Assembly (NCBI GenBank): GCA_004431415.1
Contig: QPMI01000071.1
Span: 310,001-374,000 of the forward strand
DNA from: Cyanophora paradoxa CCMP329
Lineage: Eukaryota; Plantae; Glaucophyta
DNA length: 64,000 nucleotides
Direction: 5' to 3'
The position numbers and the translations under genes were made by a program. This document shows, one piece after another, positions 1-64,000 of this stretch (positions within the stretch are counted from its first letter, which is position 1; each line of letters starts with the position of its first letter). Under the pieces are notes generated by a model, which worked only from the letters and a program-made list of their open reading frames with translations, was not told the DNA's origin and made no database searches.

Positions 1-3000
1 CTTCGGTATGACGAATCGCGTTCCCGAGACACTTTACGTCTACACGGCAGACTACGAGACACAGGGTCAGCGATCAGCGCTCAGCGACCCTCTGCAAATT
101 ATCACAGCCCATCGTGCGCCGACGCTGGCATGGGTGCAATCTCGTGCAACAGATATCAGAATCAGCATAATATCAGCCGGCGGGTCATCTACAGCTCCCA
201 TCGCGCAAACAATGGTATTTAAAGATGGAGTTCTGGTGTTTACTTACACTGACGGTGCACTGGCCGAGTATGTGGACACTAGTGTGGTACCTGGGCGTCA
301 GTATGCATACACGGCGCGTTACATGGGTGCAGGCATTCCAGGGACAGTGCTCGACAGTACAGGCACCTCTATGACACGCGGCGAGCTTTCGTCGAGTCTC
401 GTGGCAACCGCGGCTCCCGCAAAGCCACAGATCTCGCAGGGCGATGCCGCCTCGACCGCCACCTCTGTCAGCGTCAAGATCAGCCTGCCCAGCGACGGGA
501 GCACGTCGCTTTACAACGGGACCGAAGTGTACCGCAACGGGACGCTCATAGCCACGCTCCAGAAGAATGTGCTGAACTGGACGAGCACTGGCCTTCAGCC
601 TGGCACCTTGTACATCTTCCACGCCGTGCTGACGACAAGTGAGACCAGACTGCGAGTTGTCTCCGATTCGTCGGACAGCCTGGAGCTATGGACCGCCCTG
701 CCTGCGCCTCAGCTGGCCATCGATGGCACTACACCTGTACCGTCGGTTACCGTGAACGTTCCCCTGCCTCCGGGGCTTGAGAGCACCGTCGTGATGACTG
801 TCTGCTGGGAGACCTCGTCCCCAGATTTCACCTTCTTCGTTCTCAATGAGCAGTTCTTTGTCTCAAGTGCACCTGGTGATACGGGCTACACGGTAGACTG
901 GGCGACAACGTACGTCTGGAAGTGCGTGTTCGAGGGCTTGGGTGGCACCACGAGCGCGTCGGGCTTGGTCAGCGTGACGCTGCCTCCAAAGGCTCCCATC
1001 ATCACAATGAGGGCAGTATACTCTGCAGCAATTAATGTGACCGTCGACATCGAGAACCACGCTGCAAGCAAGGCGCTTGCTACCGACTACCAGCTGACAT
1101 GCAACGACACAAACACGGCACGCACGGTTGCCATTGTGCTGAGCGGCCCGTCGCTGGTGACCCTAGCGGGCTTGCAACCGATGACCACGTACGCATGCTG
1201 GGCGAAGGTATCGTCATCGGCGGGCGACTCACGTAACTCGAAGACCGCGTCTGCAATAACAGATAACTTGCCAGAGCCGACCGTGAGGACGACCGCCGTC
1301 AACGCAACGGCGGTATGGGTCGAGGTTACACTGCCGGAGCTTCAAGCCCAGGTCAAAGTTTCAGGCGTGCGGATCTCCCGGGCCATGTCCAATGCGACAG
1401 CGGGGGGCGCCTGGGCAACCGTTGTGACAATCTCGACGGCGGACACCGACGGCAAGTACCGCCACGTCGACGGGGGCCGCGCCTCACAGACGGAGTACTG
1501 GTACAAGGCGGTGTACCTGACGCCGTCGGCCTCGAAAGAGAGCGCGACGACAATGGCCCGCACTGGCCCACCGGCAGCCATTCTTTCGTTGAACTACATG
1601 AAGGCCTACGAAGTGGCAGTGAACCTCGTTCAGACCGGTCTCAGCACGCAGCTCGTCTCCGGAACATACATTAGACGCAGCGGGACGCTTGTCTGCTCCT
1701 CAGCCACCGGCATGATAGCCTCGTGCCTGGATAACACCGAAGCGATCAGCCCCGGTGTCACGTACGAGTACACGGCGCAGTACGAGGGGCGGGTCTTTTA
1801 CGAAGGACAAGAGCGCAATGAGCAGGGGTTGATCTCGGCTCCGCTCTCCTTGACAACGCCGCTGGTGGCGAAGCCCGTCATCTCGTACCAGAAGATCACC
1901 GCGACGACTGCAGAGATCTGCGTGACGTACCCGGCAGACGGCAGCCACAAGGAAATTGTCACGACGGAGTTCTCTCGTGTATACCAGCCGACAAGCACAG
2001 TCTCCACTTTCCGGATCACGAAGGTGAATGTCACCAAGGACTGCGTGACGCGTACGGGCCTGGAGCCGGCGACGACCTCGAGTCTCACGGCTTACTACAC
2101 GACAACGGGCGCGAACTCTCTAGTCTCCGACGTCCTTCAAGTGACGCAGGCAAGGCCGGCGGCACCCTCTCTGTCTGTGGGCTTTGTGGCAGCGTACGAA
2201 AACGCGACGACCGTCAAGATTCAACTCCAGTACCCGAATTTGCCATCCACGCCAAGCATGCAGACCGACCCGCCAGAGAACCTGCTGGCGGTCGTCAAGC
2301 GAATCGACCTGTACCGCGATGGGTACTTAGTGGAGTACATACTGGATCCGAGCAGCAACTCCTACGTATTCACCGATGCCGGCCTGCCTCCGGGCCTGAC
2401 GTTCGGCTACTGGTCTTTCCTTTTCACGACATACGCACAGTCGGACAACGGCTCTGTGTCTGCGACGACGGCTGTTGCGGAAGCACCGACAGTGGCGGCC
2501 TCGGGCATCGATGCCACGTCCGTAAAAGTGACGGTGGCGAAGCCCGTGCCCGAACAGGCGGCCGCGGTCGCGATTCGCATCTACTCCGCGACTGCGAGTG
2601 CGGGCCCGTACACTTTGCTCACCAGTATCAGCAAGTCGTCGCCAACCTACGAGTACACTCACAGTGGCCTGGAGGCCGGCACGCAGTACTTCTACAAGGC
2701 GGACTACACAACAGCCGGCAAGCCTAATTCCAGGGCGGGCCTGGACTCGAAGATAAGCATCCCAGACTCGGCGTGGACTTCCCCGAATCCGCCCGTCCTG
2801 AGCTTGATCTCATCCACTTCTTCGACCGCGGGCACGTCGACAAACATCATTCGCATTGCACAGTCGACGTCGGACAGCGACGTCAGCAAGCTCGTGCTGG
2901 AGCGCGTCAGCGGAGGGCACAGCTGCATCGAGACCTGGGAGTACCTTGGAATCACTGGCTCGATTTCTTCGGACTACACGGACACCTCGGCGACGCCAGC

Positions 3001-6000
3001 CACGACGTACACCTACGTTGCTTTCTACGTGGGGCAGGAGAACATGAAGAGCACGAACGTGAGCATCACGTTGACCACGCCAGCGCAACCACCGACGGTC
3101 GTCAAGGGGCCGTACCCGGCGACGAGCTCGTTCGTCAGCGTGGAAATAGAGCTGCCGCTGGGCTGGGAGAAGAGCAACGGTACCGAGTTGTACCGAGACG
3201 GAGCCGGGCTGATCTCAACAATTCGAATCACGTCGTCCAGCTGCGGGCCATGCGTCCGAGCTGACGTTCTCAGCGGCTGCTGCCTTCGGTACAATAACTC
3301 CGATCTACTTGCGGGCACTCTCTACAGGTTTTACGCCGTCTTGACAACAAATGAGACCAGAGTGCGAGTTGTCTCCAACTCTTCTGAAAGCCTCGAACTG
3401 TGGACAGCGCTTCTCGCGCCGACGCTCGTGCTTGTCAACACGTCCACCCAGCCCTCTCTCACTATACAGGCGTCGCCTCTGGCTCAGTTCACTTCGCTGG
3501 TCGTTGCCACTCGCTGCAAGCGGGATGCAGGCGCATACTCGGATATTACGGGAGGGTACCTTGTGGATGCACAAGTGGCGTATTCGACAACGTACACGTA
3601 CAGCTGCGTCCTCGAAGGGAAAGGCGGTACCACCAGCGAGCCCGGCAGCCTCAACGTCACGACACTCCCGTCGGCGCCAGTTCTCACGCTTGTCGCTCTC
3701 AACTCCACGAGCCTTCATATATCTGTCTCGGCCACGGACAGCGCGACCTCTGGGCTGTGGAACACGGCTAGCATCGATTGCAACGGCACGACGTACACTG
3801 CAACTCGTGCTCTTCCGCAGGCGATTGCGACCGGCCTGCTGCCAGCCACCGTCTACGCCTGCCAGGGACGCTTGAACTCGTCCGCGGGGTCCTCGGCCTG
3901 GTCGACGGCCTCCACTGTGACGCTGCCTCCTGCAAAGCCATCCCTCTCGCTGGCGCCGCTCAATGCAACGGCTCTGCAGGCGACTGTGACAATCAGTGAC
4001 GCAGCAAGCGCGGCTCTGACCAACGGGACAGAGATCGTTTGCAACGGCTCCGTGGGAACCATCCACCGGCCGCGTGGCGAGCTCGTCATTGACCTTTCAT
4101 CGCTGCTTCCGGGGACGGCTTACCAGTGCCAAGCTCGGCTGCAGTCAACAGCAGGGCCGTCAGAGTTCTCGGCGGCTGCAACGAACACAACGCATCTCGC
4201 GCCAAAGCCGACGGTCACACTAGACGATTCTCGGCACAACGGTCAATCTTATAGCGTGTACCTGTTTGTGCGAGTGCCGAACACGGCAGGCGTCGTTGTT
4301 GGAACCGTAAACTTGTATCGGAACGGATCTATCCGTACAACATTTTCAGTACCTGCGAGCGGATATCTTCTCATCACTGACGTATGTGATCCTGAAACGC
4401 TGTACATCTACACGGCGGACTACGCGACTCAGGGCCAACAATCAGCGCTCAGCGACGCTCAGCACGCCATCTCAGCCCATCGCCAACCGACGCTGGCGCT
4501 GATGTATGCTCGTTCAACAGGGATTCAAATAAGCATCACACGAGCCAGTGACTCACCTGTGGCTCCGATCGCACAAGCACTCGTGTACAGAGACGGAGTT
4601 CTGCTGACGAATTTCACTGGCGGGTCACTGGCCGAGTACGTGGACAACAGCGTGGCGTCTGGGCGTCAGTACGCATACACGGCGCGTTACTTGGGTGTAG
4701 GCATTCCAGGGACGGTGCTCTTTGTTACAAATAGCTCCATGACACAAGGCAGACTTTCCTTGAGTCTCGTGGCTACCGCGGCTCCCGCAAAGCCGCAGAT
4801 CACACAGGGCGATGCCGCCTCGACTGCCACCTCTGTCAGCGTCAAGATCAGCCTGCCCAGCGATGGAAGCGCATCGCTTTACAACGGGACTGAAGTGTAC
4901 CGCAACGGGACGCTCGTAGCCACGCTCCAGAAGAACGTGCTGAACTGGACGAGCACTGGCCTCCAGCCCGGAACCTTGTACAGCTTCCACGCCGTACTGA
5001 CGACAAATGAGACCAGATTGCGAGTTGTCTCCGATTCGTCGGACAGCCTGGAGCTGTGGACAGCGCTTCTCGCACCGACGCTCGTGCTTGTCAACACATC
5101 TACCCAGCCCTCTGTCACGATACAAGCGTCGCCTCTGGCTCAGTTCACTTCGCTGGTCGTTGCCACTCGCTGCAAGCGGGATGCAGGCGCATACTCGGCC
5201 ATAGCTGGAGGGTATCTCGTAGATGTACAAGTGGCGTATTCGACAATGTACACGTACAGCTGCGTCCTCGACGGGAAAGGCGGTACCACCAGCGAGCCCG
5301 GCAGCCTCAACGTCACGACGCTCCCGTCGCCGCCAGTTCTCGCACTCGTTGCTCTGAACTCCACGAGCCTTCATATATCTGTCTCGGCCACAGACAACGC
5401 GACAGCCGGACTGTGGACCACGGCTAGCATCGTTTGCAACGGCACGACGTACACTGCAACTCGTGCTTCTCCGCATGCGATTGCGACCGGCCTGCTGCCA
5501 GCCACCGTCTACGCCTGCCAGGGACGCTTGAACTCGTCCGCGGGGTCCTCGGCCTGGTCGACGGCCTCCACTGTGACGCTGCCTCCTGCAAAGCCATCCC
5601 TCTCGCTGGCGCCGCTCAATGCAACGGCTCTGCAGGCGACTGTGACAATCAGTGACGCAGCAAGCGCGGCTCTGACCAACGGGACAGAGATCGTTTGCAA
5701 CGGCTCCGTGGGAACCATCCGCCGGCCGCGTGGCGAGCTCGTCATTGACCTTACATCGCTGCTTCCGGGGACGGCTTACCAGTGCCAAGCTCGGCTGCAG
5801 TCAACAGCAGGGCCGTCAGAGTTCTCGGCGGCTGCAACGAACGCAACGCAGCTCGCGCCAAAGCCGACACTTAGCCTGACCGACGTGAGCAACGACACCG
5901 TCTCCCTCCATGTGCAGGTGCCCGTGACAGCGGGCGTCGTCGTTGGCAACGTAAGCGTCTATCGCAACGGATCTGCCACGCCGTTCGCAACCGTGGCAGC

Positions 6001-9000
6001 GTCTACGACATCTGTCGTCGATGTGGGTCGCATTCCGGAGATGCTTTACTTTTACACTGCGGACTACGCGACTCAAGGCCAACGATCAGCGCTCAGCGAT
6101 CCTCAGCAGGCGCTCACCGCTCCTCGCGCACCGACGCTGGCGCTGGTGCAGTCGCGTGCAACAGATATCACAATCAGCATCACGCCAGCCAGCGGATCTT
6201 CTACGGCTCAACTCACGCAGACCTACGTGTACCGCGACGGAGTTTCGCTGTTTAACTTCACTGGCGGGGCGCTGGCCGAATACGTTGACGGAAGCATGGT
6301 GCCGGGGCGCCAGTACGCGTACACGGCGCGGTACTTTGGGGTCGGCATTGCTGGAACAGTACTGGCGAGCACGGGCAGCGCCCTCTCCCGCGGTTCCCTC
6401 TCATCTGTCTTCCTTGCCACGGCGTCTATTCCGCAGGCGCCCGTTCTGTCCGTGGACTGGATTACTCCATCGCAAGTGAACATAACTGTGAGGTACCCGA
6501 TCGACGGGAGCGCTTCAGTTGTGACGGGCACCAATCTGACCCGTTCGGGCGCTGGTGGCGCAATGACGGTGCTCCTCGCTCAAAACGTGACGTGGTTCCT
6601 CGACTCGGGTCGCGTTCCGGGATCCAGCGCGAGTTACACTGCGTTCTTCACGACGGTTTGGTCGCCATCAAATACGTCCAGCGTTCTAACCGTCACTCAT
6701 CCGGCCCCCGACGCTCCTACACAGTGGCAGGTGGTGGTGGAGCCTCCGCACACCGCCACGCGGCTGTCCTTCAATATCGTGTTCCCTACTGACGGGAATA
6801 TAAGTCTTTCGTCGTTCATCACACGCGTCATTGTCTTCCGCAACAACACGGCGCTCCGAACGATCTCGACGAACGGATCACAGATCCTCGCTCCGTGCCC
6901 GTCGTCAGCATCTGACTCCTGTGCCGGAGTGACCTTCGTGGACGACGGGCTGCCTCCAGGGAGAGCTTTCGTTTACAGCGCCCTCGTGTCGACGGCGTAC
7001 ATCAACTCGTCGCTCTCGTCGCCCCTTGTCCTGTCGACCCAGCGGCCGGACGCACCCACCATGCAAGGCTCGTCGACGGTAAACTCGAGCGCCATCGCTG
7101 TGTTCGTTGCGGGGGTGCCGCCAGCAAACTTCTCTGCTGTACGTGTTGGATCCCTTCGCCTGTACCGCAACTCGTCGTTGGCGGTCACTGTCGTTCCTCC
7201 GAACATCAACTCGACGCTGACAAATGTTGTCGACTCGGGCCTCCTCCCCGGTCGACTGTACACCTACGCGAGCGACTACACAACGAAGAGCGCGGACGGC
7301 ACAGTAGCCGGCGCCGACTCGTTGCTCAGCTCTTCGATTGTAGCGTGGACGGCGCCGACTGCGCCCGTTATTAACCATCTGCCGGGTTCAGCGTCCACTC
7401 TCGGGGTTGTAGTCTCCATCACGACTCCCACCGATGGCTCCGCCGGCGCCATCGTGTCTGCAACGGTCCAACGAGCGCCTCTGAACGAAACTATCTGCAC
7501 GAGTGACAATGCCACCTTTACGTGTTCGGACGCATCGAGTGTCTTTCTTCCCGGGCGCTCGTACACGTATCACGCGTTTTACGCCGGACAGGGGGACACG
7601 GTCAGCGCCGTCGCATCGTATTCTGTCCCCATCCCGGCGTTTTCGAGCGTGGTTCCCAACCGCGGGACGGCCGACCAGAACTCTGTGCACTTGTTCGCTC
7701 CCTCGAACTCCTCGTGGTCGTTCTCTTTTCCAGTCCGGAGCGCCGCTCAAGTGCAGGTCGAGCTTTGGTCGAACGGCGCTCTTTTTACTATTCTCGGATC
7801 GCAAAATGCTTCGACGGGCTGGTTCGTCTGGAACTTCGAACGGGAATTCTTCGGATCCTGCCAGTGGCAGGCGGTCACATTGAAGAGCGCACAGTTCGCT
7901 CTAAGCTGCGGTAAGAGATTGCATTTCAATGGCTTGTGCGTGGCCACATCGCTCACCCCGGGTCCGCTTGCAGGGGGCTCTTGCGCGGACGGTTGCTCCT
8001 CCGCTTCTGCTGGGCTGCAGCTTGTCGCGCGCATCGTTGACGAGCCTCTCATGACATCCAATACAAGCGTGGCCCTCTGGAGTGAGTATCAATTCCATCC
8101 GCATGTCACTGGTTCAAGCTTGACGTCGGCTCAGATCCGTACATCTTCAACGTCACGGCTGTTGGCCTGCTCGATGCCGAAGTCGCGTACTACAACCGCT
8201 CCATTTCCGTCACGTGGTCGTACGTTACGAATGTGACAATGGAGAACCGGACAAACGTGCGTGCGTGGGCCGCGCTGCACAGCGCGGAAAGCGGAGAAAC
8301 GGTCGTGAATTGGACATCGGTGGCGGCAACGTACTCGGCCGCTGCCGGAGTAGCCGCGGCCACGTGGACGGTGCCGACATGGCTGAACACGTCCGTTGCT
8401 GGCTACCGACTGCGCGTGAGCCGCTACGCCGTCGATCTGCTTGGGCCGGACCCCTCCGTTTGGGCCGAGAGCGCCGAGTTCGTCGTGAGAGGTTTGCCTT
8501 TTTTTGTCGGGACACTGCTGTGCTCGCAGCTGACGTCTCCGCAGAGTATCGGCTGTTCGCCGGAGATGCCATTGTTGACAACATCGCGTCGGGCGTGCGA
8601 GTGAAGTGGCGCCTGTACGGCGTGCTTCTCGAGCCGCTGCTGATCTGGCTGCGCTACACCAACGCATCCTCCTCTTCCGACCTCGGCCTTGTATCGGACT
8701 CTGCTGTGGCGTCGCTCGAGTTCATTGACTGGCCGGTCGCTCTCACCGCCGGCCTGCTGCCGGTGCCTTCGTTTACTACGACGGCCCTTCTCGACTCTCT
8801 CCTCGCACAGTACGGCGCGGGCCAGCTCGAGTTTGTCGTGTCGATCCCGAACACGACCGCGAGCGACGTCGTCCTTCCCGTGTCTCAGCTGTACAGTGCG
8901 CCTCTATATGCTTGAGAAACAATGCTTGGCTCTGACTCCTGCGCCAGACCCAATCGTGCAGAACGTGTCGATATCGAATGGCTACACGGATACACATGTT

Positions 9001-12000
9001 CTGCACGGCAGCAGCATCGTGATTCGATGGGAGCACCTGTTCGCCGCAGGAGACCCCACCGCAGCTCTGAACGAGAGCGCTACGTTCGATGTGCGGCTCT
9101 ACAAGTACCCTGCAGAAGCGCCGCTCGTGGAGCTGCTGAACATCAGCACTTCGGCGCCGCGCTCTGCGAGGCTGGGTCTGAGCTGGGTGGTGCCCGTCTC
9201 CGTGCCTCGCGGCCAGTACTTCATTCGTGTCTCTCAAATTGTAGCGGGAGCTGTAAGCCCCGCGATATTCCGAGACAGCGCTGCGTTCGACGTGATCCGT
9301 GCGCGCCAAGTAGGATTATTCGCACTCGTGGCTTGACTGACTGCACCACACAGCGGCTGTCCTGAGCATGACTGTCCTCGGCAGAAACTCCACCCAAGTG
9401 GCATCCATGCATGTCTTCGGCGTTGTCGCGATCTCTTGGAGCTGGCTTGGCATTATCCCCAGCCCTGGAACCCTTCAGCTTGAGCTGTGGACGGCAAACG
9501 CGACGGGATTGATTCAGCGGCTGGTTACCATTGCGACCGGCCTCGGGAATACCACCAAATCGTTTGCGTGGACCCCGTCCAGCGCCGTGTTGCCCTTGCC
9601 TGGCCCGACCTCGACGACGGCCATGGCAGCCTTCTACTCCCCCGCCAGCCTCCGCTTGGTGCTCTCTGCCACATCGGACTCACTAACAGTGACAATCAAC
9701 CGCTTGACTCTTCAGAGTGAGCTTTTCAATCTTGTGTCATGTGCCCCAAGCGCTCTTTTTGACGCACCCTCGACGCCAGATCCGGTGATCTCGTCCGTCT
9801 CTCTGAGCGGACTCTACCAGGATTCACTTGCGTACACGAACCTCAACGTGACGGTGCAGTGGTCGTACACCCGCCCGCCCACGGACTCGTCGACGCAGGC
9901 CCGCTTCACGCTCGCCCTCGTCGACCGCAACGCGTCGGCCGTCGTGGCCGTCATCGCGTCGAACGTCGCAGCGAGCACGCCCAACGCCACTTCGACAGCG
10001 CGCTACGTATGGCAGGTTCCCTTCGGGTTCGCGACCGACTTCTACAGCGTCCGCGTCTCGCTGTACAACGCCAGCGCGCAAGCTTCCAGCGATGCGATCA
10101 TCTTCGCCAACTCTTCTTCGTTTTTCATTCAGCGTGCGTCTCTGCCCTCAATTATCTGCCCTTTTTGCATGCTAGAAGCTTATCCCGCCCGTCCTTCAGC
10201 CGGCGTCATTCTTGTCTCCATCTTGCGACCGCAGCCGAACACGAGCTTCAACATCTTCAACCCCATCACAGTCGAGTGGCGCGTGCTCGGCCGGCTGCGT
10301 GGCTCGAAGCTCGTCAACGTTACGGCTCGGGCCGCCCTGCCTGGAGGGCCGCTCGGCCCCGAGGTGCCCGTCGGCCCCGCCGGCTCGGCCCTCATCGGCG
10401 ACGGGGTCCAGCGCGTCGCGTGGCGCCCCGGGTCGCGGATCCTCCCCGCGCCGCTGAGCAGACCTCCGCCCGCCCCGTACAACGTAACCGTCACAGTGGT
10501 GTCGCTTGACGAGTTATCGCTGCGCGGATCCGCGAACGGCACGCTCGGCGGTGCGACCGCGTTTCGTAGTTTCGACTATGCCAGCTCGATGAAACGCCCC
10601 TCGCAGCGCCCTGGGCGGAGACTGTGCGCAGCGCTCCGCGCGTGATTGGCCGCGTGACGTTCCTCGTCGAGAACGACTCGTGGGCCGTCTCATGGCGCTG
10701 GTCCTCCAACGATTCCTACGCCGACGAGTCGCTTCCGTCATCCCTCCGGTGGAACATCGACGCCGTCCCTAGGCCGGCTCCCGGCGGAGATGCAGCCAAC
10801 GCAACCACGAGGCGCCTTGCGAGCGGTATTGCTGCTACCTATGCAGACGGTGTTTACAGCTACACCGTCCGAGTGCCGAGCGATCTGAGCTGGGTAATTA
10901 GAACTTCGTTTCATACTTCAAGGAAGACCGTTTCTAATGGCTTCGTAGGGCGGGATGTACGTGCTGCGAATCTTGCGGGTAGAAGAGGACACGCAGGACG
11001 TTCAGATCTGGGCCGACACGACCGAGTACGAAATACGAAGTGCGTGAATTTGGTAATTGGAGGATATAATACGAGTACGCTCACAGCCGTCTTTCTGCAG
11101 CCGATGGATACGTCATTACCGTTCCGCAGTCGTGCGTCAACATCGCGCAAACAATTCCCTTGTCGTGGCTGGTCGTCGGCAACCCGGGTGGTACCGTCGA
11201 TCTGCTGCTGCGGAACTGGAGCGCCCCTGCAACGTCGGATGACGGCGTGATCCTTTTCGCCACATCCATCAGTGCGACCGCTGGGGCGGGCTCCTATCAG
11301 TGGGCGCCGAACCGCACGAGGCTGCTGGAGCTTGTCCGGGCTGTGCCGCCGCGATCCGCGGTGGACGTTTTCGGTGCCGAAGGCAGCATCATCGTTCGAT
11401 CTACTTCGGCGCCTGATCTGCACTTCATGGAGGCTGCGATCTGTTTACGCAGTGCGCTTTGTTTGTTGAGCGCAATTGCTAGATAATGCAGCCTGATGGC
11501 TATGTTCTACTCACTCTGCTCCCAGCTTCGTACATCTCGATCCCGTACACCGGAGTGGGCATGGCGGTCAACTACGGCGGCGTTGCCTTCCTCAACTCGT
11601 CGCGGACGGCGTACTGGAACTCATCGGACCCGGAGCAGAGCGACGGGCTCGGCTCGCGCACCCGCCCAGTCAACGCGTACCTGTGCGCTCAAACGCTTCT
11701 CCTTCGCCCAATGAAGCGCATATCTGATTGCCGAGCAGGCGTTTCCAAGGCCAGGGACAGCAACCCGTCCTGCTTGCCTCGAACAAGTCGTCGCCGTTCA
11801 ATTTCACGATTCCGGCCGGCCTGCTGGAAGGCTCCTACAGGCTCCGCTTCTATCTCACCGGCTCCGATCTGTCCGACGACGCTAACGTGTTCGCTGACGG
11901 CCTGCCCTTCACGCTCAACGGTGCGCACTCTTTGCGGTTCTATGAGCTCCAGGGTTCACCTTGCCCGGTCTTCATTTGTAACGCGATTGCTTGTAGGCAC

Positions 12001-15000
12001 TGGCGCCGAGGTTGATCCACTTCCTTCGACGGCGGACCACATTTACGACGAATGGCGCGCGGCTGGAGTCACAAATCTCGCTGTGCTCTCCTTCCGCTCG
12101 TACCGGCTGAGCACGGTTGCCGTTGAACTGTGGAACATCAGCGGCGGCGGCGATCCCGTTCTGGACCCGCTGTCAGCGCTCTATCGCCACAGTTTGGGCG
12201 CCAAAGTGGCTGACATCGCTCGCGGCGTTCGAGTCCAATCTGGGGACAATGCTCTGAGCTTCGTTCCGTCTTTGCCGCCTGCGAGGGCACTCGTCGTGCC
12301 CAGCCCGCGGTCGGCATCGGACCTATACGTCACCTCTCCCGCCTACATCGTCGTCCGATCCGAAGATGACCCGTCCGTGGTCTCGTACAATTACGCACAT
12401 CTCGCGAGTGCGTCCCTGGCAGCTTGTCTTCTATTTTCAAAGCTACCGCGGCTGACGTATGCCCGCTTGCAGCGCCTTTCATCCGAAGTGTGGTGATCGA
12501 TGCACCGAGTGGCCTTCAAGCTGGCTCCGCCATAACTATTCGTTGGACGCTTGCTATGCGCGGCGCCCTTGGCCTGCCAGTGAATGCATCGTTCTCGGTC
12601 TCGCTCATGCGGAGCGGACGAGTGTACACGACCGTTGCCAGCGACGTGATGACCGTTGTGAGCGGCAACAGGGACTACAATCTCACAACTCCGTTCTCCA
12701 TTCCGGCGAACTACCCGTCCGACTCCTACACAATCCTGGTCTCGCTGCTCAACAGCACGGGCGCAGCTGACCCTGCCGTGTACGCTTCGAGCAGTCCAAT
12801 ATCCATTACAGGTCAGCAATTGATAGCGTCACCTTTTCGTGCCTTTTTCGCGTATGCTGACAGTGCAATTGTTTGCAGCTCTGCCAGCGTACACAGGCAA
12901 CGGGCCTCTGGGTCCGGACACCTCGTCTCAGGTGCGACGGCGTCGCGTTTGGAGCGGTTTCGCATTTGCTGACTTTCCATTCTAATCTCAGATCGCATGT
13001 GCGGCGTCGGGCTTGCTCGTCAACGCGAGCTCGACGATGGCGTGCACGTTCCACCCGCGGCGGGTCGGCGCGCCCTCGAGCCCGGCTATGACGGCGGACG
13101 AGTTCTTCCTCTCCGTCTCGCTGACCGGCGGCACCCTCCTTTCGGGCTTCGCGCGCGGCTTGGCGACCCAGTTTGGCTTCGCGATCGCCGCGGGCCCGCA
13201 GACGGGAGTGTTTGCGATCCAGGTGGTCAACACCTCGGGATCCGTTGTAGCATCGAAGCCGTACGCGATCTACGATGTACCCGACGCGTCTTCTTCCATT
13301 GCCTGCTCGCCGACGGTCATTCGGCGCTCCGAGAAGCAGAACTGCTCCATTGCTTTTCGAAGGTCATTGTTTACGTATTCGTGCATTCTACTATCTTAGC
13401 TGGCCCGTTCTTTTCTGACGGGAGCCTTCGTTCAAATGCAGGAGCGGGAGTCCGATATTTGTAAGATTATCCGAATCGTCCTTAGAGACTGCGGGCTCGA
13501 CGATGCAGCCGCTGGGATCGGCAGACTCATACGCGGATGTTCTCGTGGCAGCACGGCCGGCAGGGCCAGCCACCGGCAGACTCGCGTCAAAGCTCGTGCT
13601 TCCAGCGGGCAACGGCGAGCTTTCAGTCAACACCACTGTCTACGAAGAGCCGGACGCAACATCGTACTTCGTCGTCAACGCCACAGCGTTTACTTTTGCT
13701 ACTGTCAACGCCACTTCGTACATGGTTATTGGGCGCGGCAACGCGTTCAACGCCACGGTCGTCCCGCAATCGAAAGGGGAGGGAATTCTCGCCAACTGCT
13801 CCGCGCTGGAGGTGACGCCATCACACTTCGTCGACCTGGAGGCGAACCCCACGATCGAGCTCGGAGATCGCTCGTTCGTGACTCTCTCCAACATAAGCCG
13901 CGGCGATGACCCCCTCGGCCTGTGCAATTCTTTCACTGTCACTCGTACGCCGTAGTTATCGTCTTGCACCCGACATTAGCTAACGTGTTTCGCAGTACGA
14001 TCTATGATCGCAGAGACTCTTCCGATCACGACCGGTTTGGTCGGGGTCCGCGCGTCACTCCCATCTGGAGGGCGGGCAGCGATTTTCTATCTTGCTGTCA
14101 CTGCTACGGCTGGTGAGAGGCTTTGAATTCGCTTGTTCCTATGCACGTGCACGTGTGAACTCATCGTGGGAACAGACCGTGCATCTGAGTTGATTTGTAA
14201 GGTGAAAGTCATGTTGGCAGCGTCGACTCAACAGTGCGACATCGTCCCAAGAGTTAATTACAAGATTTCAAGTGGTAGCGAAATCGTGCTCGGTACGTAC
14301 CTCAGAATTCAGTCTGCGCGCGTTTTTCTAATGCTGCTGTGCGACTCGCAGCAAGTATTAACGACTTCCAACCCGACCCGATCATTGTGAACCCTTCTAA
14401 CATTGCGCTAATTGCGCGATTCACCACTGTCGCCGGCCCCAGCATTTCAAGGCTGTTTTCCATTACGATCACGACGGGGGAAGTGGCGTCCGCGGACACT
14501 AAGCCGGCAGAGGTCGCCATCAAGTTAAAGTCGGATAAGTCATTACGATTCAACACGAGTGCAAGCCCTTCGCTGAAACAAGAAATATCGGTCGTCGGCT
14601 TTGGAGACAGCGTGCGTCTGCTATTCATCTATGTCCATATCAACGCCTGATCGTCTTACTTGTGTGCAGACTTCCAAACTTTTGTGCGCTTCGCGATACG
14701 TGATTGCAAACCGCGACATCGGCTGCACGTTCTCGCCTCGTCTGAGGGGCGAGCCCGTCGTCGCCCCTCCGACGAACTTGTTGAGGCCTCAGACGTCAGG
14801 GGCTCTCGGCAATGCCACCGGCTACCTTCTTGCTACGAACGACCCTGTGTCGGACTTCCCTTTCCGCGTGACCGGAGGGCCGTCCGCCGGCATGGGGCGA
14901 GCGATTGTGTCGATGGTTGTGAGGGGCGGCACTCTCGATACAGTCGCTGAGGTACAGGTCGTATCTGAGCCTGACGGCACGTCGCTGGGTGTCTGCCCGC

Positions 15001-18000
15001 CGCCGGACGCGCCGGTATTCCGAAGGACGCCGTTCGAAATCGAGCTGCTTCCTCGGTACAAAGATGCGAGCATTCCGACGGTCCCTTGGTGCGCTCGAGA
15101 CTCTTTCAGCATCGCTGAAAACTTTTCATCTTATGATCATCCAGGGCGTTCCTCGGTCCGACCTTCGGAGGCGCGCCTCTCGCCACCGGCGAGATCGTCG
15201 CCCCGAGCGGAGTCGAGCTGCCCGCATCCAAGCTGCTGGTTCGCTCGTTCTTCAACCGCACCGCAACCGGTCGGGTCAACGTCTCCGTTCTCCTGCCCGG
15301 CGTCTCAGAGCCGCTGTTTACCTGCGGCGTATTCCTTTACGGTGAGAGGATATGCATTGTCCTACGAATCATATTTCGACCGGCTGCTGATGCGCTTTCT
15401 AAATTAGACGAGCCGGACGCGCGGACGTCATTCTTAAACTGCTCTGCATCGATTGTGGAGGCGGGCACCGGACCCATCGACTGCTGGCTCCGCCCCCGCC
15501 TGAAGGGCGAATCGATCCACGCGCTCCCGAGCGCCTTCACTTCTTTGCAAGTTTCCGCGCCGGAGCGCGTCGCGATTGCTGCCGGCGGCGAAGCTGTGGA
15601 GTCGCTGGACCTGTCTCTCATCAGCAGCGCGCCGTCCAAGGAATTCGCTTTCCGAGCCGTTCTGCCCGGGACGAGCGGGCCCTGCACCATTTCAGCGCCT
15701 CTGGCCGGGGATAGTGGCGTCAATGCGACGGCTGTGCAGTTTGTCGTCTACGCGTACCTGGACCCTGATGCAGCGAATGTCACCTGCGCGTTTGGGGCGT
15801 TCGCCGCCGTCAACAAGTCGCTCGCGTGCAAAGCGCGTCCGGAGAAGGCGGGCAGCGGCGTCTGGAGCCGGCATGGCTCCCTTCGCGTTGCGGTCAACTT
15901 TGGAAATCCCGCATCTGTCGACGGGAGGCGGCTCCTCGGTGCTGCAACGAGCGTGATCACGTTAGCTCCGGGCGTCAGCAATGCTTTCGACTTCCAGGTA
16001 CACGCTTTTTCAATATAATCTGCTTTGCGTTGCTCTTGTTAGAAGACTTCCACTGACCGTACATCAGCTCATCCCAAGCTTTGCCGGTAATTTTTCGATC
16101 ACCATCACCGTGCCCGCAGCTGGATTTCAGGACACGTCCACAATCACAGCACGTGCGTACACGTGTCGCCGTTCCAAACGATTTTCGTGAAAGCTGTTAT
16201 GCACATCTGATGCAACGTTAACTGTGCGCAGGCATCATCGTCCAAGGTTTGCGCACCGTCTGCTCAGGCGCGAAGACTCCTGCAAACCGCGATCCATCTC
16301 TCGACGCCATTCTGGGATTGCGCGCAAGGGAATCGGAATCGTTGACTCTGTCTGCTGCAATATCCGCGGGATCCGCTCCCATTTTTGTATGGTGCGCGAT
16401 TCCGCTTTTGTGATTCGCTCTATCGTCGCTCCTTTTTCAGCCATTCTTACAGCAGCGCAGGCTGCTAGGAGACGAAAACAGGTCTCCGAGCAGCGGTTCG
16501 AGCTCGCAATATAGATACGTGTACACGCAGCCGGGCACGTACATCGTCATGGGACGCGCATTCAACGAGGTGTCCGGCGAGGAGCGGAACTGCACCATAC
16601 TGGTCGAGCAGGCGGTGTCCGGCTTGCGGCTCGCGACGTGCGGCCAGAGGAGCGCTGTCGCTTACAAGACGCCGTGCAACCTGACGGCGTTCGTGGAGGC
16701 GGGCAGCAATGTTCGGTTCCGCTACCGCATTCTGCGTTCCGAAAGCCAATCGTCGGAGCAGACGTTTGACAGCGCCGTGGCGCCGTGGGAGGCCGCTCTG
16801 CCTGGAAAGTACGCCGTCGCTGTGCGTGCGTACAACTCGCGGTACCAGCTCGACGACCCGGAAACGCCGGAGGCGCTCGTCCTGGTCGACGTCGTGCCGC
16901 CGCGGATCCTGTCCGCTTTCCCCAGCCGGAGCCCGGCGATCGGCGGGGTCGACGTGGACATAGTTGGCGAGTTCTTCAGTAGCGACCGCGGGCTGCAGTG
17001 CTTCTTCGGCATTGCCAACGTTCCCGTCCTAGCGGACGTCTTCTCGTCGACGCGCGCGCGTTGTCGGACGCCGCCGACGGAGCCGACGGAGCCTTTTACC
17101 ATCCCGCTCGTGCTGGGATACGACGGCGTCACTTTTCTCGAAGGGGCGTACAACAACTTCACGATCGAGGGCTGCCCGCCCGGGTACTACGCAATTACCT
17201 ACGACGTGCCGTGCAACCCTTGCAGCCAAGGCTCTTTCTCGGCAGGAGGCCGCGCGCCCCAGTGCAGTACGTCATGATTGTTCACGTGCTGATTTATAGC
17301 TTGCGCTTCTAATTACGGCTCTCTGCGCAGCGCTCTGCCCCGCGGACTTCTATCAGCCGTTCATCGGCAGACCCGACTGCATTGACTGCCCCGCGAACGC
17401 CGGGACCAACAGGGTTGAAGGCGTCGCGATGCTGTCTTACTGCATGTGCAACCCCGGTTTCTACGGTTTCGCCTTCAATGGCCGGCCATGCGACGCGTGC
17501 CCGAGGGTCTGATGCTTCTTCTGCTTTAGGTCCGTTGCAGAGGTTTCGTTGACCCGAATCGCAGGAGGGCTCCCGTTGCAACCGGTACAATATGACCCTC
17601 CCCGAGGCCGCTTCGGGGTACTTCATCTCCTCGGCAAACCCCACAATCGCATACTCCTGCGAACCGTGCAAACCCTAGCACCGCGCTTGCATGCTCCAGT
17701 CGCGCGCCTGACTTCGAGCAGGCCTGAAGCCTGTCCCGGTGGCATCGACAGCTGCACGGAAGGCTACGCGTGCGCCGCTGCTCTCATTGTAAAGAGCGCG
17801 GACCACTCTGATACGATTGTCGCTCGCAGCGGGCCCCGCTGCTCCAGCTGCCTTCGCTCGGATGCCGTGGTCTACTACCGGCTCGGCGCGTTCTGTTACC
17901 GATGCCCCGGTTCGTTTCTACACGCATCCTTGCACAGTTTGCTGCTCAGAGAAGGTCGGCAATGACTGATGCGTGTGAACAGACGGAATCAGCGCCTCTT

Positions 18001-21000
18001 TCGTCATTCTCTGCATCATTCTGTTCTTCGCCCTCTTCGTCATTGGAGTTCTGTTCGCCAGCGTCAGTCAGAGGCGAATCAACGACATCGGACAGCTCGT
18101 CCGCGTCTCGATCAACATGGTTCAGGTCCTGACGGGTGCGCTTTCAGCATAGGCCGCCTCTACTTTATTGTTCGCGTTAGCTGTTATATGATTTTTTTGC
18201 AGTGTTTTCGCGAATGCGCCTCAAGTGGCCGCCTATCTTCATGGTAAGATATTTCATGAATCTGCGACACCGTTTCTGCTCATGACAACCTCTTCAACAG
18301 ACCATCATCAATGCGCTCTCGGTCTTTAATCTGAACATTGAGTGGCTTCGCCCGGAGTGCTCAGGTGCGCTCTAGAAGCTCGCGGTCTCACGCGCAGGCG
18401 CTGACGCTCTGCATTCGATTCGGGCAGTGCGAGGAAACTCGTTCCTCATCAAATGGCTCGTGACTCTCACTCTTCCCCTCGCGCTCACGCTGTTCGGGAT
18501 CTTCGTGTGGGTCCTGGCCGTGGCGTGGTCGCCGCTTGGGAGGAAGTTCCAAATGTTCCTGAAAAGGCAGCAGGCGGCCAGTGAGCGCCGCACGCTGCAG
18601 ACGGACAACGACGACCGCATGTCGACGAGCGGGTACAGCGATCGTTCCTCGCGCCTCGATCGCTCGTCCATCGCCGACGACTCGGAATCCGCCGACGGCG
18701 ACCGGCTTGCTGATCACATGGACGTCGACGCGTACGGTGCTCCAGCCGAAACGCAGGAGACCAAAAAGCATCGCTCGGCTAGCACCGTTGTCCTGCTTTG
18801 GTGGGAGGTGAAGCACGCTTTAGCACCTTCGACCATCAAGCGAGGCGGCCAACGGGCTTGGACGTCGATGGCGCGCGCCGGGCGGAGCTTCCTCGCCCAG
18901 CTGCAGCGGCTCGCGCTCTGGCTCTTCACGTACAGCCTCCACAAGGAGAGCACGGACGCTCTGGCGCCGGAGGCGCTGGCGAAGACGCGCCGGATGCGCA
19001 AGCGGCTCCGGCTGCAGCGCATGTACGAGGAGGTCGACCTGGAGGAGGACGACGAGCGGAAGCGGCGCAACCGAACGGCGAAGGAGCTCGCCATTCTCTA
19101 CGTGCACGCGCTGCTCCTCGGCGCGTCGATGGCGTACGTGCTGCTCGGGCAGTACGCGCTCAGCACCTTCGCCTGCATCCCGTGCGACCTTCCATCTTGA
19201 CACATCTAAGCATTGCGATCCAATCTAACTTTATTTCGCAGCAACACGGACGGGCGCTTCTACCTGGCGAGCGAGCCATCCATCGAATGCGACAAGGACG
19301 GGACGTGGGGCAAGATGCTCGGGGCCGGAATCGTTGGAGTGCTCCTCTACACGATTGGCATCCCAGTCGTTCTCCTCTCGCTCGCTTTCTACGGATTGAA
19401 AACGAACAAGGTGAATTAAAAGCAAAAGTTCGCTGCATTTTCCATTTACACGGCCCCCAGGTACGAGACCAGCAGTTCAAGGACGTCTGCGGCTTCCTCG
19501 TGCTGCAGTACCGCCCAAAGTATCCTTGGTGAGCTCTCTGTTTCGAAAGACTGCAGCCTAGTATGGCGTCGCTGACCGAATGCTTTGCAGGTGGGAGGTG
19601 GTCATTCTAATGCGGTGAGAAGATTTGCGATTCTATTTTCTATCAATGTGCTGATGTGTGTGCATCCGCGTGCAGCAAGCTCGCCATCATCATTAACAAC
19701 CTGTTCCTCGTCAACCGGCCTGTTCTTCAGGTGAGCCGCCTCGCAGTCCTGGCGTCGATTTTGAGGCGTTCGATTCTGACGAGCCGCGCAGTCCATCATC
19801 GCATTCGTGATCCTGTTCGCTGCGACGCTGGTCCAAATCAGCGTAAAGCCCTACACCATCCCGCGTATCAACCGTCTTGAGAGCCTCTCTCTGATGTGCA
19901 CGATGGTCAGCAGCTTTGCGAGCTTTGGTTTGAGGTTAGCTTTTAGTTGTTGTTGTCGACGCTTCCACGCAGTTCGTGCTGTTCGGCGGGCTGGTTTTCC
20001 TGAATGCCGACGTGACGGATGAGGTTATTATTGTTGTTCAGGTGCGCGCGCCGAGCCGTATTGGCAAAACCATTCGTAAACGCTCGACATCTGCAGATTC
20101 TACTGCTGGCGTTGCTTGCCGTCTTCGGCTTGATGGTCAGTGGCTTTCCGATTCTCCTTCTTTGCGGTCTGTGTGTCTTGATGCCACGGCTTGCGTGCAG
20201 ATTGTTTACATCACGCTGAACACCCTCCGGTACGGCCGGGCGCGGAAGGCACGGCGCAAGCTCCAGATGCGGGTGCGCCCAGCTGCTCTTGATCTCGACC
20301 TGTCACCAAGTGATACCCGTGGCCGCGTTACAGATTGGGGACTTCCAGCTCGACTCGAAGACGATCGAGAAGATCGACGACTGGTTCGACGGCCTGCAGC
20401 GCCGCGTCCGTAAGGGACACGCTGGCGCCGAGCGGCAGCGGAACCTGCTCTACATGTACTGCGCCCGCACGGCCCGCAAGGCCCGCATCTACATCGCCAA
20501 GTGAGCATCCATCTCTTCGGTTTGGCTTGCTTTGCGGGCCTGACGTGTGTGGCAGGGGCAAGGCTGAGTCGGGCTACTTGTTCAACGACGACGTCAGCTT
20601 CGTCGCCCACCGGATCCTTATGGTCAGGCCTAGGCCTCGTGCACGCGTCCCGTGCACGTCAATGTGCTCACCGCGCTTTGTTTGATGCAGGAGCGTGGCC
20701 GGCTCTACGTGCCGCCTTCCGATGAGTGTGCTGTAACACGGGAGGTGGACGTTCGCAAGATAAAGGCCCTGCTCGACAACATGCGAGAGTTCATGCGGCT
20801 TCAGGTCCGACATTTTAGCTTTAGTAATGCGTAACCCTTAGCATCTGTATTGACGGTCTTGCAGCACGCGGTGACGAGGCAGCTGGGCGGGGCCGCGTAC
20901 AGCGCCGGCCACCGCGTCAAGAAGGCCCCCAAGCTGCGCTGGATCGCGAGCGGATACCTGCCGACGCCGTCGCAGCTGGTCACCAGCGCCCACGCGCGGC

Positions 21001-23825
21001 AGGACTCGTACGGCTCCGGCCTTCAGCTGCCGCCGCTGATCGCGACGCTCCTCTCGCCGTTCTACCGTCTGAAGAAGTGGATGGTGCGCGAAATGCGGGA
21101 AAATTTCGTTATATTCCGGTGCGATCCGCGCCGCGCAGGGCGCTCGGGTGACGCAGCGCGTGTGGGACGACCCGCTCGAAGACCGCGTGGCGGAGGCCGT
21201 CGACGACCCGCTCCTCGACGACCTCCGCGAGGCCCGCCCGCTCCGGAGGCCGCGCGCCGCTCGCTGAGCTGAGGCTTTGGGCAGGTCGCGCTGGAGCTGA
21301 GGGAGCTGGAGGAGGACCGCCTCCTCGGCATCGACGGCCTCGAGGAGATCCTGAAGGTGAAAAGTCTTAGCTGCCCTTCCGCTGAAAGCGTTGAAGTAAA
21401 GATGCCGAGCAGGCGGACGTCGACACGTCCGGCGCCGTCGACGTCGAAGTCGAGTATGGCGCCGTGGACGACTTTGCGGAGCTGGCGACGACCAACGCTG
21501 GCAGCGCGGCCGTCACCGTCCTCGGCCGCCTCGCCGGCCTTCTCGACGAGCTCGCCGAATTCCCCGAGGATATGTGCGCGAATTCACAGCGTCTTATGCG
21601 TGTTCTTTTGAACGGCCTGACGGTCGTGGCAGATTCGCGGTGCACCCGGCGCTCGTGCACATGATCGTGCGGAGCCTCCGCGTCTTGCAGAAGCCCCTGT
21701 CGGTCGCGGCCGAGCGCCTGGAGAAGTCGGCCAAAGCGAAGAGCGAGGCCATCAAGTCCGGCAAGAACACTTCCATCGTCAGCATCCAGCGCGCCAACAG
21801 TGAAGCCAAAGTGCGTTTCGTCGTCAGTCGTAGATTTCATCGTATACAGCGACATGGAAACTGACGCGACTTCCTTCAACGCCGACAGACGGCGAAGCGG
21901 GCGAAGCGCGTCCTGCAGAAGCTGAAGCGGCGGGCCGCGAACCTGAAGCGCTTCGACGCGGCGGAGGCGTCCGACTCGGACGACAGCGCCTTCGACGCCG
22001 ATGACGTGCGGGAAGAGGCCGTCTTCGCGATCGACGATCCCGACCTCGAAGGCCCGTTCGAACCCGCCGGCGCCGGCAACTCTCTTGAGCTGTCTTCTCA
22101 TGCACAAAAGCAGTTCTGGAGCCGGCGACCGCCCCGCCTCGACAGGCGGTTGGATCGGGCAGGGCCTCAAAGAAAGAGGACGAGGACGACGAGCTTGATT
22201 CCAAGTCGCGCGCGTCGAGCTCGAAGGCGGACGGCGGCGACACCCCGGCCCCTGTCGCGAGTGCGCATTTGTTGCCTCTTACTGTAGTTTATTCACTTGT
22301 CGGCCAATGTTTTCATGGCGCAGCGTGCGGGCAAACGTATGCGACCTTCATCAAACACGCGCGGAAGCGGGAAAAGGCGCTTCGGGAGAGCCGTGTCGTG
22401 CGGACTTCGCGGGCGGACTCGCGCGGCGACGGCAGCGAAGCGTGGGCGGCATCGCGCAACGACGAGACGATCCGGCTGCCCTTCGTGTACGAGAAGGACT
22501 ACATCGAGCTGACGGATGACGCTCCGCGCGAGGGCGACGAGGCGGCGCGGATCGAGCTGCGGAACTGCACCAACGAGCTCAAGCTGCTCTCGAGGTGCAG
22601 GGCTTTGAGGCGTCTTCGGTACCCGCGGCGGTCTTTCCTCAGCTCGGCGGCGCAGGTCGATCTTGCCGGAGGGAGGCACTGTGCCGGACGCGATGCTGCC
22701 GACAGATGCGGCCCGCCTGTCCGATGCGCTTAAGCTCTTCCGCGGCATACCGGTGGTCGTGCGTGTCCCCGAGCTCGAGCATACTGTGGCGATCGACGGC
22801 TGTGGCCATGGCTGACGGCGCCGCGCGCTTCGCAGACCCTGCAGCAGAACAAGCGCACGGCGTGCGAGGCGGCGCGGGCGCTCGCGCTGCTGTGCCACGG
22901 GCTCGCCGCGTACGACCAGGAGAAGGACGGGTGCGTCCCGCCCCTGCGCGAGTGGTCAATGCATAAACGCATTCGTTTGCTCACTCGCCGCGTGTAATCG
23001 CAGCGGCGTCGCTCTGAACCTGTACCGCCAAACGGTTCCGATCTACGAGGAAGTCTGCAAGTGCGCCTCTTTCAAAAAATGTTTAACGATGTTTCATTCT
23101 TTTTCTAATCTATTTGCCGCAGCTACGAGCTGGGCCCGCTGATGGATCTCCTGGCCATCTCCGAGCGCGAGGGGCGCCGCAAGCTCGTCGCGTCCATTCT
23201 CAGCACCCTGACGGTGCGATGTCGATGCTCAAATTACATCTAAAAACCTTTCCTGCGAAATCTGAAGCTTCTCCTGCGAACAGAACATCGTCGCTGTGAG
23301 CCCGAGCGAGCGCGCGCGGTCGCGCCACCTGCACGCCGTCCTGCCCCGGCTCCTCGGCGTCATCGCCAGCATCCCGCCCGCCAAGTGCGCCCCCCTGTGT
23401 TCTATCGCCCTTCTACGTCTCCAGCGTCTCCTCACGCGAGCCTGCCAGCTTCGCGGCGGAGCGGGCGTCGACGCGGGCCATGCGGGCCAAGCTCGAGCTG
23501 CTCGCCTCCATCATCGACAACGAGGTGCCCTCCCTTCGCCTTCCGACTTCGAGAGGCGCCCCGCCGGCCCTGACCGGCCCGGCCCGCCCCGCCCCGCAGG
23601 TCGCCCCCTGGATGTCCGCCGCCCGCGGGGCGCGCAAGGGGCCCCGCTGGGCCCGCCCCCGCCGCTGGCTCAGGTGCGAGCTCCTCTCAGTTCTTCGATT
23701 CGATTTCGGGTCGGGCTCTAAGGCCCGCGGGGGGGTGCAGGGAGCTGCGGGACGCGCTGGAGGACGCCATTTGGGACATGGCGCGCCTCGAGCTCGTCGG
23801 CATCTGCCTCGACCGGCCGCTTTAG
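1..23825 (+). CDS. Giant multi-exon cell-surface receptor-like protein, 5' end outside the window: tandem FN3/Ig-like repeats, PKD-like and IPT/TIG domains, GCC2/ephrin-like Cys-rich repeats, multi-pass TM domain, long alpha-helical cytoplasmic tail
   Basis: The frame is open from the window edge (ttc ggt atg). FN3-type motifs recur (YVDTSVVPGRQYAYTARY, WTSTGLQPGTLYIF, GLEAGTQYFYK). The first introns are 7911-7973 and 8082-8134 (gtaaga..ttgcag, gtgagt..ctcag), and splicing restores the frame (LWNPYIFNVTAVGLLD). PKD/TIG motifs lie at 16520-17170 (YTQPGTYIV; PRILSAFPSRSPAIGGVDVDIVG). Cys-rich repeats lie at 17170-17910 (CPPGYY..CNPCSQGSFS; CPRGLL/DFYQ..CIDCP). Hydrophobic TM exons span 17990-20230 (WLRPEC, YLASEPSIECD, FLVLQYRPKYPWWEVV, VKPYTIPRINRLE). 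Spliced exons continue to ..LVGICLDRPL and TAG at 23823-23825. Not every exon boundary was resolved. Confidence 0.85.
26..6420 (+). repeat. Three copies of an FN3-module block: 26-~700, 4394-~5068 (offset 4368), and a partial copy at 6038-~6420 (offset 6012)
   Basis: ETLYVYTADYETQGQRSALSDP / ETLYIYTADYATQGQQSALSDA / EMLYFYTADYATQGQRSALSDP. Copies 1 and 2 are near-identical in DNA over the PAKPQI..LELWTAL segment. Confidence 0.9.
3330..5868 (+). repeat. Recent intragenic direct duplication: ~880-bp block at ~3330-4212 repeated at ~4986-5868 (offset 1656, in frame)
   Basis: Long runs are nucleotide-identical, e.g. gccaccgtctacgcctgccagggacgcttgaactcgtccgcggggtcctcggcc in both copies. Spurious antisense ORFs also recur at +1656 (3484/5140, 3853/5509). 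Confidence 0.95.
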
Positions 23826-25429
23826 ACTTCTTTCTAGCTGTGTAGGTGCCGCAGTGCATAGCTTCTTGTTCTTCTGCGTATTTCTAGTACTAGTGAACTA
23901 GTACTAGTCACTGAGTGTGCTAGCAATAGTTTGTAGAGCTTTGAAGCCGCGGCTCGCCGCTGGTACCCGGTGGCCTTCCGTGGCCGCGACTGAACGACAG
24001 TTTTTCATCAATCGCCCTTACAAATGATCACTTTCATTCATCCACGGATGACAAAAAGCGTTAGATACTTTCAGCAGATAGATAATAGATATACGAGCAG
24101 ATTTCGCGCGAACCGGCCCGACCGCTTCCTTTCTATACAATGCGCTCTGAGGTTTCCATCATTTAGAGCAGTCACTGAGTTAGCGGTATCCGTCGTTAGT
24201 ACTTCGAATCTTCTAGTTATAATTAGTAGTCAGCAGCTGTAGTTGGAAGGAGCTCCCTCAACTTTGCAGGAATCAGGAACACATCAAGTTCGCTCTGCAT
24301 CATTCAATGATTACAAATGCTTATATATCGGGGGATTATTTAATTACTCAGCCTTTGCATCGTTGATTCGTTCCAAGCGGCTCTTCTAGTTCTCATGAGG
24401 CTATCTATAGCTAGCTACATATGCATGGCCGGGAGCATGCATATCCATATCGATATCCGGACCGGAGCTCGACTTGACGAGCCTCGGGGCTTGCAATTGA
24501 TCATGATCGATATAAATGATCATGCATGAGGGCCTGGAGCCACCCAAGGCCAGCGCCAGCTTCCGGATCCGTACGCGTTCTTATAAATTGAGCTTGCATG
24601 CGCAAAGCTTTTTGATTAAGGCCCTCATCATGAGTCATGCATCCGGATCATTGTCATCGGATCGCCGAGTCGCGAACACGCAGGCATGATCATGATCATC
24701 GGATCATCGGATCATGAGCGCCAACGCAGGCACCAGATCGATATCGATAATAAGGCGGGCCACACGTGACGGGGCGCGCTCTAGATCTGGCTCTAGCTGG
24801 TCGACGTCCGCCAATCTGACGCGAACGGTCCGACGGTCAACACCATTAGGACGGTACATGCACCGGGCTCAATCTCTTACCGTAGTACATTAGTACATGC
24901 AAGCATTTAATCTCTTGCATTAGCACACAACACTGTGACACAACTAGATACTATAGCTACTAGATCTCTCATACTAGTCACTGAGTCTCCAATGTATCTA
25001 TCCGAGTAAATACTACTAGGCTACCGAGGGCCGTGGCGCCCCGCGAGCACGGCCCTGGCGGCGGCCTGCATTTCGGGGTCGATTAGATCCACGTGCACCG
25101 AGACGCCGGGCCGGAGACCCCTCAGAATCTGGCGCGAGGCCCAGGTCAGAAAAGGCGGACGGAGAACTAGAGGGGGAGAGGGGGCAGGGGAGGGGCAGGG
25201 GAGGGGGGGAAGGGGGGCGGGCGGGAGACGGGGGGGACCTAGGCCTAGCTAGGCCTAGGCCTTGGTTAAGGACCAGGTCAAGAAAAGCGGACGCGGCCAC
25301 GGGTACCCGGTGGGAGAGCTAGAAGCGGAGGGCCCAGGCCCATGCCTAGGCCTGGGTTTAGAGCCTATCGCAGGCGGGGACTCGTGTACCCCGAACAGGC
25401 GGAGCGAGGCATTAGAAGCCGCGGCCGGC

Positions 25430-27643
25430 TCAAGGCCTATCGGAAGCGGGGCGCGCGCGCGGGCAGTGCACCTCAAAGGGGCGGAGCGAGGCCGGGAGCT
25501 CGAGGGCGCCACGGGCCGCCGAGCTGAGGCGGAGGCGCTCCAACGCCGGCAGCGCCAGGATGGCCTCGGCCTCCCCCTCCGTTAGCCCCCGGTCGAGGTG
25601 CAGCTCCAGGTCTGTGAGAGCGCGCCGCGCGCCGTCGCTGGCGAGCACGGCGAGGACGCCCTCCGGGTCGCCACTGTAGTCTGCGCATGCAAATCGCGTA
25701 TCGGAGCCACTGAGCACTCAAACTCAGAACAAATGCACCACTTGTCTAAACAATTATATTCTGAAGCCAGCTTGGCTTAGAAGACGCAGCTTATTACTCT
25801 AGAACATGATCTCAAGCTTATTACTATTACTCTATTATTATTATTATTATTAAACATGAACTTATTATTACTCTATTACGCAGCTTATTACTCTTAGCTT
25901 AGAAGATCTCAAGACATGATCCTTCTCTAGAACTAGTACTAGTACAAGAACTCCAGGGGACTCACCGGCCAGGTTCAGCCCGAGGCGTTTCAGGAGCGGG
26001 AGGCCCGAGAGCACGCTGGGAAGGGTCCGCAGCAGCTCGGCGCCGAGGGACCGGCCGGGCCCATCGGCCGCGGTCGAGAGGGCCAGGTGCAGCTCGCGCA
26101 GGCCCCTTGCGCGGCCCAGGGCCCGGAGGGACGCGGGGGATTCGAGATGGCCGTGAGCGTCGAACTGCGGGCGCAGTTAGATTCGAGTTAGCGCGTGCAG
26201 CACTCGGCGAGCGATTGCACCAGCGCACCTCGAGCGATTGGATGGACTGGAGCTTTGGCATGCGGGCCAGAGCGGCGACGGCCGGTTCCGGGAGCGGGGC
26301 GGGCCAGGGACTGCTGTCTGCGGACGGCCCGCTGAAGGCTTTCGGATCCCCGTGGCCGCTGCGTCGGTTTCGAGAAAATGAAATCAGCGGAGCGGACGCA
26401 TACATCTTGTGCACTGCAGCTGGCACGTGCACCCGCACCCGAGGACTGTGTGCTTTTTGACGAACTCGAGCTTCCTCAGACTCTGCCCCGCCGGGCCGTT
26501 GGCGAGCGCGACGAAGCCGTTGGCAGCGGCGTCGAACGACCACTGGAAAGGCAGCCACGAGACGACCAGCTCCTCGAGGCGCGCCAGCGGCGCGAGTGCC
26601 GCCAGAACTCCGCCGGCCGAGTTGCGGAAGGGACGGAGGCAGACCGAGCGGAGGAGGGGGCAGGCGGCGGCGATGGCCTCCGCCGCATCCGGCGTCGCGC
26701 CGGCGTCGAGCTCGTTGAAGAAAAGGGACAGAGAGCGGAGCTTGGCGAATGGCGCGAGGGCGGCCCGCAGCTTGTCGACCTCAGGCCACGGCAGCTGCTC
26801 AAGCTCGAGCTCGTCGTAGTCGTAGTCGTCACTGCCGCCGCCGTCGGCGCCCTCTTCATCGCCGTCGTCGTACCCCGGATCCCGCCCGCGGCTGTCGCTG
26901 AGGCCGATGCTGAGATTCTCTAAACTGCTGCTGCTGCCGCTGCTGATGGCTGCTCCCTCCGCGGCGGGCGGCCGCAGCGCCCCCAGCACTCCGAGGACGT
27001 AGTCGCGAACGAAGCTTTCGCCGGCGCTGCCGACGCCGATATCTTCGTACCGGTACCTGCTGAGGATGTTGACGGCAACCGCCCGCGGCGCCGGGCCAGC
27101 GCGGACGGCCGCGGCGAGGACGCCGCACGCCGCCCTCGCCGCGAGCGCGTGCCTCTCCTCGAGCTCGGCCAACTCTGCCCGCTGGCTCTCCTCGAGCACC
27201 GGCGCAAGGGCGATGCTAGCGCCGACGCCGAGCCGCAGCTTTCGCTGGTCAAAGAGCGCCGCCAACGCCTCCATCGAGCCCGCGGCCGTCGTCCCGCGGC
27301 CGCCCGCGATCCGCAGCTCGGCGATGGCCCACTCCGTCTCCTCAACAACGCGACGCCACCGCCTGCAATTCGCCGCATATGCATGCTCAGCTACGAGGAG
27401 ATCTAGAAGCGAGCGGCCCGCGGTGCATGTGGGGCCCGGGGGCGCCGGCGATGCGGACCTGCAGACGCCGCGCAGGGGCCAGCTCTCGCACAGCCCGAGC
27501 GCCTTGAAGACGTCACACAGCACTGCATCCGGCAGCGCATCGAACGGCACAGCGGCCGCGGCCGCAGCTCGCGCGGCTTCCGCCGAATCTTCGATGCGGG
27601 CCGGCTTCTCCAAGCGCGCCCTCTTTGACTTGCGACCGGACAT
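25430..27643 (-). CDS. F-box-like / leucine-rich-repeat (RNI-like) protein; 3' end not resolved
   Basis: ATG at 27643. F-box-like motif PFDALPDAVLCDVFKALGLCESWPLRGVCR|RWRRVV across an intron. LRR-like segments LAPFAKLRSLSLFF, ACPLLRSVCL, LARLEELVV, ALARMPKLQSIQSLE, LALPALERLRL. Further 3' exons below 25430 are possible. Confidence 0.75.
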
Positions 27644-28137
27644 CGCTGTGCGCTCCCCGCGGAACTGCGGCCATCGAGCTCGCAGTCAGGGGGGGCGCGT
27701 CGCTCGAGCTGCAGGACGGGCGAAGGCGCACGGTGCTTGTGTGTCTCCAAGTCAGCCTGAGCGCGATCCCGGGCTCGAGCGCGCGCTGCTGTAGCTGAGC
27801 TTGAGCCTGCGCTGGAGAAAGCCGTACCCGTCTTCCAGAGGAAAACAATGCAGCCCGCCGTCGCTCCCGCCGCCTCCAGCACGACCAGCGACGTTATCTG
27901 CACCCTCGCTTGCTGCCTGACCACCGCCGGTGAGCGCGCGCGAAGATCCCGGCGCCGCATCGCACACGCTGACGGTGCCGCGCCGCGTCCCTCGCAGACG
28001 AGTAGCTCTGGCCAAAGTCTTCCTGCCCATGGCGGCCTTCTGAGCCGCGGGCCGCTCCGCCTGCCAGCCGCCCGCTTTCCACTCATCCCTCCAGATCTCC
28101 GCTCCCTCGCCTCCCGCCCGCCACCTAGCACGCCGCC
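27644..28137. promoter_or_regulatory. Compact (~490 bp) divergent promoter region between the F-box/LRR gene and the IBTK-like gene
   Basis: Head-to-head ATGs at 27643 (-) and 28138 (+). No specific element was identified. Confidence 0.5.
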
Positions 28138-31100
28138 ATGAAGAGAGACACTATCTTCTCCGCCGCTCGGGCCGGCAGCATCGCCCGTCTCCGCCGCCTT
28201 CTTGAACTCCCTGAGGATGGCGACGGATTCGAATCTGCATGTGAGCCCGCCGCGCCTCACTCTTGGAGACGAACTGACGAGGTCATTCTGCAGTTCCGAA
28301 GAACGCTCTCGAGCTCCTGCACGACAGGAACGGTGCGCGGGATTCGGCGCCTCTTCAATCTCTTGCGGGGCGCTTCTGACGCCGCCAGAGCGCAGACTCC
28401 GGCGCCAACGTGCTCGAACCGCCTTTCCTTTTCTTTTTCTGTCGCCAACCGCGCTCGTTCCGCAGGCGCTCCACATCGCCGCATCTTGCGGGCATGCCGA
28501 CGTCGCCGAGTTCCTGCTGGCCGTCGAGGCGGCCTGCGTCCAGGCGCGCAAGAAAGAGAGGCCGCAGCTCATGCGTGTTGCCGATTGGGAGTCCTCGGTG
28601 CGCGAGCCGCTGTTCGCGGCTTCCGCCATCGACGTCCGACTGAGGCTCGCCGCGCGCAGTGGACGGCCCTGCACCGCGCCGCGTACGAGGGTCACGTTTC
28701 CGTGATGTCGGTTCTGTGCGCCCCGCGGCCCGACCCGATCCTCGCGCTCCCGTTTCTGACCGCACCGTCCCGATCGCAGCTGCGCGCGCGGCAACTGGGA
28801 GGCTCTGTACGTGAAGGACCGGGACGGCCTCACGCCGCTCGATCTGCTCAACGGCTTCCCGATGCGCCCGCTCGCGAAGGGCGACGCCCGCCGCGGTGCG
28901 CGCCCTGCTATCGATCGCCGCGGCGCGCGCTCTCTCGGGTGTTTCCTCCGCTGACGCCGACGCCGCCCACCCGCCCGCGCGCACGCAGGCGGCGAGGTCT
29001 TCACTTTTGGATCGGCCGCGAACTACCAGCTGGGCCACTCTGACCAGAACGCGCTGTGCGCGCCCAAGCGCGTCGAGGCGGTTCTACCCCACCGCGTTGT
29101 CTCCGTCTCCGCGTCCACGTACCACTCCGTCGCCGTCACCGACGCTGGCCTTGTCTACACGTGGGGCTTCGGTGCGCCCCGCCCGCTCCTCCTCCCCCTT
29201 CTCTCCGCGCGTGCTGCCCGCTCACCGCCGCTTTGCAGGCGGCACTGGGCGCCTGGGCCACGGGGACGAGGCGACTCGCATCCAGCCGACGCTTGTCGAA
29301 GGTAGGAGATCCGCCCGCGGCTGTCCTCCTCGCCGCCGCCTCCGCCGCCCCGCCCCCGCTGAGCGTGCGCGTTTCTCCCCGCTCCGCAGGGCTCCGCGGC
29401 AAGCGCGTAATCCAGGTCGCCGCCGCCCGCGACCACAGCGTCGCCCTGACAGACACGGGCAAGCTCTACGCGTGGTCCGCACCCGAACCGCGCCGCCGCC
29501 GCCACCACCCCTTCCTCCCGCTCACCTCTTTCTCCGCAGGGGCGACAACTCCAGCGCGCAGCTGGGGTACGACACCACGCCGCAGGGCGGGTTCTCGCCC
29601 TCTACCCCGCCCGCGTCGTCCTTCCTCGCCCGCTACGGAGGCGGCTCGCCCCTCGCGGCGGGCGCCCAGCCCTCGGGCTCGCCCCTCGCGGCGAACGCTA
29701 GCCTCGGCCCGCGGAAGGTCGGCGCGATCGCCGACCTGTCGGTCGTCCACGTCGCCTGCGGCCGCTCGCACACGGTGGCCGTGACGAAGGAGGGCGAGGT
29801 CTGGTCCTGGGGCCGAGGCGCCGAGGGCCAGCTGGGCCACGGGCGGCCCGAGCCGCAGCCGATGCCCAAGCGCGTCGAGGCGCTGGCGGGCAAGGCCCGC
29901 GCCGTCATGGCCGCCTGCTCCTCCTCCCACACGCTGGTTCTCTCGGACGCGGGCGACGTCTACGAGTTCGGGCACGGCCGCGCGAACAAGCAGGGCCTCA
30001 TCGTCCCGCGACGCGTCAAGCTGGAGCCGCCGGCCGCCGTGCGCGGCATCCGCCTGCACCGCGCCGCGAGCCTCCGCGTCGTGCACGTCTCCGCTGCCAG
30101 CGGCCGCTCCGTGGCCGTGACCGAGTCGGGAGACGTCTACCAGGTCGGCTTTCCTGCCTTCCTTCCTTCCCTGCGCGCCGCCGCTGCTGCTGAGGCGCGC
30201 CGCTCGCAGTGGCAGGCCCCCCTGGCGACCGCCACGGGCGACTACATCTTTCCCGCCCCGCAGCGCGTCGACGGCTTCCGCGGCCGCCGCGTCGTGAGCG
30301 TCGCGGCGGCCCGCGACCACACTCTGGCCGTGACCGACGCCGGCGAGCTCTTCTCGTGGGGCTCCAACACGGCGGGGGCGCTCGGCCTCGGCTCCGCCCC
30401 CTCCGCCTCGGCCACGACCGCGCCCTCCCGCGTCTACGGAGTCGCCCGCGTGCTCGCCGCGGCCGCCGGCGAGTCCCACTCGGTCGTCCTGGCCTCGCCC
30501 GTGCCGGTCGACGTGCCCGCCGTCTCGCCCTCCACTTTTGATAGAGACGTGGAGGGACTTCTCCTCCCCGAAGATGGCGACGCGGACGACTCGGACCGCG
30601 TCGTTCTCGTTCCCCGCGAGGCCTGCGCCGACGGGGCCTCCAGCTGCGCGGCCGCCGCCGCCGCCGACGGGGAGGACGAGGACGACGGCCCGATCGTCGC
30701 CAGCCGGGCACTCCTCGCCGCCCGCTGCCCCTTCTTCGCGGCCATGTTCGGCGCGGTGCGCGCGCTCCGCACCTCCGCTAGCTCTAGCCAACGCTTAGAG
30801 CAAGCTAAGACTAGCAAGACTCCAATTCTGCCTTCTTCTTCTAAGCTAGACTCCACGCAAGCTAAGACTCCACAAGCTAAGGCTAGAAAGACGCTTCTTC
30901 TCCTCTCCTCCTCCATCGCCCCTCTCTGACGCCCCCCGGCAGGCCTTCGCCGACTCGGCGTCGCGGGAGGTGGCGATGCCCGAGTTCGGACGCGCCGCCC
31001 TCCGCGCCCTCGTCCGCTACAGCCAGACCGACGACACCGACGTGCGCCCCGTACCCCCCCCTCTTCGAGCCTAGGACCTAGGATCCCCCGCCCCGCTGGG

Positions 31101-34100
31101 CCGCCTAGCCGCCTGGGATTGGGGGGGGGGGGCCGTGGCCTTCGTGCGCCCTCTCCTCCCCCCTCCCCCCCTCCCCCCCTCCCGCTCCCTCTCCGAGCTT
31201 AGGATAAAGGATCTGCTTCTTCTAGGATCCGGCCCTGATGCTATCCCTCTGCTCGGGCGCCGTGGCATGACTTCGAATCTAGGATCTGGCTCTATAAGAG
31301 CCCGGGCCCGGCCCTATCGCCCCGCCCCGCCCAGGCCCAGGCCTGACCCTGATGCCTTCCGCCCCTTCCCCCGCAGATCCCCCTCGAGCTCGCCCCCGAG
31401 CTCCTCGCCGCCGCCGACTCCGCCTTCCTCGAGCGCCTCAAGGAGGCCTGCGCGGCGCGGCTCGCGTCCTCGCTGGACGCCTCCAGCGCCTGCGCCGTCG
31501 CCTGCTTCGCGGAGCGCCACGGCGCGGAGGGCCTCCGCGCTTCCTGCGTGGGGTACATGGGCGAGCACGTCGCCCGGCTGCTCTCGACGAAGGTCCTGAG
31601 GCCGGACGCCCTCTCCCCGACCCTCTTCCATGACCTCGAGGTCCGCTTCGCGCGCTCAGAAAGGCGCCGGAAAGAGAGCTGAAGCTGAGATCGCGCAGCA
31701 CGAGGTGCGGCGGCGTCGGCGGCGCGCCGGGGAGGGCTCGGGCGGCGCCCCGCCGCCCTTCGAGGCGCCGGCCTCGGGGCCCCGCCGCCCCCGCTGCGAC
31801 TCGCTGCTCGACGGCTCCGACATCGAGGAGGAGGAGTCGGCGTCCCTCCCGCGCTTCGTCCGCCCGCCCCTTCCGCTCTCATCTTGATGATGATCGCTGA
31901 TCGCTGCGCGCCGCAAACGCGCAGGCTTCCTCTCGCCCCCGCCTCTCCAGCGTCGGCAGCGCCGCGGATGCCGAGCGCACCAGCCCTCAGCATCAGCAGG
32001 AGGAGCGGGGCGGCAGCCCGCAGCCCCTGCCCTCGCCGGCCCCGCAGCCCTCGGCCCAGCCGCCGGCCTTCGCGTCGGCGGCGGACGAGGAGCGCTGGCG
32101 CAAGCGGAAGGCGCTGCGCAAGAAGCTGCGCGAGATCGCCATCGCCGAGTTCCGCCTCGACCAGGTGCCCCCCTCCCTCTCGCGGCCGCGCCGGGCCGGG
32201 CCGGACCTAGATAGAGCCCTTCTTAGAACTGAGAAGAGCGTCAAGGGGCTAGATCCGCCTCCCGAGCGGCTTAGCCTCTCTCGAAGCCTCCCGGACTCTT
32301 CCTGCCTCCCCTCCTTCCTCCCCTCCTGACCGCCCCGCCCCGCCCCGCCCCCCCGGCGCCCCTGAGAAGAAGAAGAGCCTCGTACCCCTCCTTCGCCCCT
32401 TCCCCCTCCCTGACCTCCTCCCCCAGGGGGAGGCGCTGCACGGGGAGCAGCTGGAGAAGCTGTCCCTCAAGGGCCGCCTCCTCGCCGAGCTCCGCGCCCT
32501 CGCCTCCCCGGGTACGCCGTTTCTAGAGGGGGGGGAAGGAGGGGAGGGGAAGGAGGGGGCTAAGAGACGCGGGTCGCCCCGTGCGCCGCCGTCGCCTCCG
32601 CCGCGCCTTTTCTTTAGGCAGAAAGACAGAGGGGAAGGTCGCTTGCTAGCCGCCGGCTCGGCTCGGCCGTGCTAGTCTTCCTAGAGACGAAGCCGCCCGC
32701 GAGGCCTCCTTTGCCTGACGTACGTACCCCCCGCAGCCGAGTTCGAGGAGGAGTACACGCCCGACGCGTGGATCGCCGCGTACCTCTCCGGCGTACCCGC
32801 CGCCGGCCCCGCCGCCCCGGCTCCGGCGCCGTACCCCTCCCCGGCCCCCTCCCCGGCCCCCCTGCCCCTCCTGGCCGTGGACGTGGGGCATGCGGCCCCC
32901 TCGGGCCCCGCCTCCGCCCCGGCCTCCTCGTCCTCGCCGTCGTCCCCCGCCTCTCCGGCTGTACCCCTGGCGCCCTACATCCTCCGCCGGGACGACGACG
33001 GCGCCTGTACCCCCTCCGCCTCGTCGGCGAAGGGCAGGGGCAAGCAGCGGGGCAAGGGCCAGGAGTCGCCGCCGGCGCCCCCGGCTTCGGCCGCAGCCGC
33101 CACGCCGCCGCCGCCGGCCCCAAAGCCCGCCCCGGCGCCAGCCTGGGGCGCGGCAACGCCGCCTACGCCTGGAGGCGGCGGCGTCGGAGGTGGCGGCGGC
33201 TCCGCAGCAGCCACGCCCGCCTCACCCGCCGTACCCTCCCCGGGCCGCTCCCTCCGCGAGATCCTGGAGGAGGAGGCCGCGGCGGCCAAGGCCGCGCAGC
33301 TCCTGGCCAGGCCGCCCAAATCCCAGCCGTCCCCGGGCTCCACGCCCCGCACCGGCGCTTTTGGCGGGCGATCCTCGCCGCTCCCGGCCCCGGCCGCCGC
33401 CGCCCCGGGTCCTCGCCCCCTCCGCGCCCCGCGGCTGGGGCGTTGTCCCGGGCGGCTCCAGCCCGCGCGCCGGGCCCTCCCGTCCCTTTGGCATCCTCTC
33501 CGATGGCCATACCCGGCTCCGCTCGCGCGGCCCGCGCCCGTCGGGTCGGTCTCCCCATGACGCCCTTCTCCCCCCCGCCGGCTTCCCCCGCCTCGGCCTC
33601 GGCCTCGGTCGGCCGCTCCCGGCCGCACCCTTCGCGGCGGCGCCCGCGCCCGCGGCGGCGGCGCCGCCGCCGCCCCGCCCACCGGCCCCTCCATCCCAGG
33701 CTTCGGCCGCGGCCCCGGCATCGCGCCCCGGCGGGCTCCTCTCCGCCCTCATCGAGGACGCCGAGCGCAAGGCGCAGGCGAAGAAGGGCAAGGCGCCGGA
33801 GGCGCCCAAGCCAGCGCCCCCGGCCTGGGGAAAGAAGGTCGTCCCGTCGGACTCGAACCCGGGTCCGGGCCCGGGTTTGAAGGAGATCCAGGCGCAAGAG
33901 GAGGCGGCGCTGGCTCGGCAGCAGAAGCTGTGGGGCCGCCCCGAGGGCGCCGCCTCCTCCTCCTCCGCGTCGGTGCGGGGCGCGACGGTGACGAGCTGGG
34001 GACTGCGGGCGGACCCCCTCGTCCAGAAGATCGAGCACATCCAGACGGAGGAGAAGGTACCCCCGCTCTTTCCTCCGGCTAGAATATCCAGAATCCTAGC

Positions 34101-34344
34101 TCTAGAGCTAAAGTGTCCTAGCTCCATCTCTGCTTTCGCCTGCGTTTCGTCCGAGATCTCTAGTGCCCCGCCCCTAAGGCCATCTGCCTTTCTAGCTCTC
34201 GTGAACTTCTTTACTTCCGCCCCTGGTTTCTTTCCGCGCCGCCCCGGGGGCCTTTGTTCGCCGCGCCCCGCCCGCTCTGACGCCGCGCCCATTCCTCCCC
34301 GCCTGCGCAGGCCATTCGGGAGATCAACGAGTTCTACAACAACA

Positions 34345-34377
<33 letters not shown>

Positions 34378-34493
34378 GGGGCCGGCGGCGCAAGGGCGCG
34401 GGGCCGGCCGGGGCGGCCGGGGGCCTCCTCGACGCCGAGGAGGCGGCGGCGCGCCCCGTCGTCGTCCGCGTCGTTCCGGCCTCCCGCTCCTGA
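28138..34493 (+). CDS. IBTK: IBTK-like protein (ankyrin repeats, RCC1 repeats, BTB/POZ-BACK, low-complexity C-terminus); probable CUL3 adaptor
   Basis: Ankyrin: ALHIAASCGHADVAEFLL..ADWESSWTALHRAAYEGH. RCC1: VACGRSHTVAVTKEGEVWSWGRGAEGQLGHG, AAARDHTLAVTDAGELFSWGSNTAGALG. BTB: ASRALLAARCPFFAAMF..FADS. C-terminal SLREILEEE and GLKEIQAQEE motifs, then IEHIQTEEK|AIREINEFY. TGA at 34491-34493. Confidence 0.88.
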
Positions 34494-34538
34494 TCAGATC
34501 GGATCGGATCGGATCTCATCTGATCTGATCTGATCTGA
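34494..34538. repeat. (GATCG)n/(GATCT)n microsatellite immediately after the IBTK-like stop codon
   Basis: tcagatcggatcggatcggatctcatctgatctgatctgatctgag. Confidence 0.8.
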
Positions 34539-35087
34539 GCCGAGCTAGTCTGAGTCGCGGGCTCGAGCCCTCGAGCCCAGCGTCTCACCTTCCATTTCAT
34601 TATGTTATGTTATGCGTTTGATCGGCAGTCTTTCAACGCCTCTTTCACATGAACTTTGGTTTCACAGGCAGTCCTCACTTGCTTGCTGCTCCCCTCTCGC
34701 AATTGCAGTCCACTTCCTTTCAAAGAGCGCCCGGCCCCCTCCGGACTCTCCAGCCCGCTGCCCTCCACCCTTTACTCAAGCTGCGACCCTTCAGCTTTGG
34801 AATCTTGTACATAGTCGGTCTAGTCGATCAGTTAGAAGGCGCAGCATGTGACTGTTGTTGTTCGAGTCCGGCAGGCGGAGCTAGGCCGCGCTTCCCTTGT
34901 ACATGCCATGATGTAATCTAGAACCGCGCGCGCATGCGCACAGCACTTTCCAAGAACGGGACGCTCGCTGCGCTATGCAGAGCTACTAGCCTAGAGGAGT
35001 GCGGTCGATTCGACATCGTAATTCGGCAAGGGCGGAGGGGGAAGGGTTCAAAAACAATTGAAGGCGCCGGCGGCCCACGCGAGAATA

Positions 35088-36294
35088 CTACTCCTGCGGC
35101 CTGTTCTTGGGGTTCAACGGGCTCTTCTTCCACATCTCCCACACCTGGATCCGAACCCGCGGCGTCAGCGGGGGTACGGCGTGGCACCGGGGGCGGGAGG
35201 GGGGTACGGGCCATCTGCTGGTGCTGCGTGAAGACCATGCTGGGATTCTCCGCCCGAACCCGCGGCAGCGTCTGGGCTGAAAAGAGTGGGGGGAGGTGAT
35301 CGGCAGGGGGTACGCGAAAGGGATGGAGGGGGGTACCGTAGAATTCCTTCCAGCTGATGGTGGCGGCGGAGGAGGAGCCGGCGGATGGTAGGGCCGCCTC
35401 GAGTTCCCGAAGGGCCTCGTCGAGACCCGAAGCCTCGATCGTGTCCCCCGCCTGGGAGGGGGGTAGGGAGTTTGAGGGAGGGCTGGGGTACGCGATGTAA
35501 TGAGAGGGGAGTACCCGGTTGTTGTTGGGGGCCTCCACTTGCCGCGCGTACTCGTCCTGCGAGGGGGCGGGGGGGGGGGGGGGGGGGGGGGGGATATCAG
35601 CGTGGTATCCCCGCCCCTCGAGAACGCTGTACCCACCTCGCGGACAATCTTGGGATCGTTCGCCTTCGCCTTCTCGGCCTCCGCCTTCTCCCGCTCCTGC
35701 GGGGGTACAGCATCGCTCCCGGGATCGGGTACGGCATTGCCAGGGGGGGGTACCGCACCTTCATCTGGGCGATCTGGAAGGCGGTGATCTTGGGTCGGAG
35801 CGGGTCCTTCCCCGCCTTCGCCTTGTTCGCCTTCTCTAGCTCCGCCGCCTCCTGTGGGGGGGTAAGCGGCGCGCGGGAGAGCCGGGGGGGTACGGCGACG
35901 ACGCGGGCCTTGGCTTCGAGCTCCTTCGCCTCGCGGCGGCGCCGCTCGGCTTCGGCCTTCTTGCGCGCCTCCTCCTCCTTCTTCTCGTCGCGCTTCGCCC
36001 GGTCCTGCGCACGTGCGCCGCAATCGGCCCGTCAGCGACCCGATCCGAAGCGACTCGCCGCCGCTGCGGGCTGGGCGCGGAATGGGCGGGCGCGCCTGCG
36101 ACTCGAGGCCGTTCCAGTACGAGTCTTCCTTCTGGCGCGCTTCCTGCTCGCGCTTCTCGACCTTCTTCGTCTGCTCTCGCTCCCGCGCCTCCGCCCTGCA
36201 AAGCGCCGCGACCGAAGCGTGAGGCCGACGGCGCGAGCGCCGCAGACCAGGGAGAAGCGCACGACTTGCTGTTGACGCCGAACTTCTTCGGCAT
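35088..36294 (-). CDS. CCDC124: Coiled-coil domain-containing protein 124 (CCDC124/Oxs1/Lso2 family; idle-ribosome-binding factor)
   Basis: Spliced N-terminus MPKKFGVNSKSAEARERE..QKEDSYW. C-terminus IEASGLDEAL..WKEFY..LPRVRAENPSMVFTQHQQM|VWEMWKKSPLNPKN. TAG at 35090-35088. Both ends match the family's signature motifs. Confidence 0.9.
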
Positions 36295-36755
36295 GGCTGC
36301 TGGCTCGACCGCTGCGAACGCCGCGCCGGCGAGGGTGCGATCAGCTCGGCCGCTGGGCACTGTCGGCGTGCCCCGATCTTCAAGAGATCAGCATCGCGCA
36401 CCTGCTTCTTAGAAGTGCCTCAAGCGTCCTGCAAGCCGCCTTCCGACGCCTTGGCGGATCTGCGGCGCCCATATCACGGCGGGAGAGTCCAAGGCGCTTT
36501 TGTTGTGCAGGCACGAGCTAAAGATAAGAGCATGTTTTTGACGCCCGATGGCGAGGTGTGCGGGAGGCGGCAACTTCACGCGAGCCCACTTCTCGCAGCC
36601 TGGCCGCCGGCCCTCGCCTCAGCGCACCTGCACTCTATGTGCCGATTATGACTCGCTAGCAGAGTCTTCCTTGAGCTCGCTGCTCTTGGGCTTGTGTGCC
36701 GCGCGGGCCAAATTGCAACGACAATCGGGTACAGCTCCGTCGTGCCGACCGCCGA
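36295..36755. promoter_or_regulatory. Compact (~460 bp) divergent promoter region between CCDC124 and the MYND-finger gene
   Basis: Head-to-head ATGs at 36294 (-) and 36756 (+). Confidence 0.5.
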
Positions 36756-37880
36756 ATGTCGACGTCCATTCCAGCCGCTGCCGCCGAAAGTGAGGTGCAG
36801 GCTGGCAACGAAGAAGCGCAGACCGGTGAGCAGGCTGGTGACGTCGACGGAGAAGCCTGCGCCAGCGTGAAGCCGGCGTCCGGGCGCTCGCGCAAGGGCA
36901 AAAAGCACCAGAAGGGCAAGCGGCGTACGCAGGCGCAGGCGCAAGCTGCAACAAGCGCACCAGCAGCAGCACCATCGCAACCTGCAGCTGCGTCGACGTC
37001 GTCGACGTCGTGCGCGCGCCCGCGCTGGCCCATTTCCTACCCTGCAGCTGCATCTGCGCGCCCGCATGCGCAGCTAATCATGACCATGAACCATCGATCG
37101 AGCGCAGCCTCCGCTCGATTACGATGTGGCGTCCCTGCGTCGCCCCCAACGCTCTGCTGGCGCTCACGCTCGGCATCATGGCGGGCCGCCTCGAGAAGAC
37201 TGTGGAGAAGGAGCAGCGGACGTTCAGCCTGCCCCCCGCGTTCGCGGCGGAGCCCGGCGGCCCGCCGGAGCTGTATCCTTTCCCGCCCGTGTGGCTCGGC
37301 GACCCGCGCGGGGCGATGGCCGAGCTGAAGCTTCCGGAGGGTTTCTACCACCTCGGCGAGGCCGCAGCGCAAAAGTTCCTTGAGCAGCAGTTCATGGATC
37401 TGCGCTGGGACGATCTCGTGAGCGCTTACGAGCAGGCGCGCGGCGGGCCGGAGGCGCCGCGGCCGATGCAGGAGCACCAGAGCCTCTTTGCTGCGGCCGG
37501 GATCGAGCTGAAGGTCTCGGGAAGCGGCTCCGCTTCTGCGGACTTCGAGCAAGTCATGCGGCGCTCGGCATTCGACGCTCAGCGAGGCCACCTTCCTCGC
37601 TTGCGGGAGCAGAGGCCCTGCGGACACTGCCGCGCCCCCGCATCCAACGTGTGCAGGTGCGGCTTGTCGCCCATGATTTGATCTCTACCTTCGATTCTGA
37701 AAAGCGCACCCGGTGACCCCTGCGCGCGGCCGCAGCTGCTTGGAAGCGTACTGCGGGCGAGAGTGCCAGCGGGCGGACTGGCGGACGCACAGGCCGACGT
37801 GCGAGCGGATCCGGCAGGCCCACGCGCTGGCCGTGATCCTCACCAAGATGTGCTGGGCCACTGGCGCCGGCATGCGGTGA
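36756..37880 (+). CDS. MYND-type zinc finger protein (3 exons)
   Basis: ATG at 36756, followed by a basic NLS-like patch RSRKGKKHQKGKRR. Removing the gtgcgg..cgcag intron gives PCGHCRAPASNVCSCLEAYCGRECQRADWRTHRPTC, a MYND finger. TGA at 37878-37880. Confidence 0.82.
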
Positions 37881-38255
37881 ACACGCTAGCGCTTGGTGCC
37901 TGCAGCTGGGGCTCGCTGCACTAGTACTGTGTGTCTCGCCAGCGACGACATACATTGTCCTTCCACAACATAGGAACGACCCTTTCTGAAGTGCACGTGG
38001 AAGGGATGGGAGGGGGGGAAGATGGGGGGGGGGAGGGCCCGGGGGCGGGGAAGAGGCCTATGCCGAGGCTGCACTGCCCCCCGGGGGCAGGAAAATTTTG
38101 GTTCGGTGCCGGTGGCGTGGGGTGCCCGGCTAGGGGGAGGGGGGGGGGGGGGGGGGGAGGGGGTAAGCCGGGGAAGGGTAGATTGAGAGGGTAAGTAGCT
38201 ATAGCCTAGGTAGGGCGGGGGTGGGGGTACTGTGGTAGGGGGGGTTGCATTGCCT

Positions 38256-38277
38256 AGTTGGAGGTTGGAGGCGAGGG
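38256..38277 (+). repeat. Left target-site duplication of the non-LTR element
   Basis: agttggaggttggaggcgaggg, identical to 46723-46744. Confidence 0.88.
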
Positions 38278-41200
38278 GAGACGGGGTGTACCCCGAAAAA
38301 AAGGGGCCTTCTGAAAACGTCTTTCCTGATCGTGCAAAAGCGCGGCGGGACCAGCGGCTAGCGTAGAAGCATTCGGTAGCCCCTGGCGCGCCCGGCGGTA
38401 TCGACATCAACGGAATTCCGGAGATGAAGGTATGCCGGCCGTCCTCTCGCGTTTCGCTCTAAATTCGGACCTTTCGCCACCAAATCCATGGAATAGAAGT
38501 TGTTCTCAGTCAGGGGAAGCCCTCTGTCGCGCGCCATGTTCCCGAAATTTGAATAGCTCCCGTGCCCCCGCTGCCTGCGCAAGCTCCCTCGCGGCGGTGT
38601 GCACATGCCCAGATCCTCTAAAACATAGACTTAGATCCCCCTCCGCCGCCGCGCACGTCCGTTCGGCCCGCCGGGAATTCGCTTGTTGCTCGCTGGCCCG
38701 CCGGGCGCCCACGGAATTTGATCTCCGACTTTCGAGTCGTGATTCGGAATGTCTCTTTGCCGATCGAGCTTTTCCCGGCCCCGGGTCAAGCTCCGGCGAC
38801 TCAGTCGTGCCCGCAGTGCAAACGGTCCATGCCAGTTCCTGCCGGCGACCACGCCGCGCCCCGGATGTCGCCTTAGTCTCTGAAAGAAGTGCTGCCGACG
38901 AATCCCTGCTGCCCTCGAGATTGCACGTTGACGTTCACGTCTTCGGTGCGCAGAGCAGCCCAGCTGTGCATGCGTCGCTATCAGCCCACAGCCAGTACGA
39001 CTGCCTGCAAGGCGAAGACTTGTCCAAGGAAGCCCTTTCGACCTCGTCGCTGGCCCCGCGATCCGCCCGGCTGCGCATGCGCATGCGCGTGCCCCCAGCC
39101 AGCGGCCGTTGCCGCAGCGCTAGCCGGCGTCTAGATATCGATTTGATCATGAGCATCGCTAGCCACTGCCCTCGAGCTCTGTGCTCCCTCTGTGCTCCTC
39201 CCCGCTCAGGCTCTGTCAACCGCACCATCGATATCTGCCCCGCTGGCCGTAGCTTTCCCGTGCACACCCGCGAGGGCACTGGGATGCAAAAAGTCCACGC
39301 ATCTAATGTTACTAAATGAAAAAGAAAACTAAAGCTGCGGCCGCGGCCCCTGCCGCGGCAAAAGCAGCCCCAGCTACAAAGGCGCCCGGCAGCAAGCCGA
39401 CGGGCCAAAAGAAACAAAATGCGACTAAGCTGCAGCTGAACAAGAAGGCGGGGGGCGCGGGACCCGCGGCGGCTGCGACGCTCCGTCTGGCGAATGTCTT
39501 TCCCCCCAGACTGTTCCCCGAAGGCGGCGACTTCATAGGGGACGAGCCGGCTATCAGGAAGCAGAAACCGGACGGGGTGATGAGGGCCATGACCTTCAAC
39601 ACAAGAGGGTCCAGCGCCTACAAGCTGCAGCAGCTAGAAGAGTTTTGCTGCCGCTGGGACGTCGATGTAGCGGGCGTGCAGGAGCTGTCGATGACAAGGC
39701 CCCAGATGGCCGCCGCCTTGAGGTCGAGAGGGAGGACCCGCTCCAGCCGGAAGGCGCGATAACGCACGGAAAACTCCTGTACACGCTAAAATCAGGAGAC
39801 GGAACGCGAGGGAGCGGCGCCGCTCTCTGGGTCGCGCCGCAATGGGTCAAGCACCTCACGACGAAGTACGAGGTCCAGGGCCGGCTGATCGGATTCGAGC
39901 TCCGCTTCAAAGGGAACCTCCAGCTCTTCGTGGCGAGCGTGTACATGCCCGCGTCCGAGAGCAAAGCTGCGCATCGCCAGGATCAGGAGAAGGTCATCGA
40001 AGAACTGACGAAGATGTACGACGACTTCTACGAGCGTGAAAACGCGCACCTGCTGCTCCTGGGAGACTGGAACTCGGTCCCGGTCCCGTCGAGCTCGCGC
40101 ATCCGAAACGGCGCCCTGGCCCAGAGCCACAAAGCCGAACGGAAGTGGTGGCACACGATGATCGACTCGTGGGACCTGCGCGACGCCGGGATGTCACACG
40201 CGGCGAAACATGATGACGGAACTCTCTGCGGAGCACGCGAGATCACGCACCGCACCCCGCACGGAAGCAAGGGCCAAGGGGCGTCGGTCGGGCGGCGGCG
40301 GCACCTGTGCCGTCTGACGACGTAGACGAGTCAGAGGGCGCGGAACGCGAAGCAGAGGAGGAAACGCCGGCGGACCTACCAAAAGATGCGCTCTGGCACG
40401 CGGCGCGCATCGATGCGGTGCTGGTCTCGGAATCACTGGATCACGCGCTCCTCAGCGCGCACACGTGCCCCGCGTGGGTCGATGCGCCGCACGACTCGGA
40501 CCACTATCCAGCGTTCGCGGACTTCGACCTGAAGGAGGCGGGCATGACAGCGCCGGTGGGACCGAAGCCAGAACCGAAACCCGGGCCACCGGTGTTTGAC
40601 CCGGACGGCCTGAAGCGCACGCAAAACGAGAAGGATGAGCTGAAACGAGAGCTAAACAGGCAGCTCGGCGAAGCCGTCGGGGCGGACCTTGGCGCCGTCG
40701 GCGAGGGCACGCCGGAAGAGCGCCTCGAGCGGCTGAGCCGCATCCACGCTGCGAGCGCGAGCCTTGTTCAGGAGGTGGCAAAGGAACATCTATGCATGAG
40801 GGGCCGAGGGGGGAAACCGACCAAGCCGCGCAACCTGCCGTGGCAGGCGAAGGCCGACGCCAGAGTTGCCCGCATTCTCGCTGCTTGGAGGAAGGAACCA
40901 GGCGGAATCCCGTCGGAGCTAACGGTCCAGGCGATCGAGAAGCTGCTGCACTACGTGACCGCCAGGGAAGGCCTCCGGCCCTTCCCGCTCCGTCCGGCTG
41001 AACGGCGCCAAGCGAGGGCTGAGCAAGGCTCACCGCCGCCCGGATCCCGGCACTCGAGCTCGCACAGCTCACAAGGCTCGAACAGCGGTAGCCCCGCGCC
41101 GGCCCAGCCGTACCCCCCGGCTGATCATGAAGAGGACTGGGCCGAGGCGCATCGGCGGCAGCTCAAAGAGGACTGGGCGACCTTCTTCCGGGGGCTGAAA

Positions 41201-44200
41201 GTATGGCGAAACCGGACGCGGCACGACCTGCAGAAATTCCGCCGGGCGCTCCAGGCGGAGGACGTTGAGAGGGCATTAAAAGAGAGGCTAGACAAGTTCA
41301 TGGACGGCCGCCAGCTCGGATCCTATATAGCCGCGGTGCTAGAAAAGCCGCGAAACCGCCCGATCATGCACATCACGCGTGTATCCAAGGACGGAAAAAC
41401 GTATGAAATCTACACGGAGCCTGAGGAAGTGAAACGACTCTTAAAAGAGCACTGGCGGAAATGGTGCCGACGCCGACGCCCACGCGTGGGCTGCACCCCA
41501 GAGACAATACCGGAAAGCGCGCTGAAGGATAGCATGGGGAAAGAACTCCTCGATTTCTGGAGGCTGGAATACGAGCCAAAAGAATACGCGGACCCTGAAC
41601 TATTCCGAAACGACATGACGGTGCCGAGCGAAGGCGAGCTTGGCGACTACATTAAAACGCTAAGAAACACGGCAGCCGGGCCGTCTAACTTCTCGTATGC
41701 TATGGTAAAGTTCCTATGGGCGCCGGTGCCCAAGCCGAAGCCCAAAGACGGTAAGGGCGACGAGGCCGGGGCCCAGCGCCGGAGGGCCCGAGCCCAGCCG
41801 ACGAGAGCGCCGAGGAGACCGCGGAAGAGGAGCCCGTACACTGGGGCCGGAAGCTGCTGCTCTCGCTGGTGGCTGAAGCGATCCGCCTCCGGGACCTACC
41901 GGATGCCGTGTGTCAGGGCAACATCCTCGGCATCACCAAGAGCCGGGAGTGGGACGGGGATATCGAAAATAACCTGCGACCAATCACCCTGCAGGAGGTG
42001 GCCCTGAAGCTGACCACTGGCCTCCTAAACGCGCGCCTGTCCCGGACAATCCATCAGAACGGGCTCCTGAAAGGGGCCAACTACGGCTTCAGACCTGGTT
42101 GCTCGACGGACGACGCCCTCCACGTCTTTAACGCAGTCCTCGAGGACGCGAAGGAGTTCAAGAAGCCCTGTACATCCTGCTGCAGGATATCAGGCGAGCG
42201 TACGACTCCGTCTCGTGGGAGAGCATGGAGCTCTCGATGCGGAGGCTGAACGTACCCGAGGGGTACATCGAGCTCCACAGGAACATATTCCGGCGCCGCA
42301 GGGCGCGGGCAATCTCCGGTCACGGCCTCTCCGACGAGTTCGAGCTCGAGTGCGGGCTGCCGCAGGGCGGCGTCGAGTCGCCGCTGCACTGGCTGATCTT
42401 CTACGATGCCCTCCTCTGCGCGCAAGAGCGCCTGGATCAGCACGAGCGCCAGCACGGAAAGAAGACGGCAAAGACGATAGAGCACTATGCCCACCCGAGA
42501 GCTGGGAGGAGCCGGGCACGGCGTACGTGATGGGAACCCGAGGGAGACCGATGCTGCGGAACGCGAGGGCCGGGCCCGCGTCAGCGGCGTGGCGTACGCC
42601 GACGACACGAAGTGGATGAGCGGAAGCATGCGGGGGCTGCAGGCCCAGGCCGACGTGGCCGGGGAGTTCTTCCGCCTGCACGATATCGAGGTCAACGCGC
42701 AGAAGACGATCTTCACGTGGAACAACGCACGTCGCGAGGTTGAGAGCAAACCTGGGGCCCACCCGCCGCGAAGAAGAAGGAGAAGGAGCCCTCCCCGCCG
42801 AAGATCAACGGTACCCCCGTCGGACTTGTCCGCCAGCCCCACGAGCACTTCAAGCTCCTCGGGGTATACATGAGCGCAAACCTGAACTGGGATCGTCAGT
42901 GGCAGTACATCTGCGATCAGGCGCGGGGCGCAGTCGCGCTGATAGAACGCAAGAAGCTCACCGCGAATGAGGCCTGCTACCTTGTCGAGGCCGTAGTACA
43001 GGCCCGCATCTCGTACGGCCTGAAGCTCATGACCCTGAGCGAGAGTCAGTGCCAGGAACTCGATCGCATTTGGATGCGGGTCGTCAAGCACCACGGGAAC
43101 CTCGCCGCCTCGACGACGAATTACGCGATCTGGAGCCACGGGGGGTACAGCCTCAAACGAACAGCCCACCTGCAAGCGGAGGCGCAAATCACAGAGGCTC
43201 AGATCCGGCTCTGCGCGCCCGAGGGCTCGCTGCTGGCCCGGGTTGTACGGCACCGGGTGCGCGCGCTGCAGGAGAAGCTTGGGGTGCCGCTGCTCCCGAC
43301 CGAGTTCCTAAACGCGCCCGTTGCCAGCGACCTCGCCCGCAGGAACTCTCTGGCGGCGATCATGCCGCAGATGCAGCGCCGTAAGTACCGGCTGATGTCG
43401 AATCACGCGCGCTACGCGGCGTTCCGCACCTTGCCCGGGGCGAAGCCTTGGCCTGACCCAGAGCGCCTCGACCGGCGCTACGTCGTTGCAATGCACATCC
43501 CAAGAGCCGTCTTCAGCGTTGCAGCCCCTGCCCTGTACGGGGCGGGCGTGACGACCATGGACGCGGTGACAGCAGCGGACGGCGAGACCCTGCGAACCTG
43601 GCAGGACCTGTACATGGGCGCGCCCAAGGGGACGCTGCAGAAGAGCGAGCCTGCGTGGTGGCGTGAGGTGGCGAACGCGCTCACGGTTGACGGGAAGAAG
43701 CTGCGGCACCCGATGCGGCGGGCGGGAGAGCGCGCGTCCGCCATGTCCTCGCTCCCCGGCGGGGCCCGGAAGGTGAAGTGGACGAAGGGCGCGTTCGTAG
43801 CCGTGTTTGAGGCGGAGCAGCTGCACGATGAATCTGCCGAGCCCCACGTGGGGCGAGTCGTTACGTTCAAGTCCGCGACGGGCAGCATACTAGCGTCGGA
43901 GTACCTGCTGGAGCACTGGGTGCCGGTGCCGAAGGGCGCGGACCCCGACGCGGAGAAAGAGGGACTCTACTGCCGGTGCGACGGTCACTGCCGGCACCCC
44001 GAAATAGAGGGGCGGACAAGCACGTACACGGCGGTGCAGGGGACCGGGAAGCAGTACTGGCACCATGACGAACGGTGCACGCGCAATGCCCCGTCGCGCT
44101 GCCCCGAAATGAGTCAGTGCGACGGCTCGTGGGCGCACGGGAAGGGCTGGTGGGAGGAGGAGGATACCCTCCTCGCCTTGGAAGGCGAACCAACGGAGGA

Positions 44201-46722
44201 GACGCCGGCGGTAGCGGCGGGACAGGAGACGATGTCGAAGCGCGGGCGCAAGCAGGTCGCCCTGCGACCGACCTTGGAGTACTACGACCCGGGCCTGCGC
44301 ACGCAAGACGACGAGAAGCGCAGGGCGCTGCTTCTCCAGGCCCGCGTGAAAGCCGTCCAAGATGGTGACGAGCGCTTCCTCCGTGAGCAGCTGAGCCCGG
44401 AGGCCGAGGCCGCGCTGCAGGCCGCGCTGGAAGTAGCTGCGGCGGCGGTGCCGGGCGCCGAGCCGCGGGACGAGGCACAACCTGTGTCCGACTCAGCAGA
44501 GCAAAGCGAGCTCTACTACGCGGGCGGAGCGCCGCGCCACTGGGACTCCCGGGCGGCGCAGGAAGGGGTCACCCTCACCGTTTACTGGCAGCACATGCTG
44601 GCAAATTGGGAGCAGATCGAAGAGGCGGAACTCGCGAAGCTCGGCCGTCGCCCGGGAAACTCGAGCAGTGGATATGGACGGACGGGAGCCTGAAGAAGGG
44701 TCAGACGGAAGGGGCGCACGCGGGCTTCGGCGTCGTGAGCCCGGCTGAGTTCCCGGACGGGACCGTGGCGAACCACCCGGAATGGGCAGGCACGTACGTT
44801 GGCAGGCTGCGCGGGCTTCAAGAGAACAACAAGGCTGAGCTCCAGGCTGCGATCGTCGCCGACGTGCTCGCGGCGCAGGGGGTGCGCCTGCACACGGACA
44901 GTCAGAACGTCTGCACGTGGTTCGATAAGTTCGTGCTGAATGCGCACGATATGCACATGCGAGACTACATCCGGAACACGTGCAGCGCGGAGCTGTATGC
45001 GTGGTCCAAGTTCCGCGCCCTGGTGATGGGACGGGATCGGCAGCGGCCGGCTGCGGTTATCAAGGTCAAGGCGCACAGCGACGAGGATATGCACGAGCTA
45101 AACGACGCCGCCGACAGAGCGGCCGATCAAGGCGCGCACCTGGAACAGGAGGAACTGGACGAGAACATCTTCCTGCCGCCCGAGTTCAGCATGCCGGCAG
45201 TGCTGACGATCGAGGGACCGACCGGGATAGTCAGGCGAGTCGAAGGCGACCCCCGGCGGCACGCCGCCGTCCTTCACGCGCACCACACGCACTTCGCGTG
45301 GACGAACCAGCTCAAGGCCGGGGAGTGGCTACGGCTGCCAGTGGACCATGGGGCCGTGTACGATCAGATGGCTATGGGGCCCCGCCGAGTCGGGGTGAGC
45401 CGGGAGAGCAACTGCTTCCGGGGTACGCACATGAAACTCGTGTTGGGTACGGTGGCGACGGCCCTCGTCCGCAAGCGAGACGCGCCCGAGCTCTACAGCG
45501 AAGTGAACCCGGCAGGACTCTGTGCGCTATGCAGCACGCGGGAAATCGATGGCGAAGGCCGGCCCCGGCTTGTGACTGGGCCCGAGGAGACGCTGGAGCA
45601 CGTCCTCACCTGCCCCAGCGCGGTGGCGACGGAGGCGCGCACCGCTGCGGAAGCACGCATCGCAGCGACGGTCAGCGAGGCCCTCGAAGGCGCGCAGAAG
45701 CGATCAGTGCCACACGCGCTCTCCAGATCCCTGAAGGTCACGAGAGTAAACGACCCGACACTCACGGCGGCTGAACGGCAGGCGCAGATGTGCGTGCTGC
45801 GGGGGCTGCCCCCGGCGGGCCTCACCGACATGGTCCGCGAGACGGTCACGGACGACAAGAAAGCTGCCCAGGTCGTGCGCAAGCTGGCGACGGCCATAGG
45901 CGAGCAGGCCCATAAGACGTGGGCCGCCAGATGCCAGGCGTACGCGGAGTGGGAGAAGGCGTGCGGGATCACGAAGGTCATGAAAGAACGTCGCGCCAAG
46001 GCGAAGCGCACTGGGGCGCGCGACCGCGAGGCTGATGCGCCGCCGGACGATACGGCTGGCAACGCTCGCAGGAAGCACGCGGATCCGGAGCCCCGGCAGC
46101 GGGAACGCTGCAGGGAGTGCGGTGCCCTCGAGTCCCGCCACCAGGGCGGGGAAACCCTAGCCCTCTCACACCTGAGCTGCCCGCCAGACGACTACGGCTG
46201 GGTCCGGGCTTCGGCGGCCATGCAAGTGTACGACCATACGAACAGGTATGCTTGGGGCGTGGGCACAAAGAGGGCGCGCCCGCGCTAGAGGGAGACACGG
46301 GGGGTTTGCTGTCTGGGGGCGGGGCCGGAGGACGCAACACCAACAACTGGAGGCGGCGGAGGCGACGGCAGGAGGCGGCCAGTAGCCCAATCTACTAGGG
46401 CTGGCGAGGAGCCTGGCACACGGCGCGGCGAGGCCCTTGGGCAGCGCTGGCGGCGGACGTACCATGATCGGGAGTCTTTTGTAGAGATAGGACCTCGTAG
46501 CCAGCAGTTTAGGTTAGTTTAGAAATCGATACAGCTAGCTTACACATCATTAGTATTAGGTGGAAACCTCTTTAGCTAGATATCCAGACACGAAACCTTC
46601 AAACCTTTCGTTCATTTTGTACTTCTAAAGCACAGCATACGACGGTCCTCGATAGTATCTAGTCGGAGAGATTTATTGGGCGATGTGAAACTCATTGTAG
46701 TTGTGTTGTGTGCTAATGCAAG
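38278..46722 (+). mobile_element. Apparently full-length non-LTR retrotransposon (~8.44 kb), single ORF: APE-RT-RNase H-Zn knuckle
   Basis: Flanked by the direct repeat AGTTGGAGGTTGGAGGCGAGGG at 38256-38277 and 46723-46744. Intronless polyprotein in an intron-dense genome. ~1-kb 5' region and ~430-bp 3' UTR. Confidence 0.9.
39316..46288 (+). CDS. Retrotransposon polyprotein (~2,326 aa if 8 single-base deletions are corrected): AP endonuclease, reverse transcriptase, Cys/His-rich insert, RNase H, two Zn-finger motifs
   Basis: APE: MTFNTRG, VAGVQEL, LLLGDWN, RIDAVLVS, SDHYP. RT: NLRPITL, NYGFRPG, QDIRRAYDSV, GLPQGGVESP, AYADD, FKLLGV. RNase H: WIWTDGS, NNKAELQA, HTDSQ, KVKAHS, NDAADRAA. Zn motifs: CALC..ETLEHVLTCP and CRECGALESRH..C. 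No in-frame stop occurs in the reconstructed frame. Confidence 0.9.
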
Positions 46723-46744
46723 AGTTGGAGGTTGGAGGCGAGGG
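46723..46744 (+). repeat. Right target-site duplication of the non-LTR element (the first 2 nt may belong to the element)
   Basis: agttggaggttggaggcgaggg, identical to 38256-38277. Confidence 0.88.
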
Positions 46745-47233
46745 AAGGAGGGGAGATCTAGAGGGGCGGGGGGTAGGGGGGGGTATAGGGGGTAGGGGGA
46801 CCGGAGGCCCCGGGCATGGAGGGGTACGGTTCTATAAAAAACCTTGAAATATTATGAATTTGCGTCGCCGGATCTCGGGGCCCGAGGCCGGCCGGCCCGT
46901 AAATAGCTAAATATAGCTAGGCATCCTTAAAGCTTCCGCATGATTGCGAGATTTATATAGTCTAGGGGCGGTGGATAAGGGGGGGGGGGGGGGGTAAGGA
47001 GTCATGATGAGGGTGGGGGGGGGGGGGGGGGGGGGGCAAGGGGTCATGATCAGGCCCTATAGCGAGGCCCTCAGGGCCTATAGCTAGCTATAGGAATCCG
47101 GGACCCCTCTTTCGGACCCCCCTACTAGCTATAGATAGGCTAGCCCCACCCTTCCTTCCGCATGCATATGATGCGAGATCGAGATTGCTGTGTGTCAAAA
47201 TGCTCGTTAAAACAAAAAGCTAGCTAGCTAATG

Positions 47234-50200
47234 CTAAACGTGAATCGCGGCGACCGCGGACCCCCGTCGCTGCCGGCCGGCGCCGGCGCCGCGATCCGGC
47301 CCGCGATCGCCGCTTCCGGACGACGACGATGTAGCGCTGGCAGAATTGCCTTGGCCATGCATGTGCATGCCAGCTGGCACGTGCATGGGTGGGGGCGGCA
47401 GAGGCGACCCCGAAAAGGGGGTTACGCCGGGGCCCCCGAGCGCGGCCACAGCCGACATCGACGTCGACGGAGCGGCGACGGAAGCAGAGCGCGGCCGCTG
47501 CAGCTGCTGTGGGCGATCGCCAGTGATCGCGACAGGAGCGAGGCTCTGCCGACGTACTGGCGGCGAGTTTGGTGCCCGCGGGGGCGGGGCAAGCAATTGT
47601 TGAGGGGGACCCGGGGCGCGCCCCGCGGCCGCGGCCAACGGGCGGGGGTGGCCGATCGATATCTGGACACTGCCGCGCCTCTGCTGCTGCTGCTGCTGCT
47701 GCTGCTGCGACTGTTGCTGCGGCCCCGCGGCCGTCGCAGGCAGCAGAAGCGAGGCGGAGCGCCGAGCGCGTGCCGCCGGGTACGTATACGGTTGGGGGCG
47801 CTGAAGCTGCGCCGGGTTCGAATCCGGGAGGACCCGGAGCACGACTCGGCGGTCGAAGCAGGCGCGGGAGAGCGCCGCGAGGGCGGCGCCCTCCGAATTC
47901 GAGTCGAATCGATGTCGCTTTGCGAGGAGAGCCTCGGTGGAGTCCGGATCCGTTGCGAATCCGGGCATTTCGAGCGCGTCGATCGCAGCGGCGGCGGACT
48001 GCAGCCCCGCTCGCACATCGGAGGGCAGTGCAGGCCCGGCCCCCCTCGAATTCGGCGCCGGGGGCGGCCGAAGCTCGACCCAGCACGGCCGGTGCTGACG
48101 CCGGTCGCCCTCCGGAGCCGGCGCGAGGTGCCGCAGCGCCGATAGGACGGATTGCAGGCAGACGTCCCGAGTCCACTCGAGCCTGCCCGATTTCGAGAAT
48201 GAACACTCAACGCAGATGGCAAAGCGTTTCTTAAAAACCAAGACAGAGCATCTAGATATAGACCTAGAGCATCTAGATATAGACCTAGGGGTCTAGAATA
48301 ATTCACGTTGACGGACCGGTCAGTGAGGCGGGGCGTCATTCCGGCCGTGGGGCGGTAGCGGTAGACCCTGCAGGCACGGGCCTCCGGCGGCCGCTCCTGC
48401 GCCGCCCCCCCGACGCGGTGCAGCTCGTGTACCACCGCGAGTTCGATGCTGCCGGAATCAAGCGCATCGAGCGCCTCCTCCTGCGCTTTCGCTTGCAATT
48501 GCGCCGGCAATGCCCTGAAGCAGGATAGTCGCTTGTAAATTATAACGAACACTTACGGCATCGTGCATCCATATTGACGCACCGTGGGGCGAGCCCGTCC
48601 CTGCTGACGAAGATCGTCACCAGCGGATCGCCCTCTCTCGGCGCGAGCTCGAGCCCCGGTCCCGATTCGAGGTCGATCACGACGGCTCGGGCGTTCGAAT
48701 TCGCGCTGCTCGCCATGGGACGCCGCTTCGCAACGTCGATCGCGCCACCAACGCTCACGCTGGCTTGCTTCGAATTAGAATTCTTGTGGTTCCAGTGCGC
48801 TGGCGCCGGCGGCGTCGGCGTCGACGTCGCCTCGTAGAAGACCCCTCCTTTCGCGCCCGGCTGTACATGTGATCGGGATCGGGATCGGGAGCCGCCGCGC
48901 CACCAGGCAGCGATCTTGGACCCGAGGAGACGCGTGTAGGCGGGAAGGTGCACGATGTGGTGCGCAACGATCTGCGTGCAGCGCGATCCATGATCAATTT
49001 ACTGTGCTTTACGAGCACATGCACATCGCAACGCGTCAACGTGTGTTGCATTGCGTTGTAATAAATCTCGAAGTTGATTTATCGATGCGAATTAAATGGG
49101 AGGCGCATCTCGCCGCGCGGCGTCGATCGCACCTCGAGCTTCTCGATGTAGTTGACGATTTGATCCAGGAACAGGACGCACGACGCGACAAGCGTCGTCA
49201 CGAGGAGCGCCGTCCCGACGTCCAGGCCCGTATCAGGCTGCAGATTTCGCGGTTCAAATCGAGTTCGCTTTTCATTCAATAAAAATCTTTCGCGCACATT
49301 GACCTCGGCGTAGATTACGATAAAGAAGGAGGCGATGCACTGGCCGACAGTGACGGTGGCCACGAAGTTGACCCAGTAGGAGACGTACGGGATTGCAACA
49401 ACGTAGACGCTGTTCTCGCGATCGAAACGAGACGCGGTCAGCAGTGCGAAATGACGCGAAACTAGATTTTCTCGGCGGGCTTATACGTAGATGTCGCACA
49501 TGATGGAAATGCAGTCGAGGGCGGCGGCGACGCAGAGCTGAATGAGCGCGTTTCTTCTGTAGGCACCCTCGTCGTAGAAGGTAGCATCCGGATCGGGAGC
49601 ATAGACCTGGCCGCGCATCAAAATCCTTCGACGCTGGCGCAGGAGATTTTGGAGTCATGCTGGTCGCACCCCGAGCAGGACGGCGGGAACGATCGCCTTG
49701 ACCATCTCGAGGGTCCCCAGCGTGAACATCAAGAACGTGTTTGTGTAATCCTGATTAGAATTCGCAATCAGAGATATCAATGCACGATGCAAATCATCGT
49801 ATAGATATAATTATACGGACGTTGTAGGCGTCCCTGTAGCCCGCTGCAAATGCCATGGCGGAGTCGCCCTTGTGCTTCTCTGGGCCCCAGCTGCCCTGGA
49901 TGCAGACCTCTTTAACCTGCAAAAGAACGTGAACACGGTGAGATATATAAGAATTATAATAGAACGAAACGCTGTTATTGTTCCATCAAATGAGGCCTAG
50001 GCACGCACCCATTCAACAGCTGCGCCGATGCGCGCGACGCAGCCCCGCCGTTTCTTGCTTCCAGCGTGGGGCTCCCTTGTCCTGCCAGCAGTCGGCGAAC
50101 ATGCCGGTCGCGAATGAGGCGCCGGCAGAATTTTCTAGAGCGCACTTCAATTCAGACTCCAACTTTTTGTCGTCGTCATCGATCGCAAGGTCGAACTCCT

Positions 50201-53200
50201 GGTCATGGCCTCGGTCTTTCTTGCCCTTGAATCTGCGCACAGGTGTATACAAGGTTTAAAGCCGGCTCAGCAGATCTCGAGCTCGTAATTGTAATATTAC
50301 CTCACAGAGGATTTCCAACGGATGTGCGACAGGAGCTGATACATGATGGCGATTGCCAAAAGACCGGAAACAACCAAGCTTGCAATGGCCAGCGCCCTAG
50401 ACGGAGAATGATGATGAGCAGAAGGGCTACTCATGCATATGATTCGCAAATTAAAGCGGGAGGGGGTTTGAGCAATCGAACCTCCAAGTTGTCGGGGCGA
50501 ATCGGCACACGCGGCCGCTCGACATGACAAGCGCCAACTGCACGATCGCGCGTTAGATCAGATACATTAGGTAGCATATTGTGGTTAATTGCATCCACAG
50601 CGCTAGCTATAGCGCACAAAGAACCAGTCGAACATCGCCAACTCGAGATCTGCGCGATTGCAATTTTAAATTTGAAATGTTCAGCCGCTATAGATAGAGC
50701 ATCAAAAACCGAGGGCGCTGGCGCACGCGGTATTGCAAGGCCTCCCGGCAGGTATCTGTACTTTCGCAGCTTGACCACCGCGATGCTGGCGAAGCGCAAG
50801 GTACGGTCACGATCCGTGCTACAGATTCGCGGCGCGAAAAACGCGCACAGGTACGCGACGACGTGAAAGACGGCCGCCGCTCCGATGAACACCCAGAAAT
50901 AAAAGGCAGCCGACTGCAGACGCGCGTGTCAATAAATGGTACGCGGCCGGAAACAGCCAATTCGCGATGCATATTGCACGATGACAAGCATTAAGACCGA
51001 CCTGGAAGTTTGCCACGGGGTCGGTGCCGCTGCCGGCGCCCTCGACACCGAGCAAAGCCATGAGCGCCTCAGGAGAAACGTCGAGGGACGAGGCGGCGTC
51101 GGAATCGCCCCCCGCAGACTCGTCCTGAAGCAGAAAACGGCGAGCGGCCGCGGCCAAAGCAGCTGTGGCCGCGGACGTCGACGTCGACGTGGGACCGGCG
51201 CGCGGCGCCGACGGGAGGCCCGCGAGGTACGAAGCTTCAACAGAGCCGGCGGCGGAGGGGTACGTATACGATCCCCCGGGGCCGGGGCCTGTCATCCACA
51301 GCTCGGAGGGCTGCGGCTGCTGAGCGGCCGACGGTGGCGTCCAGACCCCAGTCGTGTCGAAACCTGAACCCCCGCCGAATGTCGTGTCAGAACATCTTAT
51401 AAGTGATTATAACCTTATAAGCTTATATAAGCTTATATAAGCTTATAAGCACGCGCACCGGGGCCTTTAAAGCGCAGCATAAAGATGCCAAGGCCAGTGG
51501 CGTACGTCCTGTAGCTCGGCGGAATCTGCACGGATCGTTAACGTCAAGGGGGACGTCGACGTCGACGCGAACGAAAGATCTAGAGGCACAGCGCTCAATC
51601 GGAAGGATTGCTCGCCTTTGTGCTCGCGTACATCCCAAGCACCGCAGCGCTCTGGAGCTGCTTCATCAGAATCTGCGCGCAAAATATAAATCTATTAGAG
51701 CCCGCGTAGCACGGATTAAGTGGCGGGTTTCTTTCGGATCGGCACCTTGCTGGGCGCCGACAGCGACGGCGAGGAGGCAGAGGCGGGCATCGAGATGCCT
51801 GCGGCCTTGCTGAGGGCCGCGAGGACCCCGCCCGCCACCGCGCCCGCAACCGACAGCGCCATGAGCGTCGCTCCGATCGCCGTCACGGCCGACGCGGCGT
51901 TCTTGGCCGTCTCCGTCGAGACGCCGTCTTTCCCCTTGTAAAAGGTCGCTGCAGCTGTTGTCGTCGTTGCCGCTGCGCCGTCTCTGGGCGCTTCGACTTG
52001 CAGAACGGTCTCCGCCGTCGCAGACTGTCCCCGATCGTTGACGACCGTCACCTCGAACTTGAATTTCCCGAAGCCCGTCACGTTCACGGCGGCCGCCACG
52101 CTGGATCCCGCCATCCAGGCTCGGAGGGAGCGCACGGGCACGCCCGCCGTCTGCCGCCACGTAAAGGACGAGGCGAACCTTCGAGAATGGTCAGCATTAA
52201 ATCACGGGTTTTATATACGAAAGCTTCATGATCAAATTCAAGGTTTAATGAAGTCTTCCGCGCACCCTGCGGGGTCTGTGACTTTGGCGGAAAGTACGTG
52301 GCTCGACTCCGTGAGCCGCGACGCGACGGACAGTACCGTCGACGCGACGTCGATGACAGGCGGACCGGCCGCAGCTGACGTCGGCCCCGACGCAACTGTC
52401 GCAGCGGGCACCGGTACCGTCGCCACCCTCAGCTCCGCCGCGGTTGTCGAGGCGAGCCCCTGCGAATCTTAATTTTTAGAGAGAGCTAGCTGCAGATAGA
52501 ATTAATAGAGAATTAATCGCCTCGTTGTCCATGACGATGAGGGAAACAACACATGAGCCCTCGCCGCCGATGGAAACGGTGAACGTGGGCGACTCGGAAC
52601 CGGCGGGTGAAGCCTGGCACGCGGCCGGCGAGCCGGAGAGAGGACGGACGGCCCAAATGTACGCTTGCACCGCGCCGTCGACGTCGGCGGATAGCGAACG
52701 ACCGTCCAGAATCCCCGAGGAGCCGCGAAAAACGATACCCGATCCGTCGTCGGAGAGTCCGAAAGGCGCGACGGGCAGAATCGCGGCAACGGGCGGCCGG
52801 TTTTGCTGCCGCTGAGTGAGAAGCCAGGCGGAGAGAGAAACCGGCGTTCCAGTCAGGGCGGCGGAGAGCGGAGCCGGAGAGAAAGACATGGCGACGGAGG
52901 GAAGCGCGTCTGCTTCGGTCAGGTCCGACGCAGTCACGTTCACATCTGATTTCGTACAATAAGATCTCTCGAATTCGAATCGAAGGGCGCCGGCGTGCGT
53001 GCAGGGTCGCACTCAGAATAACGCTCCCGCGGCCCAAGGCGACGCCGCCGATGCGCCGTGCGGGCACGCCGAAGGCGGCGGACATCGCGTCGGTCAAGTT
53101 TGAGCGGAACGCGAGCGACGAGAGCCAGCGCTGAACGAAGGCGTCCTGTACACAGAAACGAATCGCAATATAATCAGAGGGGTTAAAGCGAGTTTAAGCT

Positions 53201-56200
53201 CTGCAGGGCGATGTCGCGCACATAGTCCGCATCGCATCGCACGGTCGTCTTCAGAACTGCGATTGAAAAATTATACTATGTGCGGGCAAACACATTTGAT
53301 GTTTAGTATCGAGCGCGCGGCCTCGGCGGGGGCGCGCGCATGCGCACTGGGCAGGTAGAGCGTTTCGAAGGCGAACAAGGTGGAGCTGGAGGCGCCCCCG
53401 AACGACACGGAGAGGGCGAGGGTGTAGTTGGCGGGCCGCTCGTTCAGGTCCTCGCCGACGATCGTAAGGGCAGAGTCGGCGGAGAGAGGAGAAGGAAGGG
53501 CGGTTCGCCGGAGGGCGGGGCCGGCGGCCAGGCTCCACGAGAACAGGGCGCCGGCGGGGAGGGGCGGGCCGCCGTAGGCAAGCACGACGCCGGAGGAGGG
53601 AAGTACGGCGCGGTTAGCCGACCGGCCGGCGCCCGGGGCCGTGCCGTCAACGTTCGTTTCCACGGCTGCAACGACGCCGGAGACAATACGTACAGATGCG
53701 CTGCGCATTCAAGAGGGCCCGGCGGCTCAAACGTTAAGATTGGCTCCGGGCAAGCTCTAGTTCAATATTATTGACGCACGTCAATGTGGGAGGGGAAGTG
53801 GGGGTGGGCGTCGAAGAGGGAATGGCCGTAGGGGAGGGGCTAGCGCTGGCGGTCGGGTTCGGCGAAGGCGTTGCGGACGGGCTCGGGCTCGGGCTAGGGC
53901 TCGGGCTGGGGCTTGGAGTCGGACTGGGGCTTGGGGTCGGGGTAGGACACTCGGTCGTGCAGCTACAAGCGTCGGAGACTGCGCTCCCGCGTCACATTCT
54001 CTGCACAACCGAGCACGGCACAAGAGGTATTTATTTGCAATATTAATATGAATTGGTCGCACTGCTGACTGAGGCCTCGTACAAATCGTTCCGGCGGGCG
54101 GCGCTCGAGAGGAGCGCCGACGGGAGGGTAACTCCGCCAAACATGTACGCTTTGTTCGTTATAACGTTCATCCCTTGCGCCCCGACTGCGGAAAAGCTTC
54201 GGGCTTCAGCGCTGCACGAATTTAGATGTACAGTTCGGGTTGTAGAGCGCGATGAGCGTGGAATATTAATTCTCAAACGGTTTCGCTTTAGTAGAGATGT
54301 TGTCGGTGCAAAGAAAAGAGACTTAAGCTAGTGATATATAAGATGCCCTGGAACGGTACCGGTACCAGCACTCACGAATCGCATCCGGCGCGCTGCCGGT
54401 CAGAGCAACCTTCTCCCATCCGATGTAGGTGCCGTTCGGTGAGGAGTTGGGGCAGATCGAGGCACAGTGCGGCTTGTAGACCCACGCATCGTCGGCCACG
54501 AGCGAAATATTCGTGCCCAGCAGACCTCCGACGATGATGAGCGTTGGCTTTCCATTGACTGTAGGCGCAAAGTGCCTGCGCCAATGTTGGACCGGGCCGC
54601 GCGATTGTGAGCATGCAGTAAATGGCAGCGGCTCGAGCTCATGGTTACCAAGGCCCGACGCGTTGCGAAGGAAGCTGGCATGACTTCAACCCAGCGCCTA
54701 GGAATGTCCACGTGTATGGAGTGACGGCAAGATCCAGATATCTGCCCGCGGAAGTTGAAAATGCGAAGTGATTCTGATGCGTTTAGAGTGGCGAGGTGTC
54801 GATCGCGAAATACCCGAAAGCCGTCTTTGTCGGGTCGAGGTTGACATTAGCCGAGCTGCCGCCAAACGTGTAGCTGCCGGCCACATCAATATAAATATAT
54901 GAAATCAAACCTCTTAGCATGCGAGTTCACATCAACATTAATAAAACTGCAGGGGCGCTCACACGCGGGAGCCAAGGAGGCTGCACGCAAAGTAGGCACG
55001 AGGAGCCATAGAGGCGGCTGGGGCGTTCACAAGAAGGGTCGTCCACGTGTTCGTGGACAGGTCGAATCTCTGGAGATCTGTACATGTTTGCGAGCACTAT
55101 TCATCAGCATGCGCAGACTTAGATATGTACAAACACGAATTCGAGGCGCTTCGTATTGATATTCGTGTTCCGTTCGTTGCAGCTGTGCGCGTTGTGGGCC
55201 GGGGCGCACCGTTCAGCACAGAAGACGTGCCCGAGGTAGCGTTGTTGAAGGACCCGCCTAAAAGGTAGAGGGCGTTCGCATAGTGCACCTTGGGCGATAA
55301 ATATGCATGAGTCGTTATTTTATATGCCATACGCATGCTAATTATAAAGAGCCACGGCCACGCGCCGCCGGCGCGCTCACCATGCAATGACCAAACCGTC
55401 GGCGGTTTACATCGTAAGCACCGATGACGGTTGCAGTGGCTCCTCCTGTCTCGAGGTTCGCTAGATCTGTGCATGCAAAGAACATGAACAATTGCAATGC
55501 GCATGCTCGAGCTCGAAGCCTTGAAGACGCGACAGAGAGCTAAACTATTATATCAATGCGCACCGAACTTTGTCACGGAGCCTCCGAAGGCCTGGCCAGT
55601 CCCTCCATACGCGGCCAGACCGCCGGCTCCCGGTTGAAAGCCTATCGTAGAACGAAACCGGTCACTCAAAAGCTTGCACCAATCAATGTAATCCATTTTG
55701 AAACCAGATCTCTATAGCTAAATCTTGTCGTGCGCATCAATTATTTCGCATGAACACAATTATGGAACGCCGCACCGCCGAAAGTGTACACGTTGGTGAC
55801 GGCATCGAACAGCGCGTAGCTTCGCGTCTGACGTCGACGTACCCGTGGAATATTAATATTTAGTCGGCCCGCGGAAAATTAAAGAAGCGCCAGCTCTGGG
55901 CGCGATTAAGCCGCGTACGTACCATCGCGGCAATCTCGATATTGGTCGGGAAGCTCAAGACCTCCCACGTCAGAGGGCCTGCGTACCGCGTTAAGCTAGT
56001 TTAGATATAATCGTAGATATCGATTGAATATGCAAGGATCCGAATGTTTATCGATGGGTCCGGCACCGCACTTGTTAGTTTCAGGCGGTAGTACGGCTGC
56101 GGGCAGGCTCGCCCCTCTTGCGCCGCCGATGTCCCGTTGCAAGTCGACCCCAGCATGAAAAGGCTCGTCACTCCAGCCACCGTCGCAACCGTACCCTGCA

Positions 56201-56558
56201 AGATTGAAGATCAGGATTCTGGAGCTTGTTCTTAATGGCGGACAAGCTGAATCTTAAAAGCGGGCAAGCTGTACTTGAGATATAAGGTACAAATTCAATT
56301 ATCAACACTCGTTTAGCAGAAGGCGCCCGGCCGGCGCACCCTCGTTTCTCGCGGAGACGGCGCCATGGCGGGGTTCGACACCGGCGGGTTCTTCACGATT
56401 GCAATGGAGTCCGCCGCGGAGCAGGGAGCAGGCGCCAGCACGAGGAGGACGATCGCGAAGCTTAAGCCTAAGGCGGCGGCTGCAAGCGGCGGCGGCTGCA
56501 GGGAGGAGGCCAAGCGACGCCGCCGCAGCTGCACGTACGCGTGCACGTGCACCTGCAT
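47234..56558 (-). CDS. Large multi-exon polycystin-like membrane protein: signal peptide, Kelch-like propeller, Pro/Ser/Thr stalk, REJ-like, SEA-like and PKD-like domains, TRP/FLC-like multi-pass TM domain, low-complexity tail
   Basis: Signal peptide LGLSFAIVLLVLAPAPCSA. Kelch-like motifs NVYTFGG, RRFGHCM|VHYANALYLLGG, KAYMFGGV..RRNDLY. (PS)n stalk at 53790-53945. SEA-like FRSNLTDAMSAAFGVPARRIGGVALGRGSVIL. PKD-like NRPPVAAI..ILDGRSLSADVDGAVQAYIW. TRP-like KQLQSAAVLGMYASTK|IPPSYRTYATGLGIFML, followed by several hydrophobic exons. Stop at 47234. The start may instead be an upstream ATG (56651 or 56696). Confidence 0.75.
48244..48287. repeat. 21-bp tandem duplication inside an intron
   Basis: agagcatctagatatagacct agagcatctagatatagacct. 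Confidence 0.8.
51397..51449. repeat. AT-rich intronic palindromic minisatellite (TTATA(TA)AGC)n
   Basis: cttataagtgattataaccttataagcttatataagcttatataagcttataagc. Confidence 0.75.
53790..53945 (-). repeat. Coding hexamer repeat (AGCCCG/AGCCCC) encoding an extensin-like PSPSPTP stalk
   Basis: Plus strand gggctcgggctcgggctagggctcgggctggggcttggagtcggactggggc. Confidence 0.85.
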
Positions 56559-57959
56559 GCGCAACTGCAACGTTAACTGCAGCTGCGCTCGCGCCGGCCG
56601 CGGTGGATGCTGCAGCTGAAGTCGGCTGCGGGCTGTGTATGCACGCGGCATCTCTCTGGATGTGCTCCGAGGCTCCGCGCCGACGTCCGAATTCATGATC
56701 AGCTACGGTCGGCCCGGCGGTCAGTTACGTTGCGGGGATCAAGCGGCGCCTGCAGCTGCAGCTGCGGAGAGCACTGCCGCATTTCCCGCGCGAACCGCGC
56801 GTGTGCCGCCGCGCGCGCCGGAGCGCTAGCCAGCGTGTGCGCCGTAGGCGCGCCGGCGGGCCAGGGGTCCTGCAGCTGCGCCACTGCGCCGCGCGCGGCT
56901 GCTCGGGTCTCGGAGTCCGACGGTCTCTCGTGCTCTGCAGCTGCGATCTGCGCGAGGCCGCCGGCGCCGGCTCCGGTTGCGAGCCCTCAGCGGCTGCAGA
57001 TGCGCATGCTGCCGGCCGTGCCAAAAGGCTACCGGTATAGCCTATAGGCTATAGCTAGCGCATCCAGGCTGATATCGATGAGCTTGCGCACTGCGGCCGG
57101 GCATCATGGCATGTGCGCACTGCGCAGGCGCCGCAGCTGAAGGCATGCGCAGCGCGCAGCTGCTGCGCCGCCTGCGCGCGCCCGCCGCCCAGGCCATGGA
57201 AGGCTGGAAGGAGGAGCTTCCTGAATAACCCGCTGGGTACACCCGACTCGTGACCCGAGTCGGACCAGCCAATCACAGAACAGTCTATCCCTGCCAATAC
57301 AAATGCGACCGAAAAAAGCTCTTTATTATTAGTGGCCGGGCCGGGCCGCCCGGGGTACGGGACATCGACCTACTACGTACGGGCCGTTTTTGTTTTTCAA
57401 GTAACTTGAATTTCTTTTCAAGTTTTTTGTTTTTTTTCAAGCTCTCTTTTTCGGGGGCTGAAGGCATGCGGCCCGGCTGCCCAGGGCCCAGGGGCCCATG
57501 GGCCATGGGGCACAGCCGCACAGCAGGGACAAATCAAAGAAAGTTTTGTTTTTGGTGAATTGCCGCCCAATTTATATAACAAGATCCGTGCTCCTGCGGA
57601 GCACTAAGTACGGCGAAGCCTCGCGGACGCTCTCGCGGCTGTCACAGTAGGCCTTGGCAGCCTAGGCCTAGCGCACTGGCCAGCGCGCTGCCCGGCCAAA
57701 TGGCTGGCTGGAATTCGAAGCTGGCGGCCGGGCCATATATATGCATGCTGGCTCGCTAGCTATATATATAGCCAGAGGGCTGGGGGACGAACCTGGCTGG
57801 CCAGAGAGGAATGTAATGATCGAGGAGCTAGAGGGAATTTATAATTAGGGGAGGAGTTGGACGTACTGGCTTGCTTTTAACTGGTGGAGCATATTGAGAG
57901 GAGATTTTATGTATTGGCTTGTGCACGTGGGGGGGGTGGGAGCCCGAGGATCCGGAGGG

Positions 57960-60900
57960 GCGAGGTTCTTGCAGCCAGGCGCATGCGCAGAGCTTGCCAA
58001 TCGCTTAAAAAGAATCTCGCATGCATATAGTACCAATGTGCAGGGTTGCGGAGGCGAGGGCGCGAGGAAAGACGTGCAGGTCCATGCAGGATCGAATTTT
58101 CAGGGTCGGCTGGATTCTCGCGCCCTGTCGCGTTGTCGGGGGTCGCAAAAAGCTTAACGAAGATGTCAAATTACTATTGTAGCGATGCGCACGCGCGAGG
58201 ATGCGAGGGCGCGCGGAAAGGTCTGCAGGTCTGTAGAGGATCGAATTTTCGGGGTGGGCTGGGTCCTCGCGGCCCGGCGCAGCTATAAAGCGTGCGGAAG
58301 GCTTCTTCTACATCTCAAATGCTTATGCTATTGTTCCGCGCATGCGCCGCGGCATGAGTGCGCGGAAAGATGTCCAGGCCGGTGCAGGATCAAATTTTTG
58401 CCGTCGGGTACCTTCGTGCGCTGTTCGGCATCCGAAAAGCGGATTTCGTGGGTGCGCAGGCCCTGCTATGTCTATGCGCGCCAGTGCGCATCGATTGCGC
58501 GCGTCGCGGGACCGGGTGGGACCGGCCGGATCAAATTTTCGGCCGACTCTTCGCACTGGAGCGTCGACGGCGCCCGAAATCGAGCTTGCGGCGATGCGCT
58601 CGCCCTCGCGCGTCATTCTGTATCGGTCTGGGGCGTCCCTGGCGCGGTTTCGTCGCGGGACCGCGGAAAGGTCTGCAGGTCTGTAGAGGATCGAATTTTC
58701 GGGGTCGGCTAGGTCCTCGCGGCCTGGTGCATTTATAAAGCGTGCGGAAGTCTTCTTGTACATCTTAAATGCTTATGCTATCGTTCCGCGCGTGCGCCGC
58801 GGCGCGGGCGCGCGGAAAGATGTCCGGGCCTGTGCAGGATCGAATTTTTGCTGTCGGGTACCTTCCTGCGCTGTTCGGCCTCTGAAAAGCGGATTTCGGG
58901 GTGCGCAGGCCCTGCTATTTCTATGCGCGCTCGTACGCATCGTTTGTGCGCTTCGCGGGACCGGCCGGAACCGGCCGGATCAAATTTTCGGGCGACTGTT
59001 CGCACTGGAGCGTCGAGGGCGCCCGAAATCGAGCTTGCGGCGATGCGCTCGCCCTCGCGCGTCATTCTGTATCGCTCTGGGGCGTCCCTGGCGCGATTTC
59101 GTCGCGGGACCGGGCGGGACCGGGTCCCACCTTCTGACTCGGACTGCATTTGTCGGAGGTTAAGTACCGGAATTGATCCAGAGGGAAATTCGATTTTCGC
59201 GGGACGCCCACGGGGAGCGGTCGTCTTAGGGGAGCCAGGACGCTAAAAATGGATCTAGAGAGGTCTGTGGGGGTTCGGGTGGGTGTGTGACTAGCGGCAA
59301 TCGCGTCCGTGTCGAGGCAGAATTAATAATTCTGGCTCGAGGGAGTGCGACACGGAAATTATTTAGCAGGGGGGATCTCGAGTGGAAAAAAAGGTTAAAA
59401 AAGGAATTTAGATCGTCGGTTTTTGGGTTTGAGACAAGATCCGTGCTCCTGCGGAGCACTAAGTACGGCGAAGCCTCGCGGACGCCCTCGCCGCTGTTAC
59501 AGTAGGCCTATATATATAGGGCACTCAGCGACTGGCCAGCGGCCTGGCCGATCGCGAACAGCTTTCTGCAGCTGGCTGGAAGCTGGCTGGCTGACGGCCA
59601 GTCCAGCTAGCGCTGGCCGGCTAGAGGAATATTAATTTACTGAGGAACTAAAGGGTGGAGCAGATTGAGAAGAGATTAATTATAATATTGTTGGGAAGGA
59701 GGCCCGGGAGGGGCGAGGTTCTCGCGGCCAGGCGCATGCACAGAGCTTGCGAATCGCTTAAACAGAATCTCGCGATCGAATGTATATAGCATCGATGTGC
59801 GGGGCTGCGGAGGCGAGGGCGCGCGGAAAGACGTGCAGGTCCATGCAGGATCGAATTTTCGGGGTCGGCTGGATTCTCGCGCCCTGTCGCGTCCTCGGAG
59901 CTCGCGAAAAGCTTAACAAAGATCTCAAATTACTATTGTAGCGATGCGCACGCGCGAGGATGCGAGGGCGCGCGGAAAGCTGTGCAGGTCCGTATACGTA
60001 CAGGATCGAATTTTCGGGGTCGGCTGGGTCCTCGCGGCTCGGCGCATACGCAAAGCGTGCGGAAGTCTTTGCCTACATCTCAAATGCTTATGCTATTGTT
60101 CCGCGCATGCGCCGCGGCGTGGGCGCGCGGAAAGATGTCCGGGTCCGTGCAGGATCGAATTTTTGCCGTCGGCTGGGTTCTCGTGCTCTTTCGCGTCTTC
60201 GAAGCTTGTGGAAGGCTTTGATAAAATCTCAAATGAATATTGTAGCGATGCGCATGCGCGAGAATGCGAGGGCGTGCGGAAAGATGTTCAGGTCCGTACA
60301 GGATCGAATTTTCGGGGTCGGCTGGGTCCTCGCGGCCTGGTGCATTTAGAGACCGTGCGGAAGTCTTCTTCTACATCTAAAATGCATATGCTATCGTTCC
60401 GCGCATGCGCCGCGGCGTGGGCGCGCGGAAAGATCTCCGGGCCTGTCTAGGATCGAATTCTTGCCGTCGGGTATGTCCAGGATCGAATTTTTGCGTCGGC
60501 TGGGTTCTCGTGCCCTGTCGCGCCTGCAGAGCTTGCGAAAAGCTTTAAAAAGGAGTCAACTGAAAATTGTAGCGATGCGCTCGCGTGAGGATGCGAGGGC
60601 GCGCGGAAAGTTGTGCAGGTCCGTCCAGGATCGAATTTCCGGGGTCGGCTGGGTCCTCGCGGCCCGGCGCATTTAGAGACCGTGCGGAAGGCTTCTTCTA
60701 CATCTCAAATGCTTATGCTATCGTTCCGCGCATGCGCCGCGGCGCGGGCGCGCGGAAAGATCTCCGGGCCTGTCTAGGATCGAATTTTTGCCGTCGGGTA
60801 CCTTCCTGCGCTCTTCCGGCTCCGAAAAGCGGATTTCGGGGTGCGCAGGCGCTGCTATGTCTATGCGCGCCCGTACGCATCGATTGCGCGCGTCGCGGGA

Positions 60901-61070
60901 CCGGCCGGAACCGGCCGGATCAAATTTTCGGCCGACTCTTCGCACTGGAGCGTCGACGGCGCGCGAAATCGGGTTTGCGGCGATGCGCTCGCCCTCGCGC
61001 GTCATTCTGTATCGTTCTGGGGCGTTCCTGGCGCGATTTTGTCGCGGGACCGGGCGGGACCGGGTCCCAC
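57960..61070. repeat. Internal ~149-bp tandem subrepeats of the Helitron-like elements
   Basis: The core GGATC(G/A)AATT occurs at 58089, 58238, 58387; 58688, 58837; 60003, 60152, 60301, 60450; 60628, 60777, all in 149-bp steps. Copy A also has a 450-bp higher-order duplication (58238 vs 58688). Confidence 0.9.
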
Positions 61071-61391
61071 CTTCTGACTCGGACTGGATTTGTCGGAGGT
61101 TAAGAACCGGAATTGATCCAGAGGAATATTCGATATTCGCGCGACGCCCACGGGAGAGCGGTCGTCTTAGGGGAGCCAGGACGCTAAAATTGGCTCTAGA
61201 GAGGTCTGTGGGGGTTCGGGTGGCTGTGTGACTAGCAGCAATCGCGTCTGTGTCGAGGCAAAATTAATAATTCTGCCTCGAGGGAGTGCGACACGGAAAT
61301 TATTTAGCAGGGGGGATCTCGAGTGGAAAAAAAGGTTAAAAAAGGAATTTAGATCGTCGGTTTTTGGGTTTGAGAAAGAGGCTTCGCCTGA
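59435..61391 (-). mobile_element. Non-autonomous Helitron2/Helentron-like element, inner copy B (1,957 bp), nested in copy A
   Basis: Same termini as copy A: 5' 16-mer at 61376-61391, hairpin at 59443-59459, CTTG end at 59435-59438. Removing it restores copy A's TCAGGCGAAGCCTCTT^TCTCAAACCC with no duplication. Confidence 0.8.
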
Positions 61392-61432
61392 AAGAGGCTT
61401 CGCCTGATTTATATAATTACCGGCCACATGTA

Positions 61433-63219
61433 TTTTTTTTTTTGGTGAATTACCGGCCACAGTCTCTAGACACCAGCACTGCGGGGGCTGCCCAGGGGGC
61501 ATAAAGACAAAAAAGCAAAATAACTAAGACAAGAGCACGAAGAAAGATAAGACAAAGAGCCAAAATCGACAATAAAAAAGGAAAGACACAGAGCTCGAGA
61601 CAGATCGATAGCGAGAAGAGACGATAAATCGAGCAGATCTAGGGACAGAGGATAACTGACACGAAGAAGAGCCAGAGCTAGAGATACCATCAATATCAGA
61701 AGGAATTACATCACTAAGAAGCGGGGACAAAATTGAGAAAGATAAATAACAGGAAGAAGACAAGTAAGAGGAACAACAAGACGACATGGAGGCGGAGGCG
61801 AAGCAGGACGATGCGAAAGGGCAGAGCTACGGCACGAGGTCGAGGAGGACACAGGAGGCGGAGCAGGCGGATCAAGAGCAGGCAAAAGGACAGTCAAAGG
61901 AATCACTAAAGCCGGCCAGGGTCGAGGCGGGCAATCGAACTGCAAACGACGGCGAACAACAGGTCGAGCACGAGGACTATAGCTAGTATTGAAACTAACT
62001 CTAGCATCAACACTACGATCAGAATCCGAACCAGACCGAACTAAACTAGAAGACGAAGAAGTACGCCGGCGCCGGCGGGATACGATCGCGACCAGCGAAG
62101 CAGAAGACGAAGGCAAAGGCGGCAGTCCGGTATCAAGAACAAAGGCCGGAGGGTCCGGCCCGGCAAACCGCCGGGGGAAGTAGAAGGAGCCGCAGGCTCG
62201 GCAAGCCGGCGACGGGTACGACCACGAGTCCGGGAGGAGATCGGGGAAGCCGGTCCCGGAGCTGAGGGCCCAGGAGCAGAGCCAGGAGAAGGTAAGCCCG
62301 GCGAGAAATCTGACCCGGAGCCGGAACCCAGCGAACGACGACGACGAAGAGGCCCCGAGGAGCCACGACGGGGGAGCTACCGAGCAAAGTACTGACAGCC
62401 GGCGCCGAACACGGCGGCGGAGGTACCCCGCAGACAGTGGCAGGCGGAGAGTCCAGGGTCGATCGAGAGATCCGCCGACGGGAATGCGGCGGGGGCCGAC
62501 GAGACGGAAGAGGCCTAGGCGAGGAGGGGGCCGAGGAAGGGTCGGAGGCAGGGGAAGGGCCGCGAGCAGGTGACGGGGATCGCTGCCGGCGCCGAAGAGA
62601 GGGCAGCGAAGCTGGAGAAAGGTCGGGTGGCGCCGGATCAGATGACACGGAGGTCATGGCCATGGGCGGCGCAGAGAGAGACGAGCTCGAGGGCGCAAGG
62701 GCCCGACGAGGGCGCCGGCGGCGAATCTCACGAGCGCCAGGAAGCGGGATAGGACCCGCATATGGGACCCGAGGCGCCGAAGGGGAGCAGGGAGCCGGAA
62801 TGACGGGGAGACCGAAAAGAGGACAGTCTCGCCAACACTCGGAAGCGGGGCAGAGGCCGAGGACCCGGAGCTCGAGGGGGGAGGGAGGGCGGAGGAGGAG
62901 AGAGAAGGCGGCTATTCGAAGGGTATGGAGAATCGAGAGCGGAGGCGAGGGAGGCCGAAGTGATGGCGAGCTCTGGAGGCGAGGGGGCCTGCAAGCGGAT
63001 CCGGGAAAGTGGATGCAGATGCAAAGAGACCGGGGACGTAGAGGCGGGAGGGGCATGCAAAAAGATAGTGCCGCCCAGCGTCACAGTTGCAGAAGCGGGG
63101 GCAAGAAGGATGGGCTGAAGAGGGGGCTGAACCAGGAGGACGTCAGAAAGAGGGCCTCGCAGGGGCGGAAGTGGAGGAGCAAGGGGAAGAGGTAAGAAGG
63201 GGTATGGAGCTGCAAGATG
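61433..63219 (-). mobile_element. Poly(A)-tailed retroposed insertion (1,787 bp, no recognisable ORF) with a 14-bp TSD
   Basis: T11 at 61433-61443 directly follows ACCGGCCACATGTA (61419-61432). The same 14-mer recurs at 63220-63233. The plus strand is strongly A/G-rich and T-poor. Confidence 0.68.
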
Positions 63220-63233
63220 ACCGGCCACATGTA

Positions 63234-64000
63234 CAGGCCGGGCCCACATGTACATCTAGCGCTGCAGTCTCTAGACACCAGCACTGCGGGGGCTGCCTAG
63301 GGGCCCGGCCGAAGCAAAATAACTGGCTATATATAGGACAAGAGCACTAAGAACGACAAGACGAAGAGCCGAAAGCGACAACAAAAAAAAATAGACATAG
63401 ACCGAGAAGAGACGTCGACGACGTACGTATACGAGATATTAAACACCGGTCGCGAGACCGAGAAAATCTTTCAAGTTTAGGACGACAGACACAAAAAAAT
63501 TGAGCTAACCCCAACATCCAAGGGGACCACAGCATGCGATGATCATGACGAGACCGCTACCGTCGAAAGAGGACAAAGCTAGAAGCGAGAAAGATAAATT
63601 AAATCACAGGACGCCTTAAAGCAGACAGGTAAGAGGAACAACAGGAGGAACGACAAGTAAGAGAGTAAGAGGGGACGGAGGCGAAGGCGGACGATGCGAA
63701 AGAGCAGGCAAAAACGCAAAAACCTTGCAATTGATATGAAGCCTGAAGGGCAGTCAACGGGATCGATATCGTAAAAACTGGCCACAAAACTTGAAACTGG
63801 CCGAACTGATCGCGAACTACCGTAGTACAAGCCGGCAAAGCATAAGACGAAGCGAGGACCCCGGCACCAAGGACGGGGGCCGGAGGCCCGGGCCGCCCGC
63901 GGCCGGTAGGGAGTGAAACAGAAGGAGACGAAGGCCCAGCAAGCGTTAAGGCGACGACGGGCGCGACCACGAGGAAAACGGAGCGGCGGGCCCGGCACGC
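63234..64000 (-). mobile_element. Diverged older relative of the 61433-63219 element, running off the window
   Basis: Identical 33-mer cagtctctagacaccagcactgcgggggctgcc at 61460-61492 and 63265-63297. Further similarity between ~61759-61824 and ~63625-63706 (taagaggaacaaca..ggaggcgaag..gacgatgcgaaag). Same purine skew. Confidence 0.65.

Follow-up and report, generated by a model that had tools for sequence, protein, structure and literature searches.

A nested pair of diverged, probably Helitron2-type elements with stacked 5' termini

Layout and termini of the nested pair

The published definition of Helitron2/HLE2 elements (PMC3627910; PMC11417382) describes a short inverted repeat (8-16 nt) located within 0-2 nt of the 5' end (2-4 nt in HINEs), a partner repeat that is subterminal at the 3' end (~20-30 nt from it) and upstream of a hairpin, a 5' hairpin involving the 5' repeat, and a 3' hairpin near the terminus. 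Members of the type should further be inserted between T and T without a duplication, be dispersed in multiple copies with sharp ends of similarity, and have an autonomous partner with the same termini that encodes a RepHel of the HLE2 clade. The Helitron2 elements of Chlamydomonas leave no duplication when they insert, and their target sites follow T-rich tetranucleotides, including TCTT, and precede T or C (Bao and Jurka 2013, PMC3627910). Some of their derivatives carry a variable target-site duplication (TSD), mostly together with truncated or irregular 5' ends and again after a T-rich tetranucleotide (PMC3627910). In Fusarium oxysporum, FoHeli1 starts with TCAGCC-GAA-GGCTG and FoHeli2 with T[c/a]AGTCC-GAA-GGA (Chellapan et al. 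2016, PMC5148889). FoHeli copies with two to five 5' termini have been attributed to self-insertion near the 5' end (PMC5148889; PMC13342296), and the FoHeli literature includes a nested or tandem three-copy case in Metarhizium (PMC5148889; see also PMC13342296). The nested self-insertion layout is already described in fungal Helitrons.

We analyzed a 64-kb stretch of DNA (the window) containing two related copies, A and B, on the minus strand (Table 1). Read along this strand, two 16-mers come first, followed by body B (1941 nt) and then by body A (1855 nt). The window contains the 16-mer TCAGGCGAAGCCTCTT only at these two places, arranged in tandem (61407-61392 and 61391-61376, minus strand). 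The 25-nt 3' end, which consists of a hairpin and GGATCTTG, was likewise found at two positions only, with its last base at 59435 and 57580; no occurrence was expected by chance. Body A (59434-57580) begins immediately after body B (61375-59435), no 16-mer separates the two, and the B/A junction reads CTTG/TCTCAAACC, which corresponds to a nest at +16. The element is bounded by TCAGGCGAAGCC at its 5' end and by GGATCTTG at its 3' end, and similarity ends exactly at TCAGG and CTTG, at both junctions of B and at the outer junctions of A, as judged from these two copies only. The two junctions of the inner copy have only a 2-nt ambiguity (TC) in common. Because one nested insertion explains both the doubled 16-mer and the B/A junction lacking a 16-mer, a same-orientation nested self-insertion, as proposed in the initial annotation, is the most economical account of this layout. 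The order of the four parts and all other sequence facts given there were borne out, including the regeneration of copy A by excision of 59435-61391: the first 16-mer plus body A make up a complete copy that is identical to B over 115 nt.

Both 16-mers contain the 11-mer GGCGAAGCCTC, which starts 3 nt from the 5' T (2 nt if this T is host-derived). In both copies its exact complement (59467-59477 and 57612-57622) is located 7 nt upstream of the 3' hairpin, at a distance of 32 nt from the 3' end. By a rough estimate, the chance of a perfect 11-nt inverted match between end windows of 16 and 60 nt is ~7e-5. This asymmetric terminal inverted repeat (ATIR) has distances of 3 nt and 32 nt to the 5' and 3' ends, respectively, and the extreme ends are not mutual inverted repeats. 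The 3' hairpin (7-bp stem, GCA loop, 8 nt before the terminal CTTG end) is identical in both copies. A 5' hairpin, AGGC-GAA-GCCT, is predicted at -2.1 kcal/mol (z -0.9), which is not significant under generic nearest-neighbour energies; its core, GCGAAGC, is a documented and extraordinarily stable DNA mini-hairpin (Tm 76.5 C). GNA triloops are present in both hairpins on the same strand (GAA 5', GCA 3'). The joined ends are predicted to fold with -25.0 kcal/mol (z -3.3), a value matched by 1 of 300 shuffles, and in this fold the 3' hairpin and the junction are enclosed by the ATIR stem. We could recover both terminal features that had been noted before, the predicted GAA-loop fold of the 16-mer and the perfect inverse of the 5' repeat upstream of the GCA-loop hairpin.

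Table 1. Positions of the features of the nested pair in the 64-kb window
Feature	Position	Strand	Remarks
5' terminal 16-mer of outer copy A	61392..61407	-	T, CA, 11-nt 5' ATIR (61404-61394) including the GCGAAGC mini-hairpin, TT
Inner copy B, complete	59435..61391	-	1957 nt; own 16-mer 61391-61376, then body
Copy B 3' end	3' ATIR 59477-59467; 3' hairpin 59459-59443; terminal GGATCTTG 59442-59435	-	
Outer copy A, remainder	57580..59434	-	1855 nt; body from nt 17
Copy A 3' end	3' ATIR 57622-57612; 3' hairpin 57604-57588; terminal GGATCTTG 57587-57580	-	
Copy B central tandem array	59810..60797	-	149-nt unit, 327-nt higher-order unit, ~3.2 copies
Copy A internal repeats	58204..58953	-	~450-nt duplication of satellite and 5' region sequence; arrangement unlike B
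Near-perfect palindrome, 29 nt	61253..61281	-	~110 nt inside the 5' end of B; A has its counterpart at 59312-59340
9-nt direct repeat TTATATAAA, 5' copy (putative TSD)	61408..61416	-	abuts 61407
9-nt direct repeat TTATATAAA, 3' copy (putative TSD)	57571..57579	-	abuts 57580

Divergence of the copies, insertion sites and further searches

Reconstituted copy A matches B without a difference in its first 115 and its last 51 nt, with ~8% divergence further in. In the ~670 nt that follow the first 115, the difference between A and B amounts to ~7.7%. At this divergence, 99 consecutive nt of the body would be free of differences with a chance of ~4e-4; therefore, the ends are constrained, in keeping with a role as cis-acting termini in copies that transposed independently. 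In the interior, the copies are set apart by large satellite rearrangements and by a stretch of 200-290 nt ahead of the 3' end that is full of indels. We rejected the element as a coding sequence, since it gave no Pfam match and its substitutions showed no codon-position bias. Taken together, the sequence comparison points to A and B being two independently transposed family members and not the result of an in-place duplication or an assembly error.

The inner insertion site, TCTT^T, shows no target-site duplication. The outer boundaries read ...TAAA^T, and the outer ends of the composite are abutted by a perfect repeat, TTATATAAA, which has only these two occurrences in 64 kb (0.04 expected). 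Thus, the lack of a TSD and the T^T targeting that had been ascribed to the element hold for the inner insertion only; the outer boundaries carry the 9-nt direct repeat, and the outer 5' flank ends in A. Just outside the 9-mers lies an imperfect longer duplication (TGGCCGGTAATT / TGGGCGGCAATT, 10/12), which may be either an older duplication or part of the 9-mer event. A second retroposon copy at 63.2 kb was considered as an empty paralogous site and rejected, since it diverges just before the insertion point. Copy A holds ~16 T-rich pentamers that agree with the known target preference of Helitron2 (PMC3627910), and the inner site, CTCTT^T, is one of them. The earlier suggestion that the transposase retargets its own binding site is therefore needless, and a preference for self-retargeting is not shown by a single case.

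BLAST of copy B found only A and B in the window. Allowing up to three mismatches in the 16-mer or the 3' end yielded only the two known occurrences per end in the 64-kb window. Exact searches with the 3' end (25 and 23 nt) and the 5' end (23, 20, and 18 nt) gave no genuine copy in metagenome, GTDB genome, and viral contigs. Two 20-mer matches (L001 and L002) were dismissed as chance matches, since the two contigs share similar flanks that have nothing in common with the element. Exact look-ups of spurious ORFs of the element and of two proteins from the window had no match, a homology search for further copies with a spurious 172-aa ORF of the element found nothing, no RepHel gene linked to these ends is present in the 64-kb window, and Rfam and tRNA scans of the window gave no matches. 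As leads only, a LINE ORF in the window has a match in Chlorophyta and a Kre9_KNH ORF matches EsV-1-163.

Class of the element and competing explanations

Judged from these features, A and B are probably diverged members of one non-autonomous Helitron2/HLE2-type (HINE-like) family, with B nested in A. The fit to Helitron2 is based on the 11-nt ATIR, the 5' GCGAAGC mini-hairpin, the 3' GCA-loop hairpin, the central satellite, and the non-coding nature of the element. As in the published definition, a short 5' repeat close to the 5' end takes part in a predicted hairpin, and its partner lies subterminally (here at 32 nt), upstream of a hairpin near the 3' terminus. The initial assignment of the termini to the Helitron2/Helentron type agrees with this definition (PMC3627910; PMC11417382).

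FoHeli1/2 resemble the element in their 5' TCAG, in a short stem with a GAA triloop inside an asymmetric inverted repeat (12 nt in FoHeli), and in a partner repeat and hairpin tens of nt before the 3' end. The likeness to FoHeli given in the initial annotation was right, since both starts follow a TCAG-NN-GAA-NN design, and the frequent occurrence of multiple 5' ends in FoHeli is published (PMC5148889; PMC13342296). The account of stacked 5' termini by self-insertion offered there is not new, having already been published for FoHeli as well. In contrast to the ATATTTT terminus of FoHeli1/2, the 3' end is CTTG here, and the duplicated 5' piece measures 16 nt versus 31-85 nt. Both bodies are still present at this locus, which would be the presumed parent state, whereas FoHeli represents the exported two-headed element. 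Unlike FoHeli, the element is non-coding and satellite-bearing, and a 9-bp repeat lies on either side of the pair. With a GC content of ~60% and giant-virus-like genes near the locus, the genome is clearly not that of a Fusarium.

The Helitron2 elements of Chlamydomonas reinhardtii (Helitron-1N1_CRe, CRe-1,2,3; PMC3627910) also have an ATIR, hairpins at both ends, and a 5' T, and the inner site TCTT^T fits their T-rich tetranucleotide targets. Unlike their TSD-bearing copies, to which it can be likened by description only, the outer copy is 5'-regular and its repeat follows GTAA. HINE/DINE-1 elements (Thomas et al. 2014, PMC4067079) are likewise non-coding and have a T-rich target. They too carry a subterminal inverted repeat, which is partly palindromic and lies 2-4 nt away from the 5' terminus, a palindrome 8-35 nt before the 3' terminus, and central tandem repeats making up about half of the element, as in oyster satellite carriers (PMC7492417). 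But HINEs have T runs at both boundaries and a 3' repeat 38-60 nt from the end, compared to a CTTG end and 32 nt here, and leave the target site unchanged, whereas the composite is flanked by the 9-bp repeat. Canonical Helitron1 elements have a 5' TC, a 3' CTRR, and an A^T insertion site and carry neither a 5' hairpin nor an inverted repeat. The present element shares with them the 5' TC, a CTxx end preceded at short distance by a hairpin, and the A^T at the outer junctions, but its end is CTTG and not CTRR, it has a 5' hairpin and an ATIR, and the inner copy is inserted between two Ts. Inverted repeats at the extreme ends and a fixed TSD on every copy, which characterize TSD-making cut-and-paste elements, were not found in the pair.

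The outer 9-bp repeat is atypical for Helitrons, being known only as the variable TSD of some Chlamydomonas Helitron2 derivatives, and counts against the Helitron2 reading. So do the A that closes the outer 5' flank, the shortness and non-significant energy of the 5' hairpin, and the fact that the searches of the window and of the sequence collections yielded this one locus only. The 9-bp repeat abuts both outer ends perfectly, and the window holds no transposase gene linked to them, as could be expected for a rearranged pair of some non-Helitron transposon that makes 9-bp TSDs (for example, a TIR-less Mutator-like element or an unknown class). We consider such an origin quite improbable: the ends are not mutual inverted repeats, the terminal repeat is asymmetric, and the inner copy lacks a duplication. 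Moreover, the 3' hairpin with its short tail, the 5' T, the FoHeli1/2-like GAA-loop hairpin, and the HINE-typical satellite lead to HLE2, and variable TSDs are reported for Helitron2 derivatives of Chlamydomonas.

Another explanation concerns the layout. B and A could be a head-to-tail dimer, a concatemer of one element formed by circular replication, read-through, or recombination, which lost the 16-mer at the junction and in which, separately, the outermost 16-mer was duplicated by slippage. This would require two additional events of exactly equal length, a 16-nt deletion and a duplication of the same 16 nt, and the CTTG/TCAGG junction expected for a true concatemer is not present at the locus. 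Tandem Helitron arrays are documented, rolling-circle replication of a circle has been offered as an alternative for the three-copy tandem in Metarhizium, and TRF treats the 16-mers as a simple tandem repeat of 2.1 copies. But a difference of ~8% and large rearrangements next to identical ends fit separately selected members better than neutral decay, so that a dimer seems unlikely. Finally, the assembly of ~1.9-kb repeats that contain internal satellites is difficult, and two separate family copies might have been misjoined or a repeat mis-expanded. Such an artefact is very improbable, since A and B are clearly different sequences, a homology-driven misjoin should yield a hybrid copy and not the clean arrangement with exact ends at both junctions, and the composite sits between matching 9-nt flanks.

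Proposed mechanism and significance

For a nested pair of Helitron2-type elements, copy B (61391-59435) would have integrated into A between nt 16 and 17 of the latter, in the same orientation. This position lies 2 nt past the 5' inverted repeat and mini-hairpin of A (CTCTT^TC, no TSD). A RepHel transposase, presumably encoded elsewhere, may nick the hairpin-bearing strand at the 5' T, unwind it up to the 3' hairpin, and cut after CTTG. The ends would then be joined to a single-stranded circle, in which the 11-nt repeats could pair and display the CTTG/TCA junction in a loop, and the strand would be transferred from this circle into a T-rich site. Since the T-rich tract just 3' of the element's own 5' hairpin would be such a target site, self-insertion would stack 5' ends. 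In a later round, as in the FoHeli model, an element reaching from the leftmost 5' end to the first 3' end would be mobilized, and this product would carry two 5' termini but a single body. Either the composite or an earlier copy A would have entered an AT-rich site in the tail of a poly(A) retroposon, with a 9-bp duplication. We attach little probability to the more specific idea that RepHel on a resident 5' mini-hairpin/ATIR fixes the transfer of an incoming circle 2 nt past this structure, as a mirror image of its own cleavage site 3 nt before it, which would result in site-specific self-insertion and stacks of 5' termini, and that integration here could use staggered nicks leaving the 9-bp duplication.

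As a single locus, the pair is a useful annotation rather than a surprise. It presents a clean and still unresolved presumed parent state for Helitrons with multiple 5' termini of the Fusarium type, from a very different, GC-rich genome, and the 5' end with the TCAG-NN-GAA-NN mini-hairpin is common to distant hosts. Given the 9-bp flanking repeat, Helitron2-type elements lying between target-site duplications would now be known from two lineages, Chlamydomonas and the present one. If true, RepHel-directed self-insertion combined with staggered nicks would provide a readable footprint of the target choice of a eukaryotic HUH transposase. Should many nests with this same +16 offset be present in the genome, they would bear on RepHel target choice and on why Helitron-type elements form arrays.

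Organization of the nested pair and its termini

A genuine and well-defined pair of non-autonomous Helitron2/HLE2-type elements, one nested in the other, occupies the locus, and the coordinates and sequence statements of the initial annotation hold when the region is re-read on the minus strand. Even with up to three mismatches tolerated, the two tandem 16-mer sites are its only occurrences in the window, and the 25-nt 3' end occurs twice where no occurrence is expected. BLAST of the inner element (copy B) against the entire window did not reveal a third copy. Excision of 59435-61391 had been proposed to restore a complete element, which could be confirmed: when put end to end, the first 16-mer and body A, which together form the outer element (copy A), match copy B without difference over 115 nt.

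Features of the nested pair in minus-strand order
Feature	Position	Strand
Upstream flank, ending GGCCGGTAA		minus-strand reading
9-nt repeat TTATATAAA, 5' side	61416-61408	minus
First 16-mer TCAGGCGAAGCCTCTT	61407-61392	minus
Second, same 16-mer TCAGGCGAAGCCTCTT	61391-61376	minus
Body B, 1941 nt, terminal GGATCTTG	61375-59435	minus
Body A, 1855 nt, terminal GGATCTTG	59434-57580	minus
9-nt repeat TTATATAAA, 3' side	57579-57571	minus
TTGGGCGGCAATTCACC, then A-rich tail		minus-strand reading

The 11-mer GGCGAAGCCTC lies 3 nt inward of the 5' end. In both copies, its exact complement is found 32 nt from the 3' end, followed by 7 nt, a GCA-loop hairpin with 7 bp in its stem, and the terminal GGATCTTG. 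The 5' 16-mer is predicted to fold as AGGC-GAA-GCCT, with a free energy (-2.1 kcal/mol) that is weak under generic DNA parameters; the core of this hairpin, GCGAAGC, is an experimentally characterized, 'extraordinarily stable' mini-hairpin with a Tm of 76.5 C and a sheared G-A pair (PMC13037366). C-GCA-G, as in the 3' loop, is described in PMC3201870 as the stable version of the GNA triloop. Both GNA loops (5' GAA and 3' GCA) are on one and the same strand, which fits an enzyme reading a single strand. When the ends of copy B were joined in silico, the 11-mers paired, their stem surrounded the 3' hairpin, and the CTTG/TCA junction remained unpaired (-25.0 kcal/mol, z -3.3; one of 300 shuffles reached that energy). 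A 29-nt near-perfect palindrome (59312-59340 in A, 61253-61281 in B), located ~110 nt from the 5' end, has 14-nt arms and an AT-rich centre, with one mismatch per copy at differing arm positions, and may be a second cis-acting hairpin.

Probable nested insertion, its alternatives, and the target sites

Insertion of a complete copy B into copy A after nucleotide 16 of the latter is the probable history, since it yields both the doubled 16-mer and a B/A junction without 16-mer in a single step. A tandem or rolling-circle dimer is disfavoured: it predicts a CTTG/TCAGG junction, whereas the B/A junction lacks the 16-mer, and it requires 16 nt to have been deleted and, separately, those very 16 nt to have been duplicated. 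The ends of A and B are identical, over 115 nt on the 5' side (99 nt of it body) and over 51 nt on the 3' side, whereas the 670 nt after the identical 5' end diverge by ~7.7%, a rate at which a difference-free run of 99 nt has a chance of ~4e-4. Moreover, the stretch of 200-290 nt leading up to the 3' repeat is rich in indels between the copies. Because a local duplicate decaying neutrally would accumulate changes at its ends too, this pattern speaks against a dimer and favours A and B being two family members that would have transposed independently. The divergence pattern also argues against an assembly artefact.

With either strand counted, the 9-nt repeat TTATATAAA occurs exactly twice in the 64-kb window (0.04 expected), once abutting each outer end of the composite formed by A and B, and reaches 10 nt when the element's first T is included. 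This repeat is a target-site duplication or at least acts as one does; the window contains no empty site for it. Hence, the lack of a duplication stated in the initial annotation applies to the inner copy, whose junctions have only a 2-nt TC ambiguity in common, but not to the composite. Likewise, the T^T targeting it described was found for the inner insertion but not for the outer one, where the 5' flank ends in A; the Helitron2 target feature is seen for the inner copy and not for the outer one.

Element interior, related sequences, and neighbouring features

Non-coding sequence makes up the interior of the element. None of ten ORFs (111-175 aa) had a credible Pfam match, and the 55 A/B substitutions in the 5' 780 nt were not biased by codon position in any of the long frames. 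Copy B contains a 149-nt satellite in 327-nt higher-order units; copy A is arranged differently and has a 450-nt internal duplication. The substitutions between 58654-59434 (A) and 60594-61375 (B) comprise 22 transitions and 33 transversions, an unusual transversion excess, and no CpG-decay or RIP-like transition bias was seen among them.

Neither exact protein look-ups nor a homology search with element ORFs gave a match, and the element-end patterns, when sought in contigs from metagenomes, GTDB, and viruses, returned only two 20-mer matches (L001:11109-11128 and L002:582-601). Both are due to chance, the surrounding DNA being unrelated to the element. The two contigs have ~100 nt of flanking sequence in common around the 20-mer and probably carry one same, presumably bacterial, gene unrelated to the element.

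Next to the pair, TACATGTGGCCGGT at 61419-61432 and 63220-63233 (minus) brackets a strongly pyrimidine-rich 1.79-kb unit (63219-61433) with the 3' end GGCCGGTAATTCACC followed by A11. This unit is a retroposon of the poly(A) type that integrated, with a 14-bp target-site duplication, into the tail of an older member of its own family; 12 nt downstream of it, within that older tail, lies the Helitron-type pair. Just beyond the 9-mers, an imperfect 12-nt direct repeat (TGGCCGGTAATT/TGGGCGGCAATT, 10/12; 61417-61428 and 57558-57569, minus) is part of the retroposon tail motif. It may reflect an earlier duplication or footprint in this tail, or belong to a longer target duplication that has decayed and includes AT-rich filler. 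Farther away, a 425-aa ORF (9368-10645, plus) has a Kre9_KNH domain, its nearest Atlas clusters being 'EsV-1-163' of the Ectocarpus virus type (score 0.89), and neighbours an intron-less 2742-aa ORF (8-8236, plus) with an fn3 domain. As a lead only, an integrated giant-virus (phaeovirus-like) segment may make up the left part of the window.

Relation to known Helitron2-type elements

HLE2 members possess short terminal inverted repeats, a 3' stem-loop, and T-T insertion (HELIANO; PMC11417382). In HINEs/DINE-1, subterminal repeats that are in part palindromic lie 2-4 nt from the 5' end, a palindrome is found 8-35 nt before the 3' end, and the centre holds tandem repeats (PMC4067079). All structural characteristics of Helitron2/HLE2 elements are present in the Cyanophora element. 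Chlamydomonas Helitron2 inserts without duplication after TTTT or T-rich tetranucleotides including TCTT, and many copies of CRe-1,2,3 from this alga have variable 7-19-bp duplications (PMC3627910).

The initial annotation had suggested that the transposase retargets its own binding site. Copy A contains about 200 TT sites and T[CT]TTT pentamers at 13 same-strand and three opposite-strand positions. If targets follow the T-rich preference already reported, the site used is one of ~16 candidates, and a single insertion there is therefore unremarkable. The insertion point is nonetheless suggestive of self-targeting: it lies 2 nt beyond the stem of the repeat and mirrors the predicted cleavage position, which is 3 nt ahead of that stem.

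The likeness to the FoHeli elements of Fusarium that the initial annotation had noted was borne out for FoHeli1 and FoHeli2 of Fusarium oxysporum: their 5' starts, TCAGCC-GAA-GGCTG and T[c/a]AGTCC-GAA-GGA (PMC5148889), have the same design as TCAGGC-GAA-GCCTC in Cyanophora. The 5' hairpins of the Cyanophora family (GCGAAGC; 61376-61407) and FoHeli1/2 (CCGAAGG) belong to the GNA-triloop 'mini-hairpin' class, which is known to be extremely stable and to occur where single-strand replication originates (PMC13037366); no connection between this class and Helitron 5' ends is drawn in the Helitron papers cited here. A three-copy nest or tandem has been described in Metarhizium (PMC5148889), and FoHeli1 copies have up to five 5' termini each (2026 study; PMC13342296). 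Given this FoHeli precedent, the central idea of the initial annotation, stacked 5' termini through self-insertion, is already published. The Cyanophora locus is the presumed, still unresolved parent configuration of this published phenomenon in another lineage, to which the 9-bp flanking duplication adds one further feature.
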